Assembly (NCBI GenBank): GCA_045637165.1
Contig: JAZTYU010000010.1
Span: forward strand, 1-52,741
Direction of reading: 5' to 3'
Origin: Candidatus Enterousia sp.
GTDB lineage: Bacteria; Pseudomonadota; Alphaproteobacteria; Rs-D84
Length of the DNA: 52,741 nucleotides
Positions 1 through 52,741 of this stretch are shown in pieces (within the stretch, counting starts at the first letter, position 1; every line of letters begins with the position of its first letter). A program made the position numbers and the translations under genes. Below the pieces are notes generated by a model. That model ran no database searches and had not been told where the DNA came from. It saw only the letters and a list, made by a program, of their open reading frames with translations.

Positions 1-29
1 CCAAACAATCTGATAAATGCACGTTTCAT
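1..29 (-). CDS. 5' end of a gene running off the left edge (MKRAFIRLF...)
   Basis: Minus strand reads GGAGAGG-AAAATCAG-ATG, then an open frame to the window edge. Confidence 0.55.
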
Positions 30-101
30 CTGATTTTCCTCTCCTATTTCTGTTCCAACCGCCTTAGGAAAACGGTCCTTTGAAATCGGCACAATTTAAG
101 A

Positions 102-131
102 TTGACACACCCCGGATTTATCAGATAAAAT
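102..131 (+). promoter_or_regulatory. sigma70-type promoter
   Basis: TTGACA-18 nt-TAAAAT. Confidence 0.55.
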
Positions 132-136
132 ACATT

Positions 137-225
137 GAAAAGAAGTCGAATTTTAACCACCGTTTATATTCGGCATACAAAAAACTTCTACACTCCACAG
201 ATTCCACGCCTCACGGCGTTTTTTT
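137..225 (+). ncRNA. candidate ~90-nt small RNA
   Basis: Lies between the promoter and an ACGCC-TCAC-GGCGT-T-run terminator; no credible ORF; internal stems AGAAG/CTTCT and GTCGAAT/ATTCGGC. Confidence 0.4.
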
Positions 226-260
226 ATTTATTTTTTTACACAAAAAAAACACACCCTTTT

Positions 261-380
261 TGTCATTCCTGCGAAAGCAGGAATAGGGTCTTAAATCCAT
301 CAAAATCCTTATCATTGCGTGCAAAGCATAGCAATCCAGCCAATCCCACCACCCTTGTCATCCCTGCCCAATCCAGAAAC
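261..380 (+). repeat. cluster of REP-like palindromic elements
   Basis: TGTCATTCCTGCGAAAGCAGGAATAGGG at 261, ATCATTGCGTGCAAAGCATAGCAATCCAG at 311, decayed copy at ~356. Confidence 0.7.
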
Positions 381-396
381 AAAAAATTACCACAAA

Positions 397-420
397 AAAA
401 TCCCCCAAACGGGGGATTTT
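397..420 (-). terminator. intrinsic terminator of the recurrent ATCCCCC-GTTT-GGGGGAT family
   Basis: AAAATCCCCCAAACGGGGGATTTT directly after the autotransporter stop. Confidence 0.8.
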
Positions 421-424
421 CAAA

Positions 425-3400
425 TCAGAATCTATATGACCCCGATACCCTGATATTATGCAACTGAATATCATTATTGTATTGATAACGATAATCAACA
501 CCGATCTGAATACCATTTGCAGACAACATTTCTATACCACCACCAATATTTGCCCACAATGGGTCAATTTCAATATCATATCTGGTAAAATCATCTGCTG
601 GCACAAATTTATACTTTGCAAAATCCGGTGCCCCAAACACATCATATTCAACACCAATCGATGCATATGGTCGAATCTGGAACCATGCCGATGGATAAAT
701 ACGCTTTTGTGCGGTCAATGAATACCCTGGTGTGAATATAAAGTATCCATCTGACTTCAAACGCATATAGTCATCACCTGCTACCTTTTCCTTAATACTG
801 AAACCAAAGTTATACCCAGCACGTGCATACAGATTACCGACAATATATTGATTCAATATATCATGCATCAATCCCCATTCTGTAATCATACTGAATGCCA
901 ATCCATCACCATCAATTGAATCAACAAAATTCTGCGAACGATTTACATCAAACACATGCAAATCCAAGAACGCATTACCATATAGACGCATTTTTTCATT
1001 CAAAATCTGCATCAAATATCCACCGACCGCAACATCTGTATCCTTAACATCAATACGAACATCACCTGCGATAAATTCATCTGGCCTATATCCTAAATTC
1101 ATATTGTCGTCTGCAAACGACGACGTATGTGAAACACGTCCAGTCAATCCCAAAACCAGCGTATTTGATTCCTGCCAATCAAAACCACCAGAAACACTGA
1201 AACGATGACCGTCTGTATGCTTATCATCATCAATATTCTGATAGAACATACCATAATCAACGTCCAACCACGCCTTTTTCAACTGACGATTACGATTCCA
1301 AATAAATTCATCATACATGCGGTCTTCAAATGAACGGAATGTTGTATGTTCATTCAATGCGATACTGCCCATAATCTGTTCCAATTCACGAACCTGGAAC
1401 AAACGACTAAATCTGGCCAATCCTTCGCCTTCGGCGGTTTCGACATAGTATTCCATACGGTCATACAGTTCCTGGGCCATCTGTTCCATATTTGTATTTT
1501 CAAAAATCAATGGAATAACTTCGATTGGCGTTCCATTAAAGAACTTTTTATTATACGCCTGCCCCACCAACAAATTATCTAATGCACCTGCCGAAACATA
1601 TTCACCATCTGTGTGGTCTGGTTCACGACCAACAATTGGCTGAATCTTTAAATCTTCTATCAATTTTGGACCACCAAAACGTGGGTCAAAAACAATATAC
1701 AGACTGTCCGAAACACCATCATCATCAGAATCACGCACCGATACAAACACAGGCAAATCAGATTCTGTTCCATTCTTGGTATCCAGTGATTCCAGATAGT
1801 TATAACACAGCGAACCGTCTGCATTACAGAATTTTACATCCAAATTACGCAATTGTTCCAACTGGCTGAAATTTTCAACGCCACCATCTGCGTGCAAGAA
1901 CCAAATTGCTGTTCCCTGGTCAACAACATCAAACAACGAAATACCAATTTGTCCATTTGATAACACTGCACCAGCTGTATTGCTAATGGTTTCGCCATCA
2001 TATTGAACACCTGATGTAAACACGCCGCCAACACTAATCATCGCCTGCCCATCATCAGCATTTGTGATATCACCCAACGTATTATCGTCCTTCAAACTAA
2101 TCGTGGACCAATAATTTATATCCGTAGTATCTAATGATACGCCCGTCGCATATGGCAAGACCGCAGCATACAAACGACTGTTCAAATCAAATATATAATT
2201 ACCCCCGATTGTCATTTTTTCAAGGCCAATAAAATCAACACCACCTGAAACATTTCCAACAACTTCAACATTTTGCCAAATCGTTTTGCCATCGGCGTTT
2301 TTCACCGCCACAAATTCCAAATCCGTCGCTGTAATATCACCACCAACATCGATATCACTTGAATTTACAATCAATTTGCCATTTTGATTGATACCAGCGA
2401 CCAACAAACTAGGTGTTGTGATCTGATAATTATTCGCAACTATATTCACATCCTTGGCCAACAATGCACCAGTATAATTTTGATACAATATTGCCCCTGG
2501 ATTAAACGCATAGTCTGTCAGCAAACCAGCACCATCCAAGATTAAATTACCACCATTCATCACCAGCGATCTCAGTTCCAACACCCCATCACCAGAATCA
2601 ATATTTACAACACCAGAATTACTGGTAATTTTACCCAATTTGATTCCATTCAGCGAATTCAACGTCAACGCCCCAGCATTGGTTAAATCGCCACCCGTAA
2701 TTGAATTTCCTGCATTTAACACCACAGTTGCCCCACTGGCGATATTTAACCCACCAATCAAATTCACATTCGAATCAATTTCATAGGTTGTATTGCCAGA
2801 CGTTGCAACAAATTCACCACCAACTGTCAAATTTGCTACCGACAATTCACTTACCTGCAAATTCAACATCGCATCTGTGCCACCTTGACTCATATTCCCA
2901 GCAATATTGATATTACCAGCAACATCGACACTGTCTGCATTTACATTCGCCATTGTTCCTGCAGCACCATTGACAACCAAACTCTGCACTGAAACAGAAT
3001 CCGCAGTCAAATCCATTACACCGCCTGTCTGTGAAACTGCATCCGCAATAAAATCGGTCGCTGCCAAAACACTCAAAGAACCACTATTTGCAACATTTCC
3101 AGCATTTACAGCCCCCGTTTCGGAACTCAAAACAACATCACCAGAATTCTGCAAATCCAGCACATCAATCGTTGCACCTGTGATATCAATTGTGCCTGTA
3201 TTTTGGATATTTCCATTCACTTTTGCAGCACCCGTTGCGTTTACACGAACTGTTCCATTATTCGCCAACACACCACCAATTTCCAGCTCATCAGCAGACT
3301 CAAATACCAGTATATTACTATTTCCAACAGACGTCGCCCCAACACTAATATCCGCACCATCAGCAGTGGTTTTTAATGTCAACGTTGTCGTATCACGCAC

Positions 3401-5632
3401 AATCATACCAGCAGTTGGTGCTGTCGGGTCATTTGTCGAATCAAAATAGACATTTCCAGCAACATCAATATTTCCATTATCCGCAGTAATATTTTCACCG
3501 TGAACAAGGAACTTTCCATTTCCAGAAATCGTTCCTGCAATTAAATCGTCTGCGTATGTCTCAAAAACACCACCATTATTTGCGGTTAAATCACCATCAA
3601 TCTTTACATATGAATCCGGGCTTTTACCCAACGTCAGCATCCCCAGATTTTCAACTGTTGCATCACCTGAAACATCAATCAACGCCGAATCGATTTGAAC
3701 ATTACGCACAACAGAACTATCGATAACATTGACGTTTCCACCAATAACAACGGCATCCGCCCCCAGAACAAACGCAGGATTACCACTGGCAGCAATATTT
3801 ACATCGCCTGCATTGACCGCATCATTCGCACTAGCCGTCAAATCACCTGCGATTTGAACACTGCCGCCAACAGTCAAGTTCTTTAAACTATCCCCCAGAT
3901 TCAACGTTCCACCAGCAACTGTAATAACGTTATCAACCGTCATACTGCCAGCCAATGCATTCAGATTAACTGTGCCAGCAGACGCAACAACAGAACCAAT
4001 TTCAACTGCACCGCTTGCCGTATCAGAACCACGAACAGTTGTTGTTCCACCATTATTTGTCAAAACACCACCGATGCTAACATCCTTGGCCCAAATCGTT
4101 GTATTTCCATTTGAATTTGTCACATTACCAGAAATTTCAACAACACCACTTGATGCAGTCAACGAAGAAACAATCAATTCTGCATCAACCCCAGAATTAG
4201 ACACAGATGCCAGATTTACCGCATTACCATTTAATGTCATATCAGCATTATTTGAAACCGCCCCCTGAACGGTCAATGTTCCTGATGCGATAACATCAGT
4301 TACAGAACCTGCCGCCCCAACAATCTGACCTGACACATTGATATTACCAACTGCCGCACTGACAGCAGGTGCAACAATATCATACCCTGAATCCAAATCC
4401 GCCGCCTTGACGACCAATGACTTACCATTATTTCGAATTGTTGTCACATTGATATTCTGTGCCAAAATCGACATATCCGCTGTTGCATTTGCAACACCAT
4501 CAGAATTGATACCGTTCAAAATAGTCGAAACTTTGATATCGCCTTCACGCACTGCCAGATTAAAACTATCCAGATAATTCGAAAACGCATTAAACCATGT
4601 CTGACTGGTCGCACTTGAACCAAATTCCAATGTTCCAGTATCCAGACTAAACACATTATCCTTGGTCATCCCCCCCAAATTCATACCATATTCCAGATAT
4701 GTCTGCCCCACAACTGTTGCAAATAAATTACCACTATTCACAAGTGAATATGATGTCTGCGTTCCACCACTAACCTCCAACGAATCCAGATTCAACGTCA
4801 TTGTTGCAGATGTTGTCTCGTTCGTCAGCATTCCGCCAACCGTCATATCTGCCCCACGAACAGAAATATTCCCTGCGGACTTATTTTCAACGCTGCCGAC
4901 AACACTGATATCATCAGCAACAACCAAGTTCATCGCCCCTGCATTATTCTGAATTGTTCCATCCGAAGAAAACGCCCCACCTGCTGAAATATCCGTTGTT
5001 CCATCACTGTTTGCAACCAGCCCACCAATCGCAACATCACCTTTTGCATTAACTGTCATATTCCCAGCATTTGCATTAACCAACCCCACATCCACAGAAT
5101 TTGCAGACACAGTAAAATTACCGTATGCAATTACAGAACCACCAACCGTCAAGGCATCAATATTTTCCAAACTCAACGTTGCATTTTGTTCGGCACTACC
5201 AATTTTAATACCTTCATTTACATTTCCCGAACCAACGGTCAAATTAAACACCGTTGGATTTGTATCTGATGTCTTGAATCCCAACGTTTTTCCATCCAAG
5301 ACCTGTAAAATTGCACCAATTGAAATATCACCTGTTGACACAACCGTAAACGGACTCTGCACTGTATTCAAAACATACAAATCACCATTGATACTACCCT
5401 GGTCGGTGGCCATACCAACATACATATTATTCGCAATCGAAAAACCATTTGCCGACGAAATACCATTAACCGCCGCACTATTGATTGTTATCGAACTGCC
5501 GGCAGCAATTGCCTCTGTCCAAGATGCTTGTTCAGTTGAAATTGAATTCTGTCCAGATTCTGGATTAACGACCACAGCCCCCGCCCCCATTGGCAACAGG
5601 CAGCAAACAAAAGAAACTAACTTTTTTATCAT
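425..5632 (-). CDS. large autotransporter / outer-membrane adhesin-like protein
   Basis: Signal peptide from MIKKLV, long G/N/V/A/T-rich beta-helix-like passenger, C-terminal amphipathic strands ending VSGSYRF; start taken at ATG 5632 rather than TTG 5650. Confidence 0.8.
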   Translation of the reverse strand: MIKKLVSFVCCLLPMGAGAVVVNPESGQNSISTEQASWTEAIAAGSSITINSAAVNGISSANGFSIANNMYVGMATDQGSINGDLYVLNTVQSPFTVVSTGDISIGAILQVLDGKTLGFKTSDTNPTVFNLTVGSGNVNEGIKIGSAEQNATLSLENIDALTVGGSVIAYGNFTVSANSVDVGLVNANAGNMTVNAKGDVAIGGLVANSDGTTDISAGGAFSSDGTIQNNAGAMNLVVADDISVVGSVENKSAGNISVRGADMTVGGMLTNETTSATMTLNLDSLEVSGGTQTSYSLVNSGNLFATVVGQTYLEYGMNLGGMTKDNVFSLDTGTLEFGSSATSQTWFNAFSNYLDSFNLAVREGDIKVSTILNGINSDGVANATADMSILAQNINVTTIRNNGKSLVVKAADLDSGYDIVAPAVSAAVGNINVSGQIVGAAGSVTDVIASGTLTVQGAVSNNADMTLNGNAVNLASVSNSGVDAELIVSSLTASSGVVEISGNVTNSNGNTTIWAKDVSIGGVLTNNGGTTTVRGSDTASGAVEIGSVVASAGTVNLNALAGSMTVDNVITVAGGTLNLGDSLKNLTVGGSVQIAGDLTASANDAVNAGDVNIAASGNPAFVLGADAVVIGGNVNVIDSSVVRNVQIDSALIDVSGDATVENLGMLTLGKSPDSYVKIDGDLTANNGGVFETYADDLIAGTISGNGKFLVHGENITADNGNIDVAGNVYFDSTNDPTAPTAGMIVRDTTTLTLKTTADGADISVGATSVGNSNILVFESADELEIGGVLANNGTVRVNATGAAKVNGNIQNTGTIDITGATIDVLDLQNSGDVVLSSETGAVNAGNVANSGSLSVLAATDFIADAVSQTGGVMDLTADSVSVQSLVVNGAAGTMANVNADSVDVAGNINIAGNMSQGGTDAMLNLQVSELSVANLTVGGEFVATSGNTTYEIDSNVNLIGGLNIASGATVVLNAGNSITGGDLTNAGALTLNSLNGIKLGKITSNSGVVNIDSGDGVLELRSLVMNGGNLILDGAGLLTDYAFNPGAILYQNYTGALLAKDVNIVANNYQITTPSLLVAGINQNGKLIVNSSDIDVGGDITATDLEFVAVKNADGKTIWQNVEVVGNVSGGVDFIGLEKMTIGGNYIFDLNSRLYAAVLPYATGVSLDTTDINYWSTISLKDDNTLGDITNADDGQAMISVGGVFTSGVQYDGETISNTAGAVLSNGQIGISLFDVVDQGTAIWFLHADGGVENFSQLEQLRNLDVKFCNADGSLCYNYLESLDTKNGTESDLPVFVSVRDSDDDGVSDSLYIVFDPRFGGPKLIEDLKIQPIVGREPDHTDGEYVSAGALDNLLVGQAYNKKFFNGTPIEVIPLIFENTNMEQMAQELYDRMEYYVETAEGEGLARFSRLFQVRELEQIMGSIALNEHTTFRSFEDRMYDEFIWNRNRQLKKAWLDVDYGMFYQNIDDDKHTDGHRFSVSGGFDWQESNTLVLGLTGRVSHTSSFADDNMNLGYRPDEFIAGDVRIDVKDTDVAVGGYLMQILNEKMRLYGNAFLDLHVFDVNRSQNFVDSIDGDGLAFSMITEWGLMHDILNQYIVGNLYARAGYNFGFSIKEKVAGDDYMRLKSDGYFIFTPGYSLTAQKRIYPSAWFQIRPYASIGVEYDVFGAPDFAKYKFVPADDFTRYDIEIDPLWANIGGGIEMLSANGIQIGVDYRYQYNNDIQLHNIRVSGSYRF

Positions 5633-5744
5633 TTTTCTATTTTCTTCCAATCCTAAATGTGATTATATTATCACACATTTAGTCTGAACAAGGCAAGACT
5701 AAAATGTAAACATTTTGATTTTTGTTATATAATATAAAAGGTAA

Positions 5745-7019
<1,275 letters not shown>

Positions 7020-7073
7020 TCCACAGCGAATGGATTTAGGGGGGCACACAAACGCCCCCTTTTCTATAAAAAA

Positions 7074-7280
7074 ATGATATTAAACATAGATATCTTGGCC
7101 ATTGTAAAATACGCACTAGGTGTGATGATTTTACTGGCGATTATATTTGCCCCCGCCTGGATTGCACGCCAAAACGGCAAGGGTAAACCCGATATGCACG
7201 CCGTCCGCTTGGGCAGTTGGATATTTTCCTGGTCAATTATTGGCTGGCTGTGGGCATTATTCTGGGCCACCCGAAAATAA
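7074..7280 (+). CDS. superinfection immunity (T4 Imm-like) small membrane protein
   Basis: IIFAPAWIA...IFSWSIIGWLWALFWA pattern in a 68-aa hydrophobic protein. Confidence 0.75.
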   Translation: MILNIDILAIVKYALGVMILLAIIFAPAWIARQNGKGKPDMHAVRLGSWIFSWSIIGWLWALFWATRK

Positions 7281-7286
7281 CCCCTT

Positions 7287-7332
7287 TGTCATTCCTGCGA
7301 AGGCAGAAATAGGGAAAATCCATAATCCCACC
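7287..7332 (+). repeat. REP-like palindromic element
   Basis: TGTCATTCCTGCGAAGGCAGAAATAGGG plus CATAATCCCACC linker, matching the copies at 261 and 37634. Confidence 0.7.
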
Positions 7333-7344
7333 GAATTTATAAAC

Positions 7345-7368
7345 AAATCCCCCAAACGGGGGATTTTT
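7345..7368. terminator. recurrent-family terminator between convergent genes
   Basis: AAATCCCCCAAACGGGGGATTTTT. Confidence 0.75.
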
Positions 7369-7369
7369 A

Positions 7370-8608
7370 TTACAACTGAATATACATTGCTGGATTTTTT
7401 TCCAACTGTTTAATACCATCATCTAAAATCTTGCGGTATTCAATAAACTTTTTCTTATCTTCTTTGCCCAGATTACTAATCGCTGGCAGTTTTACAGTCA
7501 TCGGATTCACATGAACACCATCTTTGATAATTTCATAGTGCAAATGCGGCCCTGTTGAATACCCTGTTGAGCCAACATATCCAATCGTCTGGCCCTGACG
7601 AACAGTTGTTCCAACATTTACGCCCTTGGCAAATCTGGACATATGTGCATACAACGTTTCATATGAACCATTATGCCTAATCTTTACGAAATTACCATGT
7701 CCACGGTTAAAACTGCGTGCAACAACACGGCCTGCCCCTGCGGCTGGAATCGGCGTGCCAGTCGATGCACGGAAATCAACCCCCTTGTGGGCACGTGTAT
7801 ATCCTAAAACTGGATGCTTACGATTTCTGGAAAAATTACTGGTAATTTTCGCATTATTTATTGGTGTTCGTTTCAAAGACTTTATCGCACCATTACCTTC
7901 GGCATCATAATATCCTGTTGTCCCATCCGATTTTCTAAATCTATACATCTGCACATTACCACGCAGTGCCTCGAACGAAACGGCCAAAACACGTCCATTA
8001 TCAATTTTTTTACCTTCGGAAAAATTTTCTTCATACAAAACCGAAAACTTTTGTCCTGCCCGAACATCACGTTCAAAGTCCATTTCAAATGCCAGCAAAT
8101 CATAAACATCTGCCAAGATTCCAGCAGGAATTCCTGCACGCTGTCCAGCCAAATAGAAACTATCCCCGTCCAAGATTTCACCACTTCTGTAAACCGCCCG
8201 TGTATCACGCTGAATATCAACCGTCTTGCAATCCCACGCCCCTGATTCATTACACGTCAATTCCACCTGACGCCATGGCGACGGAATAACGACAATTTTT
8301 GATACTGGTGCATCATCGGCCGCCCGAACAAATTCCAGTTTATCACGGTCCGCACGCAAGGTCGTGATTTCTGCATCAGATTTCAAAACACTGGCAATCG
8401 TGTTGACATCATTATGATTTAACCCCTGTTCCAGCAACAGCTTTGATAACGTATCACCAGACGAAACAACAACCACAGACTTGCATTCATTCAATCGTGC
8501 TGTCCGTATTTGCCCGGGTGTCCGTTTGGTTATAACCAAGAAAGCGGCAACCAAACTCAACAGCACAGCCAACGCCACCACCAGTCGTGTTAGATTGCGA
8601 GTATTCAT
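7370..8608 (-). CDS. membrane-anchored M23 peptidoglycan DD-endopeptidase (MepM-like)
   Basis: HKGVD, YAHMS, STGPHLHYE zinc motifs; N-terminal TM and VSSGDTL LysM/OapA-like segment; start 8608 or 8629. Confidence 0.9.
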   Translation of the reverse strand: MNTRNLTRLVVALAVLLSLVAAFLVITKRTPGQIRTARLNECKSVVVVSSGDTLSKLLLEQGLNHNDVNTIASVLKSDAEITTLRADRDKLEFVRAADDAPVSKIVVIPSPWRQVELTCNESGAWDCKTVDIQRDTRAVYRSGEILDGDSFYLAGQRAGIPAGILADVYDLLAFEMDFERDVRAGQKFSVLYEENFSEGKKIDNGRVLAVSFEALRGNVQMYRFRKSDGTTGYYDAEGNGAIKSLKRTPINNAKITSNFSRNRKHPVLGYTRAHKGVDFRASTGTPIPAAGAGRVVARSFNRGHGNFVKIRHNGSYETLYAHMSRFAKGVNVGTTVRQGQTIGYVGSTGYSTGPHLHYEIIKDGVHVNPMTVKLPAISNLGKEDKKKFIEYRKILDDGIKQLEKNPAMYIQL

Positions 8609-8650
8609 AATATCTTTTGCTTTTTTCATAGCAGCGATTATAATGCCTTT

Positions 8651-9451
8651 ATGAACAGAAATCAAGCATTCACAGTCTTGCAACAGGCCGGTGGCATTCG
8701 TGCCGCCCGTGTTATAACTGAAAATACTAAAAATTTTTCCAGGATTTACATCCTTTATTTGGCACACCAATTACGTCGCAACGTTCCAGTTGCCAAATTA
8801 ATTCATAAAAAATGGTTTTATGGCCTGTGTTTTTACACAAACAAACACACCCTTGACCCACGCCCTGACACCGAAACACTGGTTGCCGGTGTCCTATCTG
8901 ACGTTTTACCAAATTCTACCCCACGTATTCTAGATTTAGGCACCGGCACAGGCTGTATAATATGTTCATTGGTAAAAAACATACCTGACGCAACGGGTAT
9001 TGCGATTGACAAATCACACCGTGCATTACACGTCGCACGTCGCAACATAAAAAATCTGGGATTGGAATCAAAAATCAAGACAATTCGAACAACATTTGAC
9101 CGTCCATATGATTTTGGCGAACGATTTGACATAATTGTTTCAAATCCGCCCTATATCCCATATAACGATTCCCGTGTAGATGACGGGGCCATCCACGACC
9201 CACATATGGCACTTTATGCTGCAAACAATGGTCTAGCCGCATATCAATCGATTGCAAAAAACGCCAAAGCCTGGATAAAATCTGACGGCAAACTGTTCCT
9301 GGAAATCGGCATTGACCAAGGAACAGATATAAAAACAATATTTATATCAAACGGCTGGGATTTACTGCGTTCTGAACCAGACCTAGCAGGCATTGAACGT
9401 GTCCTGGCATTCACCCCATCACAACAAAACAACATTATTCAAACACAATGA
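8651..9451 (+). CDS. prmC: release factor glutamine methyltransferase PrmC/HemK
   Basis: LDPRPDTETLV, LDLGTGTGC, VSNPPY, DP.MALY, LEIG motifs. Confidence 0.92.
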   Translation: MNRNQAFTVLQQAGGIRAARVITENTKNFSRIYILYLAHQLRRNVPVAKLIHKKWFYGLCFYTNKHTLDPRPDTETLVAGVLSDVLPNSTPRILDLGTGTGCIICSLVKNIPDATGIAIDKSHRALHVARRNIKNLGLESKIKTIRTTFDRPYDFGERFDIIVSNPPYIPYNDSRVDDGAIHDPHMALYAANNGLAAYQSIAKNAKAWIKSDGKLFLEIGIDQGTDIKTIFISNGWDLLRSEPDLAGIERVLAFTPSQQNNIIQTQ

Positions 9452-9828
9452 AAAAACTAACCGACGACGATATTAAACAGATGCTGGGGGATGAAATAAT
9501 ACCAGACGACACAGCGGTCCGCCGTTCTGTGCGTTCTGAACTGCACCTGTCCAGGCGTATCCCACACACACCACCAACCCCACAACACAGTGTTCTTGAT
9601 TTGCATACTCTGACCGAAGAACAGGCCTGGTCTGCAATATTAAACCTGGCAAAATCCGGAACACGCACCGCAAACATAATCACAGGGGCCAGTGGAATAT
9701 TAAAGATAAAGTTCCAACAATGGGCAACCGACAGTGTGCTATCCCCGTATATAATATCATTTCAACCAATCAACAACGGCAGTTTTTTTATCCGTTTCAA
9801 GCGTCCCGACAAAATATCATTGCATTAG
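9448..9828 (+). CDS. stand-alone Smr-domain protein
   Basis: VLDLH..TEEQA, IITGASG, NNGSFFI motifs; ATGA overlap with prmC. Confidence 0.85.
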   Translation: MKKLTDDDIKQMLGDEIIPDDTAVRRSVRSELHLSRRIPHTPPTPQHSVLDLHTLTEEQAWSAILNLAKSGTRTANIITGASGILKIKFQQWATDSVLSPYIISFQPINNGSFFIRFKRPDKISLH

Positions 9829-10776
9829 TTTAACAGGATTGATATATGTCCCATCTTTCTTTATTCCATAATGCAAATGCGGTCCTGTGCTGCGACCTGT
9901 ATTACCAGACTTTGCAATCAAATCACCCTTTTTTACTTGCTGATTTTGCTGAACCAACTGCTTGTCCAGATGACAATAAACCGTTTCATAGCCAGCACTG
10001 TGTGAAATCTTTATCCCACGCCCACACGTCCCATCTGTCCAAACACTAAGCACACGTCCGTTTGCTGGGGTAAAAACATCTGTTCCGCTTGCAACCGCCA
10101 AATCCACACCCTGATGATTATGCTGATTTCCCGTAACAGGGTGTGTTCTGCGTCCAAAAGGAGACGTAATATTTGGCCGCCCCTTAACTGGCCAACCAAC
10201 AGGCACCCACTGGGACAAAATTTGAGAATTCGACATATTTTGAAATTGCGATGTTGCATCCTCACCAGATGATGCAGATGGTTCTTCTGCCTGGGGTTGT
10301 GCTTGAAATATTTGCTGAACATCAGGCAATATATTTTGAACAACTTGAACAGTCTGCGTGCCCTGTGTCGACTGAACAGGTTGCACAACCTGCCCCAAAG
10401 ATACATGCCCCTGTGTTGGTTTTGGTGGCACAATTTGTGCCTGTTGTGCCACAAATGCCGGCAACACACCCTGACTTTGCAGTTCCGCCACAGCATTTTG
10501 TGTTTGTTGCTCCATACGTTTCAAATCTTCATCTATATCCATAGTGCTGAACGCACAACCACTTATGCACCGTCCATTTGAATCGTATTCCGTCTCCCAC
10601 GGTTCATACCCCTGGGCTAAAACCTGCATCCGTGTTTCAAAAGATGCATCATTAAATACAGTCGGAAAGCCTTGTGGCTTTAAAAAACTGCGTGCAACAC
10701 GGGTCAACGCCCCCTCTTCTGCATCCACAGCATTTACAAACAAACAACACAAAAATACAAAACCCCACAATCTCAT
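9817..10776 (-). CDS. secreted M23 metallopeptidase with Gln-rich linker
   Basis: ITSPFGRRTHP, HQGVD, YCHL, STGPHLHY; signal peptide from MRLWGF. Confidence 0.9.
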   Translation of the reverse strand: MRLWGFVFLCCLFVNAVDAEEGALTRVARSFLKPQGFPTVFNDASFETRMQVLAQGYEPWETEYDSNGRCISGCAFSTMDIDEDLKRMEQQTQNAVAELQSQGVLPAFVAQQAQIVPPKPTQGHVSLGQVVQPVQSTQGTQTVQVVQNILPDVQQIFQAQPQAEEPSASSGEDATSQFQNMSNSQILSQWVPVGWPVKGRPNITSPFGRRTHPVTGNQHNHQGVDLAVASGTDVFTPANGRVLSVWTDGTCGRGIKISHSAGYETVYCHLDKQLVQQNQQVKKGDLIAKSGNTGRSTGPHLHYGIKKDGTYINPVKLMQ

Positions 10777-10879
10777 AAAAAATATTATAACACAAAAACA
10801 TAATAACCTCAGAAATAAAATCCTTAACATCTGATTATTTTTATATCATAATCCCAGCATAAAACCCCAGGAACTAAAT

Positions 10880-11821
10880 ATGTCCCCAATAAAAACGGTT
10901 TATGACCATATTCGCAGCAACAATATCAAGACAATTATACTGCTGGCACTGTTTCCAATATCCTTTATTGCCCTGCTATTTATTGCCTTTACTTTCAGCA
11001 GCCCACAACAAGAAGCCTTGACCACATCTATGATGATTGCTGGCCCAATATTTACAATTTGTGCGATTTGGATGCTGATATCATGGGCATTTGGTGATTC
11101 AATGATGTTAAACATCGCAAACGCAACAGAAATTAAACCCGACGATTCTGAATATCGTGAAATCTTTCGCAACGTTGAAAACATATCCCTGGCGGCCGGT
11201 CTGCCAACACCCCGTGTTTACATAATCCACAGCAATTCACTTAACGCCTTTGCCACAGGCCGCACCCCACGTGATGCATCAATTGCACTAACCACTGGAA
11301 TTATCAAAAAACTAAACAAATCAGAACTTGATGGCGTAATTGCACACGAAATGGCCCACATCGGCAATCGTGACATTCGCCTAGACATGTTAATGATAAC
11401 AGGTGTCGGCGTAACAGTATTTATCGCAAATATATTGTGGCATACCGCAACCCATAACATCGGCACACGTGACAAAGAAAAACAAGGCATTGATTTAACT
11501 ATCTGGTTATGCTGGCTGGTTTTAAGTATATTCAATGTAATAATCGTTCCCGTATTGCGTATGGCGGTATCACGCAACCGTGAATATGCCGCTGATGCCA
11601 CCGGGGCCCACATAACCCGTAATCCAAACGCACTGGCGTCCGCACTGCGTAAAATCAGTGATGATTCACGCCTGCCGCAATTGGACCGTGCAAAAACAAT
11701 GGCATCTGCATGCATTGCATTTCCAGGCAACCCACGTGAATTTTTTGGCGAATTGTTGGCGACCCACCCACCGATTGACAGCCGCATTAAACGCCTGGAA
11801 TCAATGACAATAAAACAATAA
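10880..11821 (+). CDS. htpX: M48 zinc metalloprotease HtpX
   Basis: NAFATG, AHEMAH, SRNREYAAD, LATHPP. Confidence 0.93.
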   Translation: MSPIKTVYDHIRSNNIKTIILLALFPISFIALLFIAFTFSSPQQEALTTSMMIAGPIFTICAIWMLISWAFGDSMMLNIANATEIKPDDSEYREIFRNVENISLAAGLPTPRVYIIHSNSLNAFATGRTPRDASIALTTGIIKKLNKSELDGVIAHEMAHIGNRDIRLDMLMITGVGVTVFIANILWHTATHNIGTRDKEKQGIDLTIWLCWLVLSIFNVIIVPVLRMAVSRNREYAADATGAHITRNPNALASALRKISDDSRLPQLDRAKTMASACIAFPGNPREFFGELLATHPPIDSRIKRLESMTIKQ

Positions 11822-11845
11822 CACATCCCCCAAGGAAGGAAACAA

Positions 11846-12427
11846 ATGGCAAACCTGCATTTTCACTATGGGGTAATGAGCAGTTCTAAATCTGCCGCCC
11901 TGATAATAAACGCATACAATTTCACCCATAACGGAAACAAAGTCGAAGTTATCAAACCATCTTTTGACACACGTTTTTCCACCCAGAAAATAAATTCACG
12001 ACTTGGATTATCGTGGGACGCACTTGCATTACAAAATCTGGACAAATACACCCCATCACCAGAAACCAAGGTTATTTTAGTGGACGAAGTTCAATTCTTT
12101 TCTGAATCAGATATTGATAAACTGGTCCACATTGCCGACCAAGACAATAAAATTGTAATGTGCTATGGCCTTATGGTTGACAGCAATGAAAAGATATTTC
12201 CTGCCTCTCGCCGATTGATAGAGGTTGGTGCCAAACTGCACCGCATGGAATCAAATTGCCAAATAACAAGCTGTATGAAAATGGCAACTCACCACCTACG
12301 CTTTGATAAAAACGGCCGTGTAATACGTGCAGGCGACCAATTCGCCCTGGGGGACAGCAACTATAAATCAGTATGTCGTGAGCATTACAATGAACTATAC
12401 AAAGGCATAAAACAAAAAAATAAATAA
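11846..12427 (+). CDS. tdk: thymidine kinase
   Basis: YGVMSSSKS P-loop variant, LVDEVQF, CYGL.VD, zinc site C...C / CREH. Confidence 0.92.
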   Translation: MANLHFHYGVMSSSKSAALIINAYNFTHNGNKVEVIKPSFDTRFSTQKINSRLGLSWDALALQNLDKYTPSPETKVILVDEVQFFSESDIDKLVHIADQDNKIVMCYGLMVDSNEKIFPASRRLIEVGAKLHRMESNCQITSCMKMATHHLRFDKNGRVIRAGDQFALGDSNYKSVCREHYNELYKGIKQKNK

Positions 12428-12481
12428 AAAAATTATTTTTACTTGCAATTTGAATAAAAATGTATAAAATAACTAACCGTT

Positions 12482-12558
12482 GCATCCATAGCTTAACTGG
12501 ATAAAGCATCTGACTACGGATCAGAAGACTGAGGGTTCGAATCCTTCTGGATGCGCCA
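12482..12558 (+). tRNA. tRNA-Arg(ACG)
   Basis: Cloverleaf; anticodon arm TCTGA-CTACGGA-TCAGA; TTCGAAT T-loop; encoded CCA. Confidence 0.97.
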
Positions 12559-12845
12559 CGAATTCAAAGCACCGCCCCCATGGCGGTGTTTTAATTTGTG
12601 CTATGCATACCAGGATTTGAACCCGACCAAAGGGTTCGACAATGAGTCAGCGAGAACAAACAACGTGCAGTTCGAGTGTGAACGAATGCCCCACAGGTAT
12701 TTTTCTAAAAAATACCGAGGGAACCCTTCTGGATGCGCCACGAATTCAAAGCACCGCCCCCATGGCGGTGTTTTAATTTGTGCTGTGCATCCCAGGATTT
12801 GAACCCAACCAAAGGGTTCGACAATGAGTCAGCAAGAACAAACAA
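12539..12845 (+). repeat. tRNA-3'-end-anchored direct repeat, period 182 bp
   Basis: 12539-12663 matches 12721-12845 with 5 mismatches in 125 bp. Confidence 0.95.
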
Positions 12846-12895
12846 AAAAATCCCCCAAACGGGGGATTTCAAGACAAGAAAGGAAACTCTGTTCG

Positions 12896-13762
12896 CTATA
12901 TCAATCCAAATGATGTAATATAGTTAAATGAAATACCCATTATAAAATTACTGCCATAGACATCAACACCACGGGCACGGGCACGACGATACTGAACATA
13001 CGGTCCCATCGTCAAATCACCCCATAAATTCGTATCCATACGAACAACCGCACTAAAATCACGTTCTAAATCGGTTGCTTCATAAATCGAATAACTCAAA
13101 TATTCACGATAATAACCATTTGTCGATAACTTCACACCTTCACGCACCTGATATTCCAAGCGCCACCCCAATTCAGCCGCCAATTTACTAATCGTCTGCG
13201 AATAGGTAAAATCATATTCATGCACCCCTGTCAAATATAAACTCTTGATAACAGCATTATCAAACAGCGAAAGACCTGCACTGGAACGAATAATATTCTG
13301 ACGTGGCGAATCCCCTGTTGTTTTAAATTCCGTATCGTATGCCGCACGCACCGTCGGACCAAATTTGAAACCTGCCGTTTCCCAACACGCATAAGACAAA
13401 TTACTGCTTAACAAAATATCATCTGCGTTTTCACTAACTTGTTCATCGCCGTCAACTGGCTTTAACTTAGTTTCGCCATATTCCATAAACAAACTATTGT
13501 CCCATTGAAACCGATTTTTATTGTATTCCAATGCGGTATCAAAAACACCCTTGATAAAATCCTGACTATCTGCCTTTAATGCAGAAACTGGCGAATTCTG
13601 ATATTGCAAGGAATTACGAACCTGGGTCTTGGACCATTCCAACCCAATACGACGCACCGCCAGCACTAATGAGCCTTTGTCTGCTGCATCAACCAAAGCC
13701 TCATCAGCCCAACCATACACTGGCAACAACGCAACCAACAACGCCAAAGATATCTTTTTCAC
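12896..13762 (-). CDS. outer-membrane beta-barrel (DUF3078/DUF481-like)
   Basis: Signal peptide, WDNSLFMEYG, alternating amphipathic strands; GTG start with GAAGGGG RBS. Confidence 0.65.
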   Translation of the reverse strand: MKKISLALLVALLPVYGWADEALVDAADKGSLVLAVRRIGLEWSKTQVRNSLQYQNSPVSALKADSQDFIKGVFDTALEYNKNRFQWDNSLFMEYGETKLKPVDGDEQVSENADDILLSSNLSYACWETAGFKFGPTVRAAYDTEFKTTGDSPRQNIIRSSAGLSLFDNAVIKSLYLTGVHEYDFTYSQTISKLAAELGWRLEYQVREGVKLSTNGYYREYLSYSIYEATDLERDFSAVVRMDTNLWGDLTMGPYVQYRRARARGVDVYGSNFIMGISFNYITSFGLI

Positions 13763-13832
13763 TTACATCCCCTTCTTATACCAATTCAGCATATCCCATT
13801 AAAACCAAAAGTCAAGGAACACACCATTTATT

Positions 13833-14444
13833 TTATTTCCAGATATTTAATTCCCCATCTTTGTTTGCATACCGCCATCCTGCCTCACGCACAGCAATTG
13901 TCCATTTACCACGCACAGACACCGGCAATTCAATTCGAACCAAATCCCCAGAAATATTTTTTGTATCCATATCAATTTTTTCATTCCTAGCAATCTGATT
14001 TAATTGTCCCCAATCTGACAGCGGACTTGACAATTTCACCACAACGGTAAAAACATCACGCTTTGTTTCATCTGGCAACCAATTCTGCACTTCATTTACT
14101 GTCAACCAATTTCTTGCAGCATCCAAATTTAACGTCATAGAAATATTTGCAGAATACGTTGTATCCGATGTTTTTTCACCATCAATACTAGACTGTTGAA
14201 TTAGATTCATCAATTCAGAACTTTTGGCATTTTTCACCACAACCCGCAAAGAATTTACATCTGCATATTGCCGCAAAACATCCATAACAATTTGACGACG
14301 GGCCTCGTCAAAAGCCATATTCTTTGCATTTGCAGCCGTATCACTTGTGACATTTACATTTGCAACGCCACGCAAATCAACTGCCCCAGCAACACCTGTA
14401 AACATCACAAATAATGCAACAAAAATAAATCTAAGCCTTGTCAT
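13833..14444 (-). CDS. exported hypothetical protein (DUF2066-like N-terminus)
   Basis: Signal peptide; VNVTSDTAANAKNMAFDEARR motif; 5 bp downstream of the barrel gene. Confidence 0.6.
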   Translation of the reverse strand: MTRLRFIFVALFVMFTGVAGAVDLRGVANVNVTSDTAANAKNMAFDEARRQIVMDVLRQYADVNSLRVVVKNAKSSELMNLIQQSSIDGEKTSDTTYSANISMTLNLDAARNWLTVNEVQNWLPDETKRDVFTVVVKLSSPLSDWGQLNQIARNEKIDMDTKNISGDLVRIELPVSVRGKWTIAVREAGWRYANKDGELNIWK

Positions 14445-14449
14445 ATCAA

Positions 14450-16021
14450 TCAGAACTTTGCATTTATACCAATACGAACACCCAATGATTTATAGAAAGA
14501 TTCTATTTCGCCATCGGCCGAACAAACCCAACCTGGGCAATCCTGTTCCAACTGAACAATATTCAACGCAATTGGGTCACCAGTCTTTGGATTTATCATA
14601 TCTGCCTCGGTAAAGCCAGCATCCTCCCACTGACTCAGCAGCTCATTGTAAATCCCCATATAATAAGTATCATTCAAATACGTCTTGGCGTCTGCACCAC
14701 CAACAGAATAATAATCATAAGTCACACCCAACGAAAACGCCAAAGTATCTGTTATCGCAGTCGTCCAATTTGCCCCCATTCCCAAATGGAATGCAGACCC
14801 AACACCTGCGGTATCTTCTACTGACTTTGGATGTTTCCAATCAAAACGATACGGCTGGTCGCCTGTGGCCGTATATGACGGCAGCCCCAGTTCCAGGTAT
14901 GCATTGACCGAATTATTCTGGTTTATATCATACAACATATCCAATGCGAAATAAGGTCCTGACCATGCAACCTCATACGAATGACTGATGCCAGGCTGCC
15001 CATAATAATATGTCCCACCTGAATTTACAAATTCATACGCTGCATCCGTTGGAATCTTTATCTCGTCATTAAAGTTAATAACACCATCGCCATCTGTATC
15101 ACTACGTGTCGCCAAATATTGATTCAGCTGACCATTTGAATCATAAAAATAGAATATAACAACTGGGTCGCATTGAATTTCATCACTACCATCAACAGAA
15201 TAACAACCACCCTGCCCCGTATATGTATCAACCGCCAAACCATAGTTGTTATGAGTTTCCAACTTATACTTTAAATAGCGCCACCCAACAGAAGGCGTCA
15301 CCTTTAAATTCCCCCAGCGAAAGAAATCAGTCAAACCAATCCCTGCATTAAATTCCATCATCGAGCCGTCTTTACTTGTTCCAATCGACAAGGAATTACC
15401 CATCTGGTTTCCCAGATGCTTATACTTTATGCAATTACCATCTGAATCAACCTGTTCACAAACATTTCCATCAACCCATTCTGTTACAAAATATCCACCA
15501 TTTGTGATATCATCATCCACCATCGTTGATTCACCTGCCTGCATACCAAATTTAAAGCCAGCATCAATTTGCATTGGTGTATTTCCTGCTGCAAATTTAT
15601 ACCCACCTTTGATATCCAGAACATTCCAATCCACATTATCATAATGCAAAATAGACGCAGACTCTTTCATTTCAAACTGCCACATAGAAGTCTGTCGTGA
15701 CAATCCGCCACCCAACCAGAATCCTTGCTTACTGGTCTGTGTTGCCGCACGATTTTGCTGTGTTGACTGACGCTGTTGGGTCGTATTTTGTGCTGCACGT
15801 CCTGTTGTATATCCTGCATTCGCATACTGATTACGATTATATGCCGACACCCCCTGCTGGGAATAAGACGTTGTTTTTGCACGTTGTGCATACGATTGTT
15901 GGCTATACCGACTTTGTGGCGATTGATAATTACCCGTATAATATGTCCCTGCTGCATTTGCCGCCACAGGCACCAACAACAATGCTGAACATTTGAACAG
16001 AAATCTTGGCAAGAAGCTCAT
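14450..16021 (-). CDS. omptin-like / Pom-like outer-membrane beta-barrel with Q/Y-rich N-terminal extension
   Basis: Signal peptide; SILHYDN, SHSYEVAWSGPY, RFDWKHPKS segments; ends GINAKF. Confidence 0.65.
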   Translation of the reverse strand: MSFLPRFLFKCSALLLVPVAANAAGTYYTGNYQSPQSRYSQQSYAQRAKTTSYSQQGVSAYNRNQYANAGYTTGRAAQNTTQQRQSTQQNRAATQTSKQGFWLGGGLSRQTSMWQFEMKESASILHYDNVDWNVLDIKGGYKFAAGNTPMQIDAGFKFGMQAGESTMVDDDITNGGYFVTEWVDGNVCEQVDSDGNCIKYKHLGNQMGNSLSIGTSKDGSMMEFNAGIGLTDFFRWGNLKVTPSVGWRYLKYKLETHNNYGLAVDTYTGQGGCYSVDGSDEIQCDPVVIFYFYDSNGQLNQYLATRSDTDGDGVINFNDEIKIPTDAAYEFVNSGGTYYYGQPGISHSYEVAWSGPYFALDMLYDINQNNSVNAYLELGLPSYTATGDQPYRFDWKHPKSVEDTAGVGSAFHLGMGANWTTAITDTLAFSLGVTYDYYSVGGADAKTYLNDTYYMGIYNELLSQWEDAGFTEADMINPKTGDPIALNIVQLEQDCPGWVCSADGEIESFYKSLGVRIGINAKF

Positions 16022-16123
16022 ATTTTTTCCTTTTCCCTTCCAACAACTTCGCTATTATTTACAATAATATCATAAAAAAGGTTGAAAAACAAATCCCAAC
16101 TTGTAAAAATAGCACCTGAAAAT

Positions 16124-16208
16124 GCGACTATGGTGAAATTGGTAAACACGCAGCACTAAGGATGCTGTGGGGCAACCCTTGGGGGTTCAAGTCCCCCTAG
16201 TCGCACCA
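16124..16208 (+). tRNA. tRNA-Leu(AAG)
   Basis: Acceptor GCGACTA/TAGTCGC, discriminator A + CCA, anticodon arm CAGCA-CTAAGGA-TGCTG, variable arm GGG-GCAA-CCC, T arm GGGGG-TTCAAGT-CCCCC. Confidence 0.93.
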
Positions 16209-16272
16209 AACATTTTTTCATTTTTTCTGCTTGCCCAATTTTTCATAAATTTGCTAACATCATACCAAAAGG

Positions 16273-19200
16273 ATGAAGGGAATTAAACTGCTTTTGGCTG
16301 TATTGCTTGCACCGCTTGCGTTTCAGGCGGCGGCTGACGATGCTGGCGACATCGCCCGTGCGGCGACACGTCGAAACACTGCCACAACGTCTGTATCATC
16401 ATCACGACAAAAAACCACTATTCCACCCCAATCACAAACATCTGCCACTTCACGAAGTGTTAACATTGAACAGGCAACTGGCACCACACGTTCACGCACC
16501 ACCACGCCCAAGATAACCACAATTACACGCCCCGGCACAGATGCAACACCGCAATCTGACCGCACTGTCCAATCTGTATCGGCACGCCCTGCACAAAATA
16601 TTCAATCCAGAACAACAAAAATCAGCAACCGTACCACCGCCCTATCACGCACTGCAACAACACCGGAACGAACAACAATCCGCACCGTTCCACAATCAAC
16701 ACGCAGTGCAATATCCGGTCGTGTTGCCACTGCCGGCCGGTCTGGCATTTCACGCACCACCGCAAGCCGCAATGCCACTGCACAACCATCTGCATCTGAT
16801 ATGCTGACCCGTGATTTTTCAAAATGCCGAACTGTATTTTATGACTGCATGGATGAATTTTGTGCTAACAAGGACGCACAATTAAAACGTTGTGCCTGTT
16901 CCACACGCATAAACGAATTCAACAGCACGAAACGCAGCCTAAGCAACGTCGAAGACAAATTACTTGATTTCAGCCAACGCCTGCTAACGGTCAACATGGA
17001 CAAAGAAGACGCCGCTGTCTTGAACCAAGCAACCGAAGGCGAAATCGCATATAGCGAGGCAGACACATCAAAATCAAAGCAAATGCTGGACGAAATTGCA
17101 AAAAAACTAAACACCAGCTTTAACGACAGCAACTTTGACCAGGATTTGAACGCAATCTCATTATCACTAAATATCGATTCGGCCTTTGACACTGTTGATT
17201 CTCTTGCCGGGGCATCGACAACGACAAAATCTGGCACCGACTTGTATGCTGCGGCCCTGCCTGTATGTCGCCAAATGGCCCTGGAAGTATGTTCATCTGA
17301 TGACCTAAAAATCGCCGAAGGCGGTTATCAAATGGCAATTGAACAAGATTGTAATACCGTAAAGAAATCCTATCAGACCCAGGCCGACCAGGCCCGAACC
17401 AAGGTATTTGAAAGCGGTGCATTGTTGGACATGTCCCGTCTGGACATTCACCAAAAACGCAATTCCGACGATATTTTGACCTGCAAACAAAAAATGTTGG
17501 ATATGTTGACCGACACAACAGTTTGCGGCGAAAACCTGGCCAAATGCTTGGACACAACAGGCCGCTATATTGACCCCACCACAGGCGAAGCATTTTTGAC
17601 CCTAGATTTATCTGGTTTGGGCGATTTAATACACCGTCCTGATTCAGACAGCACCTGGACAACCATGCCTGGCAACGAACGCTTTGTTTCGTATTTGAAC
17701 TCAAAAAAGCAATACCTTGAACCTGCAATGGAAAATTGCCAGGACATTTCCGACTATGTATGGGACTCATTTCTTGATGATGCATTGGCCCAAATAAAAC
17801 TGGCCCAGGAATCCAAACTCGAAGAAGTCCGTCAATCCTGCACAACATTAACAACCCAGTGCATGGATGAAACCGCCGATTCGCTTGCAGAATTTGACGC
17901 CCGTGCACTATCTATTTTTGGTATTGCGGCCGACAAAACTGTAAACGCAATGTGCAGTGAAATTCGCACTGCCTGCACATCATTACTTGATTCAACTGGC
18001 GGCGGCACCGATTGGTCCACAGGCATAACAGAAATCGCCACCGAAAAAACCTATGAATCAATCCTAAGCACCTGTCGAGAGGTTGGACGTGCCTGCATTA
18101 TCCAGGCCTGCACATCAATATCCGGTAATTTTGGGCTGTGCGAAAACATCAACACATCAATCAACCGCAAATCAATCATCAACCGCACTGCCTGCTGGCC
18201 CGAAGTCCTAAATTGTGTAAACAGTGCTGGTTCTGAATCAATTGCAAAAATCCAATCCCAACACCAGCTAACTAACATTGACACCAGCACAACACAAACC
18301 GCCGACACAACCAGCAAACCATCATATTACAATTTTTATACAGAAATGTATGGTATTGACAACAAAAAACAAATCTGGCTATCAAAAAGCCACATATCGG
18401 ATGAAAGCCACACAAATGAGACCGCCTGCGTCAACGACACTGACCAAAACTGCGTATTTGATATCTGTGCAGCCGATTGCAAGAACCAAACAACTGCCCC
18501 TGTTAGCGAAGCCTGTTATTCCTGCCGGTTGGCTGAACGCATTTGGGGCAATTGCGAGGCTGAACCAACAACCGAACTCACTGAAGAGAACGATCACAAC
18601 CGTATTAAAACACCACTGGTTGATGGCATCCAGGATGTAAATGGCACATTATTATCCTGGTTTGCACAAAACACCGGCACCGCCAATGCCGCCGACAGTT
18701 GCCGTGACACCAGTTGTGGTCCCGGATTTCAATATGCAAACGGACAATGCCTTGATAAACGTGGCTTCACCAGCGACAACGTATATTGCAATACATCAAG
18801 AATTGAACCCATCAGCGGTATAACCAACTGCTGCACATCAGGCATAACAGACGACTTCGGCAACTGCTGCACATCAAAACAACAAACCGTAGCAACAAAC
18901 ATAACAACAGGTTTTCTAACTGACACTGCAACCTTCGCTGTCAACAACATTGCCGCCCCCCAACTAACCATATGCACAAACGGAAAACCTGCACAAATAA
19001 TTGCTGTAACAACTGATGCAAAAACAACAAGCGACACACCCAACAAAATCATATACATAGTATGCCTTGGCGATATATCGTGGACGGGGACCTCGGAAAC
19101 AGATTATCCTAACGGACATAAAATTAAATGTAGCGGTGAAATAATCGCAATCGACACACCATATAAAAAACCCGGCACACTCTTTGAAAAACCATCATCA

Positions 19201-19365
19201 ATTACATATTATGACCCAACAAACGGCAACTGCACAGCCGCACAATCATACTATAAGCCAAACCAAAATGACAAATGCACATACGACGGCACAAAATGGC
19301 CTGATAATAATAACTGCACCACCCCACAACAAACAATGGTTACAATAAACAGTTGTAGTAACTAA
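16273..19365 (+). CDS. large exported Cys-rich hypothetical protein
   Basis: Signal peptide, R/T/S-rich disordered N-terminus, helical Cys-patterned core (CRTVFYDCMDEFC), Cys/Thr-rich C-terminus. Confidence 0.85.
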   Translation: MKGIKLLLAVLLAPLAFQAAADDAGDIARAATRRNTATTSVSSSRQKTTIPPQSQTSATSRSVNIEQATGTTRSRTTTPKITTITRPGTDATPQSDRTVQSVSARPAQNIQSRTTKISNRTTALSRTATTPERTTIRTVPQSTRSAISGRVATAGRSGISRTTASRNATAQPSASDMLTRDFSKCRTVFYDCMDEFCANKDAQLKRCACSTRINEFNSTKRSLSNVEDKLLDFSQRLLTVNMDKEDAAVLNQATEGEIAYSEADTSKSKQMLDEIAKKLNTSFNDSNFDQDLNAISLSLNIDSAFDTVDSLAGASTTTKSGTDLYAAALPVCRQMALEVCSSDDLKIAEGGYQMAIEQDCNTVKKSYQTQADQARTKVFESGALLDMSRLDIHQKRNSDDILTCKQKMLDMLTDTTVCGENLAKCLDTTGRYIDPTTGEAFLTLDLSGLGDLIHRPDSDSTWTTMPGNERFVSYLNSKKQYLEPAMENCQDISDYVWDSFLDDALAQIKLAQESKLEEVRQSCTTLTTQCMDETADSLAEFDARALSIFGIAADKTVNAMCSEIRTACTSLLDSTGGGTDWSTGITEIATEKTYESILSTCREVGRACIIQACTSISGNFGLCENINTSINRKSIINRTACWPEVLNCVNSAGSESIAKIQSQHQLTNIDTSTTQTADTTSKPSYYNFYTEMYGIDNKKQIWLSKSHISDESHTNETACVNDTDQNCVFDICAADCKNQTTAPVSEACYSCRLAERIWGNCEAEPTTELTEENDHNRIKTPLVDGIQDVNGTLLSWFAQNTGTANAADSCRDTSCGPGFQYANGQCLDKRGFTSDNVYCNTSRIEPISGITNCCTSGITDDFGNCCTSKQQTVATNITTGFLTDTATFAVNNIAAPQLTICTNGKPAQIIAVTTDAKTTSDTPNKIIYIVCLGDISWTGTSETDYPNGHKIKCSGEIIAIDTPYKKPGTLFEKPSSITYYDPTNGNCTAAQSYYKPNQNDKCTYDGTKWPDNNNCTTPQQTMVTINSCSN

Positions 19366-19377
19366 GGCAAAAACAAA

Positions 19378-21006
19378 ATGAAAAAAATAATTTTTATTAC
19401 ATTTTTATCAATCCTTGTCCCCAATATATCCTGGGCAATAAATTCCTGTTCAGACTTAACGAACGAAACATCCTGCAAAGAAATAAAAGGCTGTTATTGG
19501 GGGGTAGATGCCACAAACAAAAAAAATGTATGTAATACCTGTCCTAATTACAAAGGCACATTTGAAACAGGCACTATCACCTGCACAGAGTGCTGGGGCA
19601 CACTTGGCAACGGGGTAAGTTTTGATGAAGACACAGCAGCCAACAACAACTGTAAATGGACTGCAACCTGCAACCCCGGTGAGTATTTCAACTACTGGAT
19701 AGGTAGCTCCAACGGCTGTCAACAATGCTCCGCTAAAAATGCATATGGCACTCTGAAAGATGAAATCACATACAGTGGCACAACCAACAGTAAGACCTAC
19801 TATGCAAATGGCGAAAAAAAAACATTTGACAATAAGGCATTTGACAACTCGTGTCAACAGTGTGGACAAAACGCAGTGCCCAACGACACCGGACTAAACT
19901 GTAACTGTGCATCGGGATTTTACAAGGTTGGCAGCAAAAAAACTACTGATAACACAACCGACATTGATACGGCAGACTGCACAAACTCATACACCATTAA
20001 CCTAAGAGACCCGTTATACACTGGAACTACGCCTACCACTAAAACATATGACGAATACAAGAACAATAAGACCGAACTTAAAGATTTTGTCCAAATAACA
20101 AATATTCCATTTGACACAACACGGTTTCCGTTACCCCACCCAGAAGGCACAGAATCAGAAAACACCTTTGTCAGCACGGACTATACACTTGCCAATTGGC
20201 AAACCCCTAACAACACCACACAAAAATACCAAGACTACTATGATCCCACAACATCTACCGACCTAGTTCAAACATTAACAGCACAATGGACTTTAAAGCC
20301 ATTCAACATCACATATAAAATTTGTGAAGATACCAATACAATAGAAAACATTATTTTTACCGATTCAGACCACGGACTACGCGACTGCACCACCACATCT
20401 CCATGCACCCATATTGAACCATACAACACAGATGACAATGCCAACAACCTTGAGGACATGGGGGCTTGTATTTGTAGCTATAACTATCAAACAAAAGAAT
20501 ACACCATCGCATTTAATTCCTGCATTATCTTAGGCGAGTGGCAAGATCACATAGTCGAAGATAGCGATGATTTAAACAACAACCTTACAACAAGCTGCAC
20601 CCCAGGCGAAGATTGCATAATCGGGGATTATAAATTTTCTGAAGACAACAGTGGGTTATTTATATTCACCAATTACTGGAAGTGCACATATACAGAAACT
20701 CGTACGCCATGTAAAGGGGACGACTTTGACACCCTTGGCCGCATCAAAGCGGGCGCCAACCTAACAACAAATACTGAAGATATAACCCTGACCGCACTAT
20801 GGGAACCATGCCCCACAGGATATTATTGCCCGAACAGTCAAACAACAAAAAAATGCCCTGGCGGCACAACAACGGAACCACCACAAATTTCTACAGGCCA
20901 ATATGCAGATTCAACAAACGCTTGCATGACCGGGGAAAATACAATAATCACCGGTGCAAATGGCAATTTCAAATTACCAGCAGGACTCATTTTTACGTCA
21001 AAATAA
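19378..21006 (+). CDS. exported Cys/Thr-rich hypothetical protein
   Basis: Signal peptide; CNPGEY, CASGFY, CPTGYYCP..CPGG repeats; LTAQW/LTALW repeat-like ends. Confidence 0.8.
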   Translation: MKKIIFITFLSILVPNISWAINSCSDLTNETSCKEIKGCYWGVDATNKKNVCNTCPNYKGTFETGTITCTECWGTLGNGVSFDEDTAANNNCKWTATCNPGEYFNYWIGSSNGCQQCSAKNAYGTLKDEITYSGTTNSKTYYANGEKKTFDNKAFDNSCQQCGQNAVPNDTGLNCNCASGFYKVGSKKTTDNTTDIDTADCTNSYTINLRDPLYTGTTPTTKTYDEYKNNKTELKDFVQITNIPFDTTRFPLPHPEGTESENTFVSTDYTLANWQTPNNTTQKYQDYYDPTTSTDLVQTLTAQWTLKPFNITYKICEDTNTIENIIFTDSDHGLRDCTTTSPCTHIEPYNTDDNANNLEDMGACICSYNYQTKEYTIAFNSCIILGEWQDHIVEDSDDLNNNLTTSCTPGEDCIIGDYKFSEDNSGLFIFTNYWKCTYTETRTPCKGDDFDTLGRIKAGANLTTNTEDITLTALWEPCPTGYYCPNSQTTKKCPGGTTTEPPQISTGQYADSTNACMTGENTIITGANGNFKLPAGLIFTSK

Positions 21007-21027
21007 AAAACGCCGAAATGGCGTTTT

Positions 21028-21552
21028 TTATTTGAACAACTTTATTTCTGAAATCGCTTTTTCAATCAAAACCAACTGATTTGGACCAAATTTACCCAAA
21101 ACCCAATCAGCCGGGTCTATTTTCAAATCAAAATCCCGTGGATGCCCAATACCAATACGAATACGCCGATAATCACGTCCAACATGTGCATCAATTGAGC
21201 GTATTCCATTATGACCTGCACTGCCACCACCAACTTTTTCACGGAAATCCCCAACCGTAATATCCATATCATCATGTATCACAATCAGATTTTCCAACGG
21301 TATCTTGTAAAACGTCATCAATGCCTGAACTGCAACCCCACTGTTATTCATATATGTTTGTGGTTTTGCAAAAATTACACGTCGGCCATCAATTTCCACA
21401 CGTGTTGCCAGGGCATCTTTTTCATTTTTCCACGTCAGCCCATCACCCGCCAATTTATCAACGGCGATAAATCCAACATTATGACGGGTCAATGCATATT
21501 GTGCCCCAGGATTGCCCAATCCAACAACTAAAAACGGTTTATTTTCTTGCAT
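21028..21552 (-). CDS. pth: peptidyl-tRNA hydrolase
   Basis: VVGLGNPG, TRHNVGF, KPQTYMN, HDDMD, GHNG; start at MQENKP. Confidence 0.97.
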   Translation of the reverse strand: MQENKPFLVVGLGNPGAQYALTRHNVGFIAVDKLAGDGLTWKNEKDALATRVEIDGRRVIFAKPQTYMNNSGVAVQALMTFYKIPLENLIVIHDDMDITVGDFREKVGGGSAGHNGIRSIDAHVGRDYRRIRIGIGHPRDFDLKIDPADWVLGKFGPNQLVLIEKAISEIKLFK

Positions 21553-21599
21553 ATTTATATCTCTTTTTTTTATTATAATATCACACAAAGGAGAAAAAT

Positions 21600-22139
21600 A
21601 TGAACATAAAATCATTTGGTGTTTTAACCGCCGTCTCAGTAATGTTTGCAACTGGGGCTGCGAATGCAAATCTCTTGTTCGATATCTATGCTGGTGGCAC
21701 CTATGGAATGGGTGGCTATACCGCACTGCACAAAGACAATGAATTTTCACATTCTGCCAGTTCATATGGTGCTGTTATTGGCATGGATATCCCACTGTTC
21801 CGTATCGAAGTCGAATATAATTATATGGATTCAGACAACTTTTCATTAAACACCGGCTTTGTAAACGCATACTTCAAATTACCAACACCAATTGCAAAGC
21901 CATACATTGGTGCTGGTATCGGTTCAACATTTGACAGCAAATATGAACAAAAAAACACCCCATCTGTTGACATTGACGACACACTTGCCTATCAGGGAAT
22001 GCTGGGTTTAACACTGGACATTCCTGTTATACCATTTAACATCGACATCGAAGGCCGTGTTTTATACGCCCCTGACATTTTACCTGACACAGACATGTTG
22101 CAATACGACGGTCGTGTAAAACTGCGTTATGTGTTCTAG
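21600..22139 (+). CDS. small outer-membrane beta-barrel (OmpA-like TM / surface antigen)
   Basis: Signal peptide, FRIEVEY, KPYIGAGIG, LAYQGMLG; ends LRYVF. Confidence 0.85.
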   Translation: MNIKSFGVLTAVSVMFATGAANANLLFDIYAGGTYGMGGYTALHKDNEFSHSASSYGAVIGMDIPLFRIEVEYNYMDSDNFSLNTGFVNAYFKLPTPIAKPYIGAGIGSTFDSKYEQKNTPSVDIDDTLAYQGMLGLTLDIPVIPFNIDIEGRVLYAPDILPDTDMLQYDGRVKLRYVF

Positions 22140-22210
22140 GCAACCAACATAATTACAATGGGGGGGGGCGGACACAACGCCCCCTAATTTAACCACAGGA
22201 AAACATTCAA

Positions 22211-24982
22211 ATGCTGACACTAATTGATGGAAATTCGTTATTATTTCGTGCTTATTACGGCGTTCACAGTCGCCTGACCCGTTCGGACGGCACCCCAACT
22301 GGTGCAGTATATGGATTTTTCAATATGATATTACCAATTTTATCAGCGGCCGCACCTGACGATGAATTCATATGTATTTTTGATGCATCACGCATCACAT
22401 TTCGCCAAGATATCTATCCAGAATACAAAATGAATCGTTCTGAAACACCCGAAGATTTGATTACCCAAGGGCTACTTATCCGCACTGGCCTGGCCGCAAT
22501 GGGAATGCCCGTGCTATGCGTTCCCGGGGTCGAAGCAGACGATGTTATCGCAACAATTGCCCGACAAAACTGCACCCACAAAAACGCCACCAGAATAATT
22601 ACCAGTGACAAAGACCTGATGCAACTGGTATCCGACTGTGTATTTTTATACGACGGAATGAAAGACCGTGAAATCCACGAGCCCCAAGTTATCGAAAGAT
22701 TTGGCGTCTTGCCATCCCAGGTAATTGATGTTCAATCATTGATGGGTGATTCTTCGGATAACGTTCCTGGTGTTCCTGGCATTGGACCTAAAAAAGCCGC
22801 TGAATTGATAAACCAATTCAAAACACTGGATAATTTATATGCCAACCTAGACGAAATCAAAAATGAACGCACACGCAACCTGTTGGCGACCAACCGGGAA
22901 ATGGCCTATATTTCCAAACGCCTGGTCACATTAAAAGACGACGTAGATTTAACAGGTCTTGAAATAAAACCATTTGTATTTAATACCCCTGGTGCATTGG
23001 CATTTGTCCGCAACGAAATCGAAAGTAATTCATTAGCAACAAAAATAGAAAAATTATTCCCACTACAGGCAGCACCTGCCCCAGCACCCGAATTCAAGTT
23101 CCCAGGCAACGCATGTGCCTTGGAAACGCCCCCTCTTGCACCTGCTACAACAAAAAAGCGTCGTGAAATCCAGTGCGAAACTATCACAACAATATCAGCC
23201 TTGGAAAAATATCTGGGCAAAATTGATAAAATACTGGCACTTGACACTGAAACAACCGGCCTTAATCAAACTGTTGATAAACTGGTCGGCATATCATTAG
23301 CAATTGACGACACACACGGTGCATATATCCCACTTCGTCATCGCAGTGGCACATCAGACCTGTTTGGTGTCAACGAATTTGCACCAAATCAACTGTCCGT
23401 TGACGCTGTCTATGAAAAATTATGGCCTGTTCTGACCAACCCAAATATAATCAAAATCGGACACAACCTGAAATATGACCTGCATATTTTTGCAAACGAA
23501 GGCTGGGACACAAAACAAATTCAACCAATTGACGACACAATGTTGCTGTCATACATATTAAACGGTGCACGTCACGGCCACGGTCTTGATGAATTAGCCC
23601 ACAGTTATCTGGGACACGAAAACATTGCATTTTCATCACTATTCCCACCAAAGACAACCAATGCAAATATGCACTTTGACGAACTGACAATAGAATCTGC
23701 CTGTTTATATGCCGCCGAAGATGCCTGTATTTGTCGTGCACTTTACGATTTATTCCGTCCACAACTAAATCTAAACGAACAATTACGTCATTTATATGAA
23801 ACAGCCGATTTACCACTATTACCAGTCTTGATGGAAATAGAACGCACAGGCGTCTTGGTCGATCGCCAAAAATTACAACAGTTATCTACACTGTTCCACA
23901 AGCAATTACAAAACCTGGAACAAGACATCTGGGTTCTGGCCAACCATGAATTTAACATCGCCAGTCCCAAACAACTTGCCGTTGTTTTATTTGACGAATT
24001 GGGTCTGCCATCGAATAAAAAGCGTTCCACAGACGCTGACAGCCTAAACGAACTGGTTGACACACATCCAATCGTCGAAAAAATCCTAAATTGGCGTTCT
24101 ATTGCAAAACTAGCAGGAACTTACGCAGACGCATTGCCGCACCAAATTGCAACAGATGGTCGTATTCACACCACATATTTACAAACCAGCACCAACACAG
24201 GTCGCTTATCCAGCCGTGATCCAAACTTGCAAAATATACCAATAAAAACAGAACTAGGCGAAGAAATCAGGAAATGCTTTATTGCCGCCCCAGGCCACCA
24301 GTTGATATCTGTTGACTATTCCCAAATTCAATTACGCCTGCTGGCAGATATTGCGAACGTTCGCACCTTCAAAGAAACATTTAATAACGGCACAGACATT
24401 CACAACCAAACCGCCCGACAAATATTTAATATTCCAGACGACCAACCCGTCCCCCGAGAACTGCGTCGTGCTGCCAAGACAATAAACTTCTCGATTATCT
24501 ATGGAATATCATCTTTTGGTCTGGCGTCCCAACTTGGCGTTTCCCGACCCGAGGCACAAAATATAATCAATTCGTATATGGCAGGACTGCCTGAAATCAG
24601 TGCATATATCGAACGCACAAAACAATTTGCACTGGATAACGGTTATGTAATGACCCCACTGGGCCGCCGCATAGAATTACCACAAATAAAAAATCCACGC
24701 TTGCGTTCTTATGCCCTGCGTGCCGCAATCAACGCCCCAATCCAAGGATTCGAGGCCGACCTGATGCGTCTTGCAATGGTTGAAATTGATAAAAAACTGA
24801 TGCAACCAAACCCAGATAAAATCCGTATGATTATGCAAGTCCACGATGAAATGGTTTTCGAATGTAAATCAGAACACGCATCGGAATTTGCAGAAAGGAT
24901 TAAGGCTGCAATGGAACAGATTGCCGCACTATCCGTCCCATTGGTTGCCGAATACAACATCGCCCAATATTGGGGAAAATAA
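22211..24982 (+). CDS. polA: DNA polymerase I (5'-3' exonuclease, 3'-5' exonuclease, polymerase)
   Basis: LIDGNSLLFRAYY, EADD, DTETTG, GHNLKYD, YAAEDA, TGRLSS.DPNLQNIP, VHDE. Confidence 0.98.
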   Translation: MLTLIDGNSLLFRAYYGVHSRLTRSDGTPTGAVYGFFNMILPILSAAAPDDEFICIFDASRITFRQDIYPEYKMNRSETPEDLITQGLLIRTGLAAMGMPVLCVPGVEADDVIATIARQNCTHKNATRIITSDKDLMQLVSDCVFLYDGMKDREIHEPQVIERFGVLPSQVIDVQSLMGDSSDNVPGVPGIGPKKAAELINQFKTLDNLYANLDEIKNERTRNLLATNREMAYISKRLVTLKDDVDLTGLEIKPFVFNTPGALAFVRNEIESNSLATKIEKLFPLQAAPAPAPEFKFPGNACALETPPLAPATTKKRREIQCETITTISALEKYLGKIDKILALDTETTGLNQTVDKLVGISLAIDDTHGAYIPLRHRSGTSDLFGVNEFAPNQLSVDAVYEKLWPVLTNPNIIKIGHNLKYDLHIFANEGWDTKQIQPIDDTMLLSYILNGARHGHGLDELAHSYLGHENIAFSSLFPPKTTNANMHFDELTIESACLYAAEDACICRALYDLFRPQLNLNEQLRHLYETADLPLLPVLMEIERTGVLVDRQKLQQLSTLFHKQLQNLEQDIWVLANHEFNIASPKQLAVVLFDELGLPSNKKRSTDADSLNELVDTHPIVEKILNWRSIAKLAGTYADALPHQIATDGRIHTTYLQTSTNTGRLSSRDPNLQNIPIKTELGEEIRKCFIAAPGHQLISVDYSQIQLRLLADIANVRTFKETFNNGTDIHNQTARQIFNIPDDQPVPRELRRAAKTINFSIIYGISSFGLASQLGVSRPEAQNIINSYMAGLPEISAYIERTKQFALDNGYVMTPLGRRIELPQIKNPRLRSYALRAAINAPIQGFEADLMRLAMVEIDKKLMQPNPDKIRMIMQVHDEMVFECKSEHASEFAERIKAAMEQIAALSVPLVAEYNIAQYWGK

Positions 24983-25022
24983 ACAAAAAAAGAAACCGCC
25001 CAAACGGGCGGTATTTTAATAT

Positions 25023-25907
25023 CTAAACTATTCTGCGTCGAATTACACCGAACATTGCAAACCCCAACAACAGCACCATAATGAAAACAAAAATCGCAGT
25101 CGCTGTTTCATCAAACTGTGCGAAAGGCAACTTTACATTCATTCCATAATATCCGACAATCACCGTTGGCACAACCAAAATAATATTCCACATTGTCAGT
25201 CGGTTAATGTTGGTATTCGAATCCATATTGATAACGCTTTCAAATGTTTCCTTGATAGATTTCAGCATTTTACTGTATGACGTCACAACTTCGGTTGCCT
25301 GTGCCAATTCGATTCGGGCATCTTCGGCCAATTCTTGTGCTTCGTCTGTTTTCACAAACCCTCGCACTTTTTCCAACTTGTCCAGCACAGCAACATTTCC
25401 ACGAATTCCAGCCATATACAATGTATAACTGTTTTCAACCTCTAACAAATCCATCAATTCTTTCTTGCGGATACGTTCTTGCAAGACACGTTTTGATGCC
25501 AAAACCCTTTTATTTAATTCCTTTAACATACGCAAATAAGATTCCGCAATATAATACATAATATTCAGGATAAATTCCTCACGTGATGTTTTTTCAGACT
25601 TTTTTATTCTGTCCAACAAATCGCAACGCTTGCGACAGACAGTAATTACCCGATTCGATGACAAAATAATAGACAACGGTTCTGTGTGCCACAATGTATC
25701 AGATTCCCGATTGATAATTGGAAAACGCACGATAATAACTTTATAGTCATCTTCGACCTCAAGACGTGGCTGCTCATCAGGGTCCAAGATGTCCGAAATA
25801 GTATCTTCATCTATCTTGTATTCCGTCTGCAATTTTTCAAAATCTTCGTGGTCAGGATTGCCAACATTTACCCAAGAGAACGTTTTTAATTTTTCTGTCA
25901 CAAACAC
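25023..25907 (-). CDS. corA: CorA-family Mg2+ transporter
   Basis: LDPDEQPRLE, YYGMNV signature, two C-terminal TM helices. Confidence 0.92.
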   Translation of the reverse strand: MFVTEKLKTFSWVNVGNPDHEDFEKLQTEYKIDEDTISDILDPDEQPRLEVEDDYKVIIVRFPIINRESDTLWHTEPLSIILSSNRVITVCRKRCDLLDRIKKSEKTSREEFILNIMYYIAESYLRMLKELNKRVLASKRVLQERIRKKELMDLLEVENSYTLYMAGIRGNVAVLDKLEKVRGFVKTDEAQELAEDARIELAQATEVVTSYSKMLKSIKETFESVINMDSNTNINRLTMWNIILVVPTVIVGYYGMNVKLPFAQFDETATAIFVFIMVLLLGFAMFGVIRRRIV

Positions 25908-26054
25908 AGCAACCCCCTTGTTTTCAATTAAAAGATTGCACGAATTTTATCCTAAAAATTATATTTTTGCAATAAATTCTGGGAATATAAAACCGTATTA
26001 TTACCGCCAACATCATGCTACAATCACCTATATAATCCAAAGGAACAAACAAAC

Positions 26055-26513
26055 ATGGCAAAAAAAATCACCACCAACACCAACGCATTTGGCATCGCAC
26101 ACTATATTTTATTATTTATTGTCGTTATTTTATGTATATGCACAATTGCATTTATAATAATCAAACGAACGAACCACAATCCCCAAAGTAATATTCAACC
26201 AACAATACACCATATAAAAAATACAGACCCATGCGTCCAGCGCACAATAAACACAGTCGCACAAATGTGGGCATACGACCCAAAAATGGTTCCACAAAAG
26301 TACTGGGACATTGCGACAAATTACCTGACAGAGCCAATAACCACACGAACCTATGGCATCTGCCAAGACGTTGCCTATACCTGTCATCCTGGTCAAATTC
26401 GACGTGATTGCGACCCATGTGCGGTCCCGTCTGCACGGGCATACGCAATGGAAATCCACACCACAGATATGATTCAGGCAAATTGTCCAGGGGCAAAATA
26501 CAATAAAAATTAG
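26055..26513 (+). CDS. membrane-anchored Cys-containing hypothetical protein
   Basis: AAGGA RBS, N-terminal TM, CQDVAYTC..CDPC. Confidence 0.75.
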   Translation: MAKKITTNTNAFGIAHYILLFIVVILCICTIAFIIIKRTNHNPQSNIQPTIHHIKNTDPCVQRTINTVAQMWAYDPKMVPQKYWDIATNYLTEPITTRTYGICQDVAYTCHPGQIRRDCDPCAVPSARAYAMEIHTTDMIQANCPGAKYNKN

Positions 26514-27280
26514 CGAGTTTTCTGCACGACAAAGCGACGCACAACATCCTGAACACACTGCACTAAATACGGCGTATCCGATTTAGTCAATATTTTTCTC
26601 AATTTTTCTTGATGTTCAGCACAAAACACCAAACACCCTGTATCAATATTAAATTTATTTTGACACCAGTTCTTAAAAACCAACTGCTTTTTATACAACT
26701 CATCACGCTGTTTCTGACTCAAATACGGATTGTTATGATTTATTACAAATTCATATACATCTTTTGGATGAAAACCAAACCCGACCCCCAACAAAAAACA
26801 AATAACAAATCCCCAATCACGTTGCACATCAAAACGCTGGACATAGTCGAATCGGCTTGCTGGATTTAACTTCCAAATATATTGTGCATAATAGTAAGAT
26901 AATCGTGCTGCATCATTTAAGACATTCTCTACTGCCGCCTGCCGACCAGGTCGAACCCCCCCCCGAACATCACCAATTGCCAACGAATAAAAATATTCCA
27001 ATTTGTATGCATCATGAACAATTTCTTCACTGGTAAGCCCTGGGATATTGTATTTATACGAAAAATTATATTTTGTCTTATAACCAGCGTCTTTCAGTTG
27101 CTTATCCAACGCCACGGCACTTGACTTGATATCTCCATACAACGCCATTTGTTTTTGTGCATATTCTTCGGCCCCACCAAAATCAGCATTTTTTAAATAT
27201 TTACGCATATCAACAGCCGTCACCTGTGCCACAGATTCCCGCAAATCATAAACAGTGAATAAATCCCCATCTTTTATCAT
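26510..27280 (-). CDS. hypothetical protein
   Basis: Long ORF with minus-strand codon style; TTGACT..TATTTT promoter just upstream of ATG 27280 (track start is TTG 27292). Confidence 0.7.
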   Translation of the reverse strand: MIKDGDLFTVYDLRESVAQVTAVDMRKYLKNADFGGAEEYAQKQMALYGDIKSSAVALDKQLKDAGYKTKYNFSYKYNIPGLTSEEIVHDAYKLEYFYSLAIGDVRGGVRPGRQAAVENVLNDAARLSYYYAQYIWKLNPASRFDYVQRFDVQRDWGFVICFLLGVGFGFHPKDVYEFVINHNNPYLSQKQRDELYKKQLVFKNWCQNKFNIDTGCLVFCAEHQEKLRKILTKSDTPYLVQCVQDVVRRFVVQKTR

Positions 27281-27333
27281 TATGGGCAACAAAATACCAC
27301 AAATAAAATATTAGTCAAGCCAAACCACCCACC

Positions 27334-28236
27334 CTATTCGAACATTTCCAGTGCAATATCGTGTTCCTTGCAAAACTCATAAAAAAATTCCAAAAAGGCT
27401 TGAACCTTGGCACTTTTCAATGTCAGCGGATTACCAATACCAACCAAAACATATTCATAATCAAAATCAACATTTGGCACTTCAACCAATTTGGTATTTT
27501 TCGTCGTGCACCACTCAGGCATCAACGAGATTCCCACACCATCACATATCAGATTATAAATAATTGACGCCGAATCAGCAGTTGTGTTTAATTTTCTTGC
27601 CCGCTTTAATAAAAAGTTACATTCTGGCATTTCCAAGAACTTTTTTCTGATACATAAATCAAAGTTTTCCAACATATCATCCATATCCCGTGGAAATCCG
27701 TGCTTATTCAAATATTCTGGGGTTGTATAAAATTTTGCTTTCGTCTTGAACTTAAATAATGTTTTACCTGGTATTTTATGCAAGCCCCTAGGATCCATAA
27801 TTGTAATATCGGGATTAGCCATATTCATATGACGATTCGTTAATATATCCAATCGCATTTTTGGATGTTTTGCATAAAACTTAGACATTTTACTCAACAG
27901 CCCTGCCCCTGCAAATCCCTCTTCAGTCCAAACTGAAATATATCCTGCCAACTCATCTGGGGTCGTCATATTTTTTATAATATTATCCAACGCCAATGAA
28001 ATATTCTCTATATCAGCATACAACTGACGGGTTGCATTTGTTGGCACACACCCTGAAGAACTACGTATTAACAACGTCGCTTTAAATTGGCTCTCCAAAT
28101 CAGAAATCATTTTTGACATATTTGAATGCTTTATACCATTTCTCTCAGCAGCAGCATTTATTTGTCCAACATCAATAACCTCTTTCAAGGCCAATAGTTC
28201 ACGCAAAAAAGCAATTTTTGTTTTAATTGTCGGCAT
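27334..28236 (-). CDS. LysR-family transcriptional regulator
   Basis: N-terminal HTH (GQINAAAE...SNMSKMISDLE..LLIR) and substrate domain (GVGISLMP); 300 aa. Confidence 0.9.
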   Translation of the reverse strand: MPTIKTKIAFLRELLALKEVIDVGQINAAAERNGIKHSNMSKMISDLESQFKATLLIRSSSGCVPTNATRQLYADIENISLALDNIIKNMTTPDELAGYISVWTEEGFAGAGLLSKMSKFYAKHPKMRLDILTNRHMNMANPDITIMDPRGLHKIPGKTLFKFKTKAKFYTTPEYLNKHGFPRDMDDMLENFDLCIRKKFLEMPECNFLLKRARKLNTTADSASIIYNLICDGVGISLMPEWCTTKNTKLVEVPNVDFDYEYVLVGIGNPLTLKSAKVQAFLEFFYEFCKEHDIALEMFE

Positions 28237-28496
28237 AAAAATCCCTTTTCTATGTCAAATCCTAGAAAAAATATACAACAAAAGCCCGATAATTCCTAAG
28301 AAAAAATACCGTTTTTCCCCAGGAATAAAAACCTACGAACAAAAAAAAAGCCAAAAACCAGAAAAAAAAGGTGTATTTATTCACCTCTCCTCTTTTTATA
28401 CATTGCTTCGGACAAAATTAGTATAAAAGGATATATAAAAACCTAATCTATAATATCCTCATCAGGACAAACCTGAATATAACAAAAGGATATAAA

Positions 28497-28757
28497 ATGA
28501 CTCACTCGGACGTATGGTTTGCAATAGATTGTTTTGCAAGTGCCAATAATATGTCATGCTCTGGCCTGGCAAAACACTGTGGCCTGGACCCAACAACATT
28601 CAACAAAAGCAAGCGTTATTCCAAATACGGACAACCACGTTGGCCATCCACCAACAGCATTGCAAAAATTCTAGAAGCGACTGGCACAAACATTGATGAT
28701 TTTATTAAGCATTTTAGACATTCCACGCCCCAATCCAGTCCGATAGCAAATCCATAA
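28497..28757 (+). CDS. stand-alone HTH regulator (N-domain of alphaproteobacterial S24/phage-repressor-like proteins)
   Basis: SGLAKHCGLDPTTFNKSKR...PRWPSTNSIAKILEATG. Confidence 0.85.
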   Translation: MTHSDVWFAIDCFASANNMSCSGLAKHCGLDPTTFNKSKRYSKYGQPRWPSTNSIAKILEATGTNIDDFIKHFRHSTPQSSPIANP

Positions 28758-28780
28758 TGGGGCCAAAAGTTTTATAGCGT

Positions 28781-28817
28781 ATAAAAAAGGGGCCAATCAA
28801 ACGCCCCTTTTTTATAC
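28781..28817. terminator. bidirectional terminator
   Basis: AAAAAAGGGGC-CAATCAAAC-GCCCCTTTTTT. Confidence 0.75.
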
Positions 28818-28870
28818 ACCTAACATCAAATTATTATAATAAAATCGGCACCTAGCCAACTATATCTTTA

Positions 28871-28947
28871 TGGTCGGGGTGACAGGATTCGAACCTGCGA
28901 CCCCTTGCACCCCATGCAAGTACTCTACCAGGCTGAGCTACACCCCG
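28871..28947 (-). tRNA. tRNA-Pro(GGG)
   Basis: CGGGGTGTAGCTCAGCCTGGTAGAG..., anticodon arm CTTGC-ATGGGGT-GCAAG, CCA end. Confidence 0.97.
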
Positions 28948-29091
28948 AACAACGTTCCCAATCTTAATATGCCCTGCCCTGAAAAACAAATACTTTTTTT
29001 GGGAAAACACACGTATTGTTGAAAGTCGAATCCCAGACTATCATCATTTATGTCCGGACAAAACAAAAGCAACAAAAACAAAGGAAGAAAA

Positions 29092-29199
29092 ATGTCTAAA
29101 AGCGAAAACAAATCAGGCAAATGTAAAAACTGCTCTTGCACCCATGACACAGGCTGCAACAAAAAACCAGAATGTAATAAAAAAACATGCAACAAATAA
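29092..29199 (+). CDS. 35-aa Cys/Lys-rich peptide, metallothionein-like
   Basis: MSKSENKSGKCKNCSCTHDTGCNKKPECNKKTCNK; AAGGA RBS; terminator ACCGCCC-GATT-GGGCGGT-T-run just after the stop. Confidence 0.65.
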   Translation: MSKSENKSGKCKNCSCTHDTGCNKKPECNKKTCNK

Positions 29200-29322
29200 T
29201 CAAACACCGCCCGATTGGGCGGTATTTTTTTGTTTTTATTCTAAAATAAATTTTACGCTTGCACGAATCGCATAAATATTATTAGTATGCCATATCAACA
29301 ACACCACCAAGGGAGTTTATCC

Positions 29323-29703
29323 GTGATAATTGGGATAGGAATCGATCTTGTTGAATGTGGCCGTTTTCTGGACTGGTCTGCATTCAAGAAACAGCGTATT
29401 TTTACCAAGAAAGAATTAGAATACGCCGATAATGACAACGCAAATTCAGAAAAACATTTGGCAAATTTCTGGGCCGCCCGTGAAGCCTTCTTAAAAGCAA
29501 TCGGCACTGGTTTTGGTGATGACATCGCATTTTCTGATGTATCTGTAATTCACAACGATGCAGGTCGCCCTGAATTATTGATTGCAGGCGGTGCACGTGC
29601 TGCATTAAAAGAACTTGCCCCCGATTCGGAAACACGTATTCACCTGTCCATCACAGACCAGGACGATTACTGTGCCGCAATAGTTGTAATTGAAACGAAA
29701 TAA
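29323..29703 (+). CDS. acpS: holo-ACP synthase
   Basis: IIGIGIDLVE, FWAAREAFLKAIGTG, GRP, IHLSITD; GTG start with AAGGGAG RBS. Confidence 0.95.
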   Translation: MIIGIGIDLVECGRFLDWSAFKKQRIFTKKELEYADNDNANSEKHLANFWAAREAFLKAIGTGFGDDIAFSDVSVIHNDAGRPELLIAGGARAALKELAPDSETRIHLSITDQDDYCAAIVVIETK

Positions 29704-29735
29704 CTTGAAACGGGTGGAAAAATTCCACCCGTTTT

Positions 29736-30782
29736 TTATGCTGCATTTTGATATTGCTGACCCAACATCCACAATTTCAAAGTCTGCTGTTGCGTCATTT
29801 GCATTTGTACCTGTTTCATTTCGATACGTTTTCTTGCAACAATCAATGCAATTCTTGCATCTGTTTTTTGTGTCACTGTTTTGTGCAATCTTGGCTTTTG
29901 AACCATTGGCTTTTTCAAAGCCAACTTTTTTGCAACCGGCTTGCGAACAACAGGTTTCTTGACAGCGACTGTCTTTGGCATTGACTTTTTCTGTGCCACC
30001 GCCACCTTTGCCATCTGTGGCAAACGGACTGGTTCGACTGCTTGCTTTCGAATCGGCTTGGGCATCTGGGCAGACTTGACAACCTGTGCCAATTGAACAT
30101 TTTTCACCTGAATTGGCTGTGCAACTTTTACTGGCATCGCAACTGGCATTTGAATTGCCGCCGCATTGACCTGTGGCATTTGCATCTGTGCAGGTTGCAA
30201 CTGTTGTGGCCATGCAACATTTTCCGCCGTTCCTTTTTCCACTGACACTGATTGCAGCACTGACTGGGTTGCGACATTTTCTTGTGCCTGCTGAATTGCA
30301 ACATTCGCTTTTGCATTTCCAGCAACATTTTCAATTGTCAATTCTTCTGTATGTTCATTATACCGTGCCAAGACCATATTGATAACATCTATTGCATTTC
30401 GAATTGCCAACTCGGCATGACTACGCAACTGCTTTACCGTTTCTGCTTCTGGATTGATTTTATTTTCGCTATCTTTGTGCATCATAATTACACGTGACCA
30501 ATATTTTTTGTGTGATGCAAAGACATTATCTAAATATTTTGCTGCCAAATTTTTTTTGTTCTTGGTTTCAACAAAAGCCCCACATTGCATCAACGCCGTC
30601 TGCCAGGCACGCCCAAGCGAATATTTATTCAGCCAATTGACCCACGTAAAACCTGAAAACAATGTCATATAAGCATCTGCTAATTTTTTTCTATCATCTG
30701 GGGAAACTTTTTTTGCGATATCCGCCCCCACCTCTATTACAAAAATATTTTGTATTTCTGCTATACTTTTTTGCTTTTCCAT
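29736..30782 (-). CDS. hypothetical protein with Q/P/V/K low-complexity C-terminal half
   Basis: AAAGGAG RBS; GTTGAC-17-CTATAT promoter upstream; KKPVVRKPVAKK tail. Confidence 0.8.
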   Translation of the reverse strand: MEKQKSIAEIQNIFVIEVGADIAKKVSPDDRKKLADAYMTLFSGFTWVNWLNKYSLGRAWQTALMQCGAFVETKNKKNLAAKYLDNVFASHKKYWSRVIMMHKDSENKINPEAETVKQLRSHAELAIRNAIDVINMVLARYNEHTEELTIENVAGNAKANVAIQQAQENVATQSVLQSVSVEKGTAENVAWPQQLQPAQMQMPQVNAAAIQMPVAMPVKVAQPIQVKNVQLAQVVKSAQMPKPIRKQAVEPVRLPQMAKVAVAQKKSMPKTVAVKKPVVRKPVAKKLALKKPMVQKPRLHKTVTQKTDARIALIVARKRIEMKQVQMQMTQQQTLKLWMLGQQYQNAA

Positions 30783-30900
30783 ACTGAACTCCTTTCTATA
30801 TATACAGAAGCTCTGCAGTGCCGCATCACTCACCACAGTAAACTTATATAGTGCGACCGCCATATATTGTCAACCCCCACCTGTCAAGAAAATTTATTTT

Positions 30901-30929
30901 TTGACAATCTTCCTACAATAATCCAGAAT
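30901..30929 (+). promoter_or_regulatory. sigma70-type promoter of the OMP gene
   Basis: TTGACA-17 nt-CAGAAT. Confidence 0.6.
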
Positions 30930-30952
30930 ACGATTGTGCACATCACAAAAAA

Positions 30953-31017
30953 CATACTGTTGCCAATAATGGGCGGTATGGATATGCACCCACATCTTGC
31001 CAATAATGGGGGTGTGG
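30953..31017 (+). promoter_or_regulatory. tandem 28-nt hairpins with identical loop in a 5' leader
   Basis: CATACTGTTGCCAATAATGGGCGGTATG and CCACATCTTGCCAATAATGGGGGTGTGG. Confidence 0.8.
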
Positions 31018-31046
31018 CATTTCATCAAAACTAAGGAGTTAAAACG

Positions 31047-32084
31047 ATGAAAAAAACAATCAGTGCAGCAGTTGCGTTGTCAGTATTAGGTGCACCTGCA
31101 ATTGCAGCCAACATGGAAAACCCACTGTATATGCCAAAGCAAGGTGCAGTGTATTCCAAAACATCTGCTGGCGTTATGTACAAGGTTGCAGACGACACAG
31201 ATGCAATGCAATTAAAACAGCACGATGGTGCGACAGAATTTCCAATCTGGCGTGTTCACGAAGAATTGGGATATGGTATTTTGGACAACCTGGAAGCTTA
31301 CTTAAAAGTTGGCTACACACACGACGGCGACATTGACCGCAAAGGCATGCATCTGGGTCGTGCAGGATTGAAATACCGTGCAATTGACACGACAGATGGC
31401 TGGGTATGGGATTTGTATGCCGACGCACAGTTGGGTGGCATCAGCGAAATGTCCGGTGCATATACTGCCACAGGCTTTAACTATGACAACTATTCGAACG
31501 GTCGTTGGGGTTTCCACGTTGGAACATCTGTTGGCAAGACATGGTCAAAATTCAGTATGGCAGGATTTGTCGAAGCATTACGCACATTCGGCAACGACAA
31601 CAACAGCATTGAATTGGTTTCGATAGATACAAAAAATCCAATGTTTGGGGTTTTGAGTCGTGCACAGTTAACAGCATTGGGTTTTCCATCAGAAATTTCA
31701 GTTGATCTGAAATCTGCAACCGAAATTAATGCTGGTTTAAAAATGTTCTATCAGATGGATGACCGCTGGTCATTTGGTGGTGGTTTGACATACAAACATC
31801 ACTCTGACAACGGTGTAGAAGGCTTGGCAACAGAATTGAAAACATTGCCATCACCATATGCAGAACAGCAGGCGGCATTGGTCAAGGGTTTATTGGCCGA
31901 AGTTGCTGATATGGAAGACGGATTTGATGAATATGTATTAAATCTGACTGCTGCATATCAATTGGACGATGCAACACAAATTGCCGTCTATGGCGAATAT
32001 ACATTTGACGAAGCACACAAACAGTCTCAAAACGGCACAGACGTCAAGGCTGAATTAGGTGTTCGCTTGAATGTTCAGTTCTAA
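31047..32084 (+). CDS. outer-membrane beta-barrel, possibly a major OMP/porin
   Basis: TAAGGAG RBS, signal peptide, amphipathic strands, ends VRLNVQF; own terminator at ~32124-32150. Confidence 0.85.
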   Translation: MKKTISAAVALSVLGAPAIAANMENPLYMPKQGAVYSKTSAGVMYKVADDTDAMQLKQHDGATEFPIWRVHEELGYGILDNLEAYLKVGYTHDGDIDRKGMHLGRAGLKYRAIDTTDGWVWDLYADAQLGGISEMSGAYTATGFNYDNYSNGRWGFHVGTSVGKTWSKFSMAGFVEALRTFGNDNNSIELVSIDTKNPMFGVLSRAQLTALGFPSEISVDLKSATEINAGLKMFYQMDDRWSFGGGLTYKHHSDNGVEGLATELKTLPSPYAEQQAALVKGLLAEVADMEDGFDEYVLNLTAAYQLDDATQIAVYGEYTFDEAHKQSQNGTDVKAELGVRLNVQF

Positions 32085-32266
32085 TTTCAGAACAAAAAAT
32101 AAATAAACTAACATATATTGGACAAAGTCCCCAGGCAACTGGGGATTTTTACTACAACACCACTTCCCCGCCCACCATTTTATTTATCACTACAAAACAA
32201 GCTTCTGATAAAAAACATCAAGAAAAACAAAAAAAAATCCCCAAACGGGGAATTTTAATAACTACA

Positions 32267-32827
32267 TCAGACTTCATCATCTTCGACGTCGTCTTCATCC
32301 TCTTCGACGGCATTCAAATCGATTTCCTTTGGAATCCCCAAGATATCTTCTATCTTGTCCGACGCAGCATCTAAATCAAGTTTATGCAACACAGCAAATT
32401 CCTGGGCCATACGTTCCAACGCACGCAAATACAACTGACGTGCCGAAAAAGTCATTGTATCCGCCGCACTGCGTCGTTGCAAATCACGCACTACTTCGGC
32501 CAACTTCATTGGATCGCCAGAATTGATATTTTCTTCGTATTGTGCCGCACGTCGTGCCCAAATCATACGCTTTGCCCCTGCCTTACCCTTGGCCGACGCA
32601 ATTGCTTCGTCCATTTTCTTGGCTGTTGACAACGGACGCAGTCCTGAAATCTCAGCCCGTTCCAGTGGAACACGCAACGTCATATGATTGCGTTCAAAAT
32701 CAATCACCAGCAATTTAACCTTTTGACCGCCGATTACTTGTTCTTCGACACGCAAAAGTTTACCAACACCCTGTGTCGGATATACAACATATTGTCCTGT
32801 TTTAAAGTCTAGTTTCTTACTTGGCAT
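32267..32827 (-). CDS. carD: CarD/CdnL-family transcription factor
   Basis: FKTGQYVVYPTQGVG, LRVP, WARR...INSGD..LAEVVRDL. Confidence 0.95.
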   Translation of the reverse strand: MPSKKLDFKTGQYVVYPTQGVGKLLRVEEQVIGGQKVKLLVIDFERNHMTLRVPLERAEISGLRPLSTAKKMDEAIASAKGKAGAKRMIWARRAAQYEENINSGDPMKLAEVVRDLQRRSAADTMTFSARQLYLRALERMAQEFAVLHKLDLDAASDKIEDILGIPKEIDLNAVEEDEDDVEDDEV

Positions 32828-32944
32828 TTGGATACCTTTTTACGGTTGCCATTCTCTCTGTCCCGGACATTATATCATAAAAAAAGCCAAAAAACAAACC
32901 TACAACGCAAAAAAAGTTAAAAGCCGGGATTCAACCCGGCTTTT

Positions 32945-33499
32945 CTATAATCTAATTCTACGCATTGTCCCTGTTCGACGAACACCTGATGCACGACTGG
33001 CCTCTGTTGTCCCTGTTGACGACGCACAAACCCACTTCCCGTCTTGCAAGACTGCGGTTGTTCCTGCCTCGCAATCTGGTTTTTCCAGACGCCACGCAAA
33101 ACATCCACCCTTTTGATACGATTGATAAGTTGCATTATCACTGCCACGTGTATATGCCCCATATCCTGGATTCCAATCACCCTTGGGTTCACCTGCACAC
33201 CATTTACGTTCCCCCCAACATTCAACACAATTATCTTCTGCATCGCACAATTGATTCATCGACGAAGTTGACCGATAGCCACTATTCGGTTTGTCATTAT
33301 TTCCCATTGTTTTGCCTGTTTCCAAATCACGGCACCACAACTTTTGACATTCTGCTACATCAATCCCATCAAGTTTTTTACGTGTTTCAACCAACACATA
33401 GCCCGGCCCACACGATAAAGCGGTCGACTCTGTTGCAGCATTCGCCACATTGATACCAACAATCGACAAAATTGCGATAATAAAAATACTCTTTCTCAT
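32945..33499 (-). CDS. exported Cys/Trp-rich hypothetical protein with Arg-rich tail
   Basis: Signal peptide; CGPGY, CQKLWC, CVECW, CEAG; ends RRTGTMRRIRL. Confidence 0.8.
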   Translation of the reverse strand: MRKSIFIIAILSIVGINVANAATESTALSCGPGYVLVETRKKLDGIDVAECQKLWCRDLETGKTMGNNDKPNSGYRSTSSMNQLCDAEDNCVECWGERKWCAGEPKGDWNPGYGAYTRGSDNATYQSYQKGGCFAWRLEKPDCEAGTTAVLQDGKWVCASSTGTTEASRASGVRRTGTMRRIRL

Positions 33500-33570
33500 A
33501 GTTGATATTTTACATTATTTCCATCATTTTAACAAGACAAAAAATGCGTCCAACCAAGGACGCACAATTA

Positions 33571-34002
33571 CTATTGTCCCAATCCTGCCGGACTAAACCG
33601 TCCAATATTGTTAAACAATTCTTCGATTGCATTTAATTCAATCGCAGCCGGAATTTCCGTTTCACCCTGTGCCAAAACAACATCAGGCAAATCAGCATCA
33701 TGCAAAACCTTGGTCTTCAAGACTTTATTACCCTTGACCCATGCCAACAACACAGTTTCATCTGTAAACGTTGGTGCCAGTGGCCCACGATAATTTTCAT
33801 CTGTCCCAAAATAAATCCACACTGTATCCCCATAGACAGTTTCAACCTGGGGTGCCCCAATTTTATCGACCAACTGTGCAGTTGTTTTGATATCTGCCAC
33901 CTGCGTTTCCAAATCAGTTGGAAACACATAACCACGATGTTTTGTCTGAAAGGTGCACCCCCCCAGACAAACCAACGCCAAAACGATAAATAATTTTTTC
34001 AT
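33571..34002 (-). CDS. bamE: outer-membrane assembly lipoprotein BamE (SmpA/OmlA)-like
   Basis: Lipobox LGGC, HRGYVF, IGAP, WIYF, EELFNNIGRF. Confidence 0.75.
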   Translation of the reverse strand: MKKLFIVLALVCLGGCTFQTKHRGYVFPTDLETQVADIKTTAQLVDKIGAPQVETVYGDTVWIYFGTDENYRGPLAPTFTDETVLLAWVKGNKVLKTKVLHDADLPDVVLAQGETEIPAAIELNAIEELFNNIGRFSPAGLGQ

Positions 34003-37000
34003 TTATCCTTCTCCGTTTTCTTTGACAACCGGTTTATTTAGCATTGCGAACTGTGCGATATGCTTTTTCAGTTCACTTTTATATGCATTATTTGCCTTGG
34101 CCATATCGACCAATTTATCGAACTGTGGATTTGCCGCCCGTGCCGCCCCAAATCTTGATTCCGTCTTCAAAAAATCTTCCAGCGGCAACGGATTATCCAC
34201 ATTTGAATCCATTGTCAGCGGATTATGTCCATCTGCAATCAAACGTGGGTCAAAGCGGAACAAAGGCCACGCCCCTGTCTGAACCATCTGCATTTGATGA
34301 CTTGCCCCATTTTGCAAGGCAAATCCATGTGCAATACATGGTGCATACGCCAATATAATTGAAGGGCCATTAAAAGATGCCGCCTCACGCAGGGCACGAA
34401 TCGCCTGGGCTTGATTTGCCCCCAACGCAATCTGTGCAACATATGCCCCAGACATCATCGCAATCATACCCAAATCTTTCTTGGCATTATTTTTACCACC
34501 GATTGCAAATTTCATACTGGCTCCAAACGGCGTAGATTTCGACTGCTGACCACCAGTATTTGAATATCCTTCGGTATCCAACACCAATATATTTACATTT
34601 TCACCACTGTGCAAAATATGGTCAACACCGCCATATCCAATGTCATACGCCCAACCATCACCACCAATAATCCATACAGACTTATCGACAATTTCACCAA
34701 CCAGCGTTTCGGCCAATCTTGCCCGTTCGCTGTCAATCTGTGCCAACTTATCACGCAATTGGGTTTCGATTTTACGTTGTTTTTTCGAATCGGTTTCATC
34801 GAATAATCCTTCGACATTTTCAATACCTAATTCGAACAACAACGCCTTCAAATTCTCACGTTTTTGATTTAATGCCAAACGCATTCCCAAACCATATTCA
34901 GCATTATCTTCGAACAACGAATTAGACCACGCTGGTCCCCGACCATTTTTATCACGTGTCCACGGTGTTGTCGGCAAATTCGCCCCATAAATAGACGAAC
35001 ACCCTGTTGCATTTGCAACAACCATTCTGTCACCGAATAAATGTGCCAACAGTTTCACATATGGCGTTTCACCACAACCAGCACACGCCCCTGGAAATTC
35101 AAAATAGTGTGGCAACAGTTCAACATGCTTTGGAATATTCAGATTTAATTTTTCACGTGGAAAATCTGGCAACTCTTCTGCTGCATTAAATTCTGCCTGT
35201 TGTTTTTCCATCACATCACGTGCATTTACCATTGAAATCGCCCCAGTTGGACAGTTTTTCACACAAATATTGCACCCAGTGCAGTCTGCTGGCGAAATAT
35301 TGATTGTGAAATACATATTTGGTCCCATTTCTGGCGTTTTCATTGGCACAACTTTTATACCACGCGCCTGTGCATCTGCGACCTGTTCCTGGGTCAATGC
35401 TTTGATACGAATAACTGCGTGCGGACACAACATAGAACACTTACCACACTGAATACATTTTTCTATATCAACTGTTGCAACCTTGTCGCTGATTGCACGC
35501 TTTTCATATTTTGATGTTCCAACAGGATATTGACCGCCACCAAACTGTCCATCAATTCTGAACCTGGACACAGGAATTGCATCACCACGTTGTGCAGCCA
35601 TTTCCCCCAACGTTCCTGCAATTTCCGCAGGCGTATTTAATGTCATTGCTGGCACAAAATCCGGTGCAAAACTTGATACAGAAGATGGCAAATCGTATTT
35701 ATTCAGATATTCTGCCGCTTTATCAACCGCAGCCCAGTTCGCCTGAACAACCTCTATTCCTTTCTTTTTATAAGTCTTTTCGATTGCAACCTTGGCACTG
35801 ACTGCTGCCTGTGCTGGGTCAATAACCTGGGTTAAATTAAAGAAATTCAACATAATAAATGTATTTATGCGATTTCCTAACCCCAATTCCGCAGCGGCCC
35901 GATTCGCATCCAAGAAATAAACATTTGCACGAATTCTGATTAAATGTTCCTGAACATCACGTGGCAGATTTGCAAACGCAACATCTGGGGTCATTGATGT
36001 ATTTATCATCACCGTCCCACAGGCACGCAACCCACGGAATACATCAAAACGCTGGGCAATCATAAAATTGGAAACACTAATAAAGTCAGCAACTTCAACC
36101 AGATATTGACTTTTAATCGATGCATCAGAAAAGCGAATATGCGACGCAGTCAACCCACCTGACTTTTTCGAATCATATACCGCATACGACTGTGGATACA
36201 AATCTGAATTTTCCCCAACGATTTTTACAATATTTTTTACCGCCCCAACTGTTCCATCACTGCCAATACCATATAAAATCGCAGTCTTAAAATTCGGGTC
36301 TTCGACCGCAAAGGCAGGGTCTGTTTTTAATGACAATCCTGTCAAATCATCATCGATGCCCACGGTAAAATTATGACGCAACGTCCCACGCATCAAGTTT
36401 TCATATATTGCCTTGACATCACGTGGCTTAAATTCCTTGGACCCCAAACCATAACGTCCGCCAAAGACCAACGCACTATCGCCAACAATTGATTTAACAT
36501 CTTGATACAATGGTTCACCAACGCTACCAGGCTCTTTTGTTCGGTCCAAAACAGCAATTGCCTTAACACTTTTCGGCAACACGTTCCGGAACGCTTCGAC
36601 TGGAAAAGGACGATACAAATGAACTTTGACCAATCCCAACCCTGACGGTAAATGTGGCAACGTTTCTTCGATTGTATCAACAGCACTGCCCATTGCAACA
36701 ACAACATATTCTGCGTCTTTATCCCCGACATAGTCTACCAAACCATACTTACGCCCGGTCAATTCTGCAAATTTGTCCATCATATCCTGGACAATTTCTG
36801 GTGTTTTATCATACAGTGGATTTGCGGCCTCTCGCCCCTGGAAATACACATCAGGATTTTGTGCTGTTCCACGAATTGTTGGATTATCCGGACTCATTCC
36901 CCGTCTGCGATTTTCCATAACGATTGCCTCTGGAATCATTTCACGCAAAACATCATCATCAATACGTGTCAAACGTGATTCTTCGTGGCTGGTGCGGAAT

Positions 37001-37512
37001 CCATCAAAGAAATGCAAGAACGGCACCCGACTACGAATTGTTGACGCATGTGCAATTGCTGCCATATCATGTGCCTGCTGAACATTATGCGAAGACAACA
37101 TTGCAAAGCCTGTCGAACGAACAGACATAACATCACTGTGGTCACCAAATATAGACAATGCGTGTGTTGCCAACGCACGTGCCGCCACGTGCATAACAAA
37201 CGGTGTTTGTTCACCGGCAATTTTATACATATTTGGAATCATCAACAACAACCCCTGGGATGCAGTAAATGTTGTTGCCAAACTGCCCATCTGCAATGCA
37301 CCATGCATCGCACCTGCGGCACCCGCTTCGGATTGCATTTCGATTATTTGTGGAATTGCCCCCCAGATATTTTTTTTGTGCTGGAACGACCATTCATCGG
37401 CTAATTCACCCATTGTGCTACTTGGGGTGATTGGATAAATCGCTGCAAAATCAACACATCTGTATGCCACATCTGCTGCGGCCCAGTTTCCATCTACAAT
37501 CAACTTTGACAT
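34003..37512 (-). CDS. nifJ: pyruvate:ferredoxin/flavodoxin oxidoreductase
   Basis: YPITPSS, EMQSEAGAAG, two 4Fe-4S motifs, GACAGCGE, GGDGWAYDIG. Confidence 0.98.
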   Translation of the reverse strand: MSKLIVDGNWAAADVAYRCVDFAAIYPITPSSTMGELADEWSFQHKKNIWGAIPQIIEMQSEAGAAGAMHGALQMGSLATTFTASQGLLLMIPNMYKIAGEQTPFVMHVAARALATHALSIFGDHSDVMSVRSTGFAMLSSHNVQQAHDMAAIAHASTIRSRVPFLHFFDGFRTSHEESRLTRIDDDVLREMIPEAIVMENRRRGMSPDNPTIRGTAQNPDVYFQGREAANPLYDKTPEIVQDMMDKFAELTGRKYGLVDYVGDKDAEYVVVAMGSAVDTIEETLPHLPSGLGLVKVHLYRPFPVEAFRNVLPKSVKAIAVLDRTKEPGSVGEPLYQDVKSIVGDSALVFGGRYGLGSKEFKPRDVKAIYENLMRGTLRHNFTVGIDDDLTGLSLKTDPAFAVEDPNFKTAILYGIGSDGTVGAVKNIVKIVGENSDLYPQSYAVYDSKKSGGLTASHIRFSDASIKSQYLVEVADFISVSNFMIAQRFDVFRGLRACGTVMINTSMTPDVAFANLPRDVQEHLIRIRANVYFLDANRAAAELGLGNRINTFIMLNFFNLTQVIDPAQAAVSAKVAIEKTYKKKGIEVVQANWAAVDKAAEYLNKYDLPSSVSSFAPDFVPAMTLNTPAEIAGTLGEMAAQRGDAIPVSRFRIDGQFGGGQYPVGTSKYEKRAISDKVATVDIEKCIQCGKCSMLCPHAVIRIKALTQEQVADAQARGIKVVPMKTPEMGPNMYFTINISPADCTGCNICVKNCPTGAISMVNARDVMEKQQAEFNAAEELPDFPREKLNLNIPKHVELLPHYFEFPGACAGCGETPYVKLLAHLFGDRMVVANATGCSSIYGANLPTTPWTRDKNGRGPAWSNSLFEDNAEYGLGMRLALNQKRENLKALLFELGIENVEGLFDETDSKKQRKIETQLRDKLAQIDSERARLAETLVGEIVDKSVWIIGGDGWAYDIGYGGVDHILHSGENVNILVLDTEGYSNTGGQQSKSTPFGASMKFAIGGKNNAKKDLGMIAMMSGAYVAQIALGANQAQAIRALREAASFNGPSIILAYAPCIAHGFALQNGASHQMQMVQTGAWPLFRFDPRLIADGHNPLTMDSNVDNPLPLEDFLKTESRFGAARAANPQFDKLVDMAKANNAYKSELKKHIAQFAMLNKPVVKENGEG

Positions 37513-37633
37513 AATAACTTTCCTTTTACCTAATAAACATCACCCGAATATTAGCCCCTTTGTCCCCCTTTGGCAAGGGCTTTATACGAAACAAAAAACA
37601 CATCAAAAGAACAAGAAATAAAACTCCCCCCTT

Positions 37634-37712
37634 TGTCATTCCTGCCGAATCCAGGAATAAGAAAAATCATAATTCCACCACCCTTGTCATTCCTGCGAAG
37701 ACATAAATAGGG
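37634..37712 (+). repeat. two tandem REP-like elements
   Basis: TGTCATTCCTGC at 37634 and 37685 joined by AATTCCACCACCCT, the same linker as at 342-356. Confidence 0.75.
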
Positions 37713-37762
37713 AATTTTATCTACCCCCCCCCAACAAAAAAATCCCCAAAACGGGGGATTTT

Positions 37763-39181
37763 TTATTTTTCTACCACTTCTTCACTATCAACAATCACAT
37801 CTGTTGGACTGACAATACTGCGATTTTGCATTTTACCCATTGCAATAACCATATCCATTGCACGTTGCAACTGATAATCACGCTCATCTTTTTCTTGGTC
37901 TGTCAATTCTTCGAATGGCGTTTCCTCGTCAGAATCTTTCTTTTCATCCTTGTCTGACTTCTTGCCATCTTTCTTTTTCGCCTTGTCGTTTTTCAAAGAA
38001 TTTTTGAACGACGCCTCTGAATACATACTATCTTTCTTTTCCAAGACCTCTAACTTTGATTGCAAAACTTCCACATCAGGTGTTATTCCTTCGTTCTGAA
38101 TCGACCGACCCGATGGCGTATAATAGCGTGCAATAGTAATATGAATTGCCGTCCCATCCCCCAATGGCTTTTGTTGTTGCACACTGCCCTTGCCAAACGA
38201 TTGTGCCCCCATAACCAGACCACGTCCATTATCTTGCAAGGCCCCGGCAACAATTTCAGAGGCCGATGCCGACCCATGGTTTATCAGCACAACCACAGGC
38301 TTTCCATTTACCATATCCCCTGGTTTTGCAAAAACCCGTTCAATATCAGCCTTTTCCTTGCCACGGGTTGAAACAATTTCCCCGCTATCCAGAAACGCAT
38401 CCGACACGTCAATTGCCGCCGTCAAATAACCACCCGGGTTATTGCGAACATCAACAACATATCCAACAACTTCTTTCTTTTCCAATTTTTCCAATGCTTT
38501 TTTCAAATCACGTGCTGTTGTTGCCCCAAAATCAGAAATTCGCACATATCCAACCTTTGGCGTGTCTTCGTCATCAATATCAGTCCCTGCGACAACCTTG
38601 ACATCTGACTTAACCGATTCCACCTTGATAATTGCACGTTTTAACGTCATTTCTTTGGATTCACCATCACTGGACACAACCGTCAGTTTAACCTTAGTTC
38701 CAGGACGCCCCTTCATCTTTTTTACCGCCTGATTCAATGTCAAATCAAAGACTTGTTCACCATCAATATGCGTAATATAATCCCCTGCCTTTATCCCTGC
38801 TTTATCTGCTGGTGTATCGTCAATCGGCGAAATAACACGCACCGCACCACGGTCGCTGGTAATTTGAATCCCCAAACCACCAAATTCACCATGTGATTTA
38901 TCATTAAATTCCTTGAAATCATCTGCCGACAAATATGAAGAATGTGGGTCCAACGCCCCCAGCATACCGTTCATTGCGGCTTCCAGCATCTTTTTTTCAT
39001 CAGCTTCTTCGACAAAGTTTTCACGAGCCACCTCGAAAACCAAGGCTAATTTTTTCAATTCTTGATAAATCTGTTCATCCGTTAGGTGGACAACAGGTTC
39101 TTCTTTTTTCTTGTTCTTTGGGGCGGCATCCACCACCATCGGCAAAAGCACAGCCAAAACAATCAATAAATTCTTCCACAT
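37763..39181 (-). CDS. ctpA: S41 carboxy-terminal processing protease
   Basis: LDPHSSY, PDZ GLGI, DVRNNPGG, SASASEIVAGALQD, GKGSVQ; start at MWKNLL. Confidence 0.95.
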   Translation of the reverse strand: MWKNLLIVLAVLLPMVVDAAPKNKKKEEPVVHLTDEQIYQELKKLALVFEVARENFVEEADEKKMLEAAMNGMLGALDPHSSYLSADDFKEFNDKSHGEFGGLGIQITSDRGAVRVISPIDDTPADKAGIKAGDYITHIDGEQVFDLTLNQAVKKMKGRPGTKVKLTVVSSDGESKEMTLKRAIIKVESVKSDVKVVAGTDIDDEDTPKVGYVRISDFGATTARDLKKALEKLEKKEVVGYVVDVRNNPGGYLTAAIDVSDAFLDSGEIVSTRGKEKADIERVFAKPGDMVNGKPVVVLINHGSASASEIVAGALQDNGRGLVMGAQSFGKGSVQQQKPLGDGTAIHITIARYYTPSGRSIQNEGITPDVEVLQSKLEVLEKKDSMYSEASFKNSLKNDKAKKKDGKKSDKDEKKDSDEETPFEELTDQEKDERDYQLQRAMDMVIAMGKMQNRSIVSPTDVIVDSEEVVEK

Positions 39182-39339
39182 ATTCAAACCCCTTTCATTA
39201 CAGCTGCCCTCAGCATAGCCAAAATATCCGCCCCATTCAACCCGAAATTTTCCAAAAATAAAAGAACACAAAATCTTGACAAACAATATTTTCTGTCCTA
39301 TATTTATACAAAATAACAATTATGTCAAAGGGGAATCCT

Positions 39340-40065
39340 ATGACCAGAACAGCAAGATTAAAGAACAGAATCGAATATAACCGTGAAATTATAACATATA
39401 TGTTATCAGGCACAGAAACAGTAAAACGTCTAAATAATGTAAACTGGCTGCGTCACGAAATATCATACACTGAACCACGCACCTTGTTCTTTGTCCCAAG
39501 CAAGGAACAACAACCATACCTAGATTTCAACTGCATGCGAAACCTGGGGCTGGCGTATGATTACATCTTGGAAAACCAACACCAAGACATTGACGAAAAA
39601 GCCATACTTGACATTCACAGCATACTATGTTCAAACACCCATATTGATGGTGCACACTATCGCAGCACGAACAAAATCATTGAAATAATGGTAAATGGCC
39701 AGCGCATGCATGCACCAGACCCAGCATACATACAACCTGGCATCAATGATATCATATATAATTACAAAAACAGCAAAGACGATGTATTGCATCGTGCATT
39801 CAAAATTCATTATGAATTGATTGCACTGCAACCATTTGACGACTTTAACAAACGAACGGCACGCTTGATTATGAACTGGGCACTAATTCAAGGTGGCTAT
39901 CGTCCAATTGTATTCAACCGCCGTGCGGACAAATCAAAATACAAAGAATCCATTGCAAACTATGCCAGTGGCGATAAACGTGCATACTATGCATATATGC
40001 AATCTTGTATGCTACGCACCCAAGAAGATATAATAAAATTACTAACCAAATCAAAAACGATATAA
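39340..40065 (+). CDS. Fic/Doc-family protein with non-canonical motif
   Basis: ILDIHSIL, HYELIALQPFDDFNKRTARLIMN; AAGGGG RBS before MTRTAR (alternative start 39322). Confidence 0.9.
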   Translation: MTRTARLKNRIEYNREIITYMLSGTETVKRLNNVNWLRHEISYTEPRTLFFVPSKEQQPYLDFNCMRNLGLAYDYILENQHQDIDEKAILDIHSILCSNTHIDGAHYRSTNKIIEIMVNGQRMHAPDPAYIQPGINDIIYNYKNSKDDVLHRAFKIHYELIALQPFDDFNKRTARLIMNWALIQGGYRPIVFNRRADKSKYKESIANYASGDKRAYYAYMQSCMLRTQEDIIKLLTKSKTI

Positions 40066-40069
40066 CAAA

Positions 40070-41002
40070 ATGTCAGAAAAATTAAACAATCTTATCCATG
40101 GTCGTGAAACATACATTGCCGATTTCGGCCCTGGCTTTGTTATGAAGCGTCCCCTGCCAACATCTGGTGCCGACGCACGTCAAGCCTGGCTGGAAAAACA
40201 ACACAAGACCAAAGAAACAATGGACAGGATTCACGACATTGGAAATCCACGCTATAACATTCCACAAATGTTGTATATCAAGGACGACGAATTCCAATTA
40301 CTAGAAGAACGTGCCCCAGGGTTTCACCTGACCGCCGATTTATATAAACAACTTTCACGTCGCCAGCGTTATGAAATCATCGATGGGATTGCTTCATTTT
40401 TGGTTGATATGAACGAATCCCGTCCAATTGGCGAAATTGTTTCACACAAAATTTCCCAAGACCTAAAATTCAAACGTCTAGACAACTTTGTAAACAATAA
40501 AATGAACAACTGGTTTACGGTTGCAGAAACCCAAAAACTGGGCAAAATCCGTGATACAATCGGCACATTTGAATATGAAACACGCCTGGCGTGGTCGCAC
40601 GGCGACTTAAATTCTGGCAATGTCATATACGACCCATTGACCAGCACCTTGTCATTTATCGACTTTGCCGAAGCAAACTATAACTTTATCTATCGTGATA
40701 TATTTGCACCATTGCAAATTGAACTGGACATCTGGACCCCTGTTTACGAAGCCTACACCCGCCTGCACAATCCTGCAATGTATTTGATGCCCGGTCCACG
40801 CAATCCGAACCTGCGCAACATTATGAAACACCGCCTGTTGATTACCATCCTACGTCGTATAATCAAGGCATCTGACGACCTGCGTTTAAATCCAGCGAAT
40901 CAAAAAAGTATTGATAATAATGCTGCCAAGGTTGCATTCATTCGTGAACAAATGCAAAAAATTGATTATATCGAATCCCTATTCCCAACAAACCATCGAT
41001 AA
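40070..41002 (+). CDS. APH/choline-kinase-like phosphotransferase
   Basis: VMKRP lysine, EERAPG, HGDLNSGN catalytic loop, FIDF. Confidence 0.88.
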   Translation: MSEKLNNLIHGRETYIADFGPGFVMKRPLPTSGADARQAWLEKQHKTKETMDRIHDIGNPRYNIPQMLYIKDDEFQLLEERAPGFHLTADLYKQLSRRQRYEIIDGIASFLVDMNESRPIGEIVSHKISQDLKFKRLDNFVNNKMNNWFTVAETQKLGKIRDTIGTFEYETRLAWSHGDLNSGNVIYDPLTSTLSFIDFAEANYNFIYRDIFAPLQIELDIWTPVYEAYTRLHNPAMYLMPGPRNPNLRNIMKHRLLITILRRIIKASDDLRLNPANQKSIDNNAAKVAFIREQMQKIDYIESLFPTNHR

Positions 41003-41030
41003 AAAACGACCGCCAAAATGGCGGTTATTT

Positions 41031-42104
41031 TTATTCATCCTTGAACAACCTGGCTGGGTCAACAGCCTTGTTTCCACGTCGCACTTCCAGATACATTTCT
41101 GGTTTATCCGGATTCATTCGCCCAATCGGTTCTCCTGCTAAAACCTCTTGTTCCAGCATAACATCAATATTTCCCAGATTTGTCATCACAGTATTATATC
41201 CATTTTTATGCGACATAATTACCACCTTGCCAAATCCACGAAAACTGTCTGCAAATTTCACGACACCATCTGCTGGTGCCATAACCAAGGCATCTCCACG
41301 GGTGCGAACACGCCAACCATCAGACTTTAATCCCAACGCTGTCTTTTCTGCAAAACGCACAACCACACGCCCCTTGACCGGCAAATTTAATTTACGTTTT
41401 GAAAAATGTGCATCACCTGACATTTGCGAACTTCCGACCCCCGCAGACAACTCTGAAATACTTTTTGCTTTTGCTGACAGCTCTCGCAGTTTTTTCTGCA
41501 ATGCAGAATGTTGATTTTTTAATTTTTCATTTTGTGCACTGCGTGTTTTAAGCAACTTATCCAATTCCGACTTTTCACGAGCATATTTTTTTGCGGTTCT
41601 ATCTAATTTTTCTTTTTCGATTGCCCGGTCATCACGAATTTTTTTCAGTTCCTTGACCTGCTTTTCCGCCCGTTCAATTTCTGCATCCAACTGCTGTGCC
41701 GTCCCAGACAGAACTGCGGACATCAAGACATATTCACGCATACTGTCTGTATCAAAACTGGGGTGCGAAGCCACGAACAAAATACTAGACGCCGCATCTG
41801 CAATCCGTCCACGATTTTGTTCCATTTCACGGGTAATTTTATCCCGTTGGTTATCCAATTCTGAAATTTTCTTGGCCATTTGGGAACGCTGTTCTTCCAA
41901 ATCGCTAACCTTATCAGCGGCACGAACCAAATCTTTTTTTGTCTTAGAAACTTCCCTATCAGACGTTTTAACCTGTTGTTCTAACTTTTTATTTTGCTGT
42001 TCAGTCTGTTTTATTTGTGCATTTATTTTTGACAGTTCACTGGCCCCAATCCCAGGACCAGCACAAACAAATAACAAAGAAAAAACTGCGATAATCTTCT
42101 TCAT
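41031..42104 (-). CDS. envC: murein hydrolase activator EnvC (coiled coil + degenerate M23)
   Basis: Long coiled coil; LPVKG, APADGVV.FAD.FRGFG, MYLEVRR; zinc ligands missing. Confidence 0.88.
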   Translation of the reverse strand: MKKIIAVFSLLFVCAGPGIGASELSKINAQIKQTEQQNKKLEQQVKTSDREVSKTKKDLVRAADKVSDLEEQRSQMAKKISELDNQRDKITREMEQNRGRIADAASSILFVASHPSFDTDSMREYVLMSAVLSGTAQQLDAEIERAEKQVKELKKIRDDRAIEKEKLDRTAKKYAREKSELDKLLKTRSAQNEKLKNQHSALQKKLRELSAKAKSISELSAGVGSSQMSGDAHFSKRKLNLPVKGRVVVRFAEKTALGLKSDGWRVRTRGDALVMAPADGVVKFADSFRGFGKVVIMSHKNGYNTVMTNLGNIDVMLEQEVLAGEPIGRMNPDKPEMYLEVRRGNKAVDPARLFKDE

Positions 42105-43318
42105 TATTTTTTTATCACTTTCAAAAATACTTTCTTACCCTTTTGCACCATAAATTCATTCGCCACTGCGACAACAAACTTTGGGTCAGTAATTTTTTCT
42201 GAATTTATCTGAATACCACCCTGCTCGACTGTGCGACGTGCTTCTGACTTTGAAGAAAACAATTTTGTTGCAACCAAGAAATCCAAGATTCCCATATCCC
42301 CTGCCATTTCGACTTCAACCGTTGGCATATTATCCAGATTTGCCCCACCACCAAACAACGCCGCCGCTGTTTCTTCTGCAGCGATTGCGGCATCACGTCC
42401 ATGTGCAATCTCAGTCGCTGCAAACGCCAACACTTTTTTCGCCTGATTTAGTTCCGCCCCCTGCAACAATGACAACCTTGCAATTTCATCCAACGGGATT
42501 TCCGTAAATATTTTCAAGAACTTTTCCACCAAATCATCTGAAATATTGCGGAAATATTGATAATATTCGTATGGCGATGTCTTATCTTCATTGACCCAAA
42601 CGGCATTACCTGCGGATTTTCCAATTTTATTTCCATTTGCGTCTGTAATCAATGACGTAGAAAGAACAAACGCTTCCTTGCCCAGTTTTTTACGAATCAA
42701 TTCAATTCCCATAATTGCATTACCCCACTGGTCTGCACCACAGGTCTGCAAAATACAATTATGTTCACGATACAATGTCAAGAAATCCACCGCCTGAAAT
42801 GTCATATAATTAAATTCCAAGAACGTCATACCATTATCCAAGCGACGCTTTACCGAATCCATAGACAACATACGTGGCACTGTAAAATCTGTTCCAAAAT
42901 CACGCAAGAAATCCAAATGACTGTAATTTTTCATCCAATCATAATTATCCACCATAATCGCATCAGTTGGACCATCACCAAATTTAAAGAACTTTGAAAA
43001 AGATTTTTTCAATCCTGCAACATTTTTTGCCAAGATTTCTTCGGTCATCATTGGCCGCCCACTATCACGCCCCGACGGGTCGCCAATACGCCCTGTTGCA
43101 CCACCAACCAATGTAATTGGTCGATGACCAAATTTTTGCAACCAACGCATCATCATAACCGGCACCAAATGCCCAACATGTAAACTGTCCGCCGTTGGAT
43201 CAGAACCTAAATATGCAGTAATCATACCCGCATTCAATGCGTCATTCAGACCATCAATATTAGAAGTCTGATTTATAAATCCACGTGCCTGTAATTCTTT
43301 TAATAATTCGTTTTGCAT
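42104..43318 (-). CDS. tyrS: tyrosine--tRNA ligase
   Basis: DPTADSLHVGH, IGDPSG, DQWGN, KIGKS, C-terminal S4 domain. Confidence 0.98.
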   Translation of the reverse strand: MQNELLKELQARGFINQTSNIDGLNDALNAGMITAYLGSDPTADSLHVGHLVPVMMMRWLQKFGHRPITLVGGATGRIGDPSGRDSGRPMMTEEILAKNVAGLKKSFSKFFKFGDGPTDAIMVDNYDWMKNYSHLDFLRDFGTDFTVPRMLSMDSVKRRLDNGMTFLEFNYMTFQAVDFLTLYREHNCILQTCGADQWGNAIMGIELIRKKLGKEAFVLSTSLITDANGNKIGKSAGNAVWVNEDKTSPYEYYQYFRNISDDLVEKFLKIFTEIPLDEIARLSLLQGAELNQAKKVLAFAATEIAHGRDAAIAAEETAAALFGGGANLDNMPTVEVEMAGDMGILDFLVATKLFSSKSEARRTVEQGGIQINSEKITDPKFVVAVANEFMVQKGKKVFLKVIKK

Positions 43319-43390
43319 AATAAATCCTTAAAATATCAAACGGATGATACCACGGTTTTAGCAACCTTGCAAGAACCGCCCCCAAAAAAT

Positions 43391-44452
43391 TTATTTTTCA
43401 ATTGCCTTTTGATAATCCAAAACCAACTGAGTATAAATATCACGACGAATTTTATTAAAACTTTTCCGCAATCCATCTGTTCCAATATACGGCACCCGCC
43501 CCACAGATTGCAGATAACACGAATCCACCCCAACCGTTTTATCGGGATAGAAACAATACACCAAACGTCCCTTTGCATCCCCCAGCGCCGGCAAGACAAA
43601 ATTTTCTATCTTTTCCTTTTCTGATATTTTATTAACATCAACAAAATCCCCGAAATAAAATTCCACCGGCACACCATTTAATTCGCACTTGACCAAATTA
43701 CCGTCATTTTTTCTATCCTTTACAACACACCCAGGACCATTTATCACATTTTTTTCAAAAAACGACCTGGAATCTGCCACGGTAAAAGTCTTTAAATCAA
43801 CTTTTTTTGCCAAATTTTTATCAGCCCCCATTATATTCACAATATCGCCCAACCATTGCACAGACTTTTCAGGATGCAATTTATCATCAACAGATACCGC
43901 CATACTTAACATCGATGTTGTTGGCAGCGACTTATATAACCATTGGCGCACAACATCACGTCCCAAAAGTCGCAACAACCATTTTGGTTTATCTTCAAAA
44001 AATTTGCTAACCTGTTCCTTGGTTGCAATCAAACCACGCCCCGGATTCATCCGTCGCAACATTGCTGGCACTGCATTGTGCATATATTCATCACGAACCC
44101 ACGACCCATTTGTCTTTAACTGTAATCCCCACCCCCGGTCTAAAACCTGATGCGAAATCCACTCGACATAACCGATTGGTGCGGTAAAGATTTCACCACC
44201 TGTCAAAACAACAGATTCCGTAAATTGTGGCACTTTTTCAAATTCTTTCAGATAAAATTCTGCATCATATGTCGGCAATACGTCCCCGGACACCTTTGGC
44301 GACGAGACCATATAACAACCTGGACACGCCAAATTGCATTTTTTAGTCAAATAGAACTGCAAATCCAATTCATACCCAGAATCATCATAAATAACACTTG
44401 ATGCGTAATCCGCAAATTTTTTTACAGACATCCACTTTTTCTCGTCCATCAT
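43391..44452 (-). CDS. radical SAM protein of unknown function
   Basis: CNLACPGCY, LTGGE, KTNGSW, VSVD; AGGTG RBS before MMDEKK. Confidence 0.85.
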   Translation of the reverse strand: MMDEKKWMSVKKFADYASSVIYDDSGYELDLQFYLTKKCNLACPGCYMVSSPKVSGDVLPTYDAEFYLKEFEKVPQFTESVVLTGGEIFTAPIGYVEWISHQVLDRGWGLQLKTNGSWVRDEYMHNAVPAMLRRMNPGRGLIATKEQVSKFFEDKPKWLLRLLGRDVVRQWLYKSLPTTSMLSMAVSVDDKLHPEKSVQWLGDIVNIMGADKNLAKKVDLKTFTVADSRSFFEKNVINGPGCVVKDRKNDGNLVKCELNGVPVEFYFGDFVDVNKISEKEKIENFVLPALGDAKGRLVYCFYPDKTVGVDSCYLQSVGRVPYIGTDGLRKSFNKIRRDIYTQLVLDYQKAIEK

Positions 44453-44501
44453 AAACACCTTTTGTTCACTGGAAAATAGCACACCAAATTCATCAGTCAA
44501 T

Positions 44502-44536
44502 AAAAAACAGCCCCAGACATATTTGCCTGGGACCGT
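44502..44536 (-). terminator. terminator of rpsF-rpsR-rplI
   Basis: CGGTCCCAGGC-AAATAT-GTCTGGGGCTG-TTTTTT. Confidence 0.75.
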
Positions 44537-44556
44537 ATTAAATATATAACAACAGA

Positions 44557-45147
44557 TTATTCTGCGTCTGCCGCAACTTCTTCTGTTTTTTCTTCTGCGA
44601 CTTCTGCTGCTGGTGCTTCTTCTGCTGCTTCTTCAACTTCTTCTACTTTCTTAGAACCAAATGTCAAAGATTTACCAGCCACCAATGCATCGATTTCATC
44701 CTGTGTCTGTGCGACAAAGATTTTAACAGGAACGATAACATCTGGATGCAAAGCAATTTTTGTATCGAACGCACCAACAGATTTGATTGGAGCACCCAAC
44801 AAAACCTGTGCAGATTCAACAGAAACATTTGCAATTTCTTTCAGCATACGTGCAATATCACGTGTTGGTACAGAACCATACAATTGACCTGTATCACCTG
44901 CCTGACGAATCATATGCAATTTTGCATTTTTAACTGCGTCAACATTTGCTTCTGCATTTTTCTTTGCTGCTTCCTGACGTGCAGTCAATTCAGCTTTCTT
45001 TGCTTCGAACAAAGCGACGTTTTCACGTGTATAACGCATAGCTTTACCGTTTGGCAACAAATAATTACGTGCGAATCCAGTTTTAACTTCGACTGTATCG
45101 CCGATATTGCCCAACTTTGAAATTTTTTCTGTTAAAATAACTTTCAT
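44557..45147 (-). CDS. rplI: 50S ribosomal protein bL9
   Basis: LGNIGDTVEVKTGFARNYLLP, LYGSV, acidic tail. Confidence 0.98.
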   Translation of the reverse strand: MKVILTEKISKLGNIGDTVEVKTGFARNYLLPNGKAMRYTRENVALFEAKKAELTARQEAAKKNAEANVDAVKNAKLHMIRQAGDTGQLYGSVPTRDIARMLKEIANVSVESAQVLLGAPIKSVGAFDTKIALHPDVIVPVKIFVAQTQDEIDALVAGKSLTFGSKKVEEVEEAAEEAPAAEVAEEKTEEVAADAE

Positions 45148-45204
45148 TTTATCTGTCCTTATTTTTGTAAGTTAGGGATAAATCCCAAATATTCTACCGA
45201 ATCA

Positions 45205-45308
45205 AAAATTAAATTATGCGAGATGATGGGAAGTGTTTGATGGTTCGCCGTGTAAAAATGCTACATAAGAACCAGCAAACACAACCAGCATCCACAGAAT
45301 TTAATTTT
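45205..45308. repeat. 104-bp imperfect palindromic element between rpsR and rplI
   Basis: AAAATTAAATT/AATTTAATTTT termini with nested GATG/CATC, GTGTTTG/CAAACAC, TGGTTC/GAACCA, TGTA/TACA. Confidence 0.75.
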
Positions 45309-45534
45309 AGCCCAGATTGTTGCGAACGAATGGCATCAACCCCAAATGACGTGCACGTTTGATGGCTGTTGCCAACGCACGTTGATCTTTCTGAGAAACA
45401 CCACTGATACGACTTGGCACAATTTTACCACGTTCTGTGATATAATGTGACAATGTCTTGATATCCTTGTAATCGATAACCTTTCCCTTCAAAGGGTTAG
45501 ATTTTTTACGATAAATTGCTGCACGAACTGCCAT
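45307..45534 (-). CDS. rpsR: 30S ribosomal protein bS18
   Basis: [32 protein letters not shown]. Confidence 0.98.
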
Positions 45535-45872
45535 TATTCTGCCTCCTCTGTATTCTTTTTCATCATAATAGAAGGTGTTGTCGCCAATTCATCAACACGA
45601 ACGTTCAAGAAACGAATAACGTCTTCATCAATACGTGAACGGCGTTCCAATTCTGTGATTTGTGAACCAGGCAATTCGATATTCAACATAACGTAATGAG
45701 CCTTGCGGTTTTTACGAATGATATATGCCAAGTTTTTCAAACCCCAGAATTCAGTTGCTTTAACATCGCCACCCAATTCTTTGATGATTTCGCTAAATTT
45801 AGTCGCTTTTTCTTTTACCTGCGACTCTGTCAAGTCCTGGCGAAAAACCAAGACGCTTTCATAGTAAGCCAT
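45534..45872 (-). CDS. rpsF: 30S ribosomal protein bS6
   Basis: [29 protein letters not shown]. Confidence 0.98.
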
Positions 45873-45879
45873 TTTTATT

Positions 45880-45925
45880 TTCCTATGGTTTAATCAGCCG
45901 ACGGCACCATTACCATCAGCAGGAA
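45880..45925 (-). promoter_or_regulatory. probable S6:S18-binding mRNA leader
   Basis: TTCCT pairs with the RBS AGGAA; inner stem GCTGATGG/CCGTCGGC; unpaired CCA before the RBS. Confidence 0.6.
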
Positions 45926-46077
45926 CACCCCTAATATTAAAGATTTTTCACCAAAAATCAAGCAGTTTTTATCCCACACCCCATAAAAAATAACAAAAAG
46001 AATATTTCGATTAAATCTCTATTGACACAGATTTCAAAAATTTACTACTCTATGATTAAGCGAGGGGTCCAGACACA

Positions 46078-46851
46078 ATGACAAAGCACTTTCACAACGC
46101 ACTTAATCGAATGACTTTATTTACTGCATTCCTATTTGCGGGTGTAATGTATTTTTGGGCTGAATTCATACAAATATCAATCGCCAACATATGGTTAAAT
46201 GGCGTAATTATTGGCACAACCTTGTTTGGAATTGGTCTTTGTTTTGTGCAAATATTCCAATTATTACCCGAATATAAATGGTTACACGGATACACAACCG
46301 GTCATCGCAATCTGGTTTTGCCACCTTATTTATTACGTCCTGTGGCATCAATGTTGGCATCACGTCCACGTCGCATCTCTGCCGCAACATTAAACGGTTT
46401 TATGGATATGATATTGATGCGTTTCGAAGATTCACGTGAATCCATCCGTTATATAACCAACACTTTGATTTTTTTAGGTCTGCTTGGAACATTCTGGGGC
46501 TTGATTTTAACAGTTGGCGGCTTTGCTGAACTGATTGGCGGATTAAACTTTTCAGACGAAACAGTTTTAACATCTATGCAGGCTGGGCTAACCCGTCCAT
46601 TGGCTGGAATGGCAACCGCATTTACCAGTTCTTTGCTTGGCCTTGGAGGCAGCCTTACCATCGGATTCCTGGGACTACAAATACAATCTGCCCAGAATGC
46701 AATCTATCACGAACTAGAAGATTACTTGGCGGCCCACACACACGTTGCGGCCACCGAAGACGTTGCCAAGATTTTACCAAAAATCAATCTGGCGACACGG
46801 GAATTGACACAATCCGTCCAAAACCTGGAACAATCCATTTTGGACAAATAG
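46078..46851 (+). CDS. MotA/TolQ/ExbB-family ion-channel subunit
   Basis: LIFLGLLGTFWGL and GMATAFTSSLLGL helices. Confidence 0.88.
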   Translation: MTKHFHNALNRMTLFTAFLFAGVMYFWAEFIQISIANIWLNGVIIGTTLFGIGLCFVQIFQLLPEYKWLHGYTTGHRNLVLPPYLLRPVASMLASRPRRISAATLNGFMDMILMRFEDSRESIRYITNTLIFLGLLGTFWGLILTVGGFAELIGGLNFSDETVLTSMQAGLTRPLAGMATAFTSSLLGLGGSLTIGFLGLQIQSAQNAIYHELEDYLAAHTHVAATEDVAKILPKINLATRELTQSVQNLEQSILDK

Positions 46852-46878
46852 AACAAAAAGCAAGAGAGAGAAACACCA

Positions 46879-47991
46879 ATGATGAACATCCGTTATCGCA
46901 CACATACAAATGCATGGCCAGGATTCGTAGATTTATTTTCGAATCTTGTAATTATATTGATATTTTTAATGATTGTTTTTGTCTTTTTGTGGACCACAAC
47001 CAGCGTATTTAACAAGGCCAGCAATACAAAATCACTTGATGCATTAAAGGCAACAAATGCAGAACAAACTCAAACAATTCAGCAAATGTTGGCAGACGAA
47101 CAAGAAGCGAAACGTCTACTGATTTTGGCACGCAACGAACTAGAAACTTTGGAAAAAAACAATGCGGTCTTAACTGACGAATTGAATCAAATTGACGACA
47201 GCATATCCGACCTTATTACCGCATACGAGGTTAAAATACTTGACCTGCAAAGCCAGGGCCTAAATATGCAGGAACAAGTTTCCGCACTGACCCAGCAATT
47301 AAACCAGGCCACCCTGGACAAAGAAAAAACCGCACAACTGGAACAAGAACGCAGACAACTGCAACAAGAGATGGAGGCTCAGCGTGCCGAACTGGTCCAA
47401 CAACTAGAAAAATTACAAACCGCCCTGGATGCCGCCGAAGAAAAATCCAGAAACCAAGAAATCCAATATGTTGAAATGTCAAACCGCCTGAACAAGGCCC
47501 TGGCCGACAAAGTCGCCGAATTAAAAGACGTTTCAAAATATCAGTCTGATTTCTACAAGGCCATAAAACTGGCATTAGGCGACCGCACAACAATCCACAC
47601 CGATGGCGACCGCTTTATTGTCAACAGCGATATTTTGTTCCCAAGCGGCTCATACAAATTATCACCCGAAGGCAAAAAACAACTGCACCTGATTGCAAAT
47701 GTGATTAAAGACATGGAAGAAAAAATACCAACAGACATAAATTGGATTATCCGTGTTGACGGCCACACCGACAAAAAACAGGTTATCGCAGGCACATCTG
47801 GCTATAAAAACAATACAGAACTATCGCTATTGCGTGCAACCGCCGTTGCAAACGAACTTGCAAACGCTGGCGTATCCAAACGTCGTCTTGTCCCAAGTGG
47901 CTTTGGCGACATGCACCCTGTTGAACTTGGCAACGATGCAAATTCATTGCAAAAAAATCGCCGAATTGAACTACAATTAACGAATCGATAA
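46879..47991 (+). CDS. MotB-like protein (TM Asp, coiled coil, OmpA-like peptidoglycan-binding domain)
   Basis: NAWPGFVD, ILFPSGS, RVDGHTD, ELSLLRA, KNRRIE. Confidence 0.9.
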   Translation: MMNIRYRTHTNAWPGFVDLFSNLVIILIFLMIVFVFLWTTTSVFNKASNTKSLDALKATNAEQTQTIQQMLADEQEAKRLLILARNELETLEKNNAVLTDELNQIDDSISDLITAYEVKILDLQSQGLNMQEQVSALTQQLNQATLDKEKTAQLEQERRQLQQEMEAQRAELVQQLEKLQTALDAAEEKSRNQEIQYVEMSNRLNKALADKVAELKDVSKYQSDFYKAIKLALGDRTTIHTDGDRFIVNSDILFPSGSYKLSPEGKKQLHLIANVIKDMEEKIPTDINWIIRVDGHTDKKQVIAGTSGYKNNTELSLLRATAVANELANAGVSKRRLVPSGFGDMHPVELGNDANSLQKNRRIELQLTNR

Positions 47992-48079
47992 AAAATCCGC
48001 CTTTGGGCGGTTTTTTTATACTTTACTAAACCCTTAAAAAAACGTATAATAATAAAGATTAAAGAAAGAAGGGAATATT

Positions 48080-49825
48080 ATGAAAAACAAATCTTGTGTG
48101 GCAACTTGGGTTATTTCACGCATATTGACAATTGTTGGTGCAATTGCATTGACTGCATGTGCAAATACTGGTGGCGATGCGAACTATGACGGTCCTGTAT
48201 CAACCCCAACTGTTGATTACGTTGAATCACTGGACGTATATTCTGCCCCACACCAAGATTCATTTTTGAACCAGTTGGCGATGAACTATCGTTCTTATGC
48301 GATATACAATGCCCGCACCAGTGGCTATGCCGACATGGGCGAATTATTCGCTAACAAGGCTGTTGCCGCATTCAGTGGCGAAGTTCCTTTCCCAGAAAGC
48401 CTGGAAAATTGGCCTGTCGAAAACGAACAGGAATCATTTGAATTGTATAATGCATACAATGAACTGATGGAACAGTTGAAAAATGACGCATCATACACCA
48501 ACCCACAATTGGCCGCCGAAGCTCAGGCAAAATTTGATTGCTGGTTATCTGCATCAGCCAGTGGCCAGATTGCGACTGCAAACCAATGCCGTGACCGCTT
48601 TAACAAAACGATGGTCGCACTGCGTGATTGCCACGGCGGCAAGGTTGTCCAAAGCCTGGCCCAAAAAGTAAGTTTAGAACAACAACAAGAAACAATCACA
48701 AAAACAATCGCAACCAACGGCCAAACAACTGTTGAAACGGCGGTTGAACGCAGTGCTGGAAAATATTATCCAGACACACGCAACACCGCTGCAATGCGTA
48801 ATGCATCACAAAACCGTGAAGGCGTAATTATCGTAAACAACGTAAATGTTCCAGAACATCTGATAAACCCAGAACCAGTTCAACCAATGGTATTTAACCA
48901 GAACATTTATGGTGGCGACAAATCTATTACAAAAAGTGCGAACGACAACAGCATCCGTAACAGCAACAACACAGTAAGTGCAAACGAATGCCCAAGCGGT
49001 GCAACAAACTGCCCTGCGGCTGCCCCTGTGGTGCACGAACACGAACATAACTGCCAGCATGGCGACAAAGATTGTCCAACAGCACCATCATTTGCAGTTG
49101 TCGTAACAGAAAAAGAACAAAAATGCCCAGCCTGTGCAGAATGTCCAACCTGTCAAGAATGCCAAAAATGTCAGGAATGTCAGAAATGCCCAGACTGCTC
49201 ACCAACACTAAGTTGCCCAGAACCAATTCCGATGATAAGCGATGAATTGGTCACCCGTGAAGAATTCATCAATATGATGATGGCAATGCGTGCAGAATTG
49301 GCGGCTATCAATTCACGTCTGGACCAGATTCAGGCCGCCCAGGGCGAAAAAACAATGATAAAAGTTCAACAGATTCCACTGGAACCAACCCAGCACGTTA
49401 TGGAAGAAGTCTTTGAAATTCGTTTTGATTTCAACAAGGCAATCATAAAACCAGAATACCAAGAATTGATTAAACAATTGGTTGCCGCAACCCAGGAAAA
49501 CAAAAACATCAAGATTTCTGTTGTTGGCCATACTGACACAACCGGCACAACCAACTATAACTATGCATTGGGCGGTCGCCGTGCCGAAGCGGTCCAAAAA
49601 ATGCTGATACAATACGGAATCCCAGCCAGCCAAATTGTTGCCGTATCTGCCGGCGAAGAAGACTTGGCTGTTCCAACACCTGACAACACACCAAACGCTG
49701 AAAATCGCCGTGTCCGTGTTGTCAAAGAAACACATTACACCGAAAACCCACGTCCTGTTCCTGTTGAAATCGATGTCCAGGAATATTCAGCCGGGACATG
49801 CGGTGAATATGGTTGCGACCAGTAA
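48080..49825 (+). CDS. OmpA-family lipoprotein with Cys/His-rich insert
   Basis: Lipobox LTAC, AAEAQAKFDCW, FDFNKA, VGHTD, ENRRV. Confidence 0.9.
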   Translation: MKNKSCVATWVISRILTIVGAIALTACANTGGDANYDGPVSTPTVDYVESLDVYSAPHQDSFLNQLAMNYRSYAIYNARTSGYADMGELFANKAVAAFSGEVPFPESLENWPVENEQESFELYNAYNELMEQLKNDASYTNPQLAAEAQAKFDCWLSASASGQIATANQCRDRFNKTMVALRDCHGGKVVQSLAQKVSLEQQQETITKTIATNGQTTVETAVERSAGKYYPDTRNTAAMRNASQNREGVIIVNNVNVPEHLINPEPVQPMVFNQNIYGGDKSITKSANDNSIRNSNNTVSANECPSGATNCPAAAPVVHEHEHNCQHGDKDCPTAPSFAVVVTEKEQKCPACAECPTCQECQKCQECQKCPDCSPTLSCPEPIPMISDELVTREEFINMMMAMRAELAAINSRLDQIQAAQGEKTMIKVQQIPLEPTQHVMEEVFEIRFDFNKAIIKPEYQELIKQLVAATQENKNIKISVVGHTDTTGTTNYNYALGGRRAEAVQKMLIQYGIPASQIVAVSAGEEDLAVPTPDNTPNAENRRVRVVKETHYTENPRPVPVEIDVQEYSAGTCGEYGCDQ

Positions 49826-49843
49826 AATAGACTACAATAATAC

Positions 49844-49872
49844 TTGACAAAAAGTTTTTTGTAATATATATT
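49844..49872 (+). promoter_or_regulatory. sigma70-type promoter
   Basis: TTGACA-17 nt-TATATT. Confidence 0.65.
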
Positions 49873-49913
49873 GACTGGCGTCAGAGAGATGTTTTGACAA
49901 GAGGCATTAAAAA

Positions 49914-50078
49914 ATGACAAGTATAGTAAGTAAATTGAATATGGGTTGCGAAGCAGTAAATCAAAGACCCAGAAAAAATCTTGAACCACTAAACCTGGCG
50001 GCGATTTTTCAGGCACGTGGCGTTACCTTTGGTCCAAGTATGCCAAGGCCAACAGACATCACTGGCAACGAAAAATAG
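49914..50078 (+). CDS. 54-aa small hypothetical protein
   Basis: MTSIVSKLNMGCEAVNQRPRKNLEPLNLAAIFQARGVTFGPSMPRPTDITGNEK; AAGAGG RBS; own promoter; terminator at 50091-50114. Confidence 0.6.
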   Translation: MTSIVSKLNMGCEAVNQRPRKNLEPLNLAAIFQARGVTFGPSMPRPTDITGNEK

Positions 50079-50158
50079 TGTATTCCTTTAAAAATCCCCC
50101 GTTTGGGGGATTTTTTATTCCCCACCAGCCTCTATCCCATATTCATCATTGGCAACCA

Positions 50159-50383
50159 TTCATCCCCACAAAGACAAGAATAAAAAAAATTTCTCCCTTT
50201 TCATTACACACAAATCTTAGCATTCCATTCACATTTACCATTTTTCTAATTACACACAAATACCGCTGTCCGTTTTATCAATAAAAAAAAACTAATCGTC
50301 CCTATTCCTGAACTCGGCAGGAATAGGGAAACTCTCCCCATCTTCATCATAAAAAATTTTGTCATCCCCGCGAAGGCAGGAAT
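50159..50383 (+). repeat. cluster of intact and decayed REP-like elements
   Basis: CATCCCCACAAAGACAAGAAT (~50161), CCCTATTCCTG-N7-CAGGAATAGGG (50300), TGTCATCCCCGCGAAGGCAGGAAT (50360). Confidence 0.65.
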
Positions 50384-51603
50384 TTTGAACTATTTTGTTT
50401 TGCGGTTATATCCGCATGACAGTCATGACACAACATCAAACAATTTTCGATTCGTGTTTCGCCACCGTCTGCAAATGCAATCTTGTGATGTGCCTCTAAT
50501 TTATCAAATGGCAACTTTCGGCCACATCGACCACCACAGCACTGACTTTGTTCATTATATGCAATTTTCTGCTGACGCACAGAAAACGCACGATGCCAAA
50601 TCATTGTCCGGTCCCCCGACAGAAGATATTCAAAGAATCCACTTTTCTTTAACCCATCTGGATCATCATCAAAGATTTCATACAACCGTGTCAATTCCGC
50701 CTCTAAGGCATTTGGGTCATAAACATTGTTAGCATATTTATTATACATCAGTCCCCATTCCACCCCCTTCATATCACGACGATAGTGCGGAAATGTATTT
50801 TTAACCCATCGAACAACATTTTCATAGTATTGCCACAAATCATCGGCGGTATCATCCGCACGATGCAATGCCATATATTCGGCAACCGCCGGCCAACAAT
50901 GTTTTTCGCTATCATAATCGGCCTTGGCTGAACCTGTAATCCATCGCAATACCGTTTCCAGCAATTCCTGTCGATTGGCATCCACCCCATTTTGTGCCAG
51001 CAGTGTTTTTCGTTCATCATTATCATAGAACGCCAGATTTATTGCGGGATTATTTATTTTTTTTGAAAATCTAGCCTTGGCATCACTCAGCCATTTTCCG
51101 GTATAATTTGCATTTAACAGTTCTTGGTCTGTCATTTGTTTTCCTGCGATATTTATTGTATGGAACCACTCTAACTTTTCGTCATCTGTTCCGTCACAAA
51201 CAAAGACCTGCAAACGATAATCCAAAATTTCCTTTTGTTTTTCCTGGGTCAGTCCCCCAAACAACTGATTTAATTTTTTATTAAAGTTAATTGCGATTGG
51301 ATTACCATTTCCGTCATTATTTGTCAGGTATTGACAAATAGATATGATACGTTGTTGTCCATCAATAACTTCGAAAGAACCATCGGGATTTTTTGCCCAA
51401 TACATACTGTTCAGTGGCAACCCGTTATAGACCGACGTCATTACCCGGTCACGATCGGCCGGTTCATAAACAAAGGCCCGTTGATAAGCCGGCCGCACGT
51501 TCAATCGTCCGCCCAATGCGACAACACCACCCTGGCCCATATCAGAATATCCATCAACCAAATCCCGAATTGTAATAATCGGCGTTGTTGTTTTCATAAC
51601 CAT
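50362..51603 (-). CDS. DUF262 (GmrS/ParB-like) + HNH endonuclease
   Basis: PAYQR, EVIDGQQR, FHTIN motifs; C-terminal C..C...EAHH...GG.T...N..LC..CH. Confidence 0.9.
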   Translation of the reverse strand: MVMKTTTPIITIRDLVDGYSDMGQGGVVALGGRLNVRPAYQRAFVYEPADRDRVMTSVYNGLPLNSMYWAKNPDGSFEVIDGQQRIISICQYLTNNDGNGNPIAINFNKKLNQLFGGLTQEKQKEILDYRLQVFVCDGTDDEKLEWFHTINIAGKQMTDQELLNANYTGKWLSDAKARFSKKINNPAINLAFYDNDERKTLLAQNGVDANRQELLETVLRWITGSAKADYDSEKHCWPAVAEYMALHRADDTADDLWQYYENVVRWVKNTFPHYRRDMKGVEWGLMYNKYANNVYDPNALEAELTRLYEIFDDDPDGLKKSGFFEYLLSGDRTMIWHRAFSVRQQKIAYNEQSQCCGGRCGRKLPFDKLEAHHKIAFADGGETRIENCLMLCHDCHADITAKQNSSKFLPSRG

Positions 51604-51604
51604 T

Positions 51605-52615
51605 TTAATTCTCCTGTTTTCTTTTTATAAATAACCTTTTATAAATTCGCTCTCCCTCGACCACAGGTTGTGAAATTTTACTATTATTATCCCACAAACC
51701 AGCTGAAAAACCCTTACCCTCGCTTTCTGTTGCCCCAACAATTTCAAATTGATTCGGGTTATATTTATCCAAAAATGTAATCGGCACACCCATAATCCCA
51801 TCATAATCCATTGGAATATTTGAAACCTTGGACACTTCAATCGCATCATAGTTATCATATTTTGGATACATATGTTCAAACCCAAAATATTTCTTTCCTG
51901 TATCCAAAACCTCATTTCGCTTGTTATGTTCCAGATTCGTGAACCAACACACAGCAGGGGTTTTTATATAGTTATCATCTGGATTATAACCTTTGGACTG
52001 AACAAACCTTCTATTCGCCTCTAACGTATTTTTATACATGGTCTTAAAAACCATAGACAAATTAAAACCATACCCCACCCAAATCATATTATTTTTAATT
52101 AAGGGAAATATCTCTTTATATGTAATCGCATTAATATTTCCAATAATCAAAAACTTCTTCTTATACTGCATCAACTGGGCAACATATTCACGAAACAACG
52201 AAAACGGTGGATTGGTTATCACAATATCCGCCGATTTCAACAATTCCACACATTCATCGGACCGAAAATCCCCATCCCCCGCCAGGGGGATTTCCGATAT
52301 ATCCTCGGCACAGATAAAACCGTCACCCGTGTTATCCTTGTCCAGAATATACATTGTGGAACGTTTGCCTGCCTCGTAATGTGTGGCAATAACCTTTTTA
52401 ATTCCAAATGCCTGAAAATTATCAGCCAAATATTTCAAGAAATTTGACTTTGGCGTCCCCAAACCAATTCCATTATGATCATCACAGTTACAATATATAA
52501 CCTTGCCCCGAAAATGGCGTGCATAATTTATCAATTCTTTTTCAATATCTCTATATTGCGTATAAAACTCGTCATTTTTTGCCTTATTCGCTGCATCTAA
52601 CGTATGCTTAGCCAT
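51605..52615 (-). CDS. adenine-specific DNA methyltransferase, EcoRI family
   Basis: AKNDEFYT, IYCNCDD, GDGDFRS.EC, ITNPPFSLFREY, YDNYDAIEV, MGVPITFLDKY; start at MAKHTL. Confidence 0.93.
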   Translation of the reverse strand: MAKHTLDAANKAKNDEFYTQYRDIEKELINYARHFRGKVIYCNCDDHNGIGLGTPKSNFLKYLADNFQAFGIKKVIATHYEAGKRSTMYILDKDNTGDGFICAEDISEIPLAGDGDFRSDECVELLKSADIVITNPPFSLFREYVAQLMQYKKKFLIIGNINAITYKEIFPLIKNNMIWVGYGFNLSMVFKTMYKNTLEANRRFVQSKGYNPDDNYIKTPAVCWFTNLEHNKRNEVLDTGKKYFGFEHMYPKYDNYDAIEVSKVSNIPMDYDGIMGVPITFLDKYNPNQFEIVGATESEGKGFSAGLWDNNSKISQPVVEGERIYKRLFIKRKQEN

Positions 52616-52642
52616 TGTCCCGCCCCCCCCCTTCGGCACAAC

Positions 52643-52671
52643 AAAAAAACCGCCATCGGGAAATGGCGGTC
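52643..52671 (-). terminator. intrinsic terminator just upstream of the MTase
   Basis: ACCGCCAT-TTCCCG-ATGGCGGT-TTTTTT. Confidence 0.75.
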
Positions 52672-52741
52672 GGGGTGTTAGAAAAATCATATACAGACAT
52701 GACCCCGTCGGCCTTTGGGGTTACCCCCTGTTGTATAGCCG

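What the first reader, a model, noticed from the sequence alone, without database searches (positions are those of the whole stretch)
30953..31017. Twin covarying RNA hairpins with identical GCCAAUAAUG loop in an OMP leader: candidate new cis-regulatory RNA
Seen: two 28-nt hairpins, 37 nt apart, between the promoter (30901-30929) and the RBS. They share TTGCCAATAATGGG exactly. Five of nine stem pairs differ yet stay paired (A-U/C-G, U-A/A-U, A-U/C-G, C-G/A-U, G-C/C-G), and three U-G wobbles are kept at the same positions. This points to selection on RNA structure in the sense strand rather than a DNA repeat. Known analogues: guanidine-II riboswitches (twin hairpins, identical loops) and tandem sites for dimeric RNA-binding proteins, but I do not recognise this loop. 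CCA and UGG could pair within or between loops. Inference: an undescribed riboswitch, protein-binding element or stability element controlling a major OMP.
Basis: partly seen in the sequence, partly recalled or inferred. Interest (0 to 1): 0.8.

Follow-up and report, generated by a model that had tools for sequence, protein, structure and literature searches.

The report
Structured leader RNA of OMP gene
The two hairpins are real and belong to a conserved, previously undescribed folded RNA leader in front of an outer-membrane-protein gene of tiny-genome gut Alphaproteobacteria (Candidatus Enterousia and relatives); it most likely protects the mRNA and acts as a docking site for an unknown factor.

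Summary
They (30953-30980, 30990-31017, + strand) are copies of one module: a variable, covarying lower stem; an invariant U.G / N-N' / U.G stack; an invariant 5' UG bulge; and a 3-bp CCR/YGG cap with an ANNA tetraloop. An outer helix P1 (30936-30944 with 30981-30989) encloses hairpin 1. A weak helix P4 (31020-31026 with 31046-31052) pairs the start codon in most relatives.

- **Occurrence:** the module stands in 1-3 tandem copies. Every copy whose downstream gene I checked precedes one orphan OMP gene family.
- **Distribution:** 115 of 121 sampled genomes of one family of ~0.9 Mb genomes carry it. It was found in 0 of 29 genomes of sister families and 0 of 149 other families of the class.
- **Known families:** Rfam 15 has no match.
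- **Own genome:** no Hfq, CsrA or ProQ was found; an RNase E/G gene is present.

Best reading (about 0.45): a cis-acting 5' UTR whose 5'-terminal helices shield the mRNA, and whose invariant bulge module is a specific binding site, probably for a protein. A riboswitch of the guanidine-II type is not supported: the cap pairs in cis, the copy number varies, and the loop varies. The TSS and the binding factor are not shown. This is a new RNA family of a familiar kind, of moderate interest.

The parts
30901..30929 (+). Promoter-like site of the OMP gene: TTGACA, 17 nt, CAGAAT. The inferred TSS is at about 30935-30938.
   Evidence: Consensus scan, 10 of 12 matches. TTGACA is invariant, and an AAnAAT-like second hexamer lies 6-7 nt before P1 in the aligned relatives. 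The TSS itself is not mapped.
30936..30944 (+). P1, 5' arm (GUGCACAUC). It pairs with 30981-30989, encloses hairpin 1, and is inferred to start at or next to the 5' end of the mRNA.
   Evidence: MFE. On 59 leaders, 8 of 9 P1 pairs change on both sides and 93.6% of cells pair.
30945..30952 (+). A-rich unpaired linker (ACAAAAAA) between the P1 5' arm and hairpin 1.
   Evidence: Unpaired in the MFE. A-rich in most relatives, but CGUGACA in two genera.
30953..30980 (+). Hairpin module copy 1: 8-bp lower stem including U.G / G-C / U.G, UG bulge (30961-30962), CCA/UGG cap, AUAA loop.
   Evidence: R1 gives 47.6 bits, E 6.4e-10.
30981..30989 (+). P1, 3' arm (GAUAUGCAC). It abuts hairpin 1 on one side and hairpin 2 on the other with no linker.
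30990..31017 (+). Hairpin module copy 2: 8-bp lower stem including U.G / C-G / U.G, UG bulge (30998-30999), CCA/UGG cap, AUAA loop.
   Evidence: R1 gives 40.9 bits, E 5.4e-8.
31020..31052 (+). P4: UUUCAUC (31020-31026) pairs with GAUGAAA (31046-31052). The SD AAGGAG (31033-31038) lies in the loop and the start codon (31047-31049) in the stem.
   Evidence: MFE. The AUG is paired in the MFE of 56 of 69 leaders, and a UUCAUC-like word is present in 55 of 69. There is one compensatory case, UUCAUG with CAUGAA, in L035. P4 is absent from some genera.
31047..32084 (+). Gene controlled: a 345-aa orphan outer-membrane-type protein with a signal-peptide-like N-terminus that ends ...VQF.
   Evidence: No Pfam family matches. 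Some homologues carry PF13505 (OMP_b-brl) or PF28279. It is present in 193 of 201 family genomes.
29736..30782 (-). Divergent neighbour gene X: a conserved helical N-domain and a K/P/A/V/Q-rich tail. It is a conserved partner of the OMP locus, and no role in the element is shown.
   Evidence: (found beside the leader in 51 of 59 OMP loci).

Best explanation
The whole 5' UTR of the OMP mRNA (about 110 nt, 30936-31046) is a cis-acting structured RNA.

Shown:
- It has three covarying helices (P1, hairpin 1, hairpin 2) and, in most relatives, a weak fourth helix that pairs the start codon.
- The two hairpins are copies of one module. Its lower stem is free to vary. Its U.G / N-N' / U.G stack, UG bulge and C-G cap pairs do not vary.
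- In every genome searched, the module was found in front of this OMP gene family and nowhere else.

Inferred:
1. Transcription starts 6-8 nt after the -10 hexamer, so P1 sits at the very 5' end. P1 abuts hairpin 1 and hairpin 2 without linkers, so the three helices can stack into one rod with the 5' end held at the P1/hairpin 2 junction. This would hide the 5' end from RNase E-type, 5'-end-dependent decay and give a long-lived mRNA, as in the E. coli ompA leader.
2. The invariant bulge module is a sequence-specific docking site, most likely for a protein, and one factor binds per module. Hairpin 2 ends 29 nt before the AUG, within reach of the 30S footprint and next to P4. A bound factor could therefore set translation initiation as well as stability.

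The factor is unknown. Hfq, CsrA and ProQ were not found in this genome.
For: Structure:
- 59 leaders, 31 pairs: 96.3% of cells pair, 23 pairs change on both sides, and 0 of 500 shuffles reach this. Sliding the 3' partners drops pairing to 37-46%.
- 82 hairpins: U.G is invariant at both places (82 of 82), C-G at the first cap pair is invariant (82 of 82), and the third cap pair is A-U in 73 and G-C in 9.
- The sense strand folds better than the antisense strand.

Specific association:
- In the own genome there are 4 hits and no more, in the leaders of the two OMP paralogues; the next best hit has E 4.6.
- No antisense copy exists at up to 1 mismatch.
- 115 of 121 family genomes carry it, mostly as 2 hits. 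The listed hits whose OMP position one search also lists lie just upstream of that gene, and 7 further loci read all have the OMP downstream.
- In the public genome scan, 37 of 38 real loci have the OMP directly downstream; the other is cut by the locus end.

Modular, additive use:
- Copy number is 1, 2 or 3.
- Spacing is 37 nt in 53 of 66 adjacent pairs.

5'-terminal position:
- A conserved TTGACA and a -10-like hexamer lie 6-7 nt before P1.
- An RNase E/G gene is present.

Transcription:
- The leader stands in RNA libraries joined to the CDS: a metatranscriptome contig matches 30979-31136 exactly.

Conservation:
- The module core stays invariant where the OMP itself has diverged to about 50% identity.

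Precedent (recalled):
- The ompA 5' UTR stabiliser. I saw only the titles of Arnold et al. 1998 and Bouvet & Belasco 1992 in the reference list of PMC3997798.
Against: - No TSS is mapped. The RNA contigs cannot show one, and a relative's contig runs 62 nt upstream of hairpin 1, into the promoter region.
- No binding factor is identified.
- The module is dispensable. Two genomes of the same genus (G109, G092) have short unstructured leaders. Two other genera (G012, G004) have a different leader, and G002 has degenerate copies.
- Generic protection does not need invariant U.G pairs or a bulge, so stability alone does not explain the conservation.
- A protein site does not need P1.
- P4 is missing in 13 of 69 leaders.
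- All stacking and footprint arguments are inference from sequence.
Confidence: 0.45

Rival explanations
1. Pure mRNA stabiliser or expression enhancer. The helices act only by their structure, blocking RNase E entry and keeping the SD exposed in the P4 loop. No trans factor is involved, and the invariant nucleotides serve RNA folding or metal binding.
For: P1 is inferred to be 5'-terminal. RNase E/G is present, and Hfq, CsrA and ProQ were not found. The distant OMP homologue of the sister family, and G012, also have a simple hairpin in the leader, inferred to lie near the 5' end. The ompA precedent is recalled; only titles were seen.
Against: Stems that act only by pairing should let U.G drift to U-A or C-G, as the neighbouring pairs do. 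Here U.G is kept in 82 of 82 hairpins at two places, and the UG bulge never changes.
Confidence: 0.25
2. Small tandem-hairpin riboswitch. Each module, or a pair of modules, binds a small molecule or ion, and the leader shifts the P4/start-codon pairing to control synthesis of an OMP that lets that compound in.
For: The internal-loop nucleotides are invariant and the tandem U.G pairs are classic metal or ligand sites (the latter is general knowledge). P4 sequesters the AUG next to hairpin 2 in 56 of 69 leaders. Riboswitches before OMP genes exist, for example cobalamin before btuB (recalled).
Against: Only about 10 nucleotides per module are conserved. The copy number varies from 1 to 3. I found no conserved alternative pairing between the modules and the P4/SD region; a possible one with P1 is not kept in the window's own sequence. 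Loop-loop pairing is contradicted. P4 is absent in some module-bearing genera.
Confidence: 0.12
3. Processing or targeting signal. The P1-hairpin 1 stack (about 20 bp with bulges) or the modules are cut or bound by an RNase (RNase III type), or they are the target of a trans-encoded small RNA.
For: The stacked length of about 20 bp fits a double-strand RNase substrate (inference). An exact RNA contig starts near 30979, inside the leader; a contig end is very weak evidence.
Against: No complementary copy of the module exists in the 96.5% complete genome at up to 1 mismatch. RNase III sites do not as a rule need invariant bulge sequences. I did not search for an RNase III gene.
Confidence: 0.08
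4. Not RNA: a DNA-level repeat or operator for a transcription factor, or a short leader peptide (the frame from the ATG at 30970 to the TAA at 31032-31034).
For: The element lies next to back-to-back promoters. The listed ORF 30867-31034 holds that frame.
Against: The stem sequences vary while pairing is kept, the opposite of an operator. The conserved T.G pairs would be C.A mismatches on the other strand, and the antisense strand folds worse. Module spacing of 32-40 nt and indels after hairpin 2 break any reading frame. No SD precedes that ATG.
Confidence: 0.03

Closest known systems
E. coli ompA 5' UTR mRNA stabiliser (5'-terminal stem-loop hp1 plus hp2). Recalled; I saw only the titles of Arnold, Yu & Belasco 1998 and Bouvet & Belasco 1992 in the reference list of PMC3997798.
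   Same: A long structured 5' UTR of an outer-membrane-protein mRNA. Two or more stem-loops, the first inferred to sit at the 5' end. The organism has an RNase E/G gene.
   Different: No sequence or Rfam relation. The ompA hairpins act by position and pairing, whereas this leader has a repeated module with invariant U.G pairs and a UG bulge. The ompA leader works with Hfq and MicA (recalled), and Hfq was not found here. A stabilising effect is not tested here.
Guanidine-II riboswitch (mini-ykkC): two hairpins with identical ACGR loops that pair loop to loop (recalled).
   Same: Two small hairpins with the same conserved apical part, variable covarying stems and a variable linker, upstream of an RBS.
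   Different: No Rfam hit. The loops are ANNA and variable. The conserved part is a bulge below a 3-bp cap. The cap pairs in cis. One to three copies occur. The gene context is an OMP, not guanidine transport or breakdown.
Bulged-hairpin protein operators used singly or in tandem: phage MS2/PP7 coat-protein operators and iron-responsive elements (recalled).
   Same: A short hairpin whose stem may vary while a 5' bulge and a few nucleotides near a small loop are fixed. Copies are used additively in a UTR to control translation or stability.
   Different: No sequence likeness. No binding protein is known here. Aconitase-type and coat-type binders are not indicated. This is a likeness of design only.
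Orphan 5' UTR RNA motifs found by comparative genomics and held in Rfam.
   Same: A conserved, covarying intergenic structure with a narrow taxonomic range and one gene association, and an unknown ligand.
   Different: It is not among the 4227 Rfam 15 families at gathering score or at E up to 10.

Membership tests
Any Rfam 15 family | Match to the family covariance model at its gathering score | tested here: not met
   The whole window gives only 3 tRNAs. For 30700-31200 at E up to 10, only 4 noise hits to snoRNA and miRNA models appear, at 14.6-18 bits against gathering scores of 38-70.
Guanidine-II riboswitch (mini-ykkC) | ACGR tetraloops closed by C-G on both hairpins (recalled definition) | tested here: not met
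   The loops are AUAA, AGAA, ACAA, AAAA, AUCA, AUGA, ACGA or UUCAA, closed by A-U or G-C.
Guanidine-II riboswitch (mini-ykkC) | Two hairpins that must act as a pair through loop-loop pairing | tested here: not met
   Leaders have 1, 2 or 3 copies. Mixed caps keep cis pairing and break trans pairing (L037; L172).
ompA-type 5' UTR stabiliser | Stem-loop at the extreme 5' end of the mRNA with at most a few unpaired nucleotides | tested here: inconclusive
   P1 starts 6-7 nt after the -10-like hexamer, which fits. The TSS is not mapped, and contigs give no ends.
ompA-type 5' UTR stabiliser | 5'-end-dependent RNase E pathway present in the organism | tested here: met
   PF10150 RNase_E_G matches at E 6.3e-86 in a 597-aa open frame, G000:C5:7389-8213.
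ompA-type 5' UTR stabiliser | The leader prolongs mRNA half-life | not testable with these tools
   This needs half-life measurements with leader mutants.
CsrA/Rsm binding sites | GGA in the hairpin loops, and a CsrA gene in the genome | tested here: not met
   There is no GGA in the loops. PF02599 was not found in the 96.5% complete genome.
ANTAR dual-hairpin target | Two hairpins with hexaloops, the second overlapping a terminator (recalled definition) | tested here: not met
   The hairpins have tetraloops on a 3-bp cap. No terminator-like site lies between the hairpins and the CDS.
REP/BIME-type dispersed repeats | Many dispersed copies per genome | tested here: not met
   The own genome holds four copies, all in the two OMP leaders. 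Relatives have mostly 2 per genome.

The most novel reading that the evidence does not exclude
The module is a new minimal ligand- or factor-sensing RNA. One to three copies of a U.G / N-N' / U.G plus UG-bulge hairpin would form, together with P1, a rod that hides the mRNA 5' end, and would switch stability and start-codon access (P4) of the main surface protein of partner-dependent, tiny-genome gut Alphaproteobacteria. This would be either a new small riboswitch class or a dedicated RNA-protein control system in a lineage where the common global RNA chaperones were not found.
Probability: 0.15. Interest if true: 0.8.

Novelty: new variant of a known kind. Interest (0 to 1): 0.55.

Why it matters
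Candidatus Enterousia and its relatives (order Rs-D84) are uncultured gut bacteria with genomes under 1 Mb. They are thought to depend on partner cells (PMC12306168; abstract and passages read). Their envelope proteins are likely central to that lifestyle, yet nothing is known about how they are regulated.

This leader is one of the best-conserved non-coding features of the lineage. Its core stays invariant where the OMP it precedes has diverged to about 50% identity. No Hfq, CsrA or ProQ was found in this genome. The leader therefore gives a defined, small and testable RNA: a 28-nt module with clear mutant designs for studying post-transcriptional control in reduced genomes. It is also a ready covariance model for annotation and a candidate new Rfam family.

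Its narrow range and simple architecture limit its wider impact unless a ligand or a new RNA-binding protein is found.

Tried and rejected
- **Rfam:** gathering and E-value scans found nothing.
- **RNA-seq:** one study with two metatranscriptome runs, held only as contigs. They show the leader joined to the CDS but no ends, so the TSS is not resolved. The gap in cover over 30870-30923 is no evidence.
- **Class-level search:** the only hit outside the family (G290, E 0.0097) lies inside rplN and is chance.
- **Viral contigs:** 80 loci read of at least 116 stretches. None has the module; the two with stems of 6-7 pairs lack the invariant U.G.
- **Gene X as the trans factor:** it is a conserved neighbour, but it is present in G109, which lacks the module. 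With the single query used, it was not found in the other module-bearing genera. It has no Pfam family. Its AF2 model is a helical bundle with no PDB match at E below 1, and the Atlas gave no usable hit. It is neither supported nor excluded.
- **Alternative pairing of UUCAUC with the P1 3' arm as a switch:** possible in many relatives, but not kept in the window's own P1, so I rejected it.
- **Mimicry of a cellular RNA:** I considered rRNA, tRNA and S15-type G.U/G-C motifs from memory. R1 finds no other copy in the own genome. I did not check whether the rRNA operon is in the assembly.
- **Literature:** the 'Enterousia' search found 16 papers, none in the listing on RNA motifs. The motif strings found 4 unrelated papers. 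PMC1369620 is not held.
- **Earlier scan notes:** none for this place or sequence.

Full report
**1. What is in the window**

The + strand reads as follows:
- a promoter-like site, TTGACA (30901-30906), 17 nt, CAGAAT (30924-30929);
- about 110 nt of leader;
- the SD AAGGAG (31033-31038);
- the ATG (31047) of a 345-codon gene (31047-32084).

They share one 14-mer, which occurs exactly twice in the window.

RNA folding of 30930-31060 gives -34.8 kcal/mol (z -2.77), and 30934-31052 gives -34.3 kcal/mol (z -3.26). The fold draws each hairpin as an 8-bp stem, a 2-nt UG bulge on the 5' side, a 3-bp CCA/UGG cap and an AUAA loop.

The same fold shows two further helices:
- P1 (30936-30944 with 30981-30989) encloses hairpin 1.
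- P4 (31020-31026 with 31046-31052) pairs the start codon and leaves the SD in its loop.

The hairpins fold at -9.5 and -11.5 kcal/mol on the sense strand. On the antisense strand they fold at -4.9 and -7.2 kcal/mol.

**2. The gene and the organism**

The protein has a signal-peptide-like start and ends ...VQF. It has no Pfam family. Some of its 1416 database relatives carry PF13505 (OMP_b-brl) or PF28279, and the few that are named are 'hypothetical protein, Alphaproteobacteria bacterium' MAGs.

The assembly is 0.996 Mb in 35 contigs and 96.5% complete. Public records that hold the same leader are titled Candidatus Enterousia or Alphaproteobacteria bacterium MAGs, many from animal guts and faeces by their titles. 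Enterousia (order Rs-D84) has been described as a reduced-genome, probably partner-dependent gut lineage (PMC12306168; abstract and passages read).

**3. Conservation**

The own genome has a paralogous OMP (71% identity) on contig C20. It carries the same leader, with two A-to-G changes that turn A-U pairs into G.U pairs.

The OMP is found in 193 of 201 sampled genomes of the family.
- All 30 best loci carry the twin hairpins.
- I fetched 40 further upstream stretches by the OMP coordinates alone, 15 of them from other genera.
- The single-hairpin covariance model R1 finds 73 modules in 39 of these 40. Thirty stretches have two, two have three (L038, L039) and seven have one (one of these cut by a contig end). 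L041 has none.
- R1 was built from many of these hairpins, so most matches are by construction. It also found copies that were not in its seed (L045, and hairpin 1 of L055).

**4. Covariation**

I counted 82 distinct hairpins on the structure with the bulge and cap:
- 97.5% of cells pair.
- 8 of 11 pairs change on both sides (221 cells).
- 0 of 500 shuffles reach the covariation score.
- Sliding the 3' partners drops pairing to 38-52%.

Three pairs never vary: U.G at two places, separated by one free Watson-Crick pair (C-G 39, G-C 31, A-U 6, G.U 5, U.G 1), and the first C-G of the cap. The third cap pair is A-U in 73 hairpins and G-C in 9. One hairpin has the middle cap pair inverted. The UG bulge is invariant.

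One caveat applies. The 82 hairpins were collected with a regular expression that required at least 5 stem pairs and a paired cap. The share of paired cells is therefore inflated; the type and number of double changes are not.

I also counted 59 full leaders aligned by MAFFT without reference to structure:
- 96.3% of cells pair.
- 23 of 31 pairs change on both sides.
- P1 has 8 of 9 such pairs and 93.6% pairing.

**5. Cis or trans cap**

In L037 the caps are CGG/CCG and CCG/CGG. In L172, L038 and L039, CCA/UGG and CCG/CGG copies stand side by side. Pairing within each hairpin is kept in all of them. Pairing between hairpins would give mismatches. With copy numbers of 1 to 3, this removes the guanidine-II-like loop-loop model.

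**6. Distribution and gene association**

- **Own genome:** R1 finds four hits (E 6e-10 to 5e-8), all in the two OMP leaders; the next hit has E 4.6. No reverse-strand copy of the 14-mer exists at up to 1 mismatch.
- **Order:** 115 of 121 genomes of the family have a hit, and 0 of 29 genomes of the five sister families do.
- **Class:** in 149 genomes of other families there is one marginal hit, inside rplN.
- **Public genomes:** Thirty-eight are real. Thirty-seven of these have the OMP directly downstream, and the other is cut by the locus end. Forty-two are chance matches without stems.
- **Odd labels:** two real loci are labelled Muribaculaceae and Bacteroides fragilis bins, which looks like binning error.
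- **Viral contigs:** no real copy in the 80 loci read.

**7. Where the module is missing**

I examined the leaders of five of the six family genomes in which R1 found nothing:
- G109 and G092 (same genus; OMP 53% and 52% identical) have short, unstructured leaders.
- G012 and G004 (other genera) have other leaders, G012 with a plain hairpin.
- G002 has two degenerate copies.

The sister family f3 has only a distant homologue (26-40% identity over part of the query, in 12 of 19 genomes). In all 8 leaders read, that homologue has a different leader with one plain hairpin. The element is thus an invention of one family. It is strongly kept there, but it is dispensable.

**8. Context that bears on mechanism**

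- Hfq, CsrA and ProQ families were not found in the own genome; RNase E/G was.
- No terminator-like site lies in the leader.
- P1 begins 6-7 nt after the -10-like hexamer in the window and in the aligned relatives. The mRNA is therefore inferred to start with P1.
- P1 abuts hairpin 1 and hairpin 2 without linkers. The three helices could stack, with the 5' end at the P1/hairpin 2 junction. This is inference.
- Hairpin 2 ends 29 nt before the AUG.
- P4 is predicted in 56 of 69 leaders and is weak, -4.5 to -8.5 kcal/mol where it is predicted. It has one compensatory case, in L035.
- RNA-library contigs join hairpin 2 to the CDS: an exact contig covers 30979-31136. A relative's contig covers both hairpins and 62 nt upstream. 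Contigs show no ends.

**9. Reading**

The leader is a real, new, family-specific structured 5' UTR. Its 5'-terminal helices fit the ompA type of protection against 5'-end-dependent decay. That precedent is recalled; I saw only titles.

Plain protection does not explain two invariant U.G pairs and an invariant bulge in every copy. A few fixed nucleotides around a bulge, free stems, a variable loop and 1-3 additive copies are the usual signature of a binding site, most often for a protein.

I therefore commit to a combined reading, 5'-end protection plus a specific factor site, at about 0.45. The rivals are:
- structure-only stabiliser, 0.25;
- small riboswitch, 0.12;
- RNase or sRNA target, 0.08;
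- DNA operator or leader peptide, 0.03.

**10. Comparison and novelty**

The element is not a member of any Rfam family, nor of the guanidine-II, CsrA-site, ANTAR or REP kinds; their defining features were tested and not met. It works most like the ompA leader, with an added operator-like module.

I found no paper on it. The searches were made, on a library that lacks most subscription journals, and I consulted no supplements.

Earlier notes of this scan describe other conserved leaders before OMP or surface-protein genes in small-genome bacteria (e1-761110, e1-1219071). These are different sequences, and I did not test them here.

Noticed in passing
window 30882-30906: The palindrome TGTCAAG-N-TTGACA upstream of the leader is two -35 hexamers back to back, 13 nt apart. 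One serves the OMP gene (+) and one the divergent gene X (-). The arrangement is conserved in most relatives. RNA contigs of gene X from two runs both end at 30861, which is a weak hint only.
   Followed up: partly
window 29736-30782 (-); paralogue at L003 474-1295 (-): Gene X is a fast-evolving protein of about 175-400 aa with a conserved helical N-domain. In this copy it has a K/P/A/V/Q-rich tail with a weak compositional hit to histone H1-like HC2. It is transcribed divergently from the OMP leader in 51 of 59 OMP loci and was duplicated together with the OMP. It often has further tandem paralogues. The AF2 model has pLDDT 84.3 with no PDB match at E below 1. Its function is unknown.
   Followed up: partly
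G000 contig C20:7924-9048 (L003 1456-2583): A second OMP paralogue, 71% identical, carries the same P1/twin-hairpin leader and the same kind of divergent neighbour. A whole three-part unit (gene X, leader, OMP) was therefore duplicated.
   Followed up: yes
L038 and L039 (genus g6): These leaders have three modules in tandem, with spacings of 37 and 32-33 nt. L054, L066 and L067 keep only the cap of copy 1, with a decayed lower stem.
   Followed up: partly
L118 and L157 (public records): Contigs labelled as Muribaculaceae and Bacteroides fragilis bins carry the Enterousia-type leader and OMP. These are probably mis-binned contigs.
   Followed up: partly
L350-L357 (sister family f3): The distant OMP homologue of the sister family has its own conserved leader. 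It has a TTGATT-N17-TATAGT promoter-like site and one plain hairpin (CACAA...UUGUG) before a GAAAGGA SD.
   Followed up: no
window 32234-32256: A bidirectional terminator-like hairpin (TCCCCAAACGGGGA flanked by A and T runs) lies between the convergent OMP gene and the CarD-like gene (32267-32827, -).
   Followed up: no
whole genome G000: No Hfq, CsrA or ProQ family match was found in a 96.5% complete alphaproteobacterial genome. RNase E/G is present as a 597-aa open frame.
   Followed up: partly
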